Assembly: GCF_963921235.1 (NCBI RefSeq)
Contig: NC_086097.1
Location: 73,968,001 to 74,032,000 of the forward strand
Direction of reading: 5' to 3'
DNA from: Mobula hypostoma
Lineage: Eukaryota
Length of the DNA: 64,000 nt
Numbering within the stretch: the first letter of the stretch is position 1; each line of letters starts with the position of its first letter. The notes below the pieces were generated by a model. It saw nothing but the letters and a program-made list of their open reading frames with translations. It did no database searches and had not been told where the DNA came from. Shown here piece by piece: positions 1 through 64,000 of the stretch. The position numbers were made by a program, and so were the translations under genes.

Positions 1-1045
1 ATATGTACATCAAGTGAAAGAGGACAACTAAGGAGAGGGTAGGGGCACTCGAACAAAAGGGGAGAACATTAGCTTGGATGCAGATGTGGTCCTTAATGAG
101 TACTTTACATCAGTATTTACCAAGGAGAAGGATGTGGAGGTCAGGGAGATCAGTCTGATGTACTGATATGCTAGGGCATTTTGGGGTAAAGGCGGAAATA
201 GTGTTGGTTCTTTTAAAGAGCATTAAAGTGGATGTCCCCAGGGCCTGATTGGGTATGCTCCTCGTTATTGAGAGGCAAGAGAAGAGGTTGCTGGGGCCTT
301 GACCAATATATTTGTGTCCTCTCTAGCCATAGGTGAGGTCCTGGAAGACTGGTAATTACCTAATTTTGTTCCATCATTCAAGAAGGGAACCGAGGATAAT
401 CCTGGAAACTATAGACCTATGAGTCTCAAATCAGTGGTAGGGAAGTAGCTGGAGAGAATTCCTGGGGATAGGATTTATGAGCAAGTCGAAAACCATGGCC
501 TAATTAGGGAGAGCCAGAGTGGTTTTGTGCGGGGCAAGATGTATATTATTAACTTGAATGAGTTTTGTGATGAGGTGACTAGGGTGATTGATGAAGGTAG
601 GAGATAAGCCTGAAGGCACACACTGAGCGATTCAGGAACAGCTTCTTCCCCTCTCTCATCCAATTCCTAAATGCACATTGAAGCTTTGGACACTACCTCA
701 CTTTTTTTGATATGCAGTATTTCTGTTTTTGCACATTAAAAAAAATATTCAATATACATTATTTATTTATTATGTATGTTTTATTTTATTTATTATTATT
801 ATTATTTTTTATTTCTCTCCTAGATTATGTGTTGCATTAAACTGCTGCTGCTAAGTTAACAAATTTCACGTCACATGCCGGTGATACTAAAACTGATTCT
901 GATTCTGATTAGAGCTGTAGACGTAGACAAGGTGTTTGACAAGGTTCCTTATGGGAGCTCATCCAGAAGATTAGGATGCATGGGATCCTTGGTGAATTAA
1001 CCATTTGGATTTAGACCTGGCTTGCCCATAGTAGGCAGAGGGTCT
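1..1045 (+). mobile_element. Degenerate CR1-clade LINE ORF2 fragment (start of RT region), interrupted at about 606-910
   Basis: Decayed coding for CR1 motifs (PLFKKG..DNPGNYRP.SL; SQSGFVRG); frameshifts; sequence resumes after the insert with '..acaaggtgtttgacaaggttcc' (KVFDKVP). Confidence 0.8.
606..910 (+). mobile_element. 3' end of a Rex1/Babar-type LINE inserted into the CR1
   Basis: 'cgattcaggaacagcttcttcccctct' (RFRNSFFPS), AT-rich 3'UTR and (CTGATT)n tail at about 894-910. Confidence 0.65.
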
Positions 1046-1424
1046 TAAATGTATTTGATGATGTAGCCTCAACTGCTTCCCTGGGCAGATAATTCCACAG
1101 TAATTGATTCACTACTCACTGTGAAGAGTAATATTCAAAGTTCAAAGTAAACTTATTATCAAAGTACATACATGTCCTCATATACAATCTGACAGAGGGT
1201 AATGTCTCAGTGGATGAGACCTCTGGCATGATCTCTTTGAATGCAGCTATGGCATTCTTTCTGATTAGCAATGTGACACCTCATTCTCTTTTACCACCTT
1301 CTCTATCGTGTCTAAAACATAAACATCCTGGAACGCTGAGCTGCCAGTTCTGTCGCTCTGATAATCATGCCTGTAATAGTCACAACATCATAGTTCCAAA
1401 CATTGATGCAGGCTGGAATACTCC

Positions 1425-1646
1425 TGTTGTGTATGTGGCCTGGCTACACAACAATGCAATTAATAAAAACGCTGGAGACGGGAGCTAAGGTTCATGGTTC
1501 TTTACTGGCAGAAACCGAACTTGGCACATATGTACAGATCAATACGCACCTAATAGCAAATGCTCAATATGCGCCTAATAACGCATTCAACGACATGTTA
1601 CTAAAACATAAAGTAGTCCCTTGTATACTGTAGGTTATACGGTATA
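1425..1646 (-). repeat. 3' LTR
   Basis: Aligns end to end with 5951-6173 (about 27 substitutions plus 1 indel by hand, ~88% identity). TG...CA termini can be reconstructed from the two copies. Confidence 0.95.
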
Positions 1647-1660
1647 CTCCTCACCTTTTA
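1647..1660 (-). other. Polypurine tract
   Basis: Minus-strand TAAAAGGTGAGGAG directly abuts the 3' LTR. Confidence 0.85.
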
Positions 1661-1829
1661 TTTTAGTAGTGGATCAACTGGAGCACTATGCTAAACAAAT
1701 ATGTTTACCCTCAACATACAAACACCTACTATTTGTTTACTTAGTAACTTAATATCAAATAAGAACAAAGTAACATAATAATATCAAATTATAACAAGCC
1801 TTTTTTTTAACTTCTGGTCTAAGACCCAC

Positions 1830-1886
1830 TTATAACTCAAGTCTCTGGGGGGGGGGTCTTCTCTGCCTCTCCGGGTAACGTCTGTC
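1830..1886 (-). pseudogene. Extreme C-terminal remnant of Gypsy pol/integrase
   Basis: Encodes DRRYPERQRRPPPQRLEL*, the RRYP.R.R.PP.RL motif typical of Gypsy pol C-termini. Confidence 0.75.
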
Positions 1887-1990
1887 AATAAACCTATTTG
1901 TTTTAATACAGATTTCCATATAAAAGTCATGAAAAGTTGACCTCTGAGGATAGGGAGTTAAGAAGATGTGTACCTCCAACTTTAAGAGTT

Positions 1991-4397
1991 CTAGGCAGCA
2001 GATCGCCTCCGTATAATGAAGCCTCCTCTGTGCAGCTGTCCTTGACATATACGCATCTTTGTGCTATCACTTGTCTTCCTTACCCATATCTCATTTGTTC
2101 CAGCTGAGCTAATTATACAGCTAATCTTCATATTCTCCTTAGATTCCAAATAGATAGCTTGACCTTTATGATACCATCTCTTATTGTAATATAATTTTCC
2201 ATCTTCTATTCGTGCTTCATATCCTTGTGCTGGTGATTCAGCAGGAGTGCTGGGAAGATGCTCAAGAGAAGACGGAGATGCTGGTCTTTTCGGAGATTTA
2301 AGCTTATTGAGAGTTCGCAAAACTTCAATTATCTGTTCATCTGTTAACAAGTAATTTAACTGTGCAGGTTTTCGTCTTTTGTCTGTAATTGGAACAGGGT
2401 CATTAGGTCTCCTCCTTAGTTTTCTAGTTATTATTGGCATTACCTCCATAGACTCTCCTGTGAGTTCCATTGTTAGCCTCTCATTCTCAATCATCTTTTT
2501 CTTTTCTTCTAACTCAATCCTTTTATCTTCAAATTCCTTCACTGCTGCTTTCATCTCTTTAATATAATTCCTTTCCATTTGTTCTGTCTCCAGTTGCAGA
2601 AAAACCTCTACATTTCATATTCTTTCCCTGTATTGTTGATCTAGTTTCTTCATCCTTTTCTGATACTCCTGCAAAGTGCCTTCCTGTAACTGTTGTAGCT
2701 GTCTTTTGAGAGATGTCAATTTCTCCTGGTACATCTGCTCTTTTACTTAGAAGTAGTTTTCATCATCCTGCTTATTGGCAATATCTGTCTCCCTTGCATC
2801 CTTTGTATCTTCATCCAAGTCACGGCCATGGATACAGGTTTCCCCTGCCATCCGAAGGTACAGCGTTCCTATGAAACAGTTCGTAAGCCGAAATGTCGTA
2901 AAGCGAAGAAGCAATTACCATTTATTTATATGGGAAAATCTTGTGAGCGTTCGCAGACCCAAAAATAACCTACCAAATCTTGCCAAATAACACATCAAAC
3001 TTAAAATAACAGTAACATACAGTAAAAGCAGGAATAATATGATAAATACACAGCCTATATAAAGTAGAAATACTTTTCCACAATCATTACTGAACTGTTC
3101 TCCGGAGCGAAAATCTCACGCGTGCCGTCGACAGAAAATCTCACGCAAGCGCTGTTGGCAAAAACATACGCTAGCGCTCTCCAGTAATCTTTAAACTATG
3201 AAGCTGCCAAATCATACTAAATAACACGTTAAAATACACAGCTGATATAAAATAGAAATAATGTATGTACAGTGTAGTATCACTTACGGGAATCGGGACA
3301 GCGCCGAGCACACTGATGATGGTGTGTTAGACTGAGTCGTCGGTGTTTGGGTGGTGCAGTGGCCCCCCCACCCTCCAGGCCGCTGAGCGATACATTGCCG
3401 TGAAGAACACAGGGGTCCAGCAGTAGCCGGGAGGTACACAGCATATCTTTAAGAAAAAAGCCGAAACAAACATGCTAATTAATTAGGTGCCGCCCATAAT
3501 TGTCGGCCCAGATCAGTGCCGATTTCCATTTGCATTCTCCGCAAATTGGTATCTGTCCGTGGCCTGGGGGTTGGGGTGGTGGGACACTGGGGTGTCATCT
3601 CGTCGCCTGCTTCCATTAGAGCAGGCAGCTCATCTTGACTGCCTGCCTCGATGTCGAAGGTCGAGGTTCGTCGTCTGCTGTGGCTGATGTGGAAGGCTTG
3701 CTTGACTGCTGAGCCTCGCGTATTTTTCTATCACACAGTTCTTTAATAAGGACTCAAACCATCCTGCAAATCTCCCCTAAACCAACGTACCCTTTCAAAA
3801 TTAAAGTCGTACTTTATCATTACTCATTCGGTTTCGATTGTTATCCTTTTTTCTTTCAATTGCATCAGCTCTTCATCTGTCAGTTCTTGGGGATGGGATG
3901 CCAAAACCTCTTCAACATCATCTTCGTCAGCTTCCACAAGCCAAACTCATGTTGTCCTTACTTCGTTCACCAGATCAAAACGCTTAATTATGTTTAGTTT
4001 TATCGTAAGTGTGACACCCTTACAAGCTCTTTCAGGCTTTTCCGATACCATAGAATTCATCCTGCAAACGGCTGCTCACAGGCCCGTGTTTAAGCAATGC
4101 TGGCGAGAATCCGGGGGAGAGCGGCTGCTCGGAGCGTGCTGCCTTTTATCACGCGCTGATTTTTTTTGTGCACTGATTTTTTATCGCGCGCTGAATTTTT
4201 TTTCGTCACAGTGAAAACACCTTCTGAAAGCGAAAATAGGGTACTAATGTAGGTCTTTTGTAACAGTGAGGTTTCGTAAAGCGAATGTTCGAAAAGCGGG
4301 GGACACCTGTATTGCGTTCATCCTCATCGCTGACGGTGTCTAGCTCCTCCTCGATGTTGTAATAGTCGGCAATGGGTGAGAGAAGAGCTGTGTGCAT
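1991..4397 (-). pseudogene. SUDS3: Processed (intronless) SUDS3/SDS3 retrocopy, split by a Tigger at 2835-4309
   Basis: With the Tigger and one TA removed it reads MHTALLSPIADYYNIEEELDTVSDEDERNIHGRDLDEDTKDARETD...[38 protein letters not shown]...[11 protein letters not shown]...[13 protein letters not shown]...IRRRSAA*, matching vertebrate SUDS3 from start to stop. In-frame stops at 2747-2749 and 2615-2617. Confidence 0.95.
2835..4309 (-). mobile_element. Internally deleted Tigger/pogo-like DNA transposon
   Basis: TA duplication (2833-2834, 4310-4311); imperfect TIRs CAGGTTTCCCCTGCCATCCGAA and (revcomp) CAGGTGTCCCCCGCTTTTCGAA; from ATG 4051 a psq-type HTH start (KGVTLTIKLNIIKRFD) joined to an acidic C-terminus (EDDVEEVLASHPQELTDEEL); DDE core absent. 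Confidence 0.9.
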
Positions 4398-4419
4398 CTT
4401 GCCCGCCGAGCAACACTCC

Positions 4420-5575
4420 TTTGTTGACACATCTAGTGCCTTGACTGTGTGCCAATCCAACTGGATTTTCCTGAGCCATTCACATCCCATTTTTCAGTAC
4501 ATTGAGGTTAAGCTGCTGTGTTTTGTCTCTGTAGGTCACTGTCTCTTTAATTTTGCCTTTGGGACGCACTTTCTGTCCTGTGTAAGTCTTTAGTAGAAGT
4601 TTAGTTCGTTTCAGAGGTATGTGTAAAAATAGTCATTTGTAGTCATGTACAGAGATCACTGTTAAAGCTGAGCCTGTGTCCAACTCCATTTTCAGTCTCA
4701 CGCCTGCCACTTGTGGAGTGATCCTTATTACTCTTCGATCATCTGTCTCTTTCACGCTGTGAAGTTGCAGACAAGACAATTCACTTTCATCTGAGTCGTT
4801 TTCATCAGAACTACTTTCTTCCATTTTGTGCACATTGTTGTGTTTTTCTTTCTGGGGTTTCTTGTTTCTCTGTATTTTGTCCTTTTTCTGCTGTTTACTA
4901 GCTTTGCATACTCTGCCAATGTGGCCCTGTTTGCCAGTTTCTGCATTCTTTGTCTTTAAACCAACAGTCCTCAGGGTCATGTGACATGTCCCCACAACGG
5001 TAACATTTCTTTCCTTCATTTCTATTCAGTGACATTTTATTTGTAGCATATTCCAGAGATTTTTGTTGTATCTCTGAAGCACCCCGTGCTGCTATTTCCC
5101 ATGATATTGCAATGATCAGCACTTTCTCAAATGTAAGGTCTCTTTCACACAGAAGCTTCTTCTGTGTGGTTTCACAGTGCATGCCACACACTAACCTGTC
5201 CCTCAATGCGTCCGACAGACCAGCTCTAAATTGACAATGTTCTGATAATTTGCGCAATTCAGCACAAATTTCAGAAATGCTTTCATTTTTGCTCTGATTC
5301 CGATTGTGAAATTTAAATCTTTCAGCAATGACCAGTGGTTTGGTGTTTAAATGCTGTTGGAGAGTGTCTACTATTTGCTTGAACTTATTGTTTTCAGGAG
5401 TTAACAAACTCTGTAGCACGCTGTATGTTTTTGCTCCCATAACACTGTGTAAGACACTGGCTTTCTTTTCATCATTAACATCATTAGCATCACAATATAA
5501 CTCCACTCTTTCAATGTAAATTGCCCAGTCTTCAATGCCACTATCAAATGCTGTAATGGTTCTAATCATCGCCAT
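4420..5575 (-). pseudogene. Gypsy gag and aspartic protease, degenerate
   Basis: Gag 4898-5575 (FDSGIEDW..YIER; LRDRLVCG; CCHC knuckle CYRCGDMSHDPEDC plus a frameshifted second knuckle KQGHIGRVC); protease LDTGSA, then LKTYTG and G.EWLRKIQLDW; stops and frameshifts. Confidence 0.9.
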
Positions 5576-5937
5576 CTTTGTTATGTTAATTTAGCCCCGT
5601 TTTCCCCTTGTTTTCTTTTTGACTCACATGTCCTTTTTGCTAGCGCCACAAGCACACTCCGTCTAGATGCATGTGTCGTTCCTTTTTATCTCCCTTCTGG
5701 GCAGGCAGACCCTCAGCCCCTGGGGGTCAGCACTGGCTGTGGTCTCTCCTGGATGTGCTGCGGTTGTGTCTCTTGGTCTCCTGATGTTCCCAACTCCGGC
5801 TGTGCTCCTGCTTCCTTTCGGACTCGTGGCCTTGCTCTGACTCCTTCTCCCGCTCCTCGGCTTGTTCCTTGCGCTCTTCCTCCGAGTGTCGTTATCAACT
5901 AAAACCCAGCGTTCCGATAAGCTGTAGGTTCATTAAT

Positions 5938-5947
5938 CTCGTCGCCA
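5938..5947 (-). promoter_or_regulatory. Primer-binding site, tRNA-Ser(GCU)-type
   Basis: Minus-strand TGGCGACGAG lies 3 nt inside the 5' LTR. It is complementary to a tRNA 3' end ...CUCGUCGCCA. Confidence 0.8.
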
Positions 5948-5950
5948 ATT

Positions 5951-6173
5951 TATTGTGTATGTAGCCTGGCTCCACACCAATGCAATTAATAAAAGTGCTG
6001 GAGACGGGAGCTAAGGTTCATGGTTCTTTACTTTCAGAAACCAGAATCGGCACACACGTACAGATCAATACACACCTAATAGCGCATGCTCAATATGCAC
6101 TTAATAGCGCATTCAATGACGTGTTACTAAAACATAAATTAGTCCCTTATTATACTGTAGGCTAAACGGTACA
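5951..6173 (-). repeat. 5' LTR
   Basis: Direct repeat of 1425-1646; followed by the TSD ACTCC. Confidence 0.95.
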
Positions 6174-9100
6174 ACTCCTTACATTAAAATAAACACACTT
6201 CATAATAAGGGGACGAAAACTGTACATTGTATTCCAGCTGTGGTCCTACCAACATCCTGTGCAAATGAAACAAAATATCAATAATACACCGTGTGCAGGA
6301 AAATATTAGGTCCATTTTAACAAAAGATCGTAACAGGGTACCTGGAACATGGCCATATGATCAGATAAAGTCAACACAGTTTTATGTCAGGAAATGCAGT
6401 AAAGCATTAGATTCTGATAACTCAATAGATATTTTAAGGATTCTACTTTGTGGTAAATAAGCAGGGTAGCAGTGAAAATAGCTACCTATCTATATAGATT
6501 TTCAAAAGGTATGTGGCAAAATTTTAAATAAATGTTGACGAAGGTTCTGAGGTTGAGTTCATATTTTTGCATGGGTAGAGAAATGATTGAAAGACTAAAA
6601 CAAAACATTACAAGGATTATTTTCAGGTTGGTAGACTAACAAAATGTCATTGGGTTTAGTCTGGGACCTCAGGTACACACAACTGAAATTCATATCACAT
6701 TCAGGTTTTCTGCTGATCCAAAGTCAGGTGGTAAAGTGAGCTGCATGTAGGATGCAAACAATTTGTAAATATGTCAAGCAAGTAGATGAGAGATGTGAGT
6801 ATAATGTGAGAAAATATGAAGCTGGGCATTTGATAGAAAGAATAAATTATTAGTGTATTTTTAAATGGCAAGAAATGCTAAATGTTGGTGTAAATGGAGA
6901 AATTGCAGCAACCACTCATAACACTGACTCTGAGAAGGCATCTAAGGCAGGTTTACATTTGTGATCCTACTGGAAGCAGCACATCAATGTTTCCATTTCT
7001 ACATTCTATTGCTGAAGGACAATGCTTGGATTTTTAGTACAGTGAGCTGCAGGACTGATTTGAAAATATAAACATAGTGGCTCTAATTTTATATCAATCA
7101 TAGAAACTACTCAACCGTGAAGCAAACCTTGAAGTGCATTTATGACCAGTTACAGAAAATAATTGGCATACAATAAACCCAAGAGAAATTCCATACATGA
7201 GGCTGAAACTAATTGGGGAAGTACACAGATTCTTAATTGCCCTTTCAATTAATACAGAAAATTAGCCTGCATAGAAAGGCAACAATTAAAGATTTTTGAT
7301 AGCTTGGGTTTATAGTTGTAATGTAAATCATACTTCATAAATTTGAAACTAAGTCACATTTACATCTTTCTATACCATTCTCATGCCAGTCTGAACATCA
7401 GAAACATGTCTCTTTGATTTTATGGTATGTTCAGATGATAGGGTGGTGTAAACATTCGGTAAGATTAATTCTATTCAGCTCGTTTTTTACTAAGTACCAC
7501 TCCAGAATGCAGAAAACTCTGCAAACTGAAGGTTCATCCTAGATATATAAGGTTTCCATTCTTGACAACCATCCATAAGCTTCATTTCTTTGACTTTCTG
7601 TAGCTACCAAAATCATTTTGCTCCAAATACACTTGCTACAATTCTTCCGTTCCATTTAATAATCATCCAAGTGCTACCATAATTAATCTATGAATACCAT
7701 GAAACATTTTCTTATTATTGTAATTATTATCAGCCTGAAAACTGCTTTAAACATCTATGGGAGAATTTGTGTGAAGTCAGGACATTTGTAACTAAGGAAG
7801 TCCCTGTGGGCAGCTCAGAACCTCCTCTTTGAAGAGAATTAAGCTCAAAAACAAGGGAATTTGCAATTCTTACCTGTTCTAGCCTGCATGCAACTCCATG
7901 TCCACCTGTCCTAACCTGCTTTCTCAGTACAGGGACAATAATGTGCAGAAAATAAATGCTTATACGGCTGGTCAGAAAAATCAAACAAAAACACACAACA
8001 TACATCTTCAACAACTCAAATATTTTTATGAACAATTTTTTTCACTGCAAGACTTTTTAATGCATTTTCTGATTCAGATTAACTAGGATGGGTGACATTT
8101 CAACCGAGAAACTTTGATCCTAGTTGCACCCTGGTAACTATCCGGTGTGTACAATTAATTATGCGTGCTAACAAAATATTGTAAAGATATTTTTATCGTC
8201 TGGATGTATGTAGCATTGGGACATAGACCTCTATTCCAAAGACCATCTTCAGTCCCAAAATATGGTCAAAATCAATAATCTTTTAGAAGTGAATTAGGAT
8301 CAAATTATTAGCAACATTTTTTAAAGGTTCAATCATCTTCTGGGGTGAGTGAAGTTTTGCATAAATGCAAATAAGGCACTCTTCATTTCTATGGAAGATT
8401 TTTCATTTTGTCTAACCAAATTATTGAAAATTAACAAGCTGAATTACAGAACATGGGGAGGTATTATTTCAAAAATACAGTAGGGATGCATAATTGGCAT
8501 TTTTTATCCGGTCCACTGCAACTTTAATTATCTAGAAGAGTTAGGCCACTTGTAAAATTCAAAAGTATGAATTAATAAAGGTAGATAAGCTTTAACTATT
8601 CTATACCTATTTGATGACTGCAAAATTGCAAATAAGTAATGTTATCTGATCACATAAATGGCTTTGGAAGAAATTACATTCCACTTTCAGTGTCATGTAA
8701 ATGTGTTTAGGTCCCCAGTTGTGTTGCTGCATTCAGTTTCCAGGCAACTTTCTGGCAGTGATGACAGTGGCATTAATCACCAAGCTGTGTATTGCAGAAG
8801 GATTAGAATTGATTACATTTGTTTGAGATTTATTGATTTTGAAAAGTATTGTTAATTGGGTAATAATGATTGAGTCTTCAAAGTGCAAGTGCATTCTAAT
8901 TAGCTGAAAGGTCAATTATCAACTAACTTTATGTTTTAGTGCAATGGAAAATGCCTGATTCAACTATGCTTTTAATAATTATAGAATATCATAAAGTACT
9001 CAGCTTCAAAAGGTGAACCTACATCAATTCTCACATTGCAGCGAAGTAGTTTGCAGCTTGCAGCTTGCAAAATGATTGTAATGTAATATAATAGTGAAAG

Positions 9101-9784
9101 TCGCAATCGTCAGCATCTGGAGATTTCACATTCAAACTAACTATAGTGCAAACTTAAGATTATCAACATACTGGTCAAGGTTGCAGGTGGGGACTCATAC
9201 AGTACATCATAAAACTAATTCACGATTTGGAATAATGCAAAATCAGCAGTCTTGTTTTTATTGCTGGTGTACTTCAACGGTCAAGTAACCTCAATCATCA
9301 GCCAATAACTTTTCAAGTATATGGTACAAATAAGCAATAGCATAAATTTGGTTGCTAAATGCAATCAGCACAACTGAGTGCAACTAATGCAAAATATAAC
9401 ATTTTCTTCCTTTTACGTGATGTGCCTTCACAAGAAGGCCCCTGGGGTGACATCAGTCACGGGCTTGGTATTGTAGCTGTAATGTGAAATCATGCAATTG
9501 CAATTGTGATGAAGAAACAGTATGTGCTCCGGCCAGGACAGTAGGCCTTACAAAACGGGATGACGACCCACACAGATGTTGATTAAGGGGACAGTCCCTA
9601 CTCTGCCATTGTGGAGGTGATTGTCAGTAGTGATTCTTTTTCTCTGCAATTTACAACTAACACCCCTTCAATTTCCTGTTGTGTAAGTGGGGTGTGGGAG
9701 GTGTTTTCCAACTACTCCATACCTTGCCAAGTCCCCTCTGCTGCCATATCACTAAGCTCAAAAGAGTGCAAAGAAAACTTAGAA

Positions 9785-10285
9785 GGATGTTTCTGGGACT
9801 TGAGGACCTGAGTTGTAGGGGTTAAATAGGTTAGGACTTTATTCCCTGGAGCATGGGAAAGCGAGGGGAGATCTCTTAGAGGTATAACAAAATCATAAGG
9901 GGTATAGATGGGGTGAATGGATGCAGATTTTTCCCTTCATGTTGGTGAGACGAGAACTAGAGGTCATAGGTGAATGGTGAAATATTTAAGGGGAATCTAA
10001 AGGGCAACTTACTTCACTCAGAGGTGGTATCACAGCGGAATGAGCTGCCAGCAGAAGTTGGAGATGCGGGTTCAATTGCAATATTTACAAATAACAACAT
10101 ACGTTGCAAAATAACATATTTCATGACCTGTGCCAGTGATATTAACCTGATTCTGAATAGGTTGGATAGTTACATGGTTGAGGGTGGTCTGCAAGGCTAT
10201 GGTATGGGTGCAGATAGACAGGACTAGGCAGAAGCCCAGGCCAGCATGGACTAGATAGGCAGCAAGACCTGTTTCTGTGCTCTGT
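9785..10285 (+). mobile_element. CR1 LINE 3' fragment (with a short Rex-type tail inside)
   Basis: 'gggagatctcttagaggtata', 'agaactagaggtcatag', and a terminal 'cctgtttctgtgctctgt', similar to other CR1 3' ends in this window. Confidence 0.65.
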
Positions 10286-12843
10286 GAAGTCTGCAGTGAG
10301 GCACGGAGTCCACTCCCTCATCTGTCCTGATATCTGCAATATTACAGTTACACAACTTGCAATTGTGTTTTTGTTTCGAATAGCTGAATTAAGAATCAGC
10401 TGAATCCACAGCACATTATGCCAGTGAATTTACACACGTAAATGCCATGTAATTATGACTGGTAACTATGCTCAACTGTTCAGAAGGACCACGAGGCATT
10501 CATAAGGACAACCTTTTGCATGTATTATGCATTATAAAATATCATCCCCAATGCAATGGAAGAAAATGGAAAGGCTCTATGGGGAGCATCAATTTAGCAC
10601 AAGTTTCTGTGCATCAATATCTAATCTCCACTTCTTGACCTGTAATATGACATTTACAGTTTATTTCAATGGTTTGAAACCGTCAGCGTAAATTAATCTC
10701 TCCATATATGTAGCAGATTCAGATTAATGGTGATCTATGTAAAAATGCACTCATGGAGTTTAGCCTAGAACATGCTTCTAAATGCCTTAGTAATTTCTTC
10801 ACTCATTTTGGGACAAACAGTACCACCAATCTTCTAAATTTTGCTTGCACCTTTGTGGCCAACAGCTTGTTATGTAGTCATTTTGCATCTGCCAACCAAA
10901 TCTGAAGTGCAGAAAAATATTATGTGGAAAATCTCTGGGAGCACATGCTGGAGCATGGAATAAGTCAGCAAGTGAAATACTAACATGAGATGTGAAATCT
11001 GCAGCCAACATAGTCATGAAAGTTAATAGAACAATATTTACTGTATGTTCTACTGTTGCTGAGAGAGTAGAACTATAATTGCTGCTGAAGGGAAGGCATG
11101 AAAACTGAAAGCAGTTTCAAAGATATGTCCTTGCTGACTATTTAATAAGGAGCCACATGAATTTTAAATGAATTCAAAGGACACACACATCTTTTTTGTA
11201 GCATGCATTATCTCTCATCTACCCATATTATGAAATTCAAAAATTAAATGTTGCTCTTTTGGGTTTCAGTGAATGAAGGCAGAACTAATTCGCATTCTGC
11301 TCAAGGGTTCCTGAACTGTAGAACTTATTTGATCCTGAAATACACAGCTCCAACAACCCAGGTCTGTTCCTGTTCTCCGGTTGTCTGTGTGGAGTCTACA
11401 TATTCTTGCAGTAAGAGCATGCATTTTCCTGAGCGCTCCATTTTCTACAAATACTTCCACCAAGGCCTGGATGATAGGTGAGGTGGCAAGAATAAATTAT
11501 CCCTTGTATAAGTGGGTAGTAAAAGGATTAGGGAGTGGTTAAGGGGCACGTAAGTGAGAATGGAATTATAAGGAAAGAAGTGAGGATAAATGTGACTACT
11601 GTGAAAACCAGCATAGACTTAACATGCAGATAGTCTCCTTCCATGACATAAGGAAATTGTGAATGAAAGGATATTAAGATACTGAAACCAGGAACCCATC
11701 TTAACTGGATATAAACAAAATTGAACCACAATGAGGAATGGTTTCTCAATTTATCCTGTTATATGCACTGAATAATTTTCCTTTTTAAGAACAGATCTAA
11801 TACTTGTGCTTAAATGAAGGTGTAAGAATGAACAAACTATTTCCCTGTTTCATTTCCAGTATCAAAAATACCAAGGCTAAATGTTATACCCCGAGGAACT
11901 TGTCTCACACTAAAACCTGAGCAAATGTGATTCTGATAATTTTCGATGGTCTGCTGGCATAGATCAATATTAGAACTTAACTTCCAGTTTAGCAGATGAG
12001 ATGTGACTTGGAGTCACAGTTTAAAATGAAAGAAACCTTTAAAATTGCCCCAAGGCATCACATTAGTTGTAGAACATTAGGCTTTAGTGCTCAGGATTTA
12101 AGCGAGGTTCTCAGCTTTAAATGTATTTTAAACTCATTCGGTTTCAGACAGGAAAAATAATAGACCCTGAATTTAACTGCACATTAACATAGTGTGAAAG
12201 CATTAGATATTATATTGGGGAGGGGGAAGAAATAAAGACATCCAGTCTCACAAATTAGTCATTAAGAACCCGCCATTATGAAAATCCTAGTCTCTTCATG
12301 GTCTTTCTGATAGAAAACTAGAAAGAACAGAACAACCACACAAATAAGGTGGGAAATCAGGAATCAATCTGAAAAAACAAGTGCTAATTTCAAATGAGCA
12401 TCTAAAGCAAAAATTCTTAACATGCTTATGTGATTTCAAATGCAGTTCACAAAATATTATCTTTTATTTCTAAACAACTTTTCATGGACCTAGAACACTG
12501 CAAATCTACAGTCTGAAACCTTTAAGAATTGTATTAAAATTATAAGATCACAGCAAAATTATGATAATTTTCATGCATTACAGATTTCAATCTCTGGACC
12601 ATTTATCTCCTTTTTCCTGTAAACAGTATTCTTCATTAGATGCAACTGAAAACAATTACTAAAGATTTTTTCTATCTTTAATTAATAAAGAACTATCAAA
12701 GTAAATTAATTATTTTGAGATTTAGGCTTTGGCCATTTGACTTGTTTTAATAATATTAAATGCAAATGGTTTTAAGTTAAATTTAGAATTGTTTCAGAGT
12801 ACTACTTTGCAAGTGGAAGAATCACAGGAATACCAATTCTTAC

Positions 12844-13089
12844 CTCCTCTATGTGTCCCTTTAATGCCTTTTGCCAGACATTTTGAACGACAGAGATATA
12901 TTTCTTGTCTGTGACATAACAGTTTGCCAGCAAGACATTGCTTAATTTTGTTCCACTTTTCATTGCTTCAAGAATTTTCTGGACATGGCTTAGAGACAGT
13001 ATGGCTTCAGCCTCGATACCTCCTGTGATAAGCTGCATGGTGCATGGGACCAATCCAATCTGACCCGCACAAAATATATCATCTCCAAT
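12844..13089 (-). CDS. DPH6: DPH6 (diphthine--ammonia ligase, long form) coding exon, second RidA/YjgF-like domain
   Basis: AG at 13091-13090, GTAAGA from 12843; 246 nt, phase 0/0; IGDDIFCAGQIGLVPCTMQLITGGIEAEAILSLSHVQKILEAM...NCYVTD...HIEE continues directly from ...GPYSQSIK. Confidence 0.9.
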
Positions 13090-13323
13090 CTAAGAGGATG
13101 AATACAACTAATTAGCTAGATACCAAGAACAAGATGTTTGAAAACAGCAAATGTATCAAAAAGATTTATACTAAAAACTTCAGAGTAGAAATTAGTTTTC
13201 TGATGCACCTGATAAACACAATTTTTAACATCATAACCATTTCACTCAGTTTATAAAGTTTGATTCCATTAACAGAATTCCAGAATTAAGGTTTACGGTA
13301 CAGTTATTAATACATCCCACATT

Positions 13324-13822
13324 TAAAGTTCAAAGTAAATTTATTATCAAAATACATATGTCAGAATATACAACCCTGAGATTCATCTTCTCGCCTGCAT
13401 AGTGAATAAATCTATAATAGAACAATAAGCATAATAGAATCAATGAAAGACCACACCAACTCAGCGTTCAATCAGCATGCAAAAGACAACAATCTGTGCA
13501 AATACAAAAAGAAAAAATAATAATAAATAAATAAGAAAGAAATATCAAGAATGTGAAGTGAAAAGTCCTTGAAAGGTAGTCCATAGGTTGTGGAAACAGT
13601 TCAGTGATGTAGTAAATGAAACTGAATGAAGTTTTCTCCTTTGATTCAAGTGCCTGATGGTTGAAGGATAATAACTGTTCCTGAACCTAGTGGTGTGACT
13701 CGAGGCATCTGTACCTTCTTCCTGATGGCAGTAGCGAGAAGAGCGTGTGACCTGGGTGTTGGGGGTCCCTGATGATAGATACGGTTTTCCTGAGACAATG
13801 CTCTGTATAGATGTGCTCAATA
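13324..13822 (-). mobile_element. Rex1/Babar-type LINE 3' fragment
   Basis: HCLRKTVSIIRDPQHPGHTLFSLLPSGRRYR..TTRFRNSYYPSTIRHLN; (TTTGAAC)-like tail. Confidence 0.8.
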
Positions 13823-14078
13823 GTAAATACATTGTTGAATGATATTCTACCTCTGTACTTGTATACATGCATGAACATATGACATTAGAACTTTTGTACA
13901 TATTGTGGGGAACCTTATGCACACTGATAGAGCAGCTAACTTTGCTCAATAGTCCAGACAGAGCTATAAAATGTTTTGCATCCAAATCCTTTAGCAATGA
14001 AAACTGTGTTAATATTTGCAAAATATTATTTATTCCTACCTTTTCTTTTGCAAAACACATTTTTCTATTCAAGATATA

Positions 14079-15812
14079 AAGCACTGTGCAAAAGTCAAAG
14101 TTGCTGGTGAACGCAGCAGGCCAAGCAGCATCTGTAGGAAGAGGTGCAGTCGACTGCACCTCTTCCTAGAGATGCAGCTTGGCCTGCTGCATTCACCAGC
14201 AACTTTGATGTATGTTGCTTGAATTTCCAGCATCTGCAGAATTCCTGTTGTTTTCTGTGCAAAAGTCTTAGGTTTCCTAGATGCTTTATATAAATTTTGC
14301 TTTAAATGTTTTTTTTGTCTTCTGCATTAGTATGTCAGTAGAAAAGAGTAAATTTTAGATTTCGAAACAATCATTTTCCAAAAATTTTAAAGTTAGATTT
14401 TTTTTGTATTTTGTAAAAGAATGTAACATGCTAAGTAATATACCACTTTTCAAATTAGTATACAGCCCAGTGCATGATTAAAAAAAGATATCAAACAGGA
14501 TGCTGATGATCAATTATATAACAAGTTGAATGAACTAAACTGATTAACTGAAACCCAAATGGGTGTAGAAGGAATCAAATTGGGCAAAGGACAACTGATC
14601 TAAAATGTGAGGATGTGGCAAATGTGACAGTTTAATCTTCATATCATAAATTCCTACATCATGGTAAGAGTGAACATAGCAACGAGACACAAGCTGGTCA
14701 TCCTGTATCCGCAAGGTTTCTTCCAAGCAGACATTTCACAGTAGACAGGAGTTTCAAGATGTGCTGACCAATCTCTTCTGAAGAAGCACAAAGAAAAAGG
14801 CAAAATTGAGGACTGGAAATGCAGTGGTTGGACATGGAAACTGCAGAAAAGAGATACATCAAACTGACGTCCCTTCTAAATTGGAAGAACACCAGTACTG
14901 CTATCAGCTCTGAACTCAGAGAAACCAATGGAACTCAAGTATGCCCCCTCTACAGTCCGGAGAAGTCTTATCAGAAGTGGTCTTTATGGAGGAGTTTTTG
15001 CCAAAGAAAGCATTTCTGTGAAGTGGAAACAAAGCCATGAGTCTCGCCTATGCACAAAAATGCAAGGACTGGGGTGCTGAACAATGGCAGCAAGTGCTCT
15101 GGACAGACAACTCAAAATTTCACATTTTTGAATGAAACAGGAGGAAGTTTGTCTGTGGAAGAGCAGGAGAGCGCTACATGGATGAGTGTTTGGACCTAAT
15201 AGTGAAGCACCGTGAAGGTTCCCTGCAGGCGCAGAACTGCATTTCTCCAAAAGCAGTTGGTGATCTGATCAGAATTAATGGAATCCTCAATGCTGAGAAG
15301 TACAAGCAGATTCTCATCCATCATGCAATACCATCAGGGAGGTGTCTGATCAGTCACAACTTTATTCTGTTGCAGGACAATGACCCAAAACGCTGGGCCA
15401 AGTTCATAATGAACTATCTTCAGTGAAAAGAAGAACATGGAGTTCTGTGGCAGATGGTATGGCCTCTACAGAGCCCAGGTCTCAACATCGAGGCTGTCTG
15501 GGACTAGCTGGAGAGACAGAATCAAACAAGACAGCCAAAGTCTGCAGACGAACAGTGCCAAGTTCTCCAAGATGCTTGAAACAACCAGCCATCCAATTTT
15601 CTTATAAAACTGCATGACAGTGTACCTAACAGAACTGATGCAGTTTTAAAGGCAAAGAGTGGTCACACCAAATATAGATTTAATTTAGTTTTTTTACTGT
15701 TTACTGCTCTTTATAGTTTTTCTTTGATATTTAGTAACTTCTCATTTAACTTTTCTAAAGCCTGCTCACTTTACAGAATTTTTAATGTGCCTAAGACTTT
15801 TGCTCAGTACTG
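14079..15812 (+). mobile_element. Tc1/mariner DNA transposon, degenerate transposase
   Basis: TA flanks (14077-14078, 15813-15814); TIRs aagcactgtgcaaaagtcttagg and revcomp cagtactgagcaaaagtcttagg; remnants RYIKLTSL, GILNAEKYKQILIHHAIPSG, LQDNDPK, WPLQSPGLNIE. Confidence 0.9.
14097..14254. mobile_element. Penelope-like terminal inverted-repeat insertion forming a spacerless palindrome, inside the Tc1 left TIR
   Basis: 13-bp TSD CTGTGCAAAAGTC (14084-14096, 14255-14267); 57-bp arms (14095-14208) centred on GTCGAC; 'tttccagcatctgcaga' tail shared with the copy at ~22220. Confidence 0.75.
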
Positions 15813-16590
15813 TATATAGAAAGAAGAGTTATGACTGTGGGAAAATTTCCTGTGCACTCTTAAGTAAATTGCTTAAGTACTTTCACTGAAATATGAAGCT
15901 AAATAATCAAGAGATAGGTGCCCATCTTCTATATTCAATAATTTGTTTTTTTGCTGAAGAAAGATCCAAGAAATTTTCTTGAAGCTAATTTTCCAAACTT
16001 TGAATAAGGTTGAAATGTACAAGGAAAGTCCTAAGCAAACATAGTACACACTATATAGCTGAAAAATGTAATTTTTTGTTTGCATTTCTCGTCATCTCAT
16101 GTACAAGGCGCATGATATTTCAGACTGATAATAAAGAACACAGATTGCCAATGCAATGCATCTCAAACACAAAGTTGCAGACAGAATTATGTGCATATAT
16201 GCATGTTTGTCTGTTAGGGCTTTATTAGAATGTGAAGATTCACTAGACACTGGGGAAGAAAAAAGTTAATTAAATACAAGTGTTGACTTAAATCTGTTAC
16301 ACCAAATCAGAAACTAAGTAATGCGAACATAATGTCAGTGGACAAATATTCGTAAGTCACAATAAGTCAGTGAGGAAATTGCAAAGAAATGTCTTCAGGC
16401 AGACAGTGTTTGAAGGTGGAATGCACCACCACAGGGAATGGTGAGGCAAAAGTAGGGATGTATTGAAGAGCATGATTCATTTGACACAATATTAGAGGAT
16501 ATTTTACTATCTTTAGCTGAGGAGCAAAAGGTGGTGGTAATGTGGGACACCAGCATCAACACAGTATTGCTTAGCCACTGAGCATGTTTC

Positions 16591-19135
16591 GATCAAGATC
16601 ACAAGACAAAGGAGCAGAAGTAGGCTATTCGGCCCATTGAGTCTGCTCCGCCACTCCACCATGAGCTAAACTACTCTCCCATCTAGTTCCAATTTCCGGC
16701 TTTTTCCTCATATCCCTTGATACCCTGACTAATTAGATACCTATCAATCTCCTGCTTAAGCACCCTCAATGATCGGGCCTCCACAGCTGTATGTGGCAAC
16801 GAATTCCATAAATCCACAACCCTTTGGCTAAAAAAAATGTCTCCTCATCTCTGTTTTAAATGGGTACTCTCTAATTCTAAGACTGTGGCCTCTTGTCCTG
16901 GACTCACCCACCAAGGGAAGCAGCCTTTCCACATCTACTCTGTCCAACCCTTTCAACATTCAAAATGTTTCTATGAGATCCCCTCTCATTCTTCTATACT
17001 GTACTGAATAGTCCAAGAGCCAACAAACGTTCCTCATATGTTAGCCCCTGCATTCCAGGAATCAACCTCGTAAATCTTCTCTGAACTCTCTCCAACATCA
17101 GTACATCCCTTCTAAGATAGGGTGCCCAAAACTGCACACAGTATTCCAAATGAGGTCTCACCAGTGCCCCATAGAGCCTCATCAACACTTCCTTACTCTT
17201 ATATACACTATTCCTCTTGAAATGAATGCCAACATAGCATTCGCTTTCCTTACTGCCGATCCAACCTAGTAGTTAACCTTCAGGGTATCCTGCACAAGGA
17301 CCCCCAAGTCCCTTTGCACTTCCGATTTTTGAATTTTCTCCCCATCTAAATAATAATCTGCCCGATTAGTTCTTCTTCCAAAATGTACAACTGCACATTT
17401 CTCAACATTGCAACTCATCTGCCATTTCTTTGCTCACTCTTCTAAACTGACCAAGTCGCTCTGCAACCTTTCTGTTTCTTCAACACTTTTTGGTCCTCCA
17501 CTTATCTTGGTGTCATCCGCAAACATAGCCACAAAACCATTTAATCCATAATCTAAATCATCGATATACATTGTAAAAAGAAGCGGCCCCAACACCGACC
17601 TGTGCAGAACACCACTAGTAACCGGCAACCAATCAGAATAGGATCCCTTATTCCCACCCTTTGCTTTCTGCCTATCAGCCAATGCTCCACCCATTCCAAT
17701 ATATTTCCTGTAATTCCATTGGCTCTCATCTTATTAAGTAGCCTCTTATGTGGCACCTCATCGAAGGCCTTTTGAAAATCCAAATACACAACATCCACAA
17801 CCTCTCCCTCGTCAATCTTATTTGAGATTACCTCAAAAAATTCCAATAGGTTGGTGAGGCAGGATCTTCCCTTCATGAAGCCATGCTGGCTTGGGCCTAT
17901 CTTGTCATGTACCTCGAGGTATTTCATAACTTTGTCCTTGAGGATCGAATCTAATAAACTTTCCAACTACTGATGTCAGACTAATAGGTCTGTAATTTTC
18001 TTTTTGCTGCCTCCCTCCTTTCTTAATCAGCGGAACTACATTTGCGACCTTCCAGTCCTCCAGAACCATGCCAGAGTCTATTGATTCCTGGAGGATCATT
18101 TCCAATGCCTCCACAATCTCCAAAGCCACCTCCTTCAGAACCCATGGGTGCACCTCATCTGGTCCGGGGGACTTATCCATTCTTAGTCCATTTAGCTTCT
18201 CAAGCACCTTCTCTCTAGTAATCTTGACTGTACCTAATTCTATTCCCTGAGACCTCTGGCTATCAGGTATGTTGCTAATGTCTTCCACTGTGAAGACTGA
18301 TGCAAAATACTCATTTAGTTCCTCTGCCATCTCTTTGTTACCCATTATAATTTCTCCAGCATCATTTTCAATCGGTCCTATATTTACCCATGTCACTCTT
18401 TTACTCTTTATATATTTAAAAAAAAACTCTTAGTATCCTTTTTTATGTTAATTGCCAACTTCCTTTCATAATTCTTCTTTTCTTTCCTAATGACTTTCTT
18501 CGTTTCCTTCTGTAAGTTTTTAAAAGTCATTCAGTCCTCAGTTTCCCCACTATTTTTTGCTTCCTTGTACACTGTCTCTTTTGCTTTTATTTTAGCCTTA
18601 ACCTCTCTCGTTAGCCATATTTGTGCCATTTTTCCATTCATGATTTTCTTTTTTCTTGGAATATATTTTTCCTGCACTTTCCTTATTTCTTGAAGGAATT
18701 TCATCCAATTCTGCTCTACTGTCCCTCCATCTAGTTTACTTTTCCAATCGACTTGGGCCAGTTCCTCTCTCATACCAATGTAATTTCCTTTGTTCCACTG
18801 AAATATCGATACACCTAATACCAGCTACTCCTTTTCAAATTTGAAACTGAACTCAATCATATTATGATCACTACTTTCAAGGGGTTCCATTACCTCCAGC
18901 TCCCTAATCGCCTCAGGTTCATTACACAGCACCCAATCCAAAACAGCCGATCCCCTGATGGGCTTATGGACAAGCTGCTCCAAAAATCCATCCCTTAGGC
19001 ATTCTACAAATGCCCTCTCCTGAGATCCAGTACCTTCCTGACTTTCCCAATCCACTTTTATATTAAAATCCCCCATAATTATCTTGATGTTTTCCTTGTG
19101 ACACACTTTTTCTATTTCCAGCTGTAACTTGTAGT
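16591..19135 (-). mobile_element. 5'-truncated CR1 (HER1-like) LINE, ORF2 from the end of the endonuclease to the 3' end
   Basis: ORF pieces IIMGDFN...SDHN, NYRPISLTS, QHGFMKGRSCLTNL, LDFQKAFD, MFADD, LVRPHLEYC; (TCTTGA)-like tail at about 16591-16606. Confidence 0.92.
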
Positions 19136-20190
19136 AAATAATTTAGCTCGATGCTGTAAATACTTAGAAATAACAGATGTAAAAAAGATGGGCTAGATTA
19201 TACAAAGAAATACTGACACCACTGAAGCTTTCATGTTGTTGCTACTCTTTATTGGTAATTTCTTGTCGATGCTGTCTGGGCAGCAGACGAGTGTGAACTG
19301 AAAACTATCAGGAACTTTAAATTAGGTAATCTGTCGCTGATCCTGTTCAGATTTAGACCTGGTACAGGAAAAGCCACTCCCATCACCTGAGAAGACAGAT
19401 ACAGCTTAATGAGCTAGATAATAGTTAATTCACATATCATGAATTAATTGAGCCAAAATCTTTTCTCCCATATAGGAGTTGGTCTTTCTCTCAAGATCTT
19501 TGCCGCTTTCTCAAAAGGCAGTGGAAACAAATGCAGAATATTTTTAAGGCAGTATTAGATAGATTCTTGAAAAGCACGGAAATGAAAGGTTACTGAGAGT
19601 AGTTAGGAAGGTAAAGCGGATATTAGAACTGTATTGGCCCTGATTTTAAAGAATTCTGAGTGCCCTACACTTGTTCTTACATATAATTGCTCCTACGTAT
19701 ACTTGCATATACTTGACTTAGTTGTTGTTGGTAAATATTGAATAGGTGTAAGATATTTCTTCCCGTTCCTTTCTTCCAACCGATGCTGTGCTAAATTTAC
19801 TCTTATAACAGGCTCACTTCACCCTCTTGGCCTATCCCCTCTTCTCCAAACATTCAAAAGATAACAATCTGTGATGAAATGCAAAATGACTTGCAGATTT
19901 CATTATTAGATATCCTGATCATTGAAATAGTGCTTCTTTAACTGGCCATTTCCAGAAAAGAACTTTGTACAAGGAAAACAATATTTGTTTCTGTTGATCT
20001 TTTTCCCACTGAGGTATTTGAAATTCACTCTTACCGTGTGTGCGTGTGTATCTTTAAAAATTATATTATCCTCTTCTCAAATAACATGCGTAAAGCACCT
20101 GCTTTTCAAGGGTAATGGTTTAATCAGTAACAAATTAAAATGTATCTTATTAATGCTGCAAGCTGTTTGAGTTATCCCTGCTATCCCAAT

Positions 20191-20331
20191 AGGTCACAGG
20201 TTCACATAAGACCCATTGACCTGTTGACCTGTCAGTCAAATACTTGCTTACAAGATGCTGCCAATGTAAATAACCACAAGTGACAATGTGCTAATTGCTG
20301 GCCTCTGCAAAGCCATGTAACCTTCTGACCT
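20191..20331. promoter_or_regulatory. Cluster of DR2-type nuclear receptor (RAR/RXR) response elements
   Basis: AGGTCA-ca-GGTTCA (20191-20204, +); TGACCT-gt-TGACCT (20217-20230, perfect DR2 on -); TAACCT-tc-TGACCT (20318-20331, degenerate DR2 on -). Motif evidence only. Confidence 0.55.
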
Positions 20332-21914
20332 TAGGTAGACCTCAATGGCTGGATCAATTAGAACCTCAGGCAAAGAACCCATACTGATACACAAGGTTAG
20401 AAAGTCTCTTTATAACAAGATTAGGGATGCTAAATTTGTATCCTCATTGGTAAATAATCCAAGCTTTTCCGGTTCCATTAGTATGTTAGTGGCTGCATAT
20501 ACAATCATTTATTTTATTTTTTCTCATTACATTAAGGAAATCTGAAACAGAATAAACAGTGATCAAGATTACAATCCATAATCACACACAAGCTCAATGT
20601 GTTGTGAATGACTATACTTTACTCCACTCAGAAGACTAAATTTAGTAAATGAAATGCAAACTAAAATTACCTTAATTCAATAGCTTCCGATTCAGAAATT
20701 AATAATTAGTATAATTATACAACCAGTTTCTACAGCTCTTGGGTAATATGTTTTTAATGAGGCAGCCGTGGTTGAAGCTTGCGAAAATCAAATCATGTTT
20801 TTCATTAAAAGGCCTCAATTTTCAAAGCCTTCACCCATTTAGCATTCAGTTACTTTTCTTTTATTAAACTCAGCAGTTTACCTGTAATGCCTGTAATATC
20901 TACTTATTTTACAAGTCAATCAAGGTAAAAAATCATCTATTTTGACCAAATATGATAGAAGTAAACAATCTGATTCAGTATTAAAATTTCCATTTGTAAT
21001 TGAATGGGTGAAAAAGTTCTTGTGCAGAGTTCATGAGCTACTCTTGTATGGAATTTGACTATACAACTGGAGACCTATGTTCAAATGCTGGTGGTGAAAG
21101 CTGGGAACAGAATGGCAAGGTCAACAGCCAACTGGATCTTGATGAACAAAAAGACCAACATCTTACTTCTCAATCAATAAGTGTCAAGGATGGGAGAGGA
21201 GGAAGGACTGGAGAAAGGAGGAAGAAGGGAGTGTAATAAAGAAGAAAAGGAGGAAGGAAGTGAGTGAGGAAGGGAGGCAGGAAGGTATCAAGGACTGGAA
21301 GGCAGAAAGAAGGCAGGGAAAATGACGATCAGGAAGAAATGTAAATATCAATTATCTCCAGGAAAAAATTACTATCGACAGAAATTTGTGTAAAGAAAGT
21401 AAAACTAGAACAAATGCCAAAGTGCCTCTTTATACAATTTTTCATCAACTATCAGTGAATTGTTGTGACTACAACTTGAAATAACAACAGTAGAATTTCC
21501 AACACATCAATGAAAATCTAGTGACAAATTTTGGAGTACCCAATTGCGGAGATAAAAGCAGAAATCAATAAGTTGATTAGAAATGCCTCTGAAGAAGCCA
21601 AGTAAAATAGAAAACGAATCAATGCTCCCATCCCAAGAATGAGCTGTGAATTTAAAATCTAAGTATTAATTGCCTTTTTAATATGTTTTGACCAATTAAA
21701 AGTAATTTAATTTGGAAAAAATATCATAGAAACGTACCTATATCAATTAATTTCAGCTTCTTGAACATGTTATCTTTTTGCGGAAGATATTACCTTTAAG
21801 TTTAGCCCAAGTGTTTTCTAGTTATGTGATATGGATAACCATTCTTCCCATCTGGACCTGACTTCGGTTTGAACTAAAAGCTAAGCTCTCCTTCCCTTCT
21901 CCTCACTTTCCTCT

Positions 21915-22240
21915 GGTGCTCCGCCCTTTTCCTTTCTCCTATCTGATTCTTTCTTTTTCAGCCCTTTACTGTTTCCACCTATCACCTCCTAGCTTCTTAC
22001 TCCATCACCCTTCCTACACCCACCCAACTTTCCCCTCTCCTGGCTTCACTTATCACCTGCCAGCCTGTACTTCCTCTCCCCTCCCTTCCACCCCACCTTC
22101 TTATTCTGCCTCTTCCCCCTTTCTTTCCAATCCTGACAAAGGGCCTCAGCATTCCTTTTTAAAGAGCTGCCTGACCTGGTAAAGTCCCTCCAGCACTTTG
22201 TGGTGTTGCTCTGGATTTCCAGTATCTGCAGAATCACTTT
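21915..22240 (+). mobile_element. Penelope-like element 3' fragment
   Basis: Pyrimidine-rich body, 'tcctgacaaagggcctc', 'gctgcctgacctg..ctccagcactttg..ttccagtatctgcaga'; same terminal motif family as 14097-14254. Confidence 0.6.
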
Positions 22241-22349
22241 GGTTTAAGCTAAACTCCGAGTTTCTCATGCTCATGCCCACAGCACCAGATTGCCGCACTA
22301 GCAGATAGTGTATTGTCCTTATACCACTGGAAAGCAAAAGTGGATGGTT

Positions 22350-22658
22350 TAAAAGATTAAATATTAGCTTTATTTGTCAAATGTACATCGAAACTTTGGA
22401 ACATACAGTGAAATTAGTTTGTGTTAATAACCTACACAGTCTGTGGATGTGCTAAGGGCAGCCCACAATTGTTGCCAAGCTCTTCGCACCAACATAGCAT
22501 GCCCACAAGTTACTATCCCTAACTTGTATGTCCTTTGAACATTAGAGGAAACCTGCATGGCCACGGGGAGGAAGTATAAAGTCCTTACAGACTGCCACGT
22601 AAATTGAATGATCACTGGTACTGTGAAGCATTTTGCTAACCACTGCACTGCCATGCCA
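22350..22658 (-). mobile_element. tRNA-derived V-SINE
   Basis: Minus strand starts ggcatggcagtgcagtggttagc (A-box-like); V-core 'ctccccgtggccatgcaggtttcc'; (AATCTTT)n tail; homologous to 46325-46628. Confidence 0.7.
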
Positions 22659-23089
22659 CTGATTTAAAGGTATTTGAGTTTAAAGCAAATACAGCAAAAT
22701 AAGGGGAACATGAATATAACAAAAAAATAGTTTTTACAGCCATGAGTGACAACAATGTTATGCACAATACCTCACAGTAAAGGGGAATTACATATAATGA
22801 TAAACCTTCAAACATACAGAGGTACACTTTTCTCAAGCTGTAACTAAGGTAACTTAAGATCAATATTGCCATTTGTGTACTGTTGTGAAACATTAGAACG
22901 ATTTAGAAGGAATCTGATGTGTTCAATGAAATAAAAGCTCTTTTATCACATCTTGAGTAGTGTCAGCTTTTTAAAAAGTTTTTTTTCTTTTATTTGGTAT
23001 TTTATTACTATCTATTTGTGACCTACATTTTGGGATTTCTGTCCCATTATGAATCTTTTGCAATATTGGATGCAATTCCAGTTACCGGT

Positions 23090-23660
23090 GATGGACCACT
23101 GTACCATAGAGAGCATCTTAATATACTGCATCTCTGTGTGGTATCTCAGTTGCACAGCAGCTGATAGGAAAGCACTTCAGCGGGTCGTCTCTAGCGCACA
23201 GAAGATCATCAGGACACAGCTCCCAGCTACACCTACAGCTCTCACTGCCTAAGGAAAGCTACAAGCATCTGTAAGGACAATACACACCCATGCAATCATC
23301 TGTTTGAACTTCTTCCATCTGGCAGACGTTATAAGATTTTCTATGCCCGCACTTCCAGACTGAAAAATAGCTTTTTCCCCAGAGCTAGAATTGCTCTGAA
23401 CCAATCGATCAAGCATCATCCATAAATTTGTTATATTGCTACTTTAATACTGGTTTTATGGCCGTCATGCATCTGAGTTGCGCTTTTGTACTGCTGGACC
23501 TTGCTTGTACTGGCTGGTTACTTGATTTTATTTATTGTTTATTTATTTTATTTGTTGTTTTATAGCATTGAGTAAGAGAGTTGCAAACTCATTTTTGCTG
23601 CACTGGTGCATGACAAATTGTACTATGCAATGACAATAAAGATATTTCAATTTCAATTGG
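23090..23660 (+). mobile_element. Rex1/Babar-type LINE 3' fragment
   Basis: CTIESILIYCISVWY...DRKALQRVVSSAQKII; HLFELLPSGRRY; RLKNSFFPRA; AATAAA and short tail. Confidence 0.8.
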
Positions 23661-26600
23661 TAACACTTGTTCAAATATACTCCAATTCATTTATTCTCAT
23701 TTGTCCCTGTGTTGAAGGAAGGGGATGGATTTGTGGTGGTTGGAAGGAGGAGCAGAGAGGCATTCTAGATCTGAGAGTGGTTAGACAAATGGGAAAGAGG
23801 TCTGAAATGATCAAATGGCGTAGGATTAAGATGTTGGTTAGACAGCAAGAAAAGAGAAGGCAAACGTGATTACAAGTCGAGCTTATGGTGAGGCAAATAT
23901 ACAACGAAAAACTTGCTTGCTGCAGCATTACAGAAATGTTGGTACCGACATCAGGCTATAATTTATACAAGACAGTAAAGAGACTGAAAAAAAGGACTTT
24001 ACAAAAACAAGGCCTTTTTCCAAACAAAAACAAAGACATAATCAGAGCCAAGTCCATGTCATTGTTCTGGATTTTCCACTTCTCTCATTAATTCTAAAGT
24101 TCCTTCTGATTGATTGGTACTTTCAGTTGAATAGCCAAATGCAGCAAGAATAGAATTTCAAACATGAAAGAGCAGCCAAGATAATTCTATCAACACTTTC
24201 CTACTTCTCCTTCCAGCTTACCATTGACATAAGTGATGGTTTTATTTCACACAGCCTGAAATAATGGTCATCAAAGCAGCAATTCAACTTATTTAACTAT
24301 CATGTTGGGTTTATTACATTCTTCCAAATGCAGTCAAATTTCATACCAAAAGTCAGGAATACATGAACTTGGAAATATATCATCTATTTTTTCTAAGTAA
24401 AAATGATAGGTAAGCTGCAATCTACACTGGGTGCAGAGCATCAGATCGATGCTGGTATGATGGAGTAAACAAAAAGATACTTTGTGGTTTTCACCAAACT
24501 TGCTTAAATTGAAACTGGGAGAGATAATAATGATTTTGACTGAAAAAGCCTTAGAAATTCATCATAGATCAAAAGCAGCAAGGCGATTTAGAGTTCAATC
24601 CAGGGGACTAAGTTACTTATACTAGCTCGGGCAGGGCAAAGCACACTTAGCTCAGTAGAGCACTACTTTACAAAGAAACTTGGAGATAATGTTCAATCCT
24701 CACCGTGCATTAAAGCAGATTATTCACGCTTATTTATAAAAACTGGAGATTTGTGCAAAGAATTGAGCACTGGCTCCCACAAAACAGATATGCAACAAAG
24801 GATTAATAACTATAGAGCAGAATGGGAGGAAGAACATTGTTGAGCAAAAGATCATTCAAAGACAACCAAACATATAAAATGAGAGACTGCTTGGATATAT
24901 CATTATCCAAAGATAACAGTTGGTTGATGCAGATTGTAAAGGTTCATGGGCAATTTTAAAAGAGTACTGCAATTACAAATAAGCCCTCAGTCCACTCTTG
25001 AAATGAAATATTCCCCTATTTCCAATTTGAACTGTGGAACAAATACAGAATCACTAAATCCACATTTCACCTGCAAATTGGTGGAGATTGCCAGATAGCT
25101 TAACAGTAAAAATCTATCTAATGTTGAATTCATTGATCCCCTTTCCCTTCACTCATCTAGAACATACTGCATGCCAAACTCTAACTTGCTTGATGCAGGT
25201 GCTCCAATTTCTGATACGCAACATAAGATTGCATAGGATAGGAAAGCTTTTTCTGAATTTCCTATTATGAATTCCTTAATTAACAAAATTCCTTCATTAA
25301 CAAGCTACTTGAGTATCTTTCACAAATTCATGATGCCACATTGTTTTTAACCCAGCAATCAATTTACAATTTTATTTACATTTATTCCCCTTATTGAAAG
25401 TGAATGAAACTGAAACTGCACCATTTTACCTGCATTACAGATTTTTCAGTGCCTTGCTGGTAGTTTGATGGTTACTGTAAATGGAGTTGAGGAATATTTG
25501 TGTGGGAGAACGTGCACAGTGAAAGGTTTTCTGGATACAAGGAGATATGGATTGGAATCAGCCAGCATGGACTTGATGGGATATATGATTTCCTTAGTGT
25601 CTCATCTGGTAAGTGACAACTGAGAAAGGGAAATACAGAAATATGATAGAAACTATACACTCAGATGGTTTCCATGTCACCTCCGTAGTCTACATGGGTA
25701 AAGCAAACCATGCCTTTGTATGAGATCAGTGTTCAATGATGTTCAAGAAGGGGTCTAATATTTTATTACAATTATTTGCTGAGAAAATATAAAATCTGCA
25801 AACTCCATTTAACACTTTTTTAATCTCATATCATCTTGCAAACAAAAGTTGCATTTTAATTAAATATCTAAAACTCTGAGTTAAAAATAATATCCTAAGC
25901 CTTGATTAAAACTAATGATTACTTCACTAAAACTGAAAGTTCTTGAAAATAAACTTACATGCCCATATTTATTTTAACAAATGAAAGATTGTTATATATG
26001 ACTAATAAAGTTTCTGGATAAAGAAAACATGATGTGTACTTATAAACACACAGGATTCTGCAGATGCTAGAAACCTTGAGCAACTCAGCAAGATCCCCCA
26101 GCATTTTGCTTGTGTTGATTTCCACTCATTTTTCTGAAGCACATTTAAACCTAAACTGGACATGAAACATCAAGAACTGAATTCATCTTTAAATGAAGCG
26201 GAAGTCCCTGTCAATCTGCTGTAGAATTACGCCTTCAGACAGAAGCAGCAGCATCACATCACGTGTGTATGAGAAAGTAATAGATATAGCTTTTGTCCAC
26301 AGAAGTGACGACGACCACAATTCTTCAATAAGCAATATTTTCAATTTTTTTTACAACTGTTTATTTTATTAAAAACAACTATTCAGCACTTTCTTGCTGT
26401 TCTGGTCATCGAGTACCATGTCCTTTTTTAAAAAAAATGGATGTAGAAGAAACCTTCTTCCCAGATCATGTTTCCCATGATACTGTGCCTGTCCATCAAA
26501 TTTGGCTGTCAACTTTGATGCATTTTTCAGAGCAACAGTACAAGCTTAAATTACTATGACTGCAAACCATAAATGAGAACCTAGTGCTTTGAAACCATCA

Positions 26601-29600
26601 GATCAATCAGAAGATCATTTACTTGGAAGGGTTATTTGGTAAAGTGAGAGCTGTACATCAACTATCCGCAACTGAGGGCTGAGGCAGCAAAACGACAACA
26701 ACAAATTGTCATTGGCATTCCATTTATGAACCTTCAGACAGCATCAGAGTTCTGTTTGGCGGGAAACCAGATAAGGTCAGACTTTCACTGAATATTTCTT
26801 AACAAGCTACCATCAAAAGAAGTTATGATTTGAATAAAAAGGCTATCACTCCTTAATTTCAATATCAAAGGGATCCACTGTGAACTCCCAGTGCAGAAAA
26901 AAATCTCCCAAAGCTGCATCGGGCTTAATAATCTATTATTTAGGATTTATTTTAGGTTGATTGGAATAAAAAAAAAGCTGTGCTGCTCTAAAACCACAAA
27001 TGAAATAGCACGAAGAAAAGAATGACATTAACATACTATTAATAGTTCAAAAGAATGATATGACACACCAATCAAATTTGTTAATTGACTGTCAATGATC
27101 TGTCCTTAAAAATGCAACATGACTGCATAATGCAGCTCTAAATCTGACAGGAAGACAGTTACATTTGCATCAGTCTCATAAACTAATCAACAATCAGAAT
27201 ATAATGCACATTTTTAATATGTTTGATACTTATTTAAATATACATTGTTTATGCACTGACCACTGACTGTATGTGAACAATTTATCTCAATCATTATTGA
27301 TATTAAGATAATCTCTGTTAAAAGTTCAATATTTAGTCTTTTTTTTGCATTGGGATTTGGGCGGGGTGGGGAGCAGACGTAATTTTTATTTTAAATGAAT
27401 TTTTGTAAGTGAAAAAAGCCAATCAGCCAATTTGGTTTTTAGCTTCATCTTGAAAGCATACACATTACAAACATGGTATGCATACAAATTTGTTGGAAGT
27501 TTTCTGGAAACTCTTTAAAAACAAACTCAGCAGGATAATAACTTACAAATATTAAAATTGGTGTGGGGGATTAGGGGAGGGAAGAGAAAGTTGCCTCTGG
27601 AGATTTTCATTTAGTTTGAAACTGCATCTATGCCTTTACTGTAACAAATTTAACCCTATGAGGGCTGGATATCTCCAACAGATACACAATTGTGATCTTA
27701 GTCAATCACGGTATGCATAAAATTAACTAAGGAATCAATGGCAAGATTCACTCTTTCTTTTAACTTGCTTTTTTTATTGTTTAGAATCCCGTGCTTGCAT
27801 TGAGTTAAAAAGAATCCTTCCAATTTAAGGCTTGTTAGCTGATATCACCTGATTTAAGGAAGTAATAAGTCTCAACAGATGATATAAGTCAACAAATTCC
27901 TCCACTCTATACGAAGACAAATTTCCCAATACCCACAACCTAAGACCCACCTCCTCCACCCCAAGCTTCCTATCTACTCCTGTCTGTGACTTCTCGAGCG
28001 TTCTGCCCCTACAGGATGCCAGGCCTGTCAATCACGTTGGTTTCCCCGTGGAGATCCTTCTGGGGAAAAAGGATACCCACTGTGATGTGTAAATCACACG
28101 CTGCGTAATGAGACCCAGTGTTCAAAGTTTCCAAAGCAAACCCTTTGACCTTGCTATATCGCAGCCATTCACAAAATCATTAACCACATCATTACCATCC
28201 CCATCACCAGTAACCTGTAAAATACCAACAAAACTCGCATCAGTCAAGTCCAGCCCATTGATTCTCTTTCCCCTATCACAGATGCTGCCTGACTTGCTGG
28301 ACATTCCTAGATTTTTTTATTATCTAACCCCTTTGGTGGAATGCTGATTATACTGTAAACTAAAGGAGCCAATTCCACGAAGGTTAGAGCAGAGTAGTGG
28401 TCTCAGTTATTCAACACTGCAAAATCTGAATAAAGCAAATAATTATTTTTCTGCAAAATATTACAATAATTTGAAGCTAACTTAAGCATGCAAGAGGACT
28501 GGTACTTTTTGAAAACATTCTTTAAATTTTTTTCTTTTATACTTTTAACCATATTACACAGGTATGCTTTAAGAATAACTTTAGTAAGTATCTGAATGAC
28601 TACACACACATCTATGGCACTCAATTAATTTCAAAAAGGGAAATGAAGTAATTTATTTCTATACCTGGACTCCAATTTCACCACATCAAACACAACTATT
28701 TTAATGCAGTGGATGTATGGATCATTTAACTTATATTTTACTACCATTGAAATGACTGAATGTGATTTTTGTATTATTTAGACCTTTAAAGAGGTGCAAT
28801 TTGCATTTCTTAAAAAGTGATTGCTGATACCTAAGGCGTACATTTAACAACATTCATCAGTATTTTTAATAGCTTTACTCCATGTCAAAATAGGAGATTA
28901 TGTGCAGGAATGCATTAAACCTACAAAATATTAATCAGAATGTATTCGCAAAATGTATTGTGTCAACATTATTAAATGTAAATAACAGTTTGCTAGAATG
29001 ACAATATTTTTTAATTTCCCAAACCTCCATCAATGTTGCATTTCTAGAGAAGACATCTCTCAAGACCCATGAAGAATAACATGATATTTAGTGAAATAAT
29101 AGAACGGTAGCACTGAGTGGCAGGACTGAAGGGAAAGGTGATGATAATGATGGAGAACCTGTACTGGCGAAGGTAGAAAATTAGACATTCCTAAACAAGG
29201 TCTAAACAACTATCAATCCACTGGCCTGGGCCAATAATTGGAGTCATGCTTTCAAAAACTATTATGCCAAAATAGAGAACTAATGCCAGTAAACATAGCA
29301 ATTAAACTACCCAACTTCCATAACAATCAACCTGGTACCTTAATGTTCTGTGCAAGTGAAAAAGGTGTTATCTGGGGGGGGGGGGGGGAGAGAGAGAGAG
29401 AACACAGACAAAGAAAACATCATTATTATATACAAAGTTCCTTTGCAAGGACAAAGATTAAACTCATGAATTCTTCATCAAAGAATTTCTGAGCATAGGC
29501 CTTTACTCTTTATTATTCAGAAGTATAAATTAAATTCTGGTGGCTTCATTGTTTTTACACATGACAACTTCTATAACTGGAAACTACTTTGCACAACATT

Positions 29601-32600
29601 TAAGTAATGTTTGTCACCACCAAAGGAAGATAAATACTTAATAATTGGTAGTAATTCATCCAAATTACTTCAGTATTCAAGAAAATTCAAGATTATGATA
29701 TGATACACCTTGTAACTACAGTAGTTGTTGAATGTTCAGCAGGCTTTGAGTTGTAACTCATGTGTATAAACAAAAGTTACCATTGTGCTATTTTTGTCAC
29801 ATCATGATAAAGCCCAATGTTCCAGAATGCTTCCCTCAATGCCTCTTACAATATTATTACACGATCATTGAATAGCTCATCTAGCTCTCTGTACCACTAG
29901 ATATACTATATATAAAGTCAAAATATTGACAATGTTTACTTTTCTATACCAGGAATAGCTTGGTGTGAAAATCTGTTCAGAGGTCATGAGCAGATGATAC
30001 AAAGAGATATCCCTAAAATACTTGTATTTTGGTTTTTCTTCTCTGTCCATATTGCCAATTCTAATTGCATAATTCTATGTATATGCTTGGAATTGAAACA
30101 TTGGATCAGAATTATTATGTTCTTGTCAAAAAGATAAACCAATAAAATGATCTATGAAGCACATCACAAAATTATACAAAATAATGACATCTAGAACCAA
30201 ACCTAATTACATGGGTTCAATGTAAATTCATGAAGTCTTACAACAGACAAAGTTGTTATTTGACCCACAATATTTGTGGCAGCACTTTGAAAGAGATTTT
30301 CAATTAATCCCATTCTCCAGCTTTTTCCCTATAGTCCTGTAAACAAAGTACTTAATAAAAAAAGTGTTTCTTTCTAATTTAATAGTTTTAGTATTCATAA
30401 ATATCCATGAATATTCTTCAAAACAATAAATGCTTAAAGGATAATTAAATTAAAAATTAATTTGGACATTATAGTATGATATTTTACTCCAATTTCTATT
30501 CTTTAACATTGCAACAATTATCTAACTGAAACTCTCAGTTTGCTGAAGTTGTCCTTTGGGATCTTACTCCCTCTTCCACACTTTAATTGTTATTCAGGTT
30601 TTGTTTTAGCATTAATTGAGATCCACTTAAGTTACTTTCAGTAAGCATTTGTTTGATGTGCTATGTTATTACAGAGGTTGTATATGTCAGTATGAAAGAG
30701 GGTGCGTATGGGAATTACCAGAATTGTGAGTCCATGTGACAATCAAAACTCCTCACTGAGATATCATTCTTTGCTGCCAACTGAACAATTTCACATATAT
30801 TGAAAATTCCCTCACTTTAAACCCTTACTGGTTTTGCAGCAAATTTTATACATGGACAAATCCTTCTTGCAATGCTACCTCTCATTCCTTTCTGAACAAA
30901 TTCAATTGCTCTACCATATTTGGTGCTTAGGTTTTTTCAAACTTTACAAAATGCTTGCTATATTTTTTATCTGCTTTTAATAAATTTTCTCCTACCAATA
31001 ACATTCTCTTCAGGTAAAAGCAAATCTTCATAGCACAAATGTATTTTGTGACCCACATCAGTAACTATACATTTTACATTTCTTTATTTAAAAGGTGCTG
31101 ATCAAAATGATCACTATAGTACTTCAAAATTCTCCAGATGGTCTAATTTTGATAACTTTACACTTTACAATTGTTTGTACTGCCCACTTTCTTCAACCTT
31201 AAGTAGTAAGGAATAATAACAAAACTCATCACCTATCAATGGTGCCATTTCCTTTACGTAATAGTATTTACTTCTGAGGTATCATTGCAAATTATAGTGG
31301 AGACACATCAAAGTAGGGGGTGGTTTGAATGTGGATTAAGCAAAAAATGTTAGCTTTTTTCTTCTTTCTTGTAATAATTGCAACTTGATGATCTTGCAAT
31401 TTGCTGAATGCACCATACTTTTTGATTCATCAATTGACAACTTAGAGACAAGAGAATCAACTGTGACAAGTCAACCATCACACCCTGCTCTCAAGAAAAC
31501 AGTGCATTTGATTTTCCAAAAATTGTATTACCAATGTATGTGAACGTCCCCCTCCCCCCTTTTAAAATGCCTATCTTTTTGTAATTTCTTTCAGTGCTAA
31601 CTGTGGATTTACATGGGCAAACATTAATATGTGTGTTTTTCCTCACAGCCTCTCTTTATAAAAGTAGGAAGCCATTCTCCTTTCAAGTTTCCATCTACAT
31701 AACAGGAAATTTATTTCTGCAAATATCTCTTTATTCTTGAGTTTAATGCCATTCTATCTTACCCAACTAGTAAACTTCACCAAAATTTATTTGGTAGTGC
31801 AATATTTCAGTGTTATTTTTCTAATAATTACATATCCTGAGACTTTAATTATTTGAATCAACTGGGATGACTATTTTGTCAAATATTTAGGCTTTTTATA
31901 AATGTTAAACATTCGGCTAACAAAATATTTTAAATCAGGCACAGAAATATCCCACAAATCATTGTAAAAATCTGGTAAGATTGAAAAATTTTAAAATAAA
32001 GATTATTTTCTTATTCCAATGTTATCTGAATGAGACATTTAACCAGCTTCTATTATATTCTGCAGTTTCTGCCAATTTGGAAAAAATGGGACATGAGATT
32101 CTATTTCCGGCAGTGGATTTGATAATAAGACGATACAGTACACATAACACTAAAGATTTGGAGTGCTAGCCTCCATTATTTTTCTGCAAGGTAGTTCAAA
32201 TAAATAAACTAACAGGTGAAATATGCCCCTGCACACTTTCACTTATTTGGTCTAAAATGGAAGATCAATTTATTTTGATTTAAATATTAAATTCCTTTTA
32301 AAATCAAGTTATTGCTGAAGATAAAATATACTTTACAAATCTAAAAGATTATCTAAAATTCTTTGTTTGGGGATTAATATTGCAACTTTTTTTTCTCTTT
32401 AAAAGAGTTATGTTGTATAGAAGTGATCATATTGTATACATTCACAAATTTTTTTATATTTATTAGCACTTCTGAAATCCCCAACCCACGAATGCACAAC
32501 TGTCACATATGATCAGTGTTACTTAGCTGGACCTATAAACCTTGTTATTTCAATAGATGTAGTAAGCAAAAAGGCAGACATCGCTGAATGTCTTGTAAAA

Positions 32601-35419
32601 TATCACCAAATCTTGCTCAATATTTATATGATAAATTACATTACCCTTGCGTGCCTTTAAGTTTATTGAAGGGAAAAAATATAAAATGCCAAAAGAATGG
32701 CATCATAGTCAGTTCGTCATAAATAGACTGTGGTCATTTCTTGACATTGGACCTTTTCTTCTTGATATGCTACTGTAAATAAGCGTGTTCCCTTGCCTGT
32801 CTGCTTTCCTCATGCCCATTTTCAGAAATGCCGCAGCAGATAAGTAACACTGTCATGTCCGTTTTGTCAACTACATGCTGATTATCCTTTCTATTGGCAG
32901 TTTGTGAACATTATCAAGGTCAGAAGCAATCACTCAGAAGACACCTCCTGATGCTGTTATAGTTAATGATGATTTCAGTGAGAAGGCTCCTTAGAGCAAG
33001 AGCTGTTATTAAAATAATAGGAAGTGGAAATTAAGAGACTTCATACTTTGCCAGCTGTTTACTTGGAGAGAAAAAGCTTTAATAGCAAAGCAAATATATA
33101 AAAAAAATTGCAGAATTTAGAAAGGACTTTGACAAATGGGCAATATATTTAAAATATATCAAGATTACCTTGTAATGAATTTGCTATTTGGCGATATATG
33201 CCGACTTCATTTCTCCTTGTATTAGGGCAAATGCCCACACTTTTTAACTGTCTGGACCTCAGCTTTTGACAAATTGGTTGTGAGGCATTTACGACTGATG
33301 CACATATCGGAAAATCATTTCTGCCAAGTTTCCTTCGTGACCTGCCCGTGGGACATGACATGCTCCAAGACGCATCGCTCTATCAAACCGCATCTTTCCA
33401 GAACAATGCAAATTATGACAAATTCCATCATCCTGCATTATGCGCTTCATGCTAATCTCCCTAATTCGAGAGAATCAGGAGGCTCGCTGTTCTGCTGAAG
33501 GGCATGTTGTCTGATTGAATGATAGTGAAAAAACATCCACAATCTCTTTTGCCTCCTCATCCCAGCTGTGCCCACCTCTGCCCTCAAAGCACTGTTTCTT
33601 TACCTCATACAGAAAATTAACTCATCAATGACGTTGCATTATAAGAAAATATAGGATAAATTAAGATTTTAACTTTATCCAATATAGGTTTTAAGTATTT
33701 TGGATGGTAAATGTTAATAAACTCCGTTCTACCTATTCCTGCTGACTTACTCGGCCTGTTATACTGTCACATTGGGAATCCAATTTCAGTGAGAAACTGG
33801 GACTTCTCCCACACTGGCTTTTGAACCAATCATTTAGGATTCAGGCTATTCTGAAACTCGGCAAGTTGACTTTGTGAGGTTATGCTAGTTGCTTTCAGCA
33901 ACTGGACAACTTGCTGAAAACATTAAAAAGTCTCCAGGCCAAACAACTGCTTTTAAGTGATAATACTTTTCCATTTCAGAAGGTGGCAGCATTACTACAT
34001 GGAATAGAACAGCCAATGCAATATGGCAAACAATTTCAATATCCTCCAATAAATATGCAAATCCTGTACTCAATTAGGATTCCAAGTTATTAAACTGTAG
34101 GACTTAACAATACAGAAACATCAGGATGGTTCAGTTCTTTCTGCAGAAAAAGAGTACACTGCTGCTTATCACATAAAATTGTTACTTTTTGCATTTACAA
34201 AACACTGAATATTGATGTAAAATCTGAGAAGGAAGTTCTTTTCTTTTCCATGAAATAGTGAAGTTCCAAAATCTGTAACTACAATATGTAACTGCTAGGT
34301 TAGAAAGAGGGATTTTCTGCCATATTGCAATTTCTATTAAAGTTCAGCCATTTTGATGTGCTCACTTGCCATTTAGAACACATCCAATATAAAATAAAAT
34401 GAAGTGAAACTAGACAGAATGAGAATAATTACTAAGTTACATGATTAATGTAATGTGTGTTTTGCAGCATTTATTAATGTGAAACTTCATACCTTTATTC
34501 TGAATCATTGGCATAAAAATTAGGATATTAACTTGTTCAGACACAAGATATTTTTAGTTTTGAAAAGACTCGCTTCTGTCATGCTCTGGGTCTTTCTATG
34601 TAGGTGTGTGACTGTGAGAAATGCCATATGATTTAGCCTATCTTAAACAGATTAATACAAACAAAATAATAACATCTGACTGAACCAAAAAAAAAAGCAC
34701 ATTTCTATACATATGCCAGATGAACATTAAATTGTTTGAGTTTAATGTACATAACTGTTTGCCAAGTTTTAGTTTAAGTTGTCTCCTGATAAAATGACCC
34801 ATTTAGATTGTTAGAGTTCATCTTTAGATGCAGAAAATATATTCTATAGTACAGATCTGACTGAACTGTCATCCAGAGTAAGTCAGCATATTCAATACTA
34901 TCAAATCTGAGAATCTGAGTAATATTTAATATTTATAAACTGACTGTCTAACCCCTAAAAGCTGTCATAGATTTATGTGTTCTCTACATTATGCCACTAA
35001 GAATACATCTTGCTACACTTTAATGGTCAGAATGCTGAGATTGCAGTTTTAAGTAAGAGTTATTACAAATGGAAACTCCTTCTTGGATGTTTCATGAAAG
35101 TTGTATACTAAGTCAGCATTTCTGTTATAAAAACTGCTTAAGGTCAGTGTCTGAGCTTCTGTCTTTGAGAAATGATCCACTGAATATTTTGAACAACAGA
35201 GAGTGCAAGGAATGTTAACTTATGCACTGTGATGTTGAGTCATGCTTCAGGGGTCCCAGCCTGACCGAAACTTCGCAAAGGTGCAAAAAGGCAGCTCCAG
35301 TCACAGCCTTTTGAAAATAAGCTCTTTTGATAAAATAAGCAAAAATTAAAAGATACAAAGCTATATTTTTATAACTAAGACTTATTTCTAAGCAAACTTG
35401 TAATTCAGTCTTAAGTTAA

Positions 35420-35790
35420 AAGAGATGCTCCAATGTAAGATGATGAGGGACATTGATCATGTGGATAGCCAGAGGCTTTTTCCCAGGGCTGAGATGGCTA
35501 ACATGAGGGGGGCATAGTTTTAAGGTGCTTGGAAATAGGGACCGAGGGGATGTCAGGGGTAATTTTTCCACACAGAGTGGTGGGTACATGGAATGCACTG
35601 CCAGCGGCGGTGGAAGCAGATACAATAAGGTCTTTTAAGATCCTCTTAGATAGGTACATGGAGCTTAGTAAAATAGAGGACAATGCACTAGAGAAATTCT
35701 AGGCAGTCTCTAGAGTAGGTTACATGGTCGGCAATACCTTGTGGGCTGAAGGGCCTGTAATGAGCTGTGAATTTCTATGTTCTATATGTA
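35420..35790 (+). mobile_element. CR1 LINE 3' fragment
   Basis: 'ggctttttcccagggctgag..ggggcatagttttaaggtg', ending 'gggctgaagggcctgta..ttctatgttctat'. Confidence 0.75.
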
Positions 35791-35809
35791 AATATGCTTT
35801 ATAATTATC

Positions 35810-36010
35810 AAAAAAGGCTGCAGATGCTGAAAATCTAAAATAAAAATAGAAGATACTAGAAACAAATCCATGGGAAGAAAAACAGAACGAATGATTCAGG
35901 TTCAAGACCCTTTGTCAGAGGTCTGTCATAGTATCTTTAACCTAAAACATTAACTTGATTTCTCTTCCCAGAGATGCAACCTGACCTGCTGAGTATTTTC
36001 AGCATTTTCT
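35810..36010. mobile_element. Degenerate Penelope-like inverted-repeat element (similar remnants near 26050, 28280, 41550-41720)
   Basis: 'ctgcagatgctgaaaatct' ... 'gatgcaacctgacctgctgagtattttcagcattt'. Confidence 0.5.
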
Positions 36011-39000
36011 TTTTTAGGTTCATAATTAACTCTAATTTCTGAAAGAGCTATGACTTGCCATAATTAGCAATTGAGACAATTTTTGAAAATTAATCGCCCA
36101 ATTCAAATTAATGATACGTCTTTTCATTATCACTCTCAGCCTTAATGAACATAAAGAATTAAGAATACATTAATTTGATCCTCATCTAATAATTTAGAAG
36201 ATGATAACTTGGTTTGACCATAATCTGATTATATAATAAATTTACAGAACTACCAAAGGATCTCACAAAGCAGTGCAAATTGTTTGCCTGGAACAGTTCA
36301 TGAACACTACCTTGCTACTCCTTTTTTTATAGTACTTATTTATTTATCATAACTTAGAGTCATTTTTTATGTCTTACACTGTATTGCTGTCACGAAACAA
36401 CAAACATCATGACATATATCAGTGATAATATTTCATTCTGATTCTTTCATAAACTTTATATCTGGTCAAACACTCCTATACAATCATTTTAGGTTACAGC
36501 AGCAGTTTTGCAACATGCTATGAAATAACATGTGGGATTTGGGTCTTGAATAAAACATTCTTCATATTAAGGGAAAGTACTTATATTATCCTGTTCCTTC
36601 AAACTTATTTCCCATTACCCCTATCCTGTTCTTCCAAGAAGGGAAGAAAACTACATCCAAAATGGTGGGTCCTTTTTCAAAAAAATATAGACCTGAATGG
36701 TTGTAATGGAAATGTATAGCTGGAGCCACGTTCCATTTTGGATATTTTTTCATCTACCTCCTATTCCCACACTCCACTGGAAATAATCGTTCAAAAACTA
36801 TTAAAAGACTAAACATTTCAAATGACTGCTTCCTCTCATAATTAAGCAAAATGGTTTTATTTTCAGCAGCCAGATATTTCTCTCCACCCACACCTGATTA
36901 TCAAATTCCATCTTCATGCATAGTAAAATATCAAGAGTTTTGGTACACCCAATGGGTTTGATCATTAGAATAGTGGACAATAAATTTAATGTCTACTGCA
37001 AAGTCTAGGCTGTTGTCTTCTGCTCTTATTTGTAAAAGTTAATATTAGTTATTGCATTTCAGCAGAATATCACTTTAGAAGAGAACAATGAAAAACATAA
37101 CTCCCAGAAAGTAAAGGAAAGCTCTGCCCTCAAAGGAATAAAGCACATGAAAGATATTCATAACTAAGCACTTTAAAACACTGTTCATAATGTTCCCTCT
37201 ATTCATGTTTTATAGCCTTTATGCAGGCCCATTTTTACAACATTATACAGATACACATTCAATATTTATTGCTTTGGGATGAAGGGATCTTGGGTTTCTC
37301 ACTTTGCTTCCAGCAAGTTCAGCACCTTAAGAAGTGAGTGACTATTTTCGTATCATTGCAGGGAAAAGCAGTAGGCACACCCTACATTTGCTGTGGCTTG
37401 TTGACATGAACCAGGGCAGGCAGAAACCAATAATACATGAAGTGCTGTTCAGAGGCAATTAGGATCAGTTGTCAAGGCTCGACCATTAATGAAGGAACAT
37501 GTCAGCAGAGCCACAGACCTCAGCATTTGAGGGCAAGAAGGCGATTTAGTGTGACATATCGAGTCCTTCCAACGTCCTCAGCAGTACATGCTAATACCAG
37601 TCTTAACAACACAGTGTGGCAGTATATAATGCAACTAACATGGGCTTTGATTCAGCAAAATGACTGCTGCCACTGCGAGTCCATCTCACTTCGGCTGCAG
37701 ATAAGGTTACCCAGCTAATAATTACCAGTTTGCCAGTTCTCCAACCAGCTCTGTCCTCCTTACATCTGTCTTGCTTAAAAGTGGTATACACACACAAGAA
37801 TATATAAAGATATACTCAACAATATTTTGCTTCCTGTGTAGTTTATGTTTCCAGTTGATTCTGAATCAGAAGCAAAATTCTTACTGTAGGCTGAAATACC
37901 TTTTCAAAAATGGATGTGAGTTGACATACCAAGCTAATATTTGCATGCATTCTTCTGTGTAACCAAGTCAAGAAAATGGCACAATTATTCTGAAAAGGTC
38001 ACAGAAAATTAAAGTCCTTAATTTTCAGTTTTAATGATGAAGAAACCATCAGCACTGTCATTTCAGTGTAAAACCAACAGCAACTTCTGACATTGCAGAA
38101 GTAGTATTAAATGTGTAATTTCAGAGGCTGCCATCAGTGGTACCTGGCATCTCCACTCGGTGTGCTATTGTAGTCTTGAAAAATACTAACAGAAACAGAG
38201 ATTTGACATGAACACAACCGTATATGTACCATTCCCATTGTGAACCCATTTACAATATTAAGCCTTGTTAAGTGATGAGTCTTCATTGCTGTAATTTGAT
38301 GAATAAACATCTGGGTCTAAAAAACTAATTTTATACCTTTGGAGTGCTATTGCACACAAGAAAGCAAAATGCATAGATTTTTGAAAATTAAAAAAAATCA
38401 AATGATATAATATTTTTCCTCCTTATTCCCATATGTATATCCCATTCTATATTTCTATAAAATAAGTTGAAAGTGATTTTTATGTCCTAATTTGCTTTGA
38501 TAGTTCTTTAATTTCATTGGTTTTGCAGCCGAATGAGACCACAAAATTAAAATCATGTTGGAATAAGGAAAATTGAGTCACAAAGCCTGAGAAATCTTAT
38601 TGTACAGCTTTTTCTGAGGTCAGAAGCAAGCACTGACTTTTCACCGCTGACAACAAAATGCAGGTCAATAACATTTGCAAATATTCTGCATTGGCCCTAT
38701 TCTCAATAGAGTGCATGTATGGTACTCGATTTTCTTCTTGCGAATAAACTATACTTATAATACAGTCTTCTCTCAGACAAGGAGATATTCTGCTTGGTGA
38801 CTATTTTATGTCTATAACACAATATGGGGGCTTAGTTTGCATCATGCACATTAGAAGATTTGCACGTTACCTTCTGCTACTTGCAGTTTGATATACAGAA
38901 AAACAATGATTTTTTTAAAAATGGAGTTTTTTCCCTTGTTAATTTATTTAAATTGTTGCTATCAGTAAAAGGTTGCTGACAAGTATCCACATAAACAGAA

Positions 39001-39114
39001 ATACAAACAAACTGCCAGTTACATCAGATAAGCTAAAAGAATGGGAAGAAACATATGCTGTTTGAGCAGCAGACCAGAGCAGCTAATACAAAAGCTGCCT
39101 TTGAGGGCCAGAGA

Positions 39115-40025
39115 CCCTCAGACTGGAGGCCTGTGACAAGTGGTGTTCCCTCAGGGTTGGTGCTGGGCTGTTTGTCATCTATATCAATGATTATGGATGG
39201 GAATGATCAAGGCAGGTTAGTAAGTTTGGAGATGCTACTAAAAGAGTTTAGTATTTGTTTACAGTGTAGGTGGATATTGGGATTTATTGAGAGATTGTGA
39301 TAGTTTACTTCTTTATTTACTTGCTTATTTATTATCTATCTATTTATCATCTGGATAGATAGGCTGAGGAATAGCAAATGGAGTTTCATCTGGATAAGTG
39401 CAAGATGTTGCATTTTAGGAAGACAAATAAGGGTAGGATTTTCATAGTAAACAGTAAGGTAGAGCTCTGGGGAATGTTGGAGAACAGAGGGAACTAGCAG
39501 TACAAACACATCTCCGTGAAGAAGGCTTTTGACACAATGCCTTTCATCAGTCAGGGTACTGAGTACAGAAATTGGGATGTTATGTTGCCGATGTAGGTGA
39601 TGTTGGTGAGGCCTCATTGGAATATTCTGTTCAACCTACTGTAGGAAAGAAGCCATTAATCTGGAAAGAGTGCAGAAGATACTTATGACTATGTTGCAAG
39701 GACTCAAGGGACTGAGTAAGGGAGAGAGGTTGAACAGATTGGGACTCTTTTAACTGGAGGTAGGAGAATGAGGGGTGATCTTACAGAAATGTATAAAATT
39801 ATGAGAGGCATACATAGGATAAATGCTGTCTTTTTCCCAGTGCTGGGGAATCAAGAACTGGTGTGCACAGATCCAAGGCAAGAAGGATAGAATTTAATCG
39901 GAACCTGAGGTACATGAGCAAGAACAGTTTAGAGGGGTATGTACCAAATACAGGCAAATATGATAAGCTTAGATGGAATTCTTGGTTGGGATGGACCAAA
40001 GGGCCTGATTTCCATGCTGTATGAC
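39115..40025 (+). mobile_element. Degenerate CR1 LINE (RT to 3' end)
   Basis: DWRPVTSGVPSGLVLG; 'aatctggaaagagtgcagaag'; terminal 'ggaccaaagggcctgatttccatgctgtatgact'. Confidence 0.75.
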
Positions 40026-40281
40026 TATTACTTGGGATTCAATTATGACATGGGGTGCTTGACTGCATGGAGTTTGAGATATCACTATGAACACCCATGT
40101 TTCCCCCAGGTGGTCCAATTTTCTCCCACATCCAGAATACATGCAGGTTGGAAGGTCAACCAGCCACTGTGAAATCCTCCCCCACTCCCCTCCGCCCAAG
40201 TGCCCTGTGTGTAGGTAAGTGGAAGAATCTGAGGTGAGTTAATGAGAATGAAATTGGAATTAATATAGTTTAGTATAAATG

Positions 40282-40825
40282 GTTTTCGGTTGGGCGCCAG
40301 ACGCTCGGAGAGATTTGGTGGGGGGGGGGGCGGGTGCCCGGCGCTCGGCCGGGGGCCTTGGTTGGCGACTTGGGCCGGCTTCCCCACCGGAATTAGTCTA
40401 GTGAGGAGGGTGTGAGGACACCCAGCAGGACTCAAAAAAACCAAGACCTAACAAAGGGTGGATGAGCTCCTTGTGAGCCAATGGCCATCTTCCGTGGAAG
40501 AGATTAAAGCCTCACCACATGTCTACGAATCGTATGCTATGCACCTAGTTAGAAGAGACTGATGAACTTGGGGGCTGCACCATGTGCCTGGACCTGACCA
40601 AGGCCTCCGCCTAAGGAAGGGCTGAGCTGGAAGAAGCGGCCGCGGCTGGAGGCCGACACGGCCTCGGGCTCGAGTTTGGCGGGGCGGCAGCGGGCAGTGC
40701 CAAGGAGGCCTGCGAGAACAAACTGGAGGAGAGGCTGTACTCGGTGCTGTCGCAAGATCGAAGAAGATGGAGGTGCATAGCCACCAACCCCGGATTCGGG
40801 ACGGCACTCACTGACTGACTGACTG
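40282..40825 (+). mobile_element. Short non-autonomous, probably RTE-derived retroelement carrying a host-gene fragment
   Basis: 10-bp TSD AGTATAAATG (40272-40281, 40826-40835); GC-rich 5' part; 3' part reads SQDRRRWRCIATNPGFGTAL (RTE-like C-terminal QDR..WR); (ACTG)n tail. Confidence 0.8.
40574..40750 (+). pseudogene. CYHR1: Circularly permuted fragment of ZFTRAF1/CYHR1 N-terminal coding sequence
   Basis: 40616-40750 encodes ..KKRPRLEA..(1 frameshift)..[19 protein letters not shown](C); 40574-40615 encodes (C)CTMCLDLTKASAY. In the order B+A these give [24 protein letters not shown], matching CYHR1 [25 protein letters not shown] as I recall it. Confidence 0.85.
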
Positions 40826-43800
40826 AGTATAAATGAGAATTGATAGCCAATGCAGATTCAGTAGGCTGAAGGGCCCATTTCCTTTCTGTATTGCTCCACG
40901 ACTCTGACACTGATTGCCTCACACATATAGATTAGAGTTTAGTATTATATTTATTGGGATAGTATCATCTAAAGTTATTGCTCATGGTAGTAAAGTATAA
41001 ATCAGGATTATACTTTCTCATTTAAAATTACTTTTATTAATGGGAGACCTGAGGTAAGGAAAAGCTTTAGATGTTACTGAGCAAGATTGAAAATTAAAAT
41101 GTGATCACTTTTGTCATTTTCTGACTAAATTCAGTACATCCTGCTGGACATAATCTGTGGTGAGTCTCCTAACATACATCATTTGCATGCTTCCAAAATG
41201 TTTATTTACAAGTGACATACTCTCATGGAGCTAGAGACGGCTTTGCCAAAGGCAGTCATCTCACAGGATTAACCGTGTTTATTGGAGGAAGAGATAGTCT
41301 TGGTGTGATTTTACTGAGGTAACAAAAGCTTGGTCACAAATTTCCTGGATCTTAGTAAATTCCTTGGAAACCCATTAAGAGATTGTTAATCTTGTTTGCA
41401 CAAAGGACAAAATGTATAGATTTATTGGATGATGTAAATTATTAAGAGGTGAGCTTTGGTGTTACCAAAAGCAAGCCTTTTCTGTTAAGAGAGCTCACAA
41501 CTCTTATTTTATTAACTCATCTATTATATTCCTGGAAGAGAAATACATGGATGCTGAAAATCGAAAAAAAAGAAAATGCTGAAAATGCTCTTTGTATTAG
41601 GCAGATTACCTGATATTTTAGGTTGAAGGTCTTTCTGATAAAAAAAAGATTGTAATGTTAACTTGATTTTTCCCTTCACAGATGCTGCCTGACCCAAAGA
41701 GTGCTTTCTGCATTTATATTTTATGTTGATAGCTTTCTACCAAATAATATTAAGTAGAATGTAGCTTAGTGAACACTATACTCCTTCAGGTTATGTGGTT
41801 CCTAGATTTGCACAGGGTTGCGTCCAGGAACAAAAGACTGAATGTTGTAGGCTGCCAAACAGGTGTAGATGATTTCATCTCTCAGTGTCTGCAGTTGCAT
41901 AGATACAGGGTCTCGTATTACACCTGAGCCTTCAAAGGATTCACAATCTCAATTTCAAGCATTCACTCACATTAGTTTTACCTCTCTTGATCTTTCATTT
42001 TGTTTTCAAATCACAATGCTGAATATTTGTAATTGACCAATTTTAACCTGTACATAAATAAAATAAATCTTTCTATGAAGGGCTACAGGTCAGCTGAGTA
42101 GAAACAGCTATAGATTTTACATATCTGCCAATCTGCCTTCACAGATTCTTCAAGTGCTTGCTTTTCAGATTAAAACTTAAATTATTTTTGAGAAGTTAGT
42201 TACATCATTGGACAGTACACATTACTTCATGTCATCCACCAGCTTAAAACAAACCTTGGAACTGATGGGATCTAAACCCACACTCCTGAGGGATCCCTGC
42301 TAGAGTCTCTTGACTATGCAACATCTGTCGCTTTAAAATACAATTCCTGTTCACATAAGTAGTTCAACTCTAAATGAGGCAAAAATAATAAAAGTTTTTA
42401 TAAACTTTGAGAGACTGACAAATAGAATACTTTAATTTCAGCACCCTCGGCATGGGAGATCAAAAATAATTTTCCTCTGAAACCAAATTAGTGGCAAAAC
42501 AGCAGGTTCACATGGAGATCTTTTCCATCATTTTTATATCCATTAACTTTAATGATACTGGCCGCGAAGATTTGTAATTAGTGGCATCCAATTTTTATTT
42601 GGATTGGAAAACATTTGATGTTTTTCATTTAGATGAGACAAAAGGAGGTGATGAGTACAACTGCACAAAGGCAGCAAGTTTATTGGTATTGAGCTGAACA
42701 AATCCAGCAGTTATATAATCAGGATTGTTCAAATACGAAGTGTATATATTTTTGAAAGGCAATCTTCATTATCTGTTTTCTGATTTTGATATGACACTTT
42801 GGCTTTAATCTCTGTCAGATTTATAACTCCATGTCATTCAAGCACTGTTTCAATTCTCATTCATGATTTTGCAACACATATTACACTACAATCTTTGCAT
42901 CTTTGGGCACTGTGCACTTCTTGTTTTATTTATTGTTGTATTTATTATTACAATGCATAACTGTTTACTTTGTGAGCTGCATGCGAACTTGGAATTTCAT
43001 TGCACCCTGGTGTATACGACAATAAACTAATCTAATCTAATCTAAATAGCCAGGAAGTCAGTGGGGAATTGATGACTTTCGAAAAGAAAGTGCCAAAAAG
43101 CTAGAGGATCAAGGAAAATAATGTTTAGCACATGGATGTGTGCTTTAGATGGCGAATCCCAGGGCAGAGGTTCGGATGAAAACGCCTACAACCGAAAATA
43201 AAATGCAGCAAATCATCTCTTCCAGCCTTGGTTCCTGTCCTGGCAGATCAACTCTGGTGGGGATTCCACTACTGCTTCAACTTAAAACAACTCAGCAGAG
43301 TCCAAACTACATAATTCTCAAGGACCCTGTCAGTTTCTGGCAGGTGTCCTTACATCTCGGCTAAGATTGTGACTGATCTGATTAAGCTGGAAAGATGTTT
43401 GTTTAAGTGCTCAACCCCATTCTGCCTGCCCCCACCAGATTTTTGGCAGACAATACCAGTTAAAATCAAATCTTCAAGCTTCTTTAATGAAAATTTGGGG
43501 GTCCAAACTTGGATTTTATTGCCTTTTTACTTTAGAATTCTGGTGAATCGTAGCTGTATATCAAATGACATCTTGTGAAGGGATAGTGGGTGGCCTGAGA
43601 AATCTGAGTACTACAAGCATGTGTAGCTGATCTCACCCTCAGTCCTCTGGCAATCTGATGATGGAAGTTTCTCGTATTGTTGTTTACTATAAAGACAGCC
43701 TACCCTGTTCTTTTGGCTGTTTGATCTTTTACATTTGCTAAAACTCTTATGCTTTAGAGGCAATACTACAGCACCATTTTTATTAAACCCAACTATAGCC

Positions 43801-46034
43801 CAAAGCAAATATTTAGCGAACTGAATACAATATGCTGCTTTACAGCATTAAACATGATCTGCTTGGTCTCAGGCTGGATGAAATCATGAATCTTTTGGCA
43901 GATGGATCGAAAGCCAGATTGGAATACTTCCTACATGGACTACTGAAGTAGTTCCAATTTTATTGTCATCTTAAAACAAGAGATTCTGAACACAACAAGA
44001 TGACTTCTTTGAAAATATACAAAAATACAAGACCATATGGACCCCAAATACCAATTTAATCTGTGCACTTCAATATAATCTTTATCATGACAATCTAATG
44101 AAAAATCTGCTGCACCTGTATTTCTCATCCAACGCAATGCATTTGATAAGCTGTCTGCAGCAGTCTAACAAGCCATTCAATTATAAAAGCAGTTCCACAA
44201 AGCATCAACACATGGGCTGCAGTGATTCAAGATAATTTGGCAACTCTCTGCAAAAACTAACTACGGACATCTGATTGTATGCAAATTTCTCAAACATTTT
44301 AATGGACATTTCAAGGTTGTAAACTTAATAATAAAATATTTCAGGATATTCATTAATGACTAGATAGTATCTGAATAGTTTAATGATGGACTGTGCCTGG
44401 GTGATTATACAATAAAATGAAGGAATCATAGCAAATGCACATGGCTGATGTGATACAGGTTACTTTAGAAACTGGGCACTTCTGATTATGGAGAAATTGG
44501 CCTACAGACAGCTCTCAGGAACAGACCACTTATGCAACCTGAGGAATGGCTATGTATGACACACAGGGGCACTTTCTGCACTGGAACCCAGACAATGCAT
44601 CATAATCATAGAGATGCTCATAATGACGAAAGAGTGACATACACTGAACGGCAACAGCTCGTCCACAGAGGCATATGACTTAGTCACTGCACAGACACCA
44701 ACAACCATTTTGACCATGGGGTTACTAATTGAAAATTCAATAATGCACAAGGCCTCAGACTTATATAAAGGTTGCAATTGGAGTCGAGGGAGACAAGTTC
44801 AATACCTGGGGGTTTGTACTGTATTATACTAGTTCGGCTGGATGCTCCTTTTAATCTACGAACATGGCAAGAAATTTGAAAACCTGTTTGGGTTGTGAGC
44901 GACCAATGACAAGTGTAGATTATTTCCTGTAGACACTCTAAATGATAGACATCATTATATGGTTTCAGATAGCAGAAATGGATTTTTTTATACAAGGACA
45001 ATTAGTATGGAAAATGTCCATCCTAATTTCTAGACTGGCATAATTTGAATCACTAAACTACTGTATTCCCAGAAATGAGGATATTCATATGACAGAATTA
45101 TGAGGCAACCATTTCCAATAGCAGAAAGGACAAAACTTAGGAAATCAAATGGAAGAGATTTAGAACATGGAGTTGAAGAAAACCTTTTATGAAGTTATGA
45201 AGCTGTGATCCTTGCTGCTACTCTTGCTGGCTGACTGAAAACGTGCCAATTTTCAAAATTAGACCTCATAGGTGATTGAAGAAAAACAGATGGTGAAAGA
45301 ATAAAAAAAAGAGCAGATAAGTACAATTAGTTTATCTGCATGGAGCATCAATGCTGCCAAAACCAAATGGCCATCCTAGTGTTATAACCTTTTTATATTT
45401 AGAGACGAGAGTGTATTTTATCAGTCTAAAAGATTAACATTGTTTATTTATGTACTATTATTCATCTGTTTCATTTCTTTATCTGAAAGAGCTGAAGGAA
45501 ATGGGACAATGCTTAAGTAGCTTCTACTTCAGATCATTCTAATTAAAATCGAAATACTTCATCTTTACAAAAATAAATCTTAAAATTCATTGGCATAAGA
45601 CATGTCTGCTGCTTTTTAATTTTGTGAGTTATCTGCATTCATTTTAGTTGAGTATCAGCCATAGAGTATATGAACATTTTTAAAAAATGGTGTACCCATT
45701 TGCCATACTTCTATTTCACAGATGCACTGAACATGTCAAAATCACATTCTTTGGATATTAGCTGGATATCCATTTAGCATCCTTCCTAATGCCATGTGGC
45801 AAAATTCAGTAAACTAAGCAGAACATTTAAAAAACAATAGGACCATGAACTATTGATAAGGTTTGCAACCATATCGCAGAATTTCATACTTCTTTAAAAA
45901 ATTGGTTTTATTCAGATTTTTATTGTACATAGGCAATCTAACAATTAATTATAGATTATAGCTGACTCAATGCTACAAATTAAATAGCAATAGATTTGAA
46001 AAAGTATCTAGTGCTTTCCTGGCGTATATGACAA

Positions 46035-46189
46035 ATAAACTCTTCATGGGCTTCCAGCTAGGTGCAGGTATCAATTTCAACCGATGTTTCAATGACATAC
46101 TTTGCCCTGATGAAGATGGCAGAGTTCGTCATCGAAATGTCAGTTAAAATCGATACCTGTACCCACCTGCAAGCCTGAGAAGAGTTTAT
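46035..46189. repeat. Imperfect ~155-bp inverted repeat with a hammerhead-like core (Penelope-type terminus)
   Basis: Arms ataaactcttca..ggtgcaggtatcaatttcaaccgatgtttcaatgac and gtcatcgaaatgtcagttaaaatcgatacctgtacc..tgaagagagtttat; CTGATGA at 46107-46113, GAAA at 46134-46137. Confidence 0.6.
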
Positions 46190-46324
46190 CTGAGCCACAG
46201 ATTTATTTTTCTTTACTTTTAACTGCTGCAAAACATGCACAATTATTTGCATTCTCTTGCTCACATGAAAAAAATACCAAAATACTGATTTCACAAACCA
46301 TTTTCCAAGAAAGAGAATAAAAAA

Positions 46325-46628
46325 AGAGATTAGCTTTACTTGTCACAAGTTCTTTGAAACATACAGTAAAATGGGTCGATTGCAGCAATGACCAACAAGG
46401 CCCAAGGATGTGCTGGGGGGCAGCCTGGTGCTTCTGATGCTAATGTAGCATGCCCTCAGCTTACCAAAGTGTACACCTTTGGAATTTGGAAGGTAACCAG
46501 AGCACCTTGTGGAAACCCACACTGCCACAGGAAGAATGTGCAAACTCCTTACAGACAGTGGCAGGAATTGAACTGCGATCGCTAGCACTGTAAAGGGTTG
46601 CACTAACTGCTATGCTACAGTATTGCCC
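46325..46628 (-). mobile_element. tRNA-derived V-SINE
   Basis: Minus-strand 'aaggagtttgcacattcttcctgtggcagtgtgggtttccacaaggtgctctggttacc'; homologous to 22350-22658. Confidence 0.75.
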
Positions 46629-48442
46629 ATTTGAAGAAAGGCAATTGGATTTGCAGATTTTCTTTCTACTCTTGCTTTTAAAACAAAATTTAATGAAGCC
46701 AAACAAAATATTTTAGAGTTTGCAGGAATAGATCTCCTTACAATTCCAATTAATTTGATTAATCCCTTTTAGTCAACAGGCAATGAGTTATATTCTAGTG
46801 CTGTTTTACTTCACAAGCCATGTGAAGATGTTTAACCACTGTTATTGCCTTTAGCACCTCAAATTATTGGTGTATTATTTCATGCATGCACTGTCCTTTT
46901 ATCAATTGCTTTTGAAGTCATGTTAATAGACTAGAAAATTGAGACATTTATGAAGTATAGGCAGTGTTTATGGAAAAAATCCATAAAATATGACAAAGGC
47001 AAGCATTGATAAAAGCTGCTTTTTAATAGATTATGGCAAAGTGATCCTGCTAGAAGCTGACAACTGACTCCTCTGAGATCACTCATTTTTATGGGATTAA
47101 TTTTGTCGTACTATAAATGAAGTTAAGCGTCCTAATTGATCTGTACACAGAGTACAGTATTTCAGCACAAAACCTTATAACCCTCCTTATACTCTGCTCT
47201 GCTGATCCTCGGCTAATTATCTTCTACTGATAACTGAGAAAGACATTTCTACTGGCAAATTAAACTGATAGTTCTGACACAGTTTCACTCAAAACAGAGC
47301 AATTCTTGATAGAGCACATCAAAATCAGCTTTAGTGTCAATAAGCGTTGCTAATTTATCGTCAATTTTATTGACTATCAAAGGGGAACAAACATGAAAAA
47401 AATTGACTAAATATTTAATAACAAAAATTAATGAGCTATAAATTATAATTCTCTACAATAATTACAACTGAAGCTTTAGGCAAAATATTCTCCTGTGATT
47501 ACTAAAATACAAAAATCATTATTCTATCAGTTTCATTTCAAAAGAAAGAGCTTGTTTCACAAGTCTAAAACTAGATAGCGTACAGCTGAAATTCTTTCAC
47601 CTCCAGGTTTCTTGGCTTGAAATCTAGCTCATTCTAGGGGAGACTTGAAATCATGTCTCTCCTAGATGTATTTTTGTTAAAAAGACCTAATTGTGTTTTA
47701 CATATTCTTAGTTCTGTTTATAATGGATCTGTGATGCAGAACTCCTTACTATTTGGGAACAACTGAAAGTAAAATAAAACTCTAGTATTCCATGCCACTT
47801 TCTGTGTTTCATAAAAGCTCTATAGTCAATACCTTATTACACAATGATGTGGGAGAAAAACAAGGGAATAAAAATGGCAACACTCCTTGAAAAATCAGCT
47901 GACTGATGATTCTGCACCTAAGTGGGCTTTATTAACAGATTTCAGCCTCCAGGTAGCAAGAACCAAACAGAAGAGACAGCTGTGAGAAGCTCTGTCAATA
48001 AATATTTTCACTGTCACAGCAGTGTATAATATTACATATTAGAAACAAGAACTAGTTTAATGACTCAAATTACTTAAACATTATTACAAATAAATGGTAA
48101 TTTTGCATTGCTGCCATCAGCCTTGTTCCAGCACAGTACACACATTTATAAAGGTATGATTTTCTCTCATGGTTTCCAATACATTTAGCAGCAGTCCCTA
48201 CCTCCCTATAGGACTATCAATAGCTTCAGGCAACTGAGGAAATTAGCTATCAGAGTTGAGATGTTCTGTTCCTAAAAAAACATGGTTCTTGGTGCTTTGA
48301 GTTTGCATCATCGAATAATAGAATCATTCTGAAGAGAAGGTTCTTACTGCAATTAAAAACAATGCTGGTCTTCAGTATACAATAGTATTGGAACATGATT
48401 CCTTGCTTAACTTGTGACTTTTTATCCAGTATCATTGCTTAC

Positions 48443-48617
48443 CTTTATTGACTGACTGTAAGGTCCTATGTTAGCAGGTGCCCAATGTGAAATACTCTGA
48501 ACATGCATAACCTCCTTTTGCTGTTTTGTTACATCTTGGGAAGCTGATTCATTTTTGTGTAAAAGGCAATCAACTTGAAGCAATATTCCATCAGGTAATG
48601 GGACTTCCACACAAACC
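48443..48617 (-). CDS. DPH6: DPH6 coding exon (end of Rid-like domain 1, start of domain 2)
   Basis: tttttctAG acceptor, GTAAGC donor; 175 nt, phase 2/0; (R)VCVEVPLPDGILLQVDCLLH...MHVQSISHWAPANIGPYSQSIK contains the Dph6 HVQS.S.WAPANIGPYSQ signature. Confidence 0.95.
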
Positions 48618-48709
48618 CTAGAAAAACACAGGGACGATTTAATACAGGGTAACTTTGTGGACTGTTTGAACTTTCAATAGTTCCAAAATATTGTGTTGAG
48701 AATACAGTG

Positions 48710-49430
48710 TCAGGAAGTGTATGGTCATGTACTTTGGTAGAAGAAATAAAAGCACAGACTATTTTCTAAATGGAGAGAAAATTCAAAAATTTGAGGTGCA
48801 AAGGGACTTGAGAGTTGTTATGCAGGATTCCACAAAGGTTAATTTGCAGGTTGAGTTGGTACTGAGGAAGGCAAATGTGATGTTAGCAAGGATGTAATGT
48901 TGAGGCCTTATAAAGCACTGGTGAAGCCTCAATCGGAGTACTGTGAGCAGTTTTGAGCCTCTTATCTAAGAAAGGATGTGCTGACATTGCAGAGGGTTCA
49001 AAAGAGGTTCATGAAAATGATTCCAGGATTGAAAGGCTTATCATATGAGGAGCATTTGATGATTCTGGGCCTGTACTCACTGGAATTCAGAAGAATGAGG
49101 GGAGATCTCAATGAAACCTTTCGAATGTTGAAAGGCCTCAATATAGTGGATGAGAAGATCATGTTTTGTTGTGTTGGGTGAGTCTAAGACCTGAGGCTAC
49201 AGCCTCAGAATAAAGGGAAGTCCATTTAGAATGGAGAAGAGGAGAAACTTCTTTAGCCAGAGAGTGGTGTATCTGTGGAAGTTGTTGCCACAGGCAGTTG
49301 TGGATACCAAGTCATTGGCTATACATAAGGCAGAGGTTGATTGATTCCTGATTAGTCAGGGCATGAAGAGATAAAGGAGAAGGCAGCAGATTGGAGGGAA
49401 ATAGCAGAGGAGACTCTTATGGTCTTATAT
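48710..49430 (+). mobile_element. CR1 LINE 3' fragment
   Basis: LQRVQKRFMKMIPGLKGLSYEE..LGLYSLEFRRMRGDL; same subfamily as the CR1 split by the L1. Confidence 0.85.
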
Positions 49431-50167
49431 TACATGTGCTATCATAGTCCTCTTATTTTAAGACATTTTCCAGAAAGAATCCCTTTCCCTCTTTGCTTTG
49501 TAGCTGAGAGTCAATGTTAACAGTGCATCAAGAATTAATGCATGATTGTACAGAATACATATTTTAATTTCATCTGTAAATCTTTTAAATTGATAATGTA
49601 TCACAGAATTGTTACAGTACATAAGGAAACCTTGGAATCTGTGACAGTGTCTGTAATAGCAGTCCGATTCTTTCACTCTTTCTCCAGAGCCTTCCAATTT
49701 ATTTTCCTTCCAAGTGTTGATCCAATTTTTTTTCCTGACCTCTCCTTCCACCACAGGTACAAGCTGTGAGGACCATGTTATCATTACTTCCTGCACAAAA
49801 GAGTTTTTTCACACATCCCTCTTTTTCATTTTGCCGCCTAAAACTTCAGTGGGTCCCCAGTTATCACAAATGGGAATAGCCTCCCTCCAACTAACCCAAC
49901 AATGAATTCATATCTTTATGAAACCTCTTTTTCTTCTTTGTTTAGTCAAGTTAAATTTCACCTTCTGCAGTTGAACCATTAACGGCTTAAATCCTCCATT
50001 CCTGAATCTGTCTTATTATTTATTTCTGTACCTTGCCTCTGACTTCCTCATTCTTCCCAAAGGTCTAGGTGCTATTTTTCCACTGTGGCCTAACCAATGA
50101 TTTATACAGGTCCAACATAGCTTCCCTATCTTTGAACTCTGGGCCGCTGTTTATAAATTCGAGCATT

Positions 50168-50600
50168 CTATGGGAAACACCTGAGAAGGTAGTGGAGAAT
50201 AACAGAGCTAAGATCCTCTGGGACTTCCAAATACAGACTGGTAAGCAAGTATTGGCCAACTAACCAGACATAGTAATACTGGGCAAGGAACTGAAGAAAA
50301 CAATAGTCATAGATGTGGCAATCCCAAATGACGGTGACATCAGGAAGAAAGAATGAGAAGCTGGAGAAATACCAGGACTTGAAACAGCAGAGAGAAAGCA
50401 TGTGGAAGGTTAAAGCCAGAATAATCCCAGTGGTGATAGGAGCACTTGGTGCTGTAACACCTGGACTGGGAGAGTGGCTCCAACAAATTCCGGGAACAAT
50501 ATCTGAGAATCTCGGTCCAGAAGACCACACGGAACAGCAAGGATGCTGTGTCGAATGTTCAAGCTCCCAGACCTCTCGTAGAGGACCCAAGATTGAGGGA
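50168..50600 (+). mobile_element. 3' fragment of an RLE-type (R4/Dong/Rex6-like) non-LTR retrotransposon
   Basis: PEKVVENNRAKILWDFQIQT...PDIV...IVIDVAIP...EKLEKYQDL...IPVVIGALG: the PD..D restriction-like endonuclease C-terminus. Confidence 0.8.
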
Positions 50601-52560
50601 AAAGTATATATACCCACCACCTACAAAGTGGTGAGAGAAAAAAATATATATACACACACATACATATACAAGAAGAGCCTAGACACATCTATAGTTTAAG
50701 AACTTCCCAACATTGATCCCGGATTAAATAACACCTTCTCACATAAATGCACGTCTGATGTTTGAAACAAAAAAAATTGTTTCATCCTTTGTTTTTATTA
50801 GGCATTTTGCCCATCAGGCTATCTAATGATATACAGTCGTATTGTTTGATAAAGTTACTGGGAACTAATGGATTCATACTCATTAAAAACAATGGTTCAT
50901 TTTTTTTTACACACACACACACACACACATATACACATACATACACTTTCAGAGACCTGCATCATGCTAAAAGGATCAATTGCTTTCATTGCATAAAATT
51001 TTAATTGCTTGTGTCTATGAAATACCTAAATTAGTGAAAAAAGAAAATCCATGAACCTACATAAAAATCTTATCACCTCATGGTCAACAACAAATAAGAC
51101 AGCACAAACTGCATTGCAGAGCATGAAGTAAATGCGTTTCTCAAAGCAGCTAACAGTGAAACTTTTTCAAAATGCACTGCCTAAAACTTTTCATCAAGAG
51201 TTAAATTCTCCAACACTGTAAAGCTAAAAATGAGAAAGCTTATGAAAGTAAACTCTAGGTAGAAAAAAATAAAAGTATCTTCAAATATGAAAAGAATAAA
51301 AGAGATGAGGGAGTAGATATCAGACCGATGGAACCTGATGCTGGAAGGGTAGCAATGAGGGATAAGGAAATGGTTGACGAACTGAATAAATATTTTGCAT
51401 CAGTCTTCACTGTGGATGACACTAGCAGTATGTTGCAAGTTTAAGAGTGTCAGGGGGCAGTAGTGCGTGAAGTTGCCATTACTAGGGAGAAGGTGCTGAG
51501 GAAACTGAAAAGTCTGAAAGTAGTTAAATCACCTCCACTCTTCAAGAAGGGAGAGAGGCAGAAATTATAAGCCTGTTAGTCTGACCTCAGTGGCTTGGAA
51601 GATGTTGGATTTGATTGTAAAGGATGTGGTTTCATGGTACTTGGAGGCATATGATAAAAAAAGGCCGAATCAGCATGGTTTCATTAAGGAAAAATTGTGC
51701 CTGACAAATCTGTTGGAATTCTTTTAGGAAATAACAAGGAGGACAGATAAGCGAGAATTGGTGGTTGTTGAGTACATTCATTTTCAGATGGTTTTGACAA
51801 AGTGCCACACATGCAGCTGCTAAACAAGTTAAGATCGCATGGTATTACAGGAAAGATACAAGCATTGATAGAGCATTGGCTGATTAGCAGGAGGCAAATA
51901 GTGGGAATAAAGAGTCTTTTCTGGTTAGCTGCCAGTGATGAGTGGTGTTCCACAGGGGTCTGTGTTGGGACTGATTCTTTTTACACTACATTTCGATGAT
52001 TAGGATGATGGAATTGTTGGCCAAGTTTGACGATGATATGAAGATAGGTGGAAAGGCAGTATTTTTGAGGAAGCAGAGAGGATACAGAAGGACTTGACAG
52101 CTTAGGAGTATGAGCAAAGATGTGGCAGATGGAAAACAGTGTTGGGAAGTGTATGGTTATGCACCTTGGCAGAAGGAATAAAAGGGTAGACTATTTTCTT
52201 TCTTTCTTTCTTTTTAAATCTTTTTATTGAGTAAGTATACAAAAAAGGTAAGCCATATAAACATTAATACAATGTTAAAGTATAATAAAATTCCAAAAGA
52301 TAACAATACCAAAAAGAAAATACTACAAACAATGTAATTTAAGCATAAGAAACCAAGATAACATAATAGTATACTAGATTTTATATATATCAATGGAAAA
52401 AAAAGAAAAAAAAACCCCAAAAAAAAAACCCACCGTGCAACTAACTAAAAGCAAAGCAAAGCAATGGGCTAACTTGAAACCAAACAGAGTTAAACTTAAA
52501 ATCACGTCCTCAATCCCGACCTCCATTAAAACAATGAAGAAAAAACAAGAAGGGTAAATA

Positions 52561-55500
52561 TTACATTAAATGAAAATATCGAATAAAAGGTCCCCAAATC
52601 TGTTCAAATTTAAATGAAGAATCATAAAGGTTACTTCTAATTTTCTCCAGATTCAAACATAAAATCGTCTGAGAAAACCAAAAAAAGGTAGTTGGAGCAT
52701 TAAGCTCTTTCCAATGTTGTAAAATACATCTTTTCGCCATTAAAGTAAGAAATGCAATCATTCTACGGGCTGAAGGGGAAAGATTACTAGAAATTTTAGG
52801 TAGTCCAAAGATAGCAGTAATAGGGTGAGGAGAGATATCTATATTTAATACCTTAGAAATAATATTGAAAATATCTCTCCAAAAAGTTTCCAAAGTAGGG
52901 CAAGACCAAAACATATGAGTTAAAGAGGCTATCTGCCCCGAACATCTATCACAGAAAGGATTAATATGCGAGTAAAAACGCGCTAACTTATCTTTGGACA
53001 TATGTGCTCTATGAACCACTTTAAATTGAATTAGGGAATGTTTAGCACAAATAGAGGAAGTATTAACTAATTGTAAAATCTGCCCCCAATCATCCACAGA
53101 AATGGTAAGCCCCAATTCCTGTTCCCAATCTACCCTAATCTTATCAAATGGAGCTTTCCTAAGTTTCATAATAATATTATAAATCATAGCCGATGCACCT
53201 TTCTGACATGGATTAAGGTTAATTATCGAATCTAAAATATATATAGGAGGAAGCATTGGAAAGGAAGAAAGTATAGTACTTAGGAAATTTCTAACTTGTA
53301 AATATCTAAAAAAATGTATTCTTGATAAGTTATATTTATTAGATAATTGTTCAAAAGACATAAGGGAACCATCTAAAAATAAATCCAAAAACCGTAAAAT
53401 ACCCTTAGTCTTCCAAGTTTGAAAAGCGCGATCCGTAAAAGAGGGAGGAAAAAATATGTTACCTAAAATAGGAATCGCTAACCCGAATTGATTAAGATCA
53501 AAAAATTTTCTGAATTGAAACCAAATGCGCAAAGCATCTATCGGGTTAGAGACCTGCTTAAGGCGTTTCGAATCAAAAGGAAGAGAGGAACCTAAAATAG
53601 AACCAAGTGTATAACCCTGAACAGATTGTAATTCCAATGCTACCCATTTAGGAATAGATAGTATGTCCCGGTCAAGTAACCAAAATTTCATATGTCGAAT
53701 ATTAATAGCCCAATAATAAAATCTAAAGTTAGGTAATGCTAAACCTCCATCTCTCTTAGCTTTCTGTAAATGTATTTTACCCAGTCTCGGATTCTTATTC
53801 TGCCAAATAAATGAAGAAATTTTAGAGTCAACTTTATCAAAAAAAGATTTAGGAACGAAAATTGGTAATGCCTGAAACACATATAAAAATTTTGGCAAAA
53901 AAAACATCTTAACTGCATTAATACGACCAATCAAAGTTAAATATAAGGGAAACCATTTAGATGAAAGTTGAGTAATATGGTCTATTAATGGTAAAAAGTT
54001 AGTCTTAAATAAATCTTTATGTTTACAAGTAATTTTAATCCCAAGATATGAAAAGTAATTATTAATCAATTTAAATGGAAATTTATAATATAAGGGAAGA
54101 TGTTTATTAATCGGAAAAAGTTCACTCTTACTAAGATTTAATTTATAACCTGAGAAAAGACCAAATTGTGCTAATAACTCTAAAACAGCAGGAATGGATC
54201 TCTCAGGATTAGAAATATATAAAAGTAAATCATCAGCATAGAGTGATAATTTATGGGACTTTAATCCCCGAGTTATCCCAGTAATATTTGAAGATTCTCG
54301 AATAGCAATTGCAAGAGGTTCTAATGCAATATCAAATAATAGGGGACTAAGAGGACAGCCTTGTCGAGTACCACGAAAGAGAGGAAAAAAAGGTGAGTTT
54401 AAGGAGTTAGTACGAACCGAGGCTACAGGGGAGTGATATAACAGTTTAATCCAGGATATAAATTTCAAGCTAAAATTAAACATTTCAAGCACCTTAAATA
54501 AATAAGGCCATTCTACTCTATCAAAAGCTTTCTCGGCATCTAAAGAAATAACACACTCAGGAACATTTTGTGAGGGAGTATAAACGATATTTAACAATGT
54601 ACGAATATTATAAAAAGAGTAACGACCTTTAATAAAACCCGTTTGGTCTTCCGAAATAATAGAAGGAAGTACTTTTTCTAGTCTATTTGCTAATAACTTA
54701 GAAAAAACTTTAGAATCAACATTTAATAAAGATATTGGTCTATAAGATGCACATTGAGCAGGGTCTTTATCCTTCTTTAGTATTAAAGAAATTGATGCTC
54801 TATTAAAAGATTCCGGAAGTTTACCAAGTTTCAAAGAAGCCTCAAAAACCTTATAGAGCCAAGGAATCAATAAAGAAGCAAAACATTTATAAAATTCAAC
54901 GGTAAACCCATCAGGGCCAGGAGCTTTCCCCAGATTCATAGAAAAAATAACATTCTTAATCTCATCCATTGTAATGGAAGTATCTAATAAAGAAGACATA
55001 TCCTGTGAAATCTGAGGGAAGTCTAACTTATCTAAAAAATCATTCATATATTTAGAATCTCGAGGAGACTCTGATTGATATAAAGAAGAATAAAAATCAC
55101 AAAAGGTTTGATTAATCCCCACATGATCCAATATCAATCGATCATTTTGGTTATAAATCTGATTGATTTGAGATTTAACATAATTAGATTTCAATTGATT
55201 AGCCAGCAGCTTGCCAATTTTATCACTGTGAACATAAAAATCACTTCTTGTTTTCTTTAATTGGTTTACAATCGAGGACGAGAGTAGTAAACTGTGTTCC
55301 ATTTGAAGTTCAGTTCTTTGTTTGTATAGCTCCTCAGAAGGAGCCATAACATATTTCTTATCAATTTCTTTAATCTTGTCCACAATTGCCATCTCCTCCT
55401 GCTTCTGTTTCTTCCTCAAAGCAACGGAATACGAAATAATCTGACCCCGAATATAGGCTTTAAAAGTGTCCCAAAGAGTGTTAACCGAAATATCTTCTGT

Positions 55501-56331
55501 ATGGTTAATTGTAAAAAAAAGCTCAATCTGTTCATTCATAAAATTAACAAAGTCCGAGTCCTGAAGCAACAGCGAATTAAAACGCCATTGTCTATTGTTT
55601 GGTATATTGGCCATAATTTTAATAGAAAGCTTAAGTGGAGCATGATCCGAAATGGTTATAGAATCATAATCACATTTAATCACTGAAGGAATGAGACGAG
55701 AATCAATGAAAAAATAATCAATTCTTGAATAGGAATGATGAACATGTGAAAAGAAGGAAAAATCTTTTTCCTGAGGATGCAGAAAACGCCAAATGTCCGT
55801 CGACCCAGAATCAGAAAGGAAAAAATTAATCAAATTTGCAGATTTATTAGGTAAAGTCCGTAAAGGAGCCGAACGGTCCAAAGCTGGAGATAAACAGGTA
55901 TTAAGATCTCCGCCCCAAATCAATGAAAACTCGTTCAAATTCGGAAACTGATCAAACAATGATTTATAAAATTCCGGACAATCCATATTAGGAGCATAAA
56001 CATTAACCAAAACTACTTTTTTATTAAATAGTAAACCACTAACCAATAAAAATCTACCATTCGGATCAGAGATAATATCCTGTTGTATAAAAGTAACTGA
56101 GGAGTCTATAAAAATAGAGACGCCTCGAATCTTAGCATTGGAGTTCGAATGAAATTGTTGTCCCTTCCAGAATTTGAAAAAACGTAGTCTGTCCCCCCTC
56201 CGTACATGGGTCTCTTGTAAAAATAAAATTTGTGCTTTAAGTCTCCGGAACACTTTAAAAACTTTTTTCCTTTTAATAGGATGATTAAGACCATTAGTAT
56301 TCCAGGAGACAAAATTAATAATAGACTCCAT
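52561..56331 (-). CDS. L1 ORF2p: APE endonuclease, reverse transcriptase and CCHC domain (1256 aa from ATG 56331)
   Basis: SWNTNGL, LQETH, GGDLN, SDH; RQGCPLSP, YADD; CDRC..HMFWSC; no stops or frameshifts. Confidence 0.97.
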   Translation of the reverse strand: MESIINFVSWNTNGLNHPIKRKKVFKVFRRLKAQILFLQETHVRRGDRLRFFKFWKGQQFHSNSNAKIRGVSIFIDSSVTFIQQDIISDPNGRFLLVSGLLFNKKVVLVNVYAPNMDCPEFYKSLFDQFPNLNEFSLIWGGDLNTCLSPALDRSAPLRTLPNKSANLINFFLSDSGSTDIWRFLHPQEKDFSFFSHVHHSYSRIDYFFIDSRLIPSVIKCDYDSITISDHAPLKLSIKIMANIPNNRQWRFNSLLLQDSDFVNFMNEQIELFFTINHTEDISVNTLWDTFKAYIRGQIISYSVALRKKQKQEEMAIVDKIKEIDKKYVMAPSEELYKQRTELQMEHSLLLSSSIVNQLKKTRSDFYVHSDKIGKLLANQLKSNYVKSQINQIYNQNDRLILDHVGINQTFCDFYSSLYQSESPRDSKYMNDFLDKLDFPQISQDMSSLLDTSITMDEIKNVIFSMNLGKAPGPDGFTVEFYKCFASLLIPWLYKVFEASLKLGKLPESFNRASISLILKKDKDPAQCASYRPISLLNVDSKVFSKLLANRLEKVLPSIISEDQTGFIKGRYSFYNIRTLLNIVYTPSQNVPECVISLDAEKAFDRVEWPYLFKVLEMFNFSLKFISWIKLLYHSPVASVRTNSLNSPFFPLFRGTRQGCPLSPLLFDIALEPLAIAIRESSNITGITRGLKSHKLSLYADDLLLYISNPERSIPAVLELLAQFGLFSGYKLNLSKSELFPINKHLPLYYKFPFKLINNYFSYLGIKITCKHKDLFKTNFLPLIDHITQLSSKWFPLYLTLIGRINAVKMFFLPKFLYVFQALPIFVPKSFFDKVDSKISSFIWQNKNPRLGKIHLQKAKRDGGLALPNFRFYYWAINIRHMKFWLLDRDILSIPKWVALELQSVQGYTLGSILGSSLPFDSKRLKQVSNPIDALRIWFQFRKFFDLNQFGLAIPILGNIFFPPSFTDRAFQTWKTKGILRFLDLFLDGSLMSFEQLSNKYNLSRIHFFRYLQVRNFLSTILSSFPMLPPIYILDSIINLNPCQKGASAMIYNIIMKLRKAPFDKIRVDWEQELGLTISVDDWGQILQLVNTSSICAKHSLIQFKVVHRAHMSKDKLARFYSHINPFCDRCSGQIASLTHMFWSCPTLETFWRDIFNIISKVLNIDISPHPITAIFGLPKISSNLSPSARRMIAFLTLMAKRCILQHWKELNAPTTFFWFSQTILCLNLEKIRSNLYDSSFKFEQIWGPFIRYFHLM

Positions 56332-57051
56332 AAATCCTAAAGTCAACCCATAACAAGGAGGATTGACAATAGGCGCGACCCACAAACCCGGAGAGGAAAC
56401 AGAACATACAAAAGATACCGGGGAAAAGGACGCAACCAATACTTCAATAATGTATATAGCCCAAAGAGAAACAAACTAAAACGTGAAGCCCCTCCCACCA
56501 CCCCCCACCCCAAGACCCCAAGGCGAAATCTAAAGCAGACCCGCCAGAAAGAAGCAAGCGCTAAAACTACCCCCATGACTTCCGGTATACGCTCCCTAAA
56601 AAAAAGGTATAAATATGAAAAGGATCAGCTAATTGTAAAACAGTAAAAAAATAAGTAAAAAAAAGTTAGCTCAATTAAAATACACACAGAACAGAACAAA
56701 AGCCGGAAAGTATATATTAAAAAAAAAACCACAATAAACCTCAAACTCATGAATAGACACAGCAACAAAAAAAATAGGATTATTAACATAAAATGATTAT
56801 AAAAAGCAAAACAGAATAAAATTTAAAAAAAAACTACAAAATTTAAGGCCGCACAGGAAATACGTAAGATGACAAAAGGGAAGTAACCACCCAGAATCCC
56901 CTAAAAGAAAGAAATGACGCAGTTAAAAAGAAAGTTTAGCAGCCATATTAAGAAATCGAAAGTAAACTTTTCTGCCCAAATAGGGCACAGAAAAGTTAAA
57001 ACCAACCAATTCACAGCCTCCGATCAACGGAGAAAATTAAAAAAAAGGCAA

Positions 57052-57951
57052 TTAAGATGTTGAAGATGAAAGTTGATCCAGATAACTCTGGGCATCCGAT
57101 GGAGAATCAAAAAAACGAAGGGCTCCATCTAACATGCGAATCCTTAGACGTGCAGGGTACAGCAGCGCTGGTCTTAAATCCATCTTATAGAATTCCGACA
57201 TCACGGATCTGTAACGGACCCGTTGGTCCCAGATTGGTTTACTGAAATCTTCCACGAATCGGAACTTAAGATCCGAAAAATCAATGAAACCTTTAGATCG
57301 AGCGAATCGAAACAGTCTCTCCTTGTCTTGAAAGTAATGAAAACGTAAGATAACATGCCTAGGTCTATCTGACCTAGACGAGTATGATGGGATTCTGTGA
57401 ACACGATCCAGTAGCGGTGGTTGGTCAGGAAATACAGTAGGGAATGCATCTTTTAAAAGTTGGGAGAAATATTTCATAGGGTTGTTAGCTTCCACGGCTT
57501 CCCTGACGCCAATCATTCGTAAATTCTGCCGTCGCATTCTAGATTCCAAGTCAGAGTTTTTAAAAGTCAAAAAGTCAAGTTTCTTCTTCATTACATTAAT
57601 TGTTTCTTCGATTTTCCCCATCTTAAGCTCACTTTGTTGCGCGGATTTTTGAAGATCAGATATAGCCGACTGATGTTCCGCAATACATGTTTGCATCTTA
57701 TCAATTAAATCGGCAATTTTCTGGAACTTAGTTGAGATTTCCGTATGAATCAGGTCTTTAACAAAGCCCACAATTTCTGTACGAATCATCTCCCTAACAG
57801 AGGTTGAAATTTCCCTCTGAATTAACTCCGCTATCGCTTTCAAAGTCACCGGTGATTCAGTCGGAGGGAGATCCGTAGCTTTCGGTTTAACCGGAGGTTT
57901 ACCATCCTTGCCGTCTTTCCCGTTCTTAGACATAGCCGATCTCAGTATCAT
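57052..57951 (-). CDS. L1 ORF1p (coiled coil, RRM, CTD)
   Basis: Heptad-like region, then DLESRMRRQNLRMIGVRE, LDRVHR, PRHVILRFH, EDFS, LLYPARLRI; open 299 aa. Confidence 0.93.
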   Translation of the reverse strand: MILRSAMSKNGKDGKDGKPPVKPKATDLPPTESPVTLKAIAELIQREISTSVREMIRTEIVGFVKDLIHTEISTKFQKIADLIDKMQTCIAEHQSAISDLQKSAQQSELKMGKIEETINVMKKKLDFLTFKNSDLESRMRRQNLRMIGVREAVEANNPMKYFSQLLKDAFPTVFPDQPPLLDRVHRIPSYSSRSDRPRHVILRFHYFQDKERLFRFARSKGFIDFSDLKFRFVEDFSKPIWDQRVRYRSVMSEFYKMDLRPALLYPARLRIRMLDGALRFFDSPSDAQSYLDQLSSSTS

Positions 57952-58782
57952 CCAATTGTCAGAGAATTCAGTTTAATTCAAAGTATTGTAAAAATTGATG
58001 CCTTAATAGTTAATTAAAGTATAGCTGACCATAGAGAGAAAAAACTCAGAGGTAATGGAGCGAGTCAAGAACACGACTTCACTCCATGAGCGCTACCGGA
58101 AGTCTCCCGACTATTTTCTAAATGGAGAGGAAATTCAAAAATCTGAGGAGCAAAGGGACTGCAGAATCCTCGTGCAGGATTCCCAGATGGTTAACTTGTA
58201 GGTTGAGTCAGTGGTGAGGAAGGCAAATACAATGTTAGCATTCATTTTGAGAGGACTTGAATATAAAACCAAGGATGTAATGTTGAGGCTTTATAAGGCA
58301 CTGGTAAGACCTCACATGGAGAATTCTAAGCAATTTTGAGTCCCTGTCTAAGAAAGGATGAGCCGACTTTGGAGAGGGTTCAAAAGAGGCTCATGAAAAT
58401 GATTCCAAGATTGAACGGCTTACCACATGAGCAGTGTTTTATGGCTCTGGATCTGTACTCAATGTAATTTAGAATAATTAGGAGAGATCTCATTGAAACC
58501 TATCAAATGTTGAAAGGCCTCAACAGAGTGGATGTGGAGAGGATGTTTCATATGGTGGGGGAAATAGGGCACAGACTCAGAATAGAGGGACGTCCATTTT
58601 GAATGGAGATGAGGAGGAATTTCTTTAGCCAGTTAGCAGTCAATCTATGGAATTCGTTGTGGAGGCCAAATCACAGGGTATACCTAATGCAAAGGTTGAT
58701 AAATTCTTGATGAGTCAGGGCATGAACGGTTATGGGGAGAAGGCAGGAGACTGGATCTGTGAGGGAATTGGATTAGCCATGA

Positions 58783-59575
58783 GGGCAGAGTTTAGGAGAG
58801 ACAATGGTGCCTAACGACAACTTCTTTGCTTGCATCTTCGGAAACAGCTCTATTTCTATCCTTAATATCTCTATTTTTCCCTTTCTTTTGAAGACCCTGA
58901 CTTCAGTTCTTTGCAGGAATAGGACCCGCTCTCATGTTCTCACAACTGGCCATTATTTGATATACCAAGGATGTGGCTTAGCTCGCCTTCGGAGTTTTGG
59001 GATTTTGTGGCTCTGGAGGCGGGCTGACTTGAGGTCGGTGCCTGTGCAGGAAATCAGTGCTTCATGGGAGATGGAAGATCTCTGGCTGTGTGCCCAGAGA
59101 CCAGAGTTCTTTGGGCACAGAGCTTGGAAAAAGCAATGCAGCAGACTTTTAACATTGTAAATCAGTGAGTTGTTTGTTATGTCTCCGCTCTTGCTGTTAA
59201 ACGGAGACACCTCTTTTTCCATTATTAGAGAGAGAGAGAGAGAGAGAGCCTGTGGTATGTTGAATACCAGGTGAACGAGTAGTCTTTGGGTTACTGTAAG
59301 TCTGTGCCTTTATTGATGCTTTGCTACATGCTTGAGTGCTCGGTGGGGGGTGCTGATGCTTTTTTTTTGCTGATGGGGAGGGGTGATCGTTGCTTTGCTG
59401 CTTCTTATGCGTGGAAGGGGGGAGCTGAGGGGAGCTTTGGGGTTCTAACATTTAAATGTCATTCATTCTTTGGGGCACTCCTCTGTTTTTGTGGATAGTT
59501 GTGAAGAAAAAGAATTTCAGTATGTATATTTGTATATGTTTCTCAGACATTAAATGTACCTTTGAAACCTTTGAA
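58783..59575 (+). mobile_element. Non-coding, non-autonomous retroelement with a Rex-type 3' tail
   Basis: Interrupts the CR1 3' end between 'ttagccatga' and 'tggtggagcagactc'; internal (GA)n; ends 'cattaaatgtacctttgaaacctttgaaa'. Confidence 0.6.
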
Positions 59576-61025
59576 ATGGTGGAGCAGACTCAAAGGGCCA
59601 AATGGCCTATTTCTGCTCCTGTACCTTATGGTCATAATCTTTATTTTATCCTTTTTAATTCTGGCTAAGCTTACTTTCTATATCTAAGACTGTTTTCCCC
59701 ATTAACTATAAAGGCATTCACAAAACCAAGGAAAGAGAAAAAAAATAGATGAGCAAAGCCATTGTTGTTAGTGCCTTGGTGGATCATTTTCTCAATGCTT
59801 GAACTTGCTTCAGCGAACCATGAAATCTTAAAAAAAAAATTGGAATTATTTCCATTCTAAGTAATAAGAAACTGTTATTGCACCTCAGCTCACTTTCAAA
59901 AACCTTTTTATGTTTAGACTTGTAGTGAGTACAGACTGAAAATATTTTACCAGTGTTCAAAAGAGGATAGTATTATATTTCAAAGTTTAAGTCTTATAGG
60001 TGATTCTGGTATGTTCTACTCTTTTTTTTTGGATGCTGTTTTGAGATGGTACGGATTTGAAATGAAAAACAGTATCATCCTCAGATATCTGTCCTGCTTT
60101 CTCTGTTTCTAGTGGGACCGAGCCAAGTTTATACTGAGGTACATTGGATTGTTGCTACCCTGAGCGTAATGTATAGCAAAAGTGGCATAATACTGACTGT
60201 ATCTTCTGAAGAGCTAGGAATATGTTGGGAGTGACAGAAATCATAAACTTTTTCATTGAAGGAAACATTTCAATGTTTTGGGTGAAAATCAAGACAGCAA
60301 TATCAACTTAACATCTATTTTTCAAAAGCTATAATAAGCAAGACATCTGTTGTTACTGTTCCTTTGACAGCAAGCTTTTACACAAACTATGTCCGGAAAT
60401 CTGAATTGGCAGCAGACAGACATTAGAAATTTGGAAGCTCATATGGGGGGTTAAGGCCAGATTTCAGTTTCCCCTACTTCTTTACAGCAGTAAAGGCATA
60501 TATAATACAAGCTATTCAATAATTTAAAAAGAGTGAATGAGAATAAGCATGATAAAGAATAAGCTGCCATGGTACAGGAAAATAAAGTGACTGAAACTGA
60601 TGGGATTGGTATAGAATTGAGGGACTGAATGGCCTCTTTTTATCAGAATAAATACTGTTTCCTGAAATACTGTGCTCTTGTTTTAGGCAGGATCAAGAAT
60701 AACATTCTGCATCATTATTCTGTTTATTTTTCTTCTTTTGATCGTAAAAGGATTAGTTACATTGAACCTGTTTTTCAATATCCTGAAAACAACCCATTGT
60801 ACATTGTTACAAGTCAGAGTAAATTAATTTATTACCTATTTTATAGGGAGTAGCCTAGTAATTGTATACATGAATACATGATTGTCAGATTTAAGGATGA
60901 TTTAGAAAGATGCAATGTTTTACGTCCCTTTCAACTTGGTTAATATTTTGCAATCTAAGAGTATTCATGTTCATGAAATAGTAAAATTCATCAGTCAAAA
61001 TGGTCCTATGCAGCATTTCCATTAC

Positions 61026-61155
61026 CTTGCAGGTGGGTTTAGGTTGAAGTAGGATTGATACACTGAGTTTATGGTGCCAAAATCCGTTATGTCCTTTATA
61101 TACAGGTGAAGCAGAATAATATCTGATAACGTGTAATCTTTCATTTTCAATTCCA
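61026..61155 (-). CDS. DPH6: DPH6 coding exon (core of Rid-like domain 1)
   Basis: ttttattgtAG acceptor, GTAATG donor; 130 nt, phase 1/2; (V)ELKMKDYTLSDIILLHLYIKDITDFGTINSVYQSYFNLNPPA(R). Read by hand; the ORF track shows a different frame. Confidence 0.93.
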
Positions 61156-61773
61156 CTACAATAAAACAGAACAAACTTCAATCAAGTCAAAAATTTACAT
61201 TAATATATTCTGAAGGAACTTTCCACATAACATTTATTTTCTCTCTTTGTTCTGATCTGGAAAGATGGAACAATGTTGTTAAACATTTATGCTGCAATAC
61301 AGAAACCACTATTGGAGAATGCCACTGCAAATGTAGAATGTATTTATGCTGATATATATCTTTATTTCATATAAGCCATTTATGCTGTAAATGTCAATTT
61401 TGTTAAGACTTGAAGTGTTAGCACCATTTTACCCTAATTCCCAGAATGTGATTATAATTATCGTTATTCCACAGAACATAACAAAAGAGAGGTGATACAG
61501 TATCTTATGCCAAATTCAAATATTCCGGTATCTCTAGATCAGTCATATACATCATTACTTTGGGGAAAATCAGCTGTAAGCGTTTTTTTTCCCACTGATA
61601 ATAGGATGTTTGATCTTAGCAAGATATCGTTCTAATGTTGAGGACTATTTCCAAACCTGCCTCTATAATCCTGTTAGATGAAATGCATTATTTGAATAAT
61701 TTTTAAACAATTGTAATAAACCAGATTACTATAACTTTTAACAGTTAAAATATAAAAATTATAAAGGAACTAC

Positions 61774-61896
61774 CTTGTAACAATGAAAATAACTGCCTTG
61801 ACACATCATTAATGCTTTTTCCTTCCATGGGAAAAGTTGGCCCACTAATCCAATGGTAGCCACTTTTCGTTTTCCCAGACCAATGATTTAACTTTA
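61774..61896 (-). CDS. DPH6: DPH6 coding exon (start of Rid-like domain 1)
   Basis: ttttctttcAG acceptor, GTAGTT donor; 123 nt, phase 1/1, open: KLNHWSGKTKSGYHWISGPTFPMEGKSINDVSRQLFSLLQ; phase fits the next exon. Confidence 0.8.
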
Positions 61897-63449
61897 CTGA
61901 AAGAAAATAAATCACAAATTAATTCAAGAAAACAAATGCAGGGATGACATTGATTTCACTGAAAATTATTTTGGATGCTGCAGGACCTCATCGGGCAGCT
62001 GAAGAGTCTGTACTGCTTATGCGAGGGCACACATACAAAACTGATCATTCTGCAAGATTAACTGGAGAAGTGCAGTGAGGTTGCTGCAAAGCATTTGTTG
62101 ATTTTACTGGTATTTAAATTTTATTTTGTAGCAAAGGTGTACTTGTACTAAGACAGCTCATGAGAAAAGCCTCCTTATCTGAGATTTTAGGTTGTACTAT
62201 TTAAACACATATGGAAATATCATTTAACTTGTATGCAATACAGCGTCTCAATGCAAGTGTAAATGTTAACAGCAGAGTGTCATCTAGCATTCGTCCAATT
62301 CTATGCTTACTCTTGCCAGGAATTCTGACTGCTGTTTTCCCTTTCTGTAAACTAATTTGAATAATTGGACACCCACTGTTAACCCTCTGAGATCAAATAA
62401 CTTAACATCTACCAGGAACCAAATATAGGTCTTCTCAGAACCACGTCATCAGTGACAGCCACAAGACTCTGAAATAAAGGTTATTTCTGTGCAGATAGTA
62501 TCTATATTACAGTGATAGCTTCAAACCTCTAATTGCACTTTTACCTATTGCTATTTATTTAATGTATTTCTATTGATACCATTTATTTCTCAATGGTTTA
62601 AGAACTTTGCACATTTAACAGACTTGATGAATGTCTTTGTTATGAACGTACCTGTCAGGACTTAAATATAAACTACTATAATTCGGAAGAGGATTTCAGA
62701 GGAAGAGTGTATATATCTTTGACAATTAATACACCCCCGAAGATGCTTCAAAGTTAAAAAGCCAATTCTGAGTTTGAACTGTATCTGAGACCAAGCCAGT
62801 CACCAATTCCCGTTGATACAATATTGTGGTAATTCTGGAAGGATGTTTGATAGTTTCCACTTTAACTCGGCAGATATATGGTCAACTAATTTTTTCAACT
62901 TCATCCTAACAAATTATGCTGCTACTTTAATGGATGCAGTTGCAAAAATATTCACCTTTAATATCTGACCCCCGTACAAGGAGTTTAGCCTTAAAAACCA
63001 GGTTCCCTCATCAATGAGATAACTGATGTATGGTCTTCCATATTTTACCTGTACCCCATATCCTGTAACACCTTGAAGAGGAAGCATCCATCAAAATCAG
63101 ATATAAAGTGAACAAATGATGCTGAAAAATCTGCTGATTCTTGAACAGCGATCAAAATATTTTACCACATAAAACATGTTCAAATGTCTCATTACATCCT
63201 TCCTGAAGAAAGCAGCTCCAATCTTGAGACAGTACTTGAAAGTCCAACAGAGACTAACATAAACTTGATGCTAACATAAGCTAACAGTACTTCATTTAAA
63301 AGCACTTTGCAGCCCTTTGCAACACACTATCAAATTGGATAACTTCAGGTAACTATTTTTTCCAGTTTGCATCACAACTGGACAGTTCTGGTGCATGCTC
63401 ATCTGGAATGTTAATCTACTTTTTCTCTTCGCTATAGACTGTCTAATCT

Positions 63450-64000
63450 GTAAGGCATTTCCATTACTCATGATAGACTGGGCCATACCCACTACTTTTT
63501 GTAGGAGTTTATGTTTAAGGGCATCGGTATTTCCAGACCAGTCTATGATGCAACCAGTCAGTATACTCTCTACTTCGCATCTATAGAAGTTTGTCAAAGT
63601 CTTAGATAACATGCTGAACCTTCACAAACATCTAAGAAAGTAGAGGTGCTGCTATGCACTCTTTGTAATGGCACTTACATGCTGGACGCAGGACAGATCC
63701 TCTGAAATATAATACCAAGGAATTTAAAGTTGCTGACCCTCTCCACCTCTGATCCTCTGATGAGGACTGGCTCATGGACTTCCGGTTTCCTCCACCTGCA
63801 GTCAATAATCAGCTCTTTGGTCTTGCTGACATTGAGTGAAAGGCTGTTGTTCTGGCACCACTCAGCTAGATTTTCAATCTCACTCCTATATGCTGATTCA
63901 TTACCACCATTGATCCAGTCAAAGAGAGTGGTGTCATCAGCAGACTTAAATATGTCATTGGAGTGGTGCTTAGCCTCACAGTCATAAGTATAAGTGAGTA
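63450..64000 (-). mobile_element. Rex1/Babar-type LINE RT fragment (continues past the window end)
   Basis: SKTLTNFYRCEVESILTGCI..W; minus-strand KSADDTL..G and NNLSLNVSKTKELIID motifs. Confidence 0.8.

Follow-up and report, generated by a model that had tools for sequence, protein, structure and literature searches.

The element at positions 1420-6178 (minus strand) of the window, the 64,000-nt stretch of Mobula hypostoma DNA that was analysed (GCF_963921235.1, NC_086097.1, 73,968,001-74,032,000; all coordinates refer to it), belongs, in decayed form, to a family of non-autonomous LTR retrotransposons of the Ty3/Gypsy type that carry SUDS3. The gene was captured once, in the common ancestor of what are now at least 296 copies, and not at this locus. 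Template-switch capture of a spliced SUDS3 mRNA, followed by amplification in trans, very probably accounts for the whole.

Read on the minus strand, the copy comprises a 5-bp TSD, LTR, PBS, gag, protease, the SUDS3 leader, coding sequence and 3'UTR, the end of pol, PPT, LTR and TSD. Every part of this layout, proposed in an initial annotation, was found on that strand, to the base, including the cis signals said to be retained (both LTRs, PBS and PPT). Chance can be dismissed as the cause, since all 20 further copies that were fetched have this architecture. The features are as follows.

6174-6178, minus: TSD GGAGT, upstream side, with the same sequence as 1420-1424; TSDs in this family are 5 bp long as a rule
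5951-6173, minus: 5' LTR, 223 bp, TGTACC...ACACAATA
5937-5947, minus: PBS TGGCGACGAGA, beginning 3 nt past the 5' LTR
4703-5575, minus: gag, broken by frameshift, with ATG at 5575 and a CCHC knuckle (ORF 4898-5590; 3' limit approximate)
4417-4702, minus: protease, LDTGSA ... EWLRKIQLDW, identified by the LDTGSA motif, with a stop and a private 19-bp deletion (5' limit approximate)
4410-4416, minus: 5' breakpoint microhomology, mutated to GTGTTGC here, GGGCAGC in most copies
4398-4409, minus: 12 nt of SUDS3 5'UTR (GC-rich leader), TCGGCGGGCAAG, in frame with the protease, from comparison with the host 5'UTR
4310-4397, minus: SUDS3 coding sequence, first part, MHTALLSPIADYYNIEEELDTVSDEDERN, ATG at 4397-4395, matching host exon 1
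2835-4309, no strand assigned: later insertion of a non-autonomous DNA transposon, 1,475 bp, with inverted ends and a TA duplication
1991-2834, minus: SUDS3 coding sequence, second part, stop TAG at 1993-1991, with in-frame stops and a 24-bp loss
1887-1990, minus: SUDS3 3'UTR, short form (type A), collinear with the host last exon
1880-1886, minus: 3' breakpoint microhomology GACAGAC, common to host 3'UTR and pol
1830-1879, minus: end of pol, last 16 codons (integrase end) and stop, ..RRYPERQRRPPPQRLEL, aligning to the pol end of L041, L043 and L044
1647-1664, minus: PPT AAAATAAAAGGTGAGGAG, conserved in other copies
1425-1646, minus: 3' LTR, 222 bp
1420-1424, minus: TSD GGAGT, downstream side, read directly

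The two LTRs have TG..CA-type ends and differ at 27 of 222 aligned positions (87.8% identity). Most family copies have the PBS variant TGGCGACGAGG; the PBS would match the 3' end of a tRNA-Ser. The gag region is 85-89% identical to that of other copies and of pol-bearing relatives; its Pfam matches (DUF7083 and PNMA) are weak. The protease region of copy L040 matches Pfam gag-asp_proteas with E=3.7e-05, below the curated cut-off. When fragments of the window copy were searched against Pfam at E<=0.1, Sds3, gag and protease were not recognised. Gag and protease are present, as annotated, but both are broken. The pol remnant is likewise real, although it spans 16 codons and a stop instead of the ca 18 codons claimed.

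The cargo is unambiguous. In a phmmer search against the PDB, it matches SDS3 chains 7sxi (E=1.5e-37), 4zqa (6.9e-17) and 2n2h (8.3e-07). There are 775 database relatives at E<=1e-10; among the 120 listed, all contain Pfam Sds3 and those that are named are SDS3 or SUDS3. Host SUDS3 is located elsewhere, on contig C78, where it has at least 12 exons (11 located) over ca 59 kb. Translated, it gives the same protein as SDS3 of Mobula birostris (P0004), except for 9 residues peculiar to P0004. The host introns are GT-AG, plus one U12 AT-AC intron. The cargo joins the host exons exactly and the U12 intron is precisely missing from it. Thus, the cargo is a spliced cDNA of a multi-exon gene, as had been supposed. 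The short GC-rich leader ahead of it was confirmed at 12 nt, and the 3'UTR, put at about 100 nt, measures 111 nt to position 1880 when the 3' microhomology is counted.

The coding sequence runs from start to stop without introns, but it is neither contiguous nor intact, contrary to the initial description of a whole reading frame. The DNA transposon splits it, stop codons interrupt its frame at 2749-2747 and 2617-2615, and 24 bp (LKENLIAE) of the host sequence are missing; the host exon with these 24 bp gave a single genomic hit, on C78. The transposon has 25-nt inverted ends (80% complementary) flanked by the TA duplication at 4310-4311 and 2833-2834. It is private to the window copy, being absent from 20 of 20 other copies; a genome search with it gave 10,600 first-look candidates. 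The window copy is dead. Once inserted, it decayed and took this transposon hit.

The 32-nt 5' junction is present at 296 genomic loci at no more than 3 mismatches, and a reversed control pattern gave none. First-look copy counts of the search tool, from 466 to 1,707, are not true counts. The junction is identical in the window copy and in all 20 further copies, and the family is spread over many contigs. Both ends were available for 20 copies: 12 of these are flanked by perfect 5-bp TSDs, no two alike, five match at 4 of 5 positions and three have no recognisable TSD. One junction at 296 loci with mutually different TSDs, the pattern foreseen for an amplified chimera, argues for one capture followed by amplification that was probably in trans. 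The template switching proposed initially is borne out by the junctions and their microhomology; the event belongs to the family ancestor and not to this locus. Two subfamilies have the 5' junction in common and differ at the 3' junction (types A and B), the window copy belonging to the short-UTR subfamily, type A. On the cargo tree the two types do not separate (8 changes are required, versus a shuffled mean of 7.3). This tree is star-shaped, with a host branch of 0.013 and a median terminal branch of 0.036.

In the window copy, the element gives way to SUDS3 between 4410 and 4409. At this junction the host 5'UTR reads ...GCGGGCAGC/TCGGCGGGGAAGATG, pol reads ...GGAGGGCAGC/AAGACT and the chimera reads ...GGAGGGCAGC/TCGGCGGGGAAGATG; GGGCAGC is common to most copies, pol-bearing relatives and the host 5'UTR. 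At the type A 3' junction, the host reads ...TTTATTGACAGAC/TGAAG and pol ...CAGGACAGAC/GTTACC. Mapped against the parental mRNA and the element, both junctions of the window copy fall in 7-nt microhomologies, GGGCAGC and GACAGAC. Type B retains 339 nt of host UTR and joins pol 24 nt further on, with a microhomology of just 0-3 nt, so that not every switch was guided by microhomology. The host UTR runs on beyond both 3' breakpoints. The two marks that had been set against capture, a poly(A) tail and a separate TSD around the SUDS3 segment, are absent: comparison of the cargo with the host 3'UTR revealed neither a poly(A) tail nor an A-run at its end.

Pol-bearing relatives (L042-L045) have the order gag-PR-RT-RH-IN, with Pfam matches to RVT_1 (9.2e-23), RT_RNaseH_2 (4.3e-36) and rve_3 (5.5e-07). 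One of them, L045, is ca 4.9 kb long and has no env-sized space. Searching the genome with a 1-kb pol probe yielded 1,295 first-look candidates, not a true count. LTR-pair K is 0.087-0.123 in these relatives and 0.069-0.154 in 18 of the 20 chimera copies measured; it reaches 0.306 in L029, whose 3' LTR is truncated.

The founder would have arisen once, during reverse transcription in a virus-like particle. Having first copied the 3' end of an element RNA, the polymerase would have switched to the 3'UTR of a host SUDS3 mRNA, fully spliced and co-packaged, and followed it to 19 nt upstream of the start codon. It would then have returned to the element RNA where the protease region ends. SUDS3 coding sequence would thereby have taken the place of reverse transcriptase, RNase H and integrase, continuing the Gag-protease frame, with both LTRs, PBS, leader, gag, protease and PPT kept. 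The chimera may then have been transcribed from its own LTR. Pol-bearing relatives, proposed helpers that can still be recognised in the genome, may have provided in trans the enzymes for its packaging, reverse transcription and integration. Hundreds of copies would have resulted from a short burst. The short-UTR subfamily would stem from a further template switch, most likely between long-UTR chimera RNA and autonomous RNA. Co-packaging, the order of the switches and mobilisation in trans are what the arrangement of these sequences suggests.

Two other routes to the same structure were considered. An element upstream of or within SUDS3 could have set the 5' junction through a fused read-through transcript (Swain-Coffin type), with a template switch only at the 3' side. 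A single 5' junction with two 3' junctions is indeed what one chimeric transcript recombining twice would give. This route is nevertheless highly unlikely, as the 5' breakpoint lies 19 nt short of the ATG, within host exon 1 and not at a splice site, and sits in a 7-nt (9/10) match to pol; the 400 nt upstream of the host ATG, a short stretch only, contain no element remnant. Alternatively, a pol-deleted element could later have received a processed SUDS3 pseudogene made by a LINE. A 2026 preprint (10.64898/2026.06.26.734816) counts SUDS3 as one of the five genes that most often give rise to retrocopies in cartilaginous fishes, and it ascribes retrocopies in general to non-LTR elements, which would fit such an origin. 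This second route is extremely improbable and already contradicted by the data: the cargo has no poly(A) tail and stops within a 3'UTR that continues in the host, lacks its own TSD, has microhomology at both ends, and takes the exact place of pol without interrupting it. Moreover, all 125 scored SDS3 protein matches are contiguous and intronless, none being the C78 host locus, and element flanks surround the cargo in 20 of 20 further fetched copies.

In the family, the cargo is fused in frame to Gag-protease. Open frames lead from gag or protease into SUDS3 in L031 (573 aa), L040 (485 aa), L033 (439 aa) and L023 (321 aa). Of 21 aligned copies, 19 are free of indels between the protease end and the ATG. 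L024 carries two additional bases in this stretch, and L027 and the window copy have deletions earlier in the protease. This raises the question of whether the cargo is more than a passenger, either as domesticated SUDS3-like retrogenes or as a fusion selected because it aids the element. The cargo is complete and in frame, 4 of 125 scored genomic SDS3 matches are full length without stops, and the chimeras rival the pol-bearing relatives in copy number. In two Mobula species, proteins annotated as "SDS3-like" (311-344 aa) have family marks: the four examined lack LKENLIAE, all have PIT[DE]KR and three have HKGQ. Taken alone, pairwise dN/dS against the host (0.19-0.56, pooled 0.36) could also suggest constraint. 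However, private substitutions (99 synonymous, 268 non-synonymous, 18 stops) give a normalised ratio of 0.76, near neutrality, and drift in the host lineage would by itself produce roughly the 11 near-fixed differences seen in the cargo. A few intact frames are expected by chance in hundreds of copies, and the star tree has almost no internal branches in which selection could be seen. Between host SDS3 and the SDS3-like proteins there are 30-35 residue differences (ca 89-90% identity), whereas true orthologues are 99.7% (stingray), 98.8% (skate) and 95.9% (chimaera) identical. A functional cargo is thus very unlikely. The copies decay about neutrally; no evidence was found that the cargo is under selection or currently expressed, and SUDS3 is probably a passenger. 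The term "vector-like" used initially suits the structure, but nothing shows that the cargo did anything.

Acutely transforming retroviruses with gag-onc fusions are replication-defective and helper-dependent; their pol is replaced by spliced host cDNA as a Gag fusion, and they are formed by recombination during reverse transcription. The SUDS3 family shares the replacement of pol by host cDNA and, as we propose, the Gag fusion, the helper dependence and the recombination. These retroviruses are exogenous, have env, are selected in somatic tumours and are not amplified in the germ line. In contrast, the SUDS3 family, with no env-sized space in L045, spread in the germ line and within the genome. 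Models for such retroviral captures are cited within Tan et al. 2016 (Genome Res, PMC5131818). From the same source, the mouse pairs ETn/MusD and MaLR/MERVL include non-autonomous LTR elements that keep gag and lack pol. Like the SUDS3 family, these have LTRs and cis signals in common with an autonomous partner, which they often outnumber; unlike it, they carry no complete host gene. Maize Bs1 is also an LTR retrotransposon with host gene sequence inside, but it contains pieces of three genes, and each Zea genome has 1-5 copies (PMC5131818), as opposed to one whole coding sequence in hundreds of copies. The mechanism is that of the LTR-mediated animal retrocopies described in PMC5131818. There too, an intronless copy of a host mRNA takes the place of an internal part of an LTR retrotransposon, switch points show short microsimilarity (median 6 bp, versus 7 and 7 here), poly(A) is missing, many cases are in frame, and the chimera as a whole can go through retroposition again, acting as a non-autonomous LTR element. 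Those cases, from fly, mosquito, zebrafish, chicken and mammals, are mostly partial mRNAs at one or few sites. The SUDS3 family differs in its complete coding sequence, its in-frame Gag-protease fusion, its at least 296 junction loci, its two preserved 3'-junction lineages and its cartilaginous fish host. New here are the number of copies, the host taxon and a cargo that is complete and in frame.

The window copy runs along the minus strand in the layout that the initial annotation had described, and both of its position estimates for the junctions between element and SUDS3 hold. The features are as follows:

6174-6178 and 1420-1424, minus strand: target site duplication (TSD) GGAGT, 5 bp, read in the sequence
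5951-6173, minus strand: 5' LTR, 223 bp, starting TGTACC and ending ACAATA
3 bases past the 5' LTR, minus strand: predicted primer binding site (PBS), TGGCGACGAGA
start at 5575, minus strand: gag frame with a CCHC knuckle
minus strand, next: protease with LDTGSA, its end reading ...EWLRKIQLDWHTVKALDVSTKE
2835-4309: insert of 1,475 bp splitting the SUDS3 coding sequence, with 25-nt inverted ends (80% complementary) and a TA duplication
1993-1991, minus strand: SUDS3 stop
minus strand, after the stop: 111 nt of 3'UTR, then 50 nt reading RRYPERQRRPPPQRLEL-stop, a spacer, a polypurine tract (PPT) and the 3' LTR
1425-1646, minus strand: 3' LTR, 222 bp, starting TATACC and ending ACAACA

The two LTRs show 27 mismatches over 222 aligned positions. 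In the protease frame, the sequence continues with CCSAGK and then with the SUDS3 start MHTALLSPIADYYN... The C-terminal frame of 207 residues matches SDS3 chains of the PDB (7sxi, E=1.5e-37; 4zqa, 6.9e-17; 2n2h, 8.3e-07). The identity of the cargo is based on these chains and on database relatives rather than on Pfam, as the ORF fragments of the window copy gave no Sds3, gag or protease match at E<=0.1. A whole SUDS3 coding sequence had been claimed. It is present but interrupted by the 1,475-bp insert and by two premature stops (2749-2747 and 2617-2615). Gag and protease are likewise disrupted, and none of this damage had been reported. The observation made on the window is confirmed and its interpretation is supported.

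The insert at 2835-4309 is a non-autonomous DNA transposon of a very abundant family (10,600 first-look candidates in the genome). The whole-element search returned 19 other loci, and in every one of them the stretches before and after the insert are directly joined. The insert is therefore private to the window copy. Most other members of the insert family are ~105 bp longer in the middle, where a ~100-bp segment is in the opposite orientation.

Pol-bearing relatives in the same genome (L042-L045) align with the element on either side of the cargo: between the LTR and the 5' breakpoint, and downstream of the 3' breakpoint as far as the end. Where the chimera has its cargo, they encode RT, RNase H and integrase, with Pfam hits to RVT_1 (9.2e-23), RT_RNaseH_2 (4.3e-36) and rve_3 (5.5e-07). 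The cargo occupies the place of an internal part of a single element, with the same element on both sides. One relative, L045, represents the autonomous form, with the ORF order gag-PR-RT-RNaseH-IN and the Pfam domains gag-asp_proteas, RVT_1, RT_RNaseH_2 and rve_3. The LTRs have TG..CA ends, with a predicted PBS after the 5' LTR, a PPT before the 3' LTR and a short TSD. Judged by gene order, domains and these LTR features, the element would be of the Ty3/Gypsy (Metaviridae) type. Its nearest named database relative is 'K02A2.6-like'. Another non-autonomous derivative, 2.8 kb long and without host cargo, is found at C64:33,467,725-33,470,540. Its internal deletion spans early RT to late integrase.

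At the 5' junction, pol reads ...AAAGGAGGGCAGC|AAGACTACATC, the host 5'UTR reads ...GGGGGCGGGCAGC|TCGGCGGGGAAGATG and the chimera reads ...AAAGGAGGGCAGC|TCGGCGGGGAAGATG. Pol and host have seven bases in common there, GGGCAGC, or nine of ten. Two lineages are distinguished by their 3' junctions. Type A (the window copy and L021-L030, 11 copies) retains 113 nt of host 3'UTR; host ...TTTATTGACAGAC|TGAAG meets pol ...CAGGACAGAC|GTTACCCGG, again with seven bases in common, GACAGAC. Type B (L031-L039, 9 copies) retains 339 nt and joins pol 24 nt further downstream (...GGACAATCT|AGAGAAGACC), with only 0-3 common bases. The 3'-junction region is lost in one further copy, L040. Microsimilarity at the switch point is thus found at the 5' and type A 3' junctions, and is limited to 0-3 nt at the type B 3' junction. 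The host 3'UTR runs on past both 3' breakpoints, and no A-run is present at the 3' junction of either type.

Type A has 15 pol bases that are missing from B, and B has ~225 UTR bases that are missing from A. Simple deletion therefore cannot turn either type into the other, and one more template switch is required. In the most economical order that we infer, B would have come first, and A would have formed when the polymerase began on autonomous RNA and switched into B RNA at GACAGAC. The cargo tree does not separate the two types, which are intermixed (8 changes needed versus a shuffled mean of 7.3).

The host gene was located through a feature that the copies lack. A search of the genome with the SDS3 protein gave 125 scored matches, all contiguous and intronless; the host gene is not among them because the retrocopies outrank it. 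Eight residues of true SDS3 proteins, LKENLIAE, are missing from all copies, and a degenerate pattern for this stretch has exactly one match in the genome, on contig C78. Host SUDS3 spans ~59 kb on the minus strand of this contig, with 11 exons located out of at least 12; the exon for residues 38-62 lies outside the fetched set of 11. The landmarks of the gene are:

C78:8,439,639, minus strand: ATG of host SUDS3
C78:~8,395,850-8,398,960 (host-gene stretches L047/L048): AT-AC intron, between the exons coding ...KRRKPAP and AQLNYLL...
C78:~8,380,296-8,380,733, minus strand: last exon of host SUDS3

The host introns are GT-AG save this one, which starts ATATCCTTTT and ends AC and is of the U12 type. 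Joined, the host exons translate to the SDS3 protein of Mobula birostris (P0004), except for nine residues of the latter. These extra residues (GIDCVFLIA-like) stem from both ends of an intron, as an artefact of the gene model; the retrocopies display the true exon join at this site. The cargo joins all located host exons exactly, including at the AT-AC intron site, and therefore derives from a fully spliced mRNA; the host gene has introns and its copy none. The 24 bp missing from the cargo sit within a single host exon, between direct repeats GAGTT, as read from the genome match. This arrangement fits a reverse-transcription slip better than alternative splicing. According to the genome-wide degenerate pattern, no copy keeps the 24 bp in coding form.

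In the 3.48-Gb assembly, a query with the whole element gave 104 matches from 40 scored of 13,483 first-look candidates, a total inflated by the DNA transposon in the query. The LTR-gag-protease-SUDS3 arrangement is present in all 20 copies fetched with flanks (L021-L040), and all 20 share the 5' breakpoint of the window copy to the base. One of them, L034, has additionally lost the first part of the cargo. A 32-nt string across the 5' junction has 296 genomic matches at <=3 mismatches (150 forward, 146 reverse; the window copy is too mutated to figure among them), and the reversed control pattern has 0. Looser figures come from a degenerate pattern for the first 12 codons (103 non-host matches), from the cargo DNA (466 first-look candidates) and from the SDS3 protein (1,707 first-look candidates). 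Both ends are available for 20 copies. Their 5-bp TSDs are perfect in 12, no two of these alike; in 5 they agree at four of five positions, and in 3 they do not match. L035, with only one LTR in its stretch, is outside this set; L029, with a truncated LTR, is among the three mismatches and L033, which adjoins another element, among the five near matches. Dispersed copies with individual TSDs result from integration and not from segmental duplication, and these junction and TSD counts establish secondary retroposition of the whole chimera.

In L033 (C76:11,185,400-11,190,100), the 5' LTR directly follows the pol tail and PPT of another copy, and the two form a tandem pair with a common LTR. In nine copies (L021, L023, L025, L029-L032, L037, L039), the paired LTRs differ by 11-26 bp in length, with LTRs of ~198 versus 223 bp in eight of the nine. 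The length-variable region contains a ~25-bp tandem repeat, so one unit seems to have been gained or lost repeatedly.

From the protease end to the cargo ATG, 19 of 21 aligned copies have no indel and read ...LDWHTIKALDVSTKEGSSAGK-MSAALL... In L024, this interval is two bases longer; L027 and the window copy have deletions earlier in protease. Frames remain open across the junction in L031 (573 aa), L040 (485 aa), L033 (439 aa) and L023 (321 aa). The founder therefore encoded Gag, protease and SUDS3 as one fusion. In the 21 copies examined, no frame is open from gag to the SUDS3 stop.

The median LTR-pair K is 0.109 for type A (n=11) and 0.112 for type B (n=8, counting L040), and three pol-bearing elements give 0.087-0.123, so the two types and the pol-bearing elements are contemporaries. 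The cargo tree is a star, with a host branch of 0.013, a median terminal branch of 0.036 and one well-supported internal branch out of 19. Counted against the host sequence only, changes private to one of 21 copies comprise 99 synonymous, 268 non-synonymous and 18 stops (normalised ratio 0.76). Eleven changes are common to at least 18 copies: nine are synonymous, and the two non-synonymous ones replace P by T and S by G. Since the proteins of skate, stingray and chimaera retain the P and the S, the two replacements arose in the cargo lineage. The nine synonymous differences are close to what the host gene itself would have accrued over the terminal-branch time, estimated at ~6-7. The stem from capture to burst would therefore be very short, with the copies decaying about neutrally since. 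Because of this decay, the low pairwise dN/dS between cargo and host (0.36, pooled) is poor evidence of selection.

Contigs of four public sequencing runs (X1, X5, X9, X19) aligned to L036 cover the element. None of the runs covering it is recorded as RNA, and their RNA nature is a guess. Contigs of X5 and X9 that contain the host-only 24 nt continue into unlike sequence at both breakpoints and are read as spliced host SUDS3 mRNA. One X19 contig bridges the 5' junction, in a run whose RNA nature is likewise a guess. One X9 contig seems to join the host-only 24 nt with protease sequence, possibly as an assembly chimera. These contigs do not allow any claim that the element is expressed. Public runs of eleven organisms, among them the one with the bridging contig, share words with the element, in small shares (0.08-0.28).

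The family accounts for 'SDS3-like' gene models in annotated Mobula genomes. The four proteins P0005 and P0006 (M. birostris, 311 aa) and P0003 and P0007 (M. hypostoma) all lack LKENLIAE. They carry the family marks PIT[DE]KR (4/4) and HKGQ (3/4). P0007 contains the junction peptide ALDVSAKEGSLVGK, and the residues before it match the element leader. Compared with host SDS3, the four proteins have 30-35 residue differences, and the stingray, skate and chimaera orthologues have 1, 3 and 12. From their sequences, they look like family copies open by chance rather than conserved genes. The P0007 model consists of 41 leader-matching residues (compare the window ORF 5713-5898, minus strand), the last protease residues and then SUDS3, an arrangement that resembles a spliced sub-genomic message. 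The window copy lacks a GT donor at the matching position. Among annotated Gag-protease relatives (9 proteins, length window 266-849 aa), none contains SUDS3.

The SUDS3 capture is a single ancestral event and the window locus is one dead descendant of it; the SUDS3 copies in this genome do not stem from repeated retroposition of the mRNA. An origin as a processed pseudogene made by a LINE is rejected, since the cDNA lacks a flanking poly(A) tail and a 7-20-bp TSD; a 5-bp TSD of the LTR type surrounds the whole chimera instead. The initial annotation had named a poly(A) tail and a separate TSD around SUDS3 as evidence against its reading, and both junctions are free of them. The test that it had proposed, for junctions recurring at several loci with different TSDs, was borne out, and the breakpoint mapping that it had asked for gave 7-nt microhomology at the 5' and type A 3' junctions. 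The family works like a gag-onc retrovirus, and differs from it by the lack of room for env, by germ-line spread and by a breakpoint inside an exon. The pol-bearing relative is ~4.9 kb long with pol reaching to within ~200 nt of the 3' LTR, so env has no room, and the 5' breakpoint is within exon 1 and not at a splice site. The family is thus not an acutely transforming retrovirus.

As to the role of the cargo, the evidence leans towards a passenger. The fusion might have interfered with or hijacked germ-line SIN3/HDAC silencing, letting the chimera burst to numbers like those of its autonomous partner; we regard this as very improbable. In the fusion, the cargo lacks 8 residues of the SDS3 dimerisation helix and has the two replacements of the cargo lineage, P to T and S to G. 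If the cargo was more than a passenger, a retrotransposon would have armed itself with a host chromatin regulator.

We found no published description of a SUDS3-carrying family in the literature. In its available text, a 2026 preprint (10.64898/2026.06.26.734816) ranks SUDS3 with the leading retrocopy parents of cartilaginous fishes, relates such rankings to expression in the germ line and to the activity of LINEs, and gives no explanation by capture in an LTR element. Our results bear on the reading of retrocopy surveys, as the SUDS3 copies here are the progeny of a single capture on a Gypsy-type element. For SLU7, another parent listed in the preprint, a comparable amplification was looked for in this genome and not found: the matches belong to only one multi-exon gene (5 exon matches, C21:67,570,344-67,576,725).

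As a natural record of how an LTR retrotransposon transduced a vertebrate gene, the family is unusually clean. A single genome still contains the parent gene, the two breakpoints, another recombinant lineage, the helper elements and progeny in the hundreds. The mechanism is already known: it is the template switching of Tan et al. 2016 (PMC5131818), described in the available text as microsimilarity-dependent (25 of 29 junctions, median 6 bp), with loci that can be retroposed again as non-autonomous elements. The SUDS3 family agrees with these LTR retrocopies in every structural feature tested. In the same text, the cases have one to a few copies each, and the 1-5 copies of maize Bs1 share their switch points. 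The SUDS3 family differs from them by its scale (at least 296 loci), its complete in-frame coding sequence, its two recombinant lineages and its host taxon.

Follow-up and report, generated by a model that had tools for sequence, protein, structure and literature searches.

How does a piece of a host exon come to lie inside a transposable element with its two parts exchanged and neither gap nor overlap at the point where they were once adjacent? The question is raised by the 64,000-nt stretch of Mobula hypostoma DNA analysed here (the window), in which an initial annotation had recognized a circularly permuted fragment of the gene ZFTRAF1 (CYHR1), captured into a retroelement from a circular template of about 180 nt that would have been either a back-spliced circRNA or an extrachromosomal microDNA. 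Permuted inserts are read as footprints of circRNA or of circular DNA, and the ray case fits neither textbook signature. Its three joins can be resolved to the base through hundreds of copies, one parent and a partner LINE.

Parent exon and permuted order

The un-permuted join motif has one exact match in the genome, at about 228.09 Mb on the minus strand of G000:C5. The match lies in exon 1 of ZFTRAF1, a 327-nt coding stretch that runs from the ATG to a GT donor within a CpG island (numbering starts at the A of the parental ATG, c.1, and the last base is c.327). Promoter-like motifs, read by eye, make this exon look like the first of the gene. Downstream of it, at distances of about 91 to 158 kb, are three more exons, of which exon 2, about 91 kb away, is beyond the reach of a 70-kb motif scan; the gene occupies 227.93–228.09 Mb, and its first two introns measure about 91 kb and about 62 kb. 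The gene assignment made by the initial annotation holds, as the parent's last exon matches ray ZFTRAF1/CYHR1 proteins at 99% and exon 1 can be aligned to the N-terminal ends of all six proteins compared, five from cartilaginous fishes and one from a marsupial. Pfam assigned no family to exon 1, and a homologue search with piece B of the window, which is frameshifted in this copy, returned no match.

Within the insert, c.284–323 (piece A) comes before c.146–283 (piece B), with a gap of 0 and an overlap of 0. In the parent, B's end directly abuts A's start, the two jointly forming the first Cys codon, and the exact permutation proposed for the window is thus confirmed. The unit is entirely exonic and measures 178 nt, close to the size first suggested, and the 177 nt of the window reflect one lost G. 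The boundary between the pieces had been placed at 40615/40616, near the end of exon 1; the latter is correct, with A stopping 4 nt before the donor, whereas the simplest position of the boundary itself is 40613/40614.

A genome search with the 177 bases gave 926 first-look candidates, and the 40 of them that were scored are 92–94% identical, the window itself excepted. A 22-nt junction motif, with at most one mismatch, has 739 matches in the genome against 0 for a reversed control, and the family comprises at least 739 copies. A precedes B in all 79 distinct copies, drawn from 97 loci by required core coverage. The permutation is therefore neither a chance arrangement nor private to the window. 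All four boundaries are exact in 38 of these 79, and the others vary by end mutations or deletions. The junction could be derived as a consensus from other copies, as the annotation had advised: the family majority equals the permuted parent at all but 3 of 178 positions, gap-free. In a set of 128 loci, the parent is matched by 118, always within c.145–323 and in none of them with a second turn or longer parent sequence; the other 10 lack a parent match, and the set included 9 plain LINE loci.

Could this order have arisen with no circle-like intermediate at all? One such path would be template switches made independently of one another on intact mRNA or DNA, and another would be a tandem duplication of c.146–323, since lost, from which one unit-length window was sampled. 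Template switching is routine for LINEs, the head of the element contains a fold-back rearrangement, and a lost tandem copy is compatible with the data. Against this stand the chance of exact adjacency by independent switches, about 1/178 to 1/483, and the colinearity of the parent exon with other cartilaginous fishes in our alignment. A local tandem source, named by the annotation as a possible refutation, was not found, as there is no second copy of exon 1 within 80 kb around the parent. We consider this class of explanations very improbable.

The element family and its partner LINE

The window copy is a member of a family of non-autonomous elements of about 550 nt and spans about 40280–40825 (Table 1). 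The layout is LINE 5′ UTR, permuted exon piece in sense orientation, then LINE 3′ end with tail. The proposed capture into a retroelement is borne out.

Table 1 Features of the element copy in the window
Feature	Position	Strand	Details
Left target-site duplication, 10 nt	40272..40281	+	Same as 40826-40835; last 2 nt ambiguous with element start
Head of the element, a rearranged LINE 5′ end containing an inverted piece	40280..40360	+	Long hairpin in family majority sequence; right boundary approximate
LINE 5′ UTR-derived part	40361..40573	+	87% to L101:1922-2109 across 40375-40558; blunt end at insert
Piece A, ZFTRAF1 exon 1 c.284-323	40574..40613	+	92.5% to parent; donor 4 nt beyond its end
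Piece B, ZFTRAF1 exon 1 c.146-283	40614..40750	+	92.8% to parent; one G missing from window copy
Last 75 nt of LINE (ORF end) with (ACTG)n tail	40751..40825	+	98.7% to L101:5041-5116
Right target-site duplication	40826..40835	+	Same as 40272-40281

The family goes back to a single founder and then spread by retrotransposition, as target-site duplications and 5′ truncations attest. A crude finder gave target-site duplication candidates in 32 of 106 copies, 5′ truncation is frequent with varying 5′ starts, and copies end in (ACTG)n microsatellite tails. Divergence outside CpG sites is 2.4% for the element and 3.0% for the LINE (29 copies), both figures being biased low because both sets consist of best hits. 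The 5′ UTR-derived part carries deletions of 7 nt and 10 nt relative to most LINE copies.

The inverted piece of LINE 5′ end in the head (majority positions 1–83) forms a hairpin of about 31 bp. One locus, L191 (G000:C36, about 6.549 Mb), has the parental base at two of three diagnostic sites with its joins unchanged, and may be an early branch of the family. One change at the inner join is common to 28 of 34 junction variants (L159–L188), which suggests a subfamily. At G000:C80, 8.177–8.179 Mb, two copies (L005 and L030) lie head to head about 1 kb apart. The insert itself is most likely a neutral spacer. Its ends have an expected 0.1 mutual pairs within the folded element, and Rfam matched nothing in window 39500–41500 at E up to 1.

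Thirty loci chosen by the last 65 nt of the element comprise 21 with the insert and 9 plain LINE ends. One plain locus extends to a 3.2-kb LINE whose 5′ UTR and 3′ end match both flanks of the element, and the 178-nt insert stands in place of 2,905 nt of the interior of LINE L101. This partner LINE encodes an endonuclease (Pfam) and reverse transcriptase (RT) motifs. Its relatives are endonuclease and RT proteins of about 1000 aa, and the matched ones bear no clade names. We label it RTE-type, provisionally, by architecture and by a C-terminal motif that we take to be RTE-type rather than by a tree. At two loci, L097 and L107, a LINE 3′ end follows an inverted piece of LINE 5′ UTR, an arrangement like a twin-priming product.

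Both outer joins are blunt when compared with LINE loci, and the finding of no gap and no overlap therefore does not come from ambiguous ends. At the 3′ join, the six bases before the breakpoint are identical in all 9 plain LINE loci of the 30, which share 0 bases with the end of B or with its continuation in the parent. Of 30 LINE loci compared at the 5′ join, 26 have as their next base one that differs from the first of A, 2 give an overlap of 2 nt and 2 are unreadable; the LINE copy closest to the element, which shares the 7-nt deletion and one diagnostic base, has an overlap of 0. The founder also carried a small deletion at a distance of about 12 nt from this join.

These joins bear on a DNA origin, in which a single- or double-stranded circle of 178 bp from the ZFTRAF1 CpG island, closed by end-joining and opened once, would have been patched into a broken LINE copy that lost 2.9 kb, the product then being retrotransposed. 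Filler and duplication are absent from the outer joins, and so is an insert-less precursor: the insert is present in 30 of 30 loci chosen by the 5′ part and in 7 of 7 chosen to differ at the join, and none of the 30 loci chosen by the 3′ end is such a precursor. In composition and size the unit suits microDNA, which has a size class near 180 bp; it is 71% GC, with a CpG observed/expected ratio near 1. MicroDNAs of about 200–400 bp, with exons, 5′ UTRs and CpG islands as preferred sources, have been described (PMC8040306), and blunt closure is reported for a human circle-derived duplication (PMC7450558). On balance we regard the microDNA origin as fairly unlikely.

The inner join

On the simple parse, the inner join leads from c.323 to c.146 with a microhomology of 0 and a single substitution, which lies 4 nt within A. 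The annotation had expected a back-spliced template to show A ending at the GT donor and B beginning right after an AG, and a microDNA template to show a short direct repeat at the junction. On this parse neither is seen: 4 nt are missing between the end of A and the donor, and the terminal direct repeat is 0 nt, rising to 3 nt if a 2-nt deletion is assumed. The position of the end, just inside the donor, is also one for which a DNA origin offers no reason.

Back-splicing of the exon-1 donor to a cryptic AG at c.146–147 would yield a 180-nt circle joined from c.327 to c.148, and its founder would later have lost 2 nt beside the join. Relative to that join the element has a 2-nt gap and a single substitution, and B can be read as beginning directly after an AG. 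A back-spliced circRNA also has a precedent in circRFWD2, whose 33 copies are enriched in flanking LTR sequence (PMC4897178). However, the exon looks like the gene's first, and the would-be acceptor is a GAG whose pyrimidine fraction is 0.50; a CAG located 24 nt upstream scores 0.71 and has a branch-like motif. GAG is a rare acceptor, and a nearby AG comes cheaply, as 20 AGs precede the opening point in exon 1.

No copy retains the intact back-splice join. The parent is the sole genome match to the intact donor-side motif; the two missing C's before the AG occur in none of 34 B-side variants, of which 28 have another variant in common and one is the parent; and the arrangement is unchanged in 19 copies that retain the parental base elsewhere, again without the intact join. 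A subfamily with that join was not found among the copies examined. Back-splicing thus needs two extra events. It retains some probability because the join lies near the donor and the founder has another small deletion, and we consider it improbable.

The opening point, a possible origin and its precedents

The unit was opened at the bond c.283/284, which lies exactly in the middle of a hairpin made of a perfect 6-bp stem and a 6-nt loop. This hairpin is one of two perfect ones of at least 6 bp in the unit; of the 178 bonds, 3 coincide with the centre of such a hairpin and 13 fall within such a loop. As a post hoc observation on one event, the opening at a hairpin apex is a hint only. It does remove the coincidence that the annotation had held a linear mRNA template to need: if a folded linear RNA is nicked once, both outer ends arise together and the stem keeps the halves joined, and the earlier statement was too strong. 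The predicted probability that the opening lies in a hairpin loop is 0.81 in linear RNA and 0.88 in the context of the exon, compared with 0.78 in a single-stranded DNA circle and 0.19 in a closed RNA circle. The opening in the hairpin suggests that the template was single-stranded and cut in the loop. Pairing of the fragment's ends is unremarkable, as 39% of 140 control windows score as high.

The reading that we favour, with a confidence somewhat short of even, is that an RNA fragment of exon 1, its ends joined by ligation or by an end-to-end RT jump, was nicked in a loop and captured once by the LINE RT. A single germ-line event would then have founded the short non-autonomous element. The template would be a single-stranded RNA fragment, c.146–323, whose 3′ end may be that of a first exon set free by splicing and then slightly trimmed, and which was cut once within the hairpin loop. 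By one route, RNA ligation of the original ends ahead of the cut would have made a true non-spliceosomal RNA circle; by the other, the LINE RT would have jumped end to end between two halves that were still paired. The RT would have started with 75 nt of LINE RNA, switched to B and from there to A, and returned to the LINE at its 5′ UTR, skipping 2.9 kb. The RTE-type LINE afterwards copied the element to about a thousand sites. In favour of this reading are the exact adjacency with blunt outer ends, the opening at the hairpin, the single turn, and a unit that is confined to the exon, in sense and close to the donor.

An R2-type RT has strand-displacement and end-to-end jumping activities; given these, a template that was cut would account for exactly one turn better than a closed template. 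Published systems lend indirect support: RtcB ligation makes chimeric RNA ahead of retrotransposition (PMC6789731), and Dong 2016 names RNA that is structured but open-ended as another possible origin of non-colinear pseudogenes (PMC4897178). The circle-like template of the annotation stands, a covalent circle being putative. Covalent and non-covalent closure would leave the same sequence, and exact permutation need not imply a covalent circle.

Some observations count against the exon-1 RNA reading. None of the joins has added bases or microhomology, which RT jumps often leave. The hairpin fits a single-stranded DNA circle, which would retain it, as well, and its loop is much less probable in a closed RNA circle. 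The fragment's ends pair no better than those of many control windows, and 2 of the 30 LINE loci give the 2-nt overlap; the sense orientation of the insert is a two-fold argument only. The stricter version, in which the element is the fossil of a non-spliceosomal RNA ring (an exon-1 fragment ligated, cut at the hairpin apex, copied exactly once by the LINE RT and amplified to about a thousand copies), is in our view unlikely. If true, it would mean that non-spliceosomal RNA circles enter the germ-line genome and that searches restricted to splice joins overlook them.

Precedents exist singly for bipartite RTE elements, first-exon capture, circRNA pseudogenes and circle-mediated duplications. 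A sub-exonic, exact permutation off splice sites in a non-LTR element of such copy number was not found in our searches of the open-access literature, and no similar element was listed for other genomes. Bipartite non-autonomous RTE LINEs, namely Bov-A, RTESINE, MAR4_MD and WALLSI3, are described as retaining only the two end parts, 5′ and 3′, of an RTE-type LINE, together with a microsatellite tail, no ORF and mobilization in trans (PMC5786205). The ray element resembles them, but its missing interior is replaced by a permuted piece of a host exon. First-exon capture is known from SVA_F1 (MAST2 exon 1) and pt_SVA_D6 (STK40 exon 1), in which a GC-rich first exon likewise sits in an expanding non-autonomous retroposon; these are colinear splice captures at the 5′ end, with 84 and 94 copies (PMC6139936), whereas the ray insert is internal, permuted and away from a splice join.

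The mouse circRFWD2 pseudogenes share with the ray element non-colinear host-gene sequence multiplied together with retroelement sequence. They are reported to have exact exon–exon back-splice joins, several exons, LTR-rich flanks and 33 copies (PMC4897178), in contrast to a sub-exonic insert, off the donor, in a non-LTR element with 739 or more copies. Circle-mediated duplications show the same change of order, from A-B/C-D to B-A/D-C, with blunt or near-blunt joins (PMC7450558, PMC7188851, PMC9132208). They were sought in segmental duplications above 1 kb and range from 22 kb to 3.9 Mb among the examples listed in those sources, whereas the ray insert is 178 nt long and was then amplified by retrotransposition. 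The U6/L1 chimeras made by RtcB ligation offer a route to blunt joins made in RNA ahead of retrotransposition; they have one join between two RNAs (PMC6789731), compared with three joins and a permutation here, where ligation is putative.

The ray family thus provides a defined substrate for studying how a LINE RT handles closed and cut circular templates, and it has dispersed a CpG-rich fragment of a promoter island to many hundreds of sites.

Elsewhere in the window, the minus strand at 52561–57972 carries a LINE with two long open frames, of 306 aa (Transposase_22) and 1304 aa (endonuclease, RT and zf-RVT). By these domains it is L1/Tx1-like, and it is possibly intact. An inverted repeat at 14095–14208 has arms of 57 nt that are 95% complementary and abut without a spacer.
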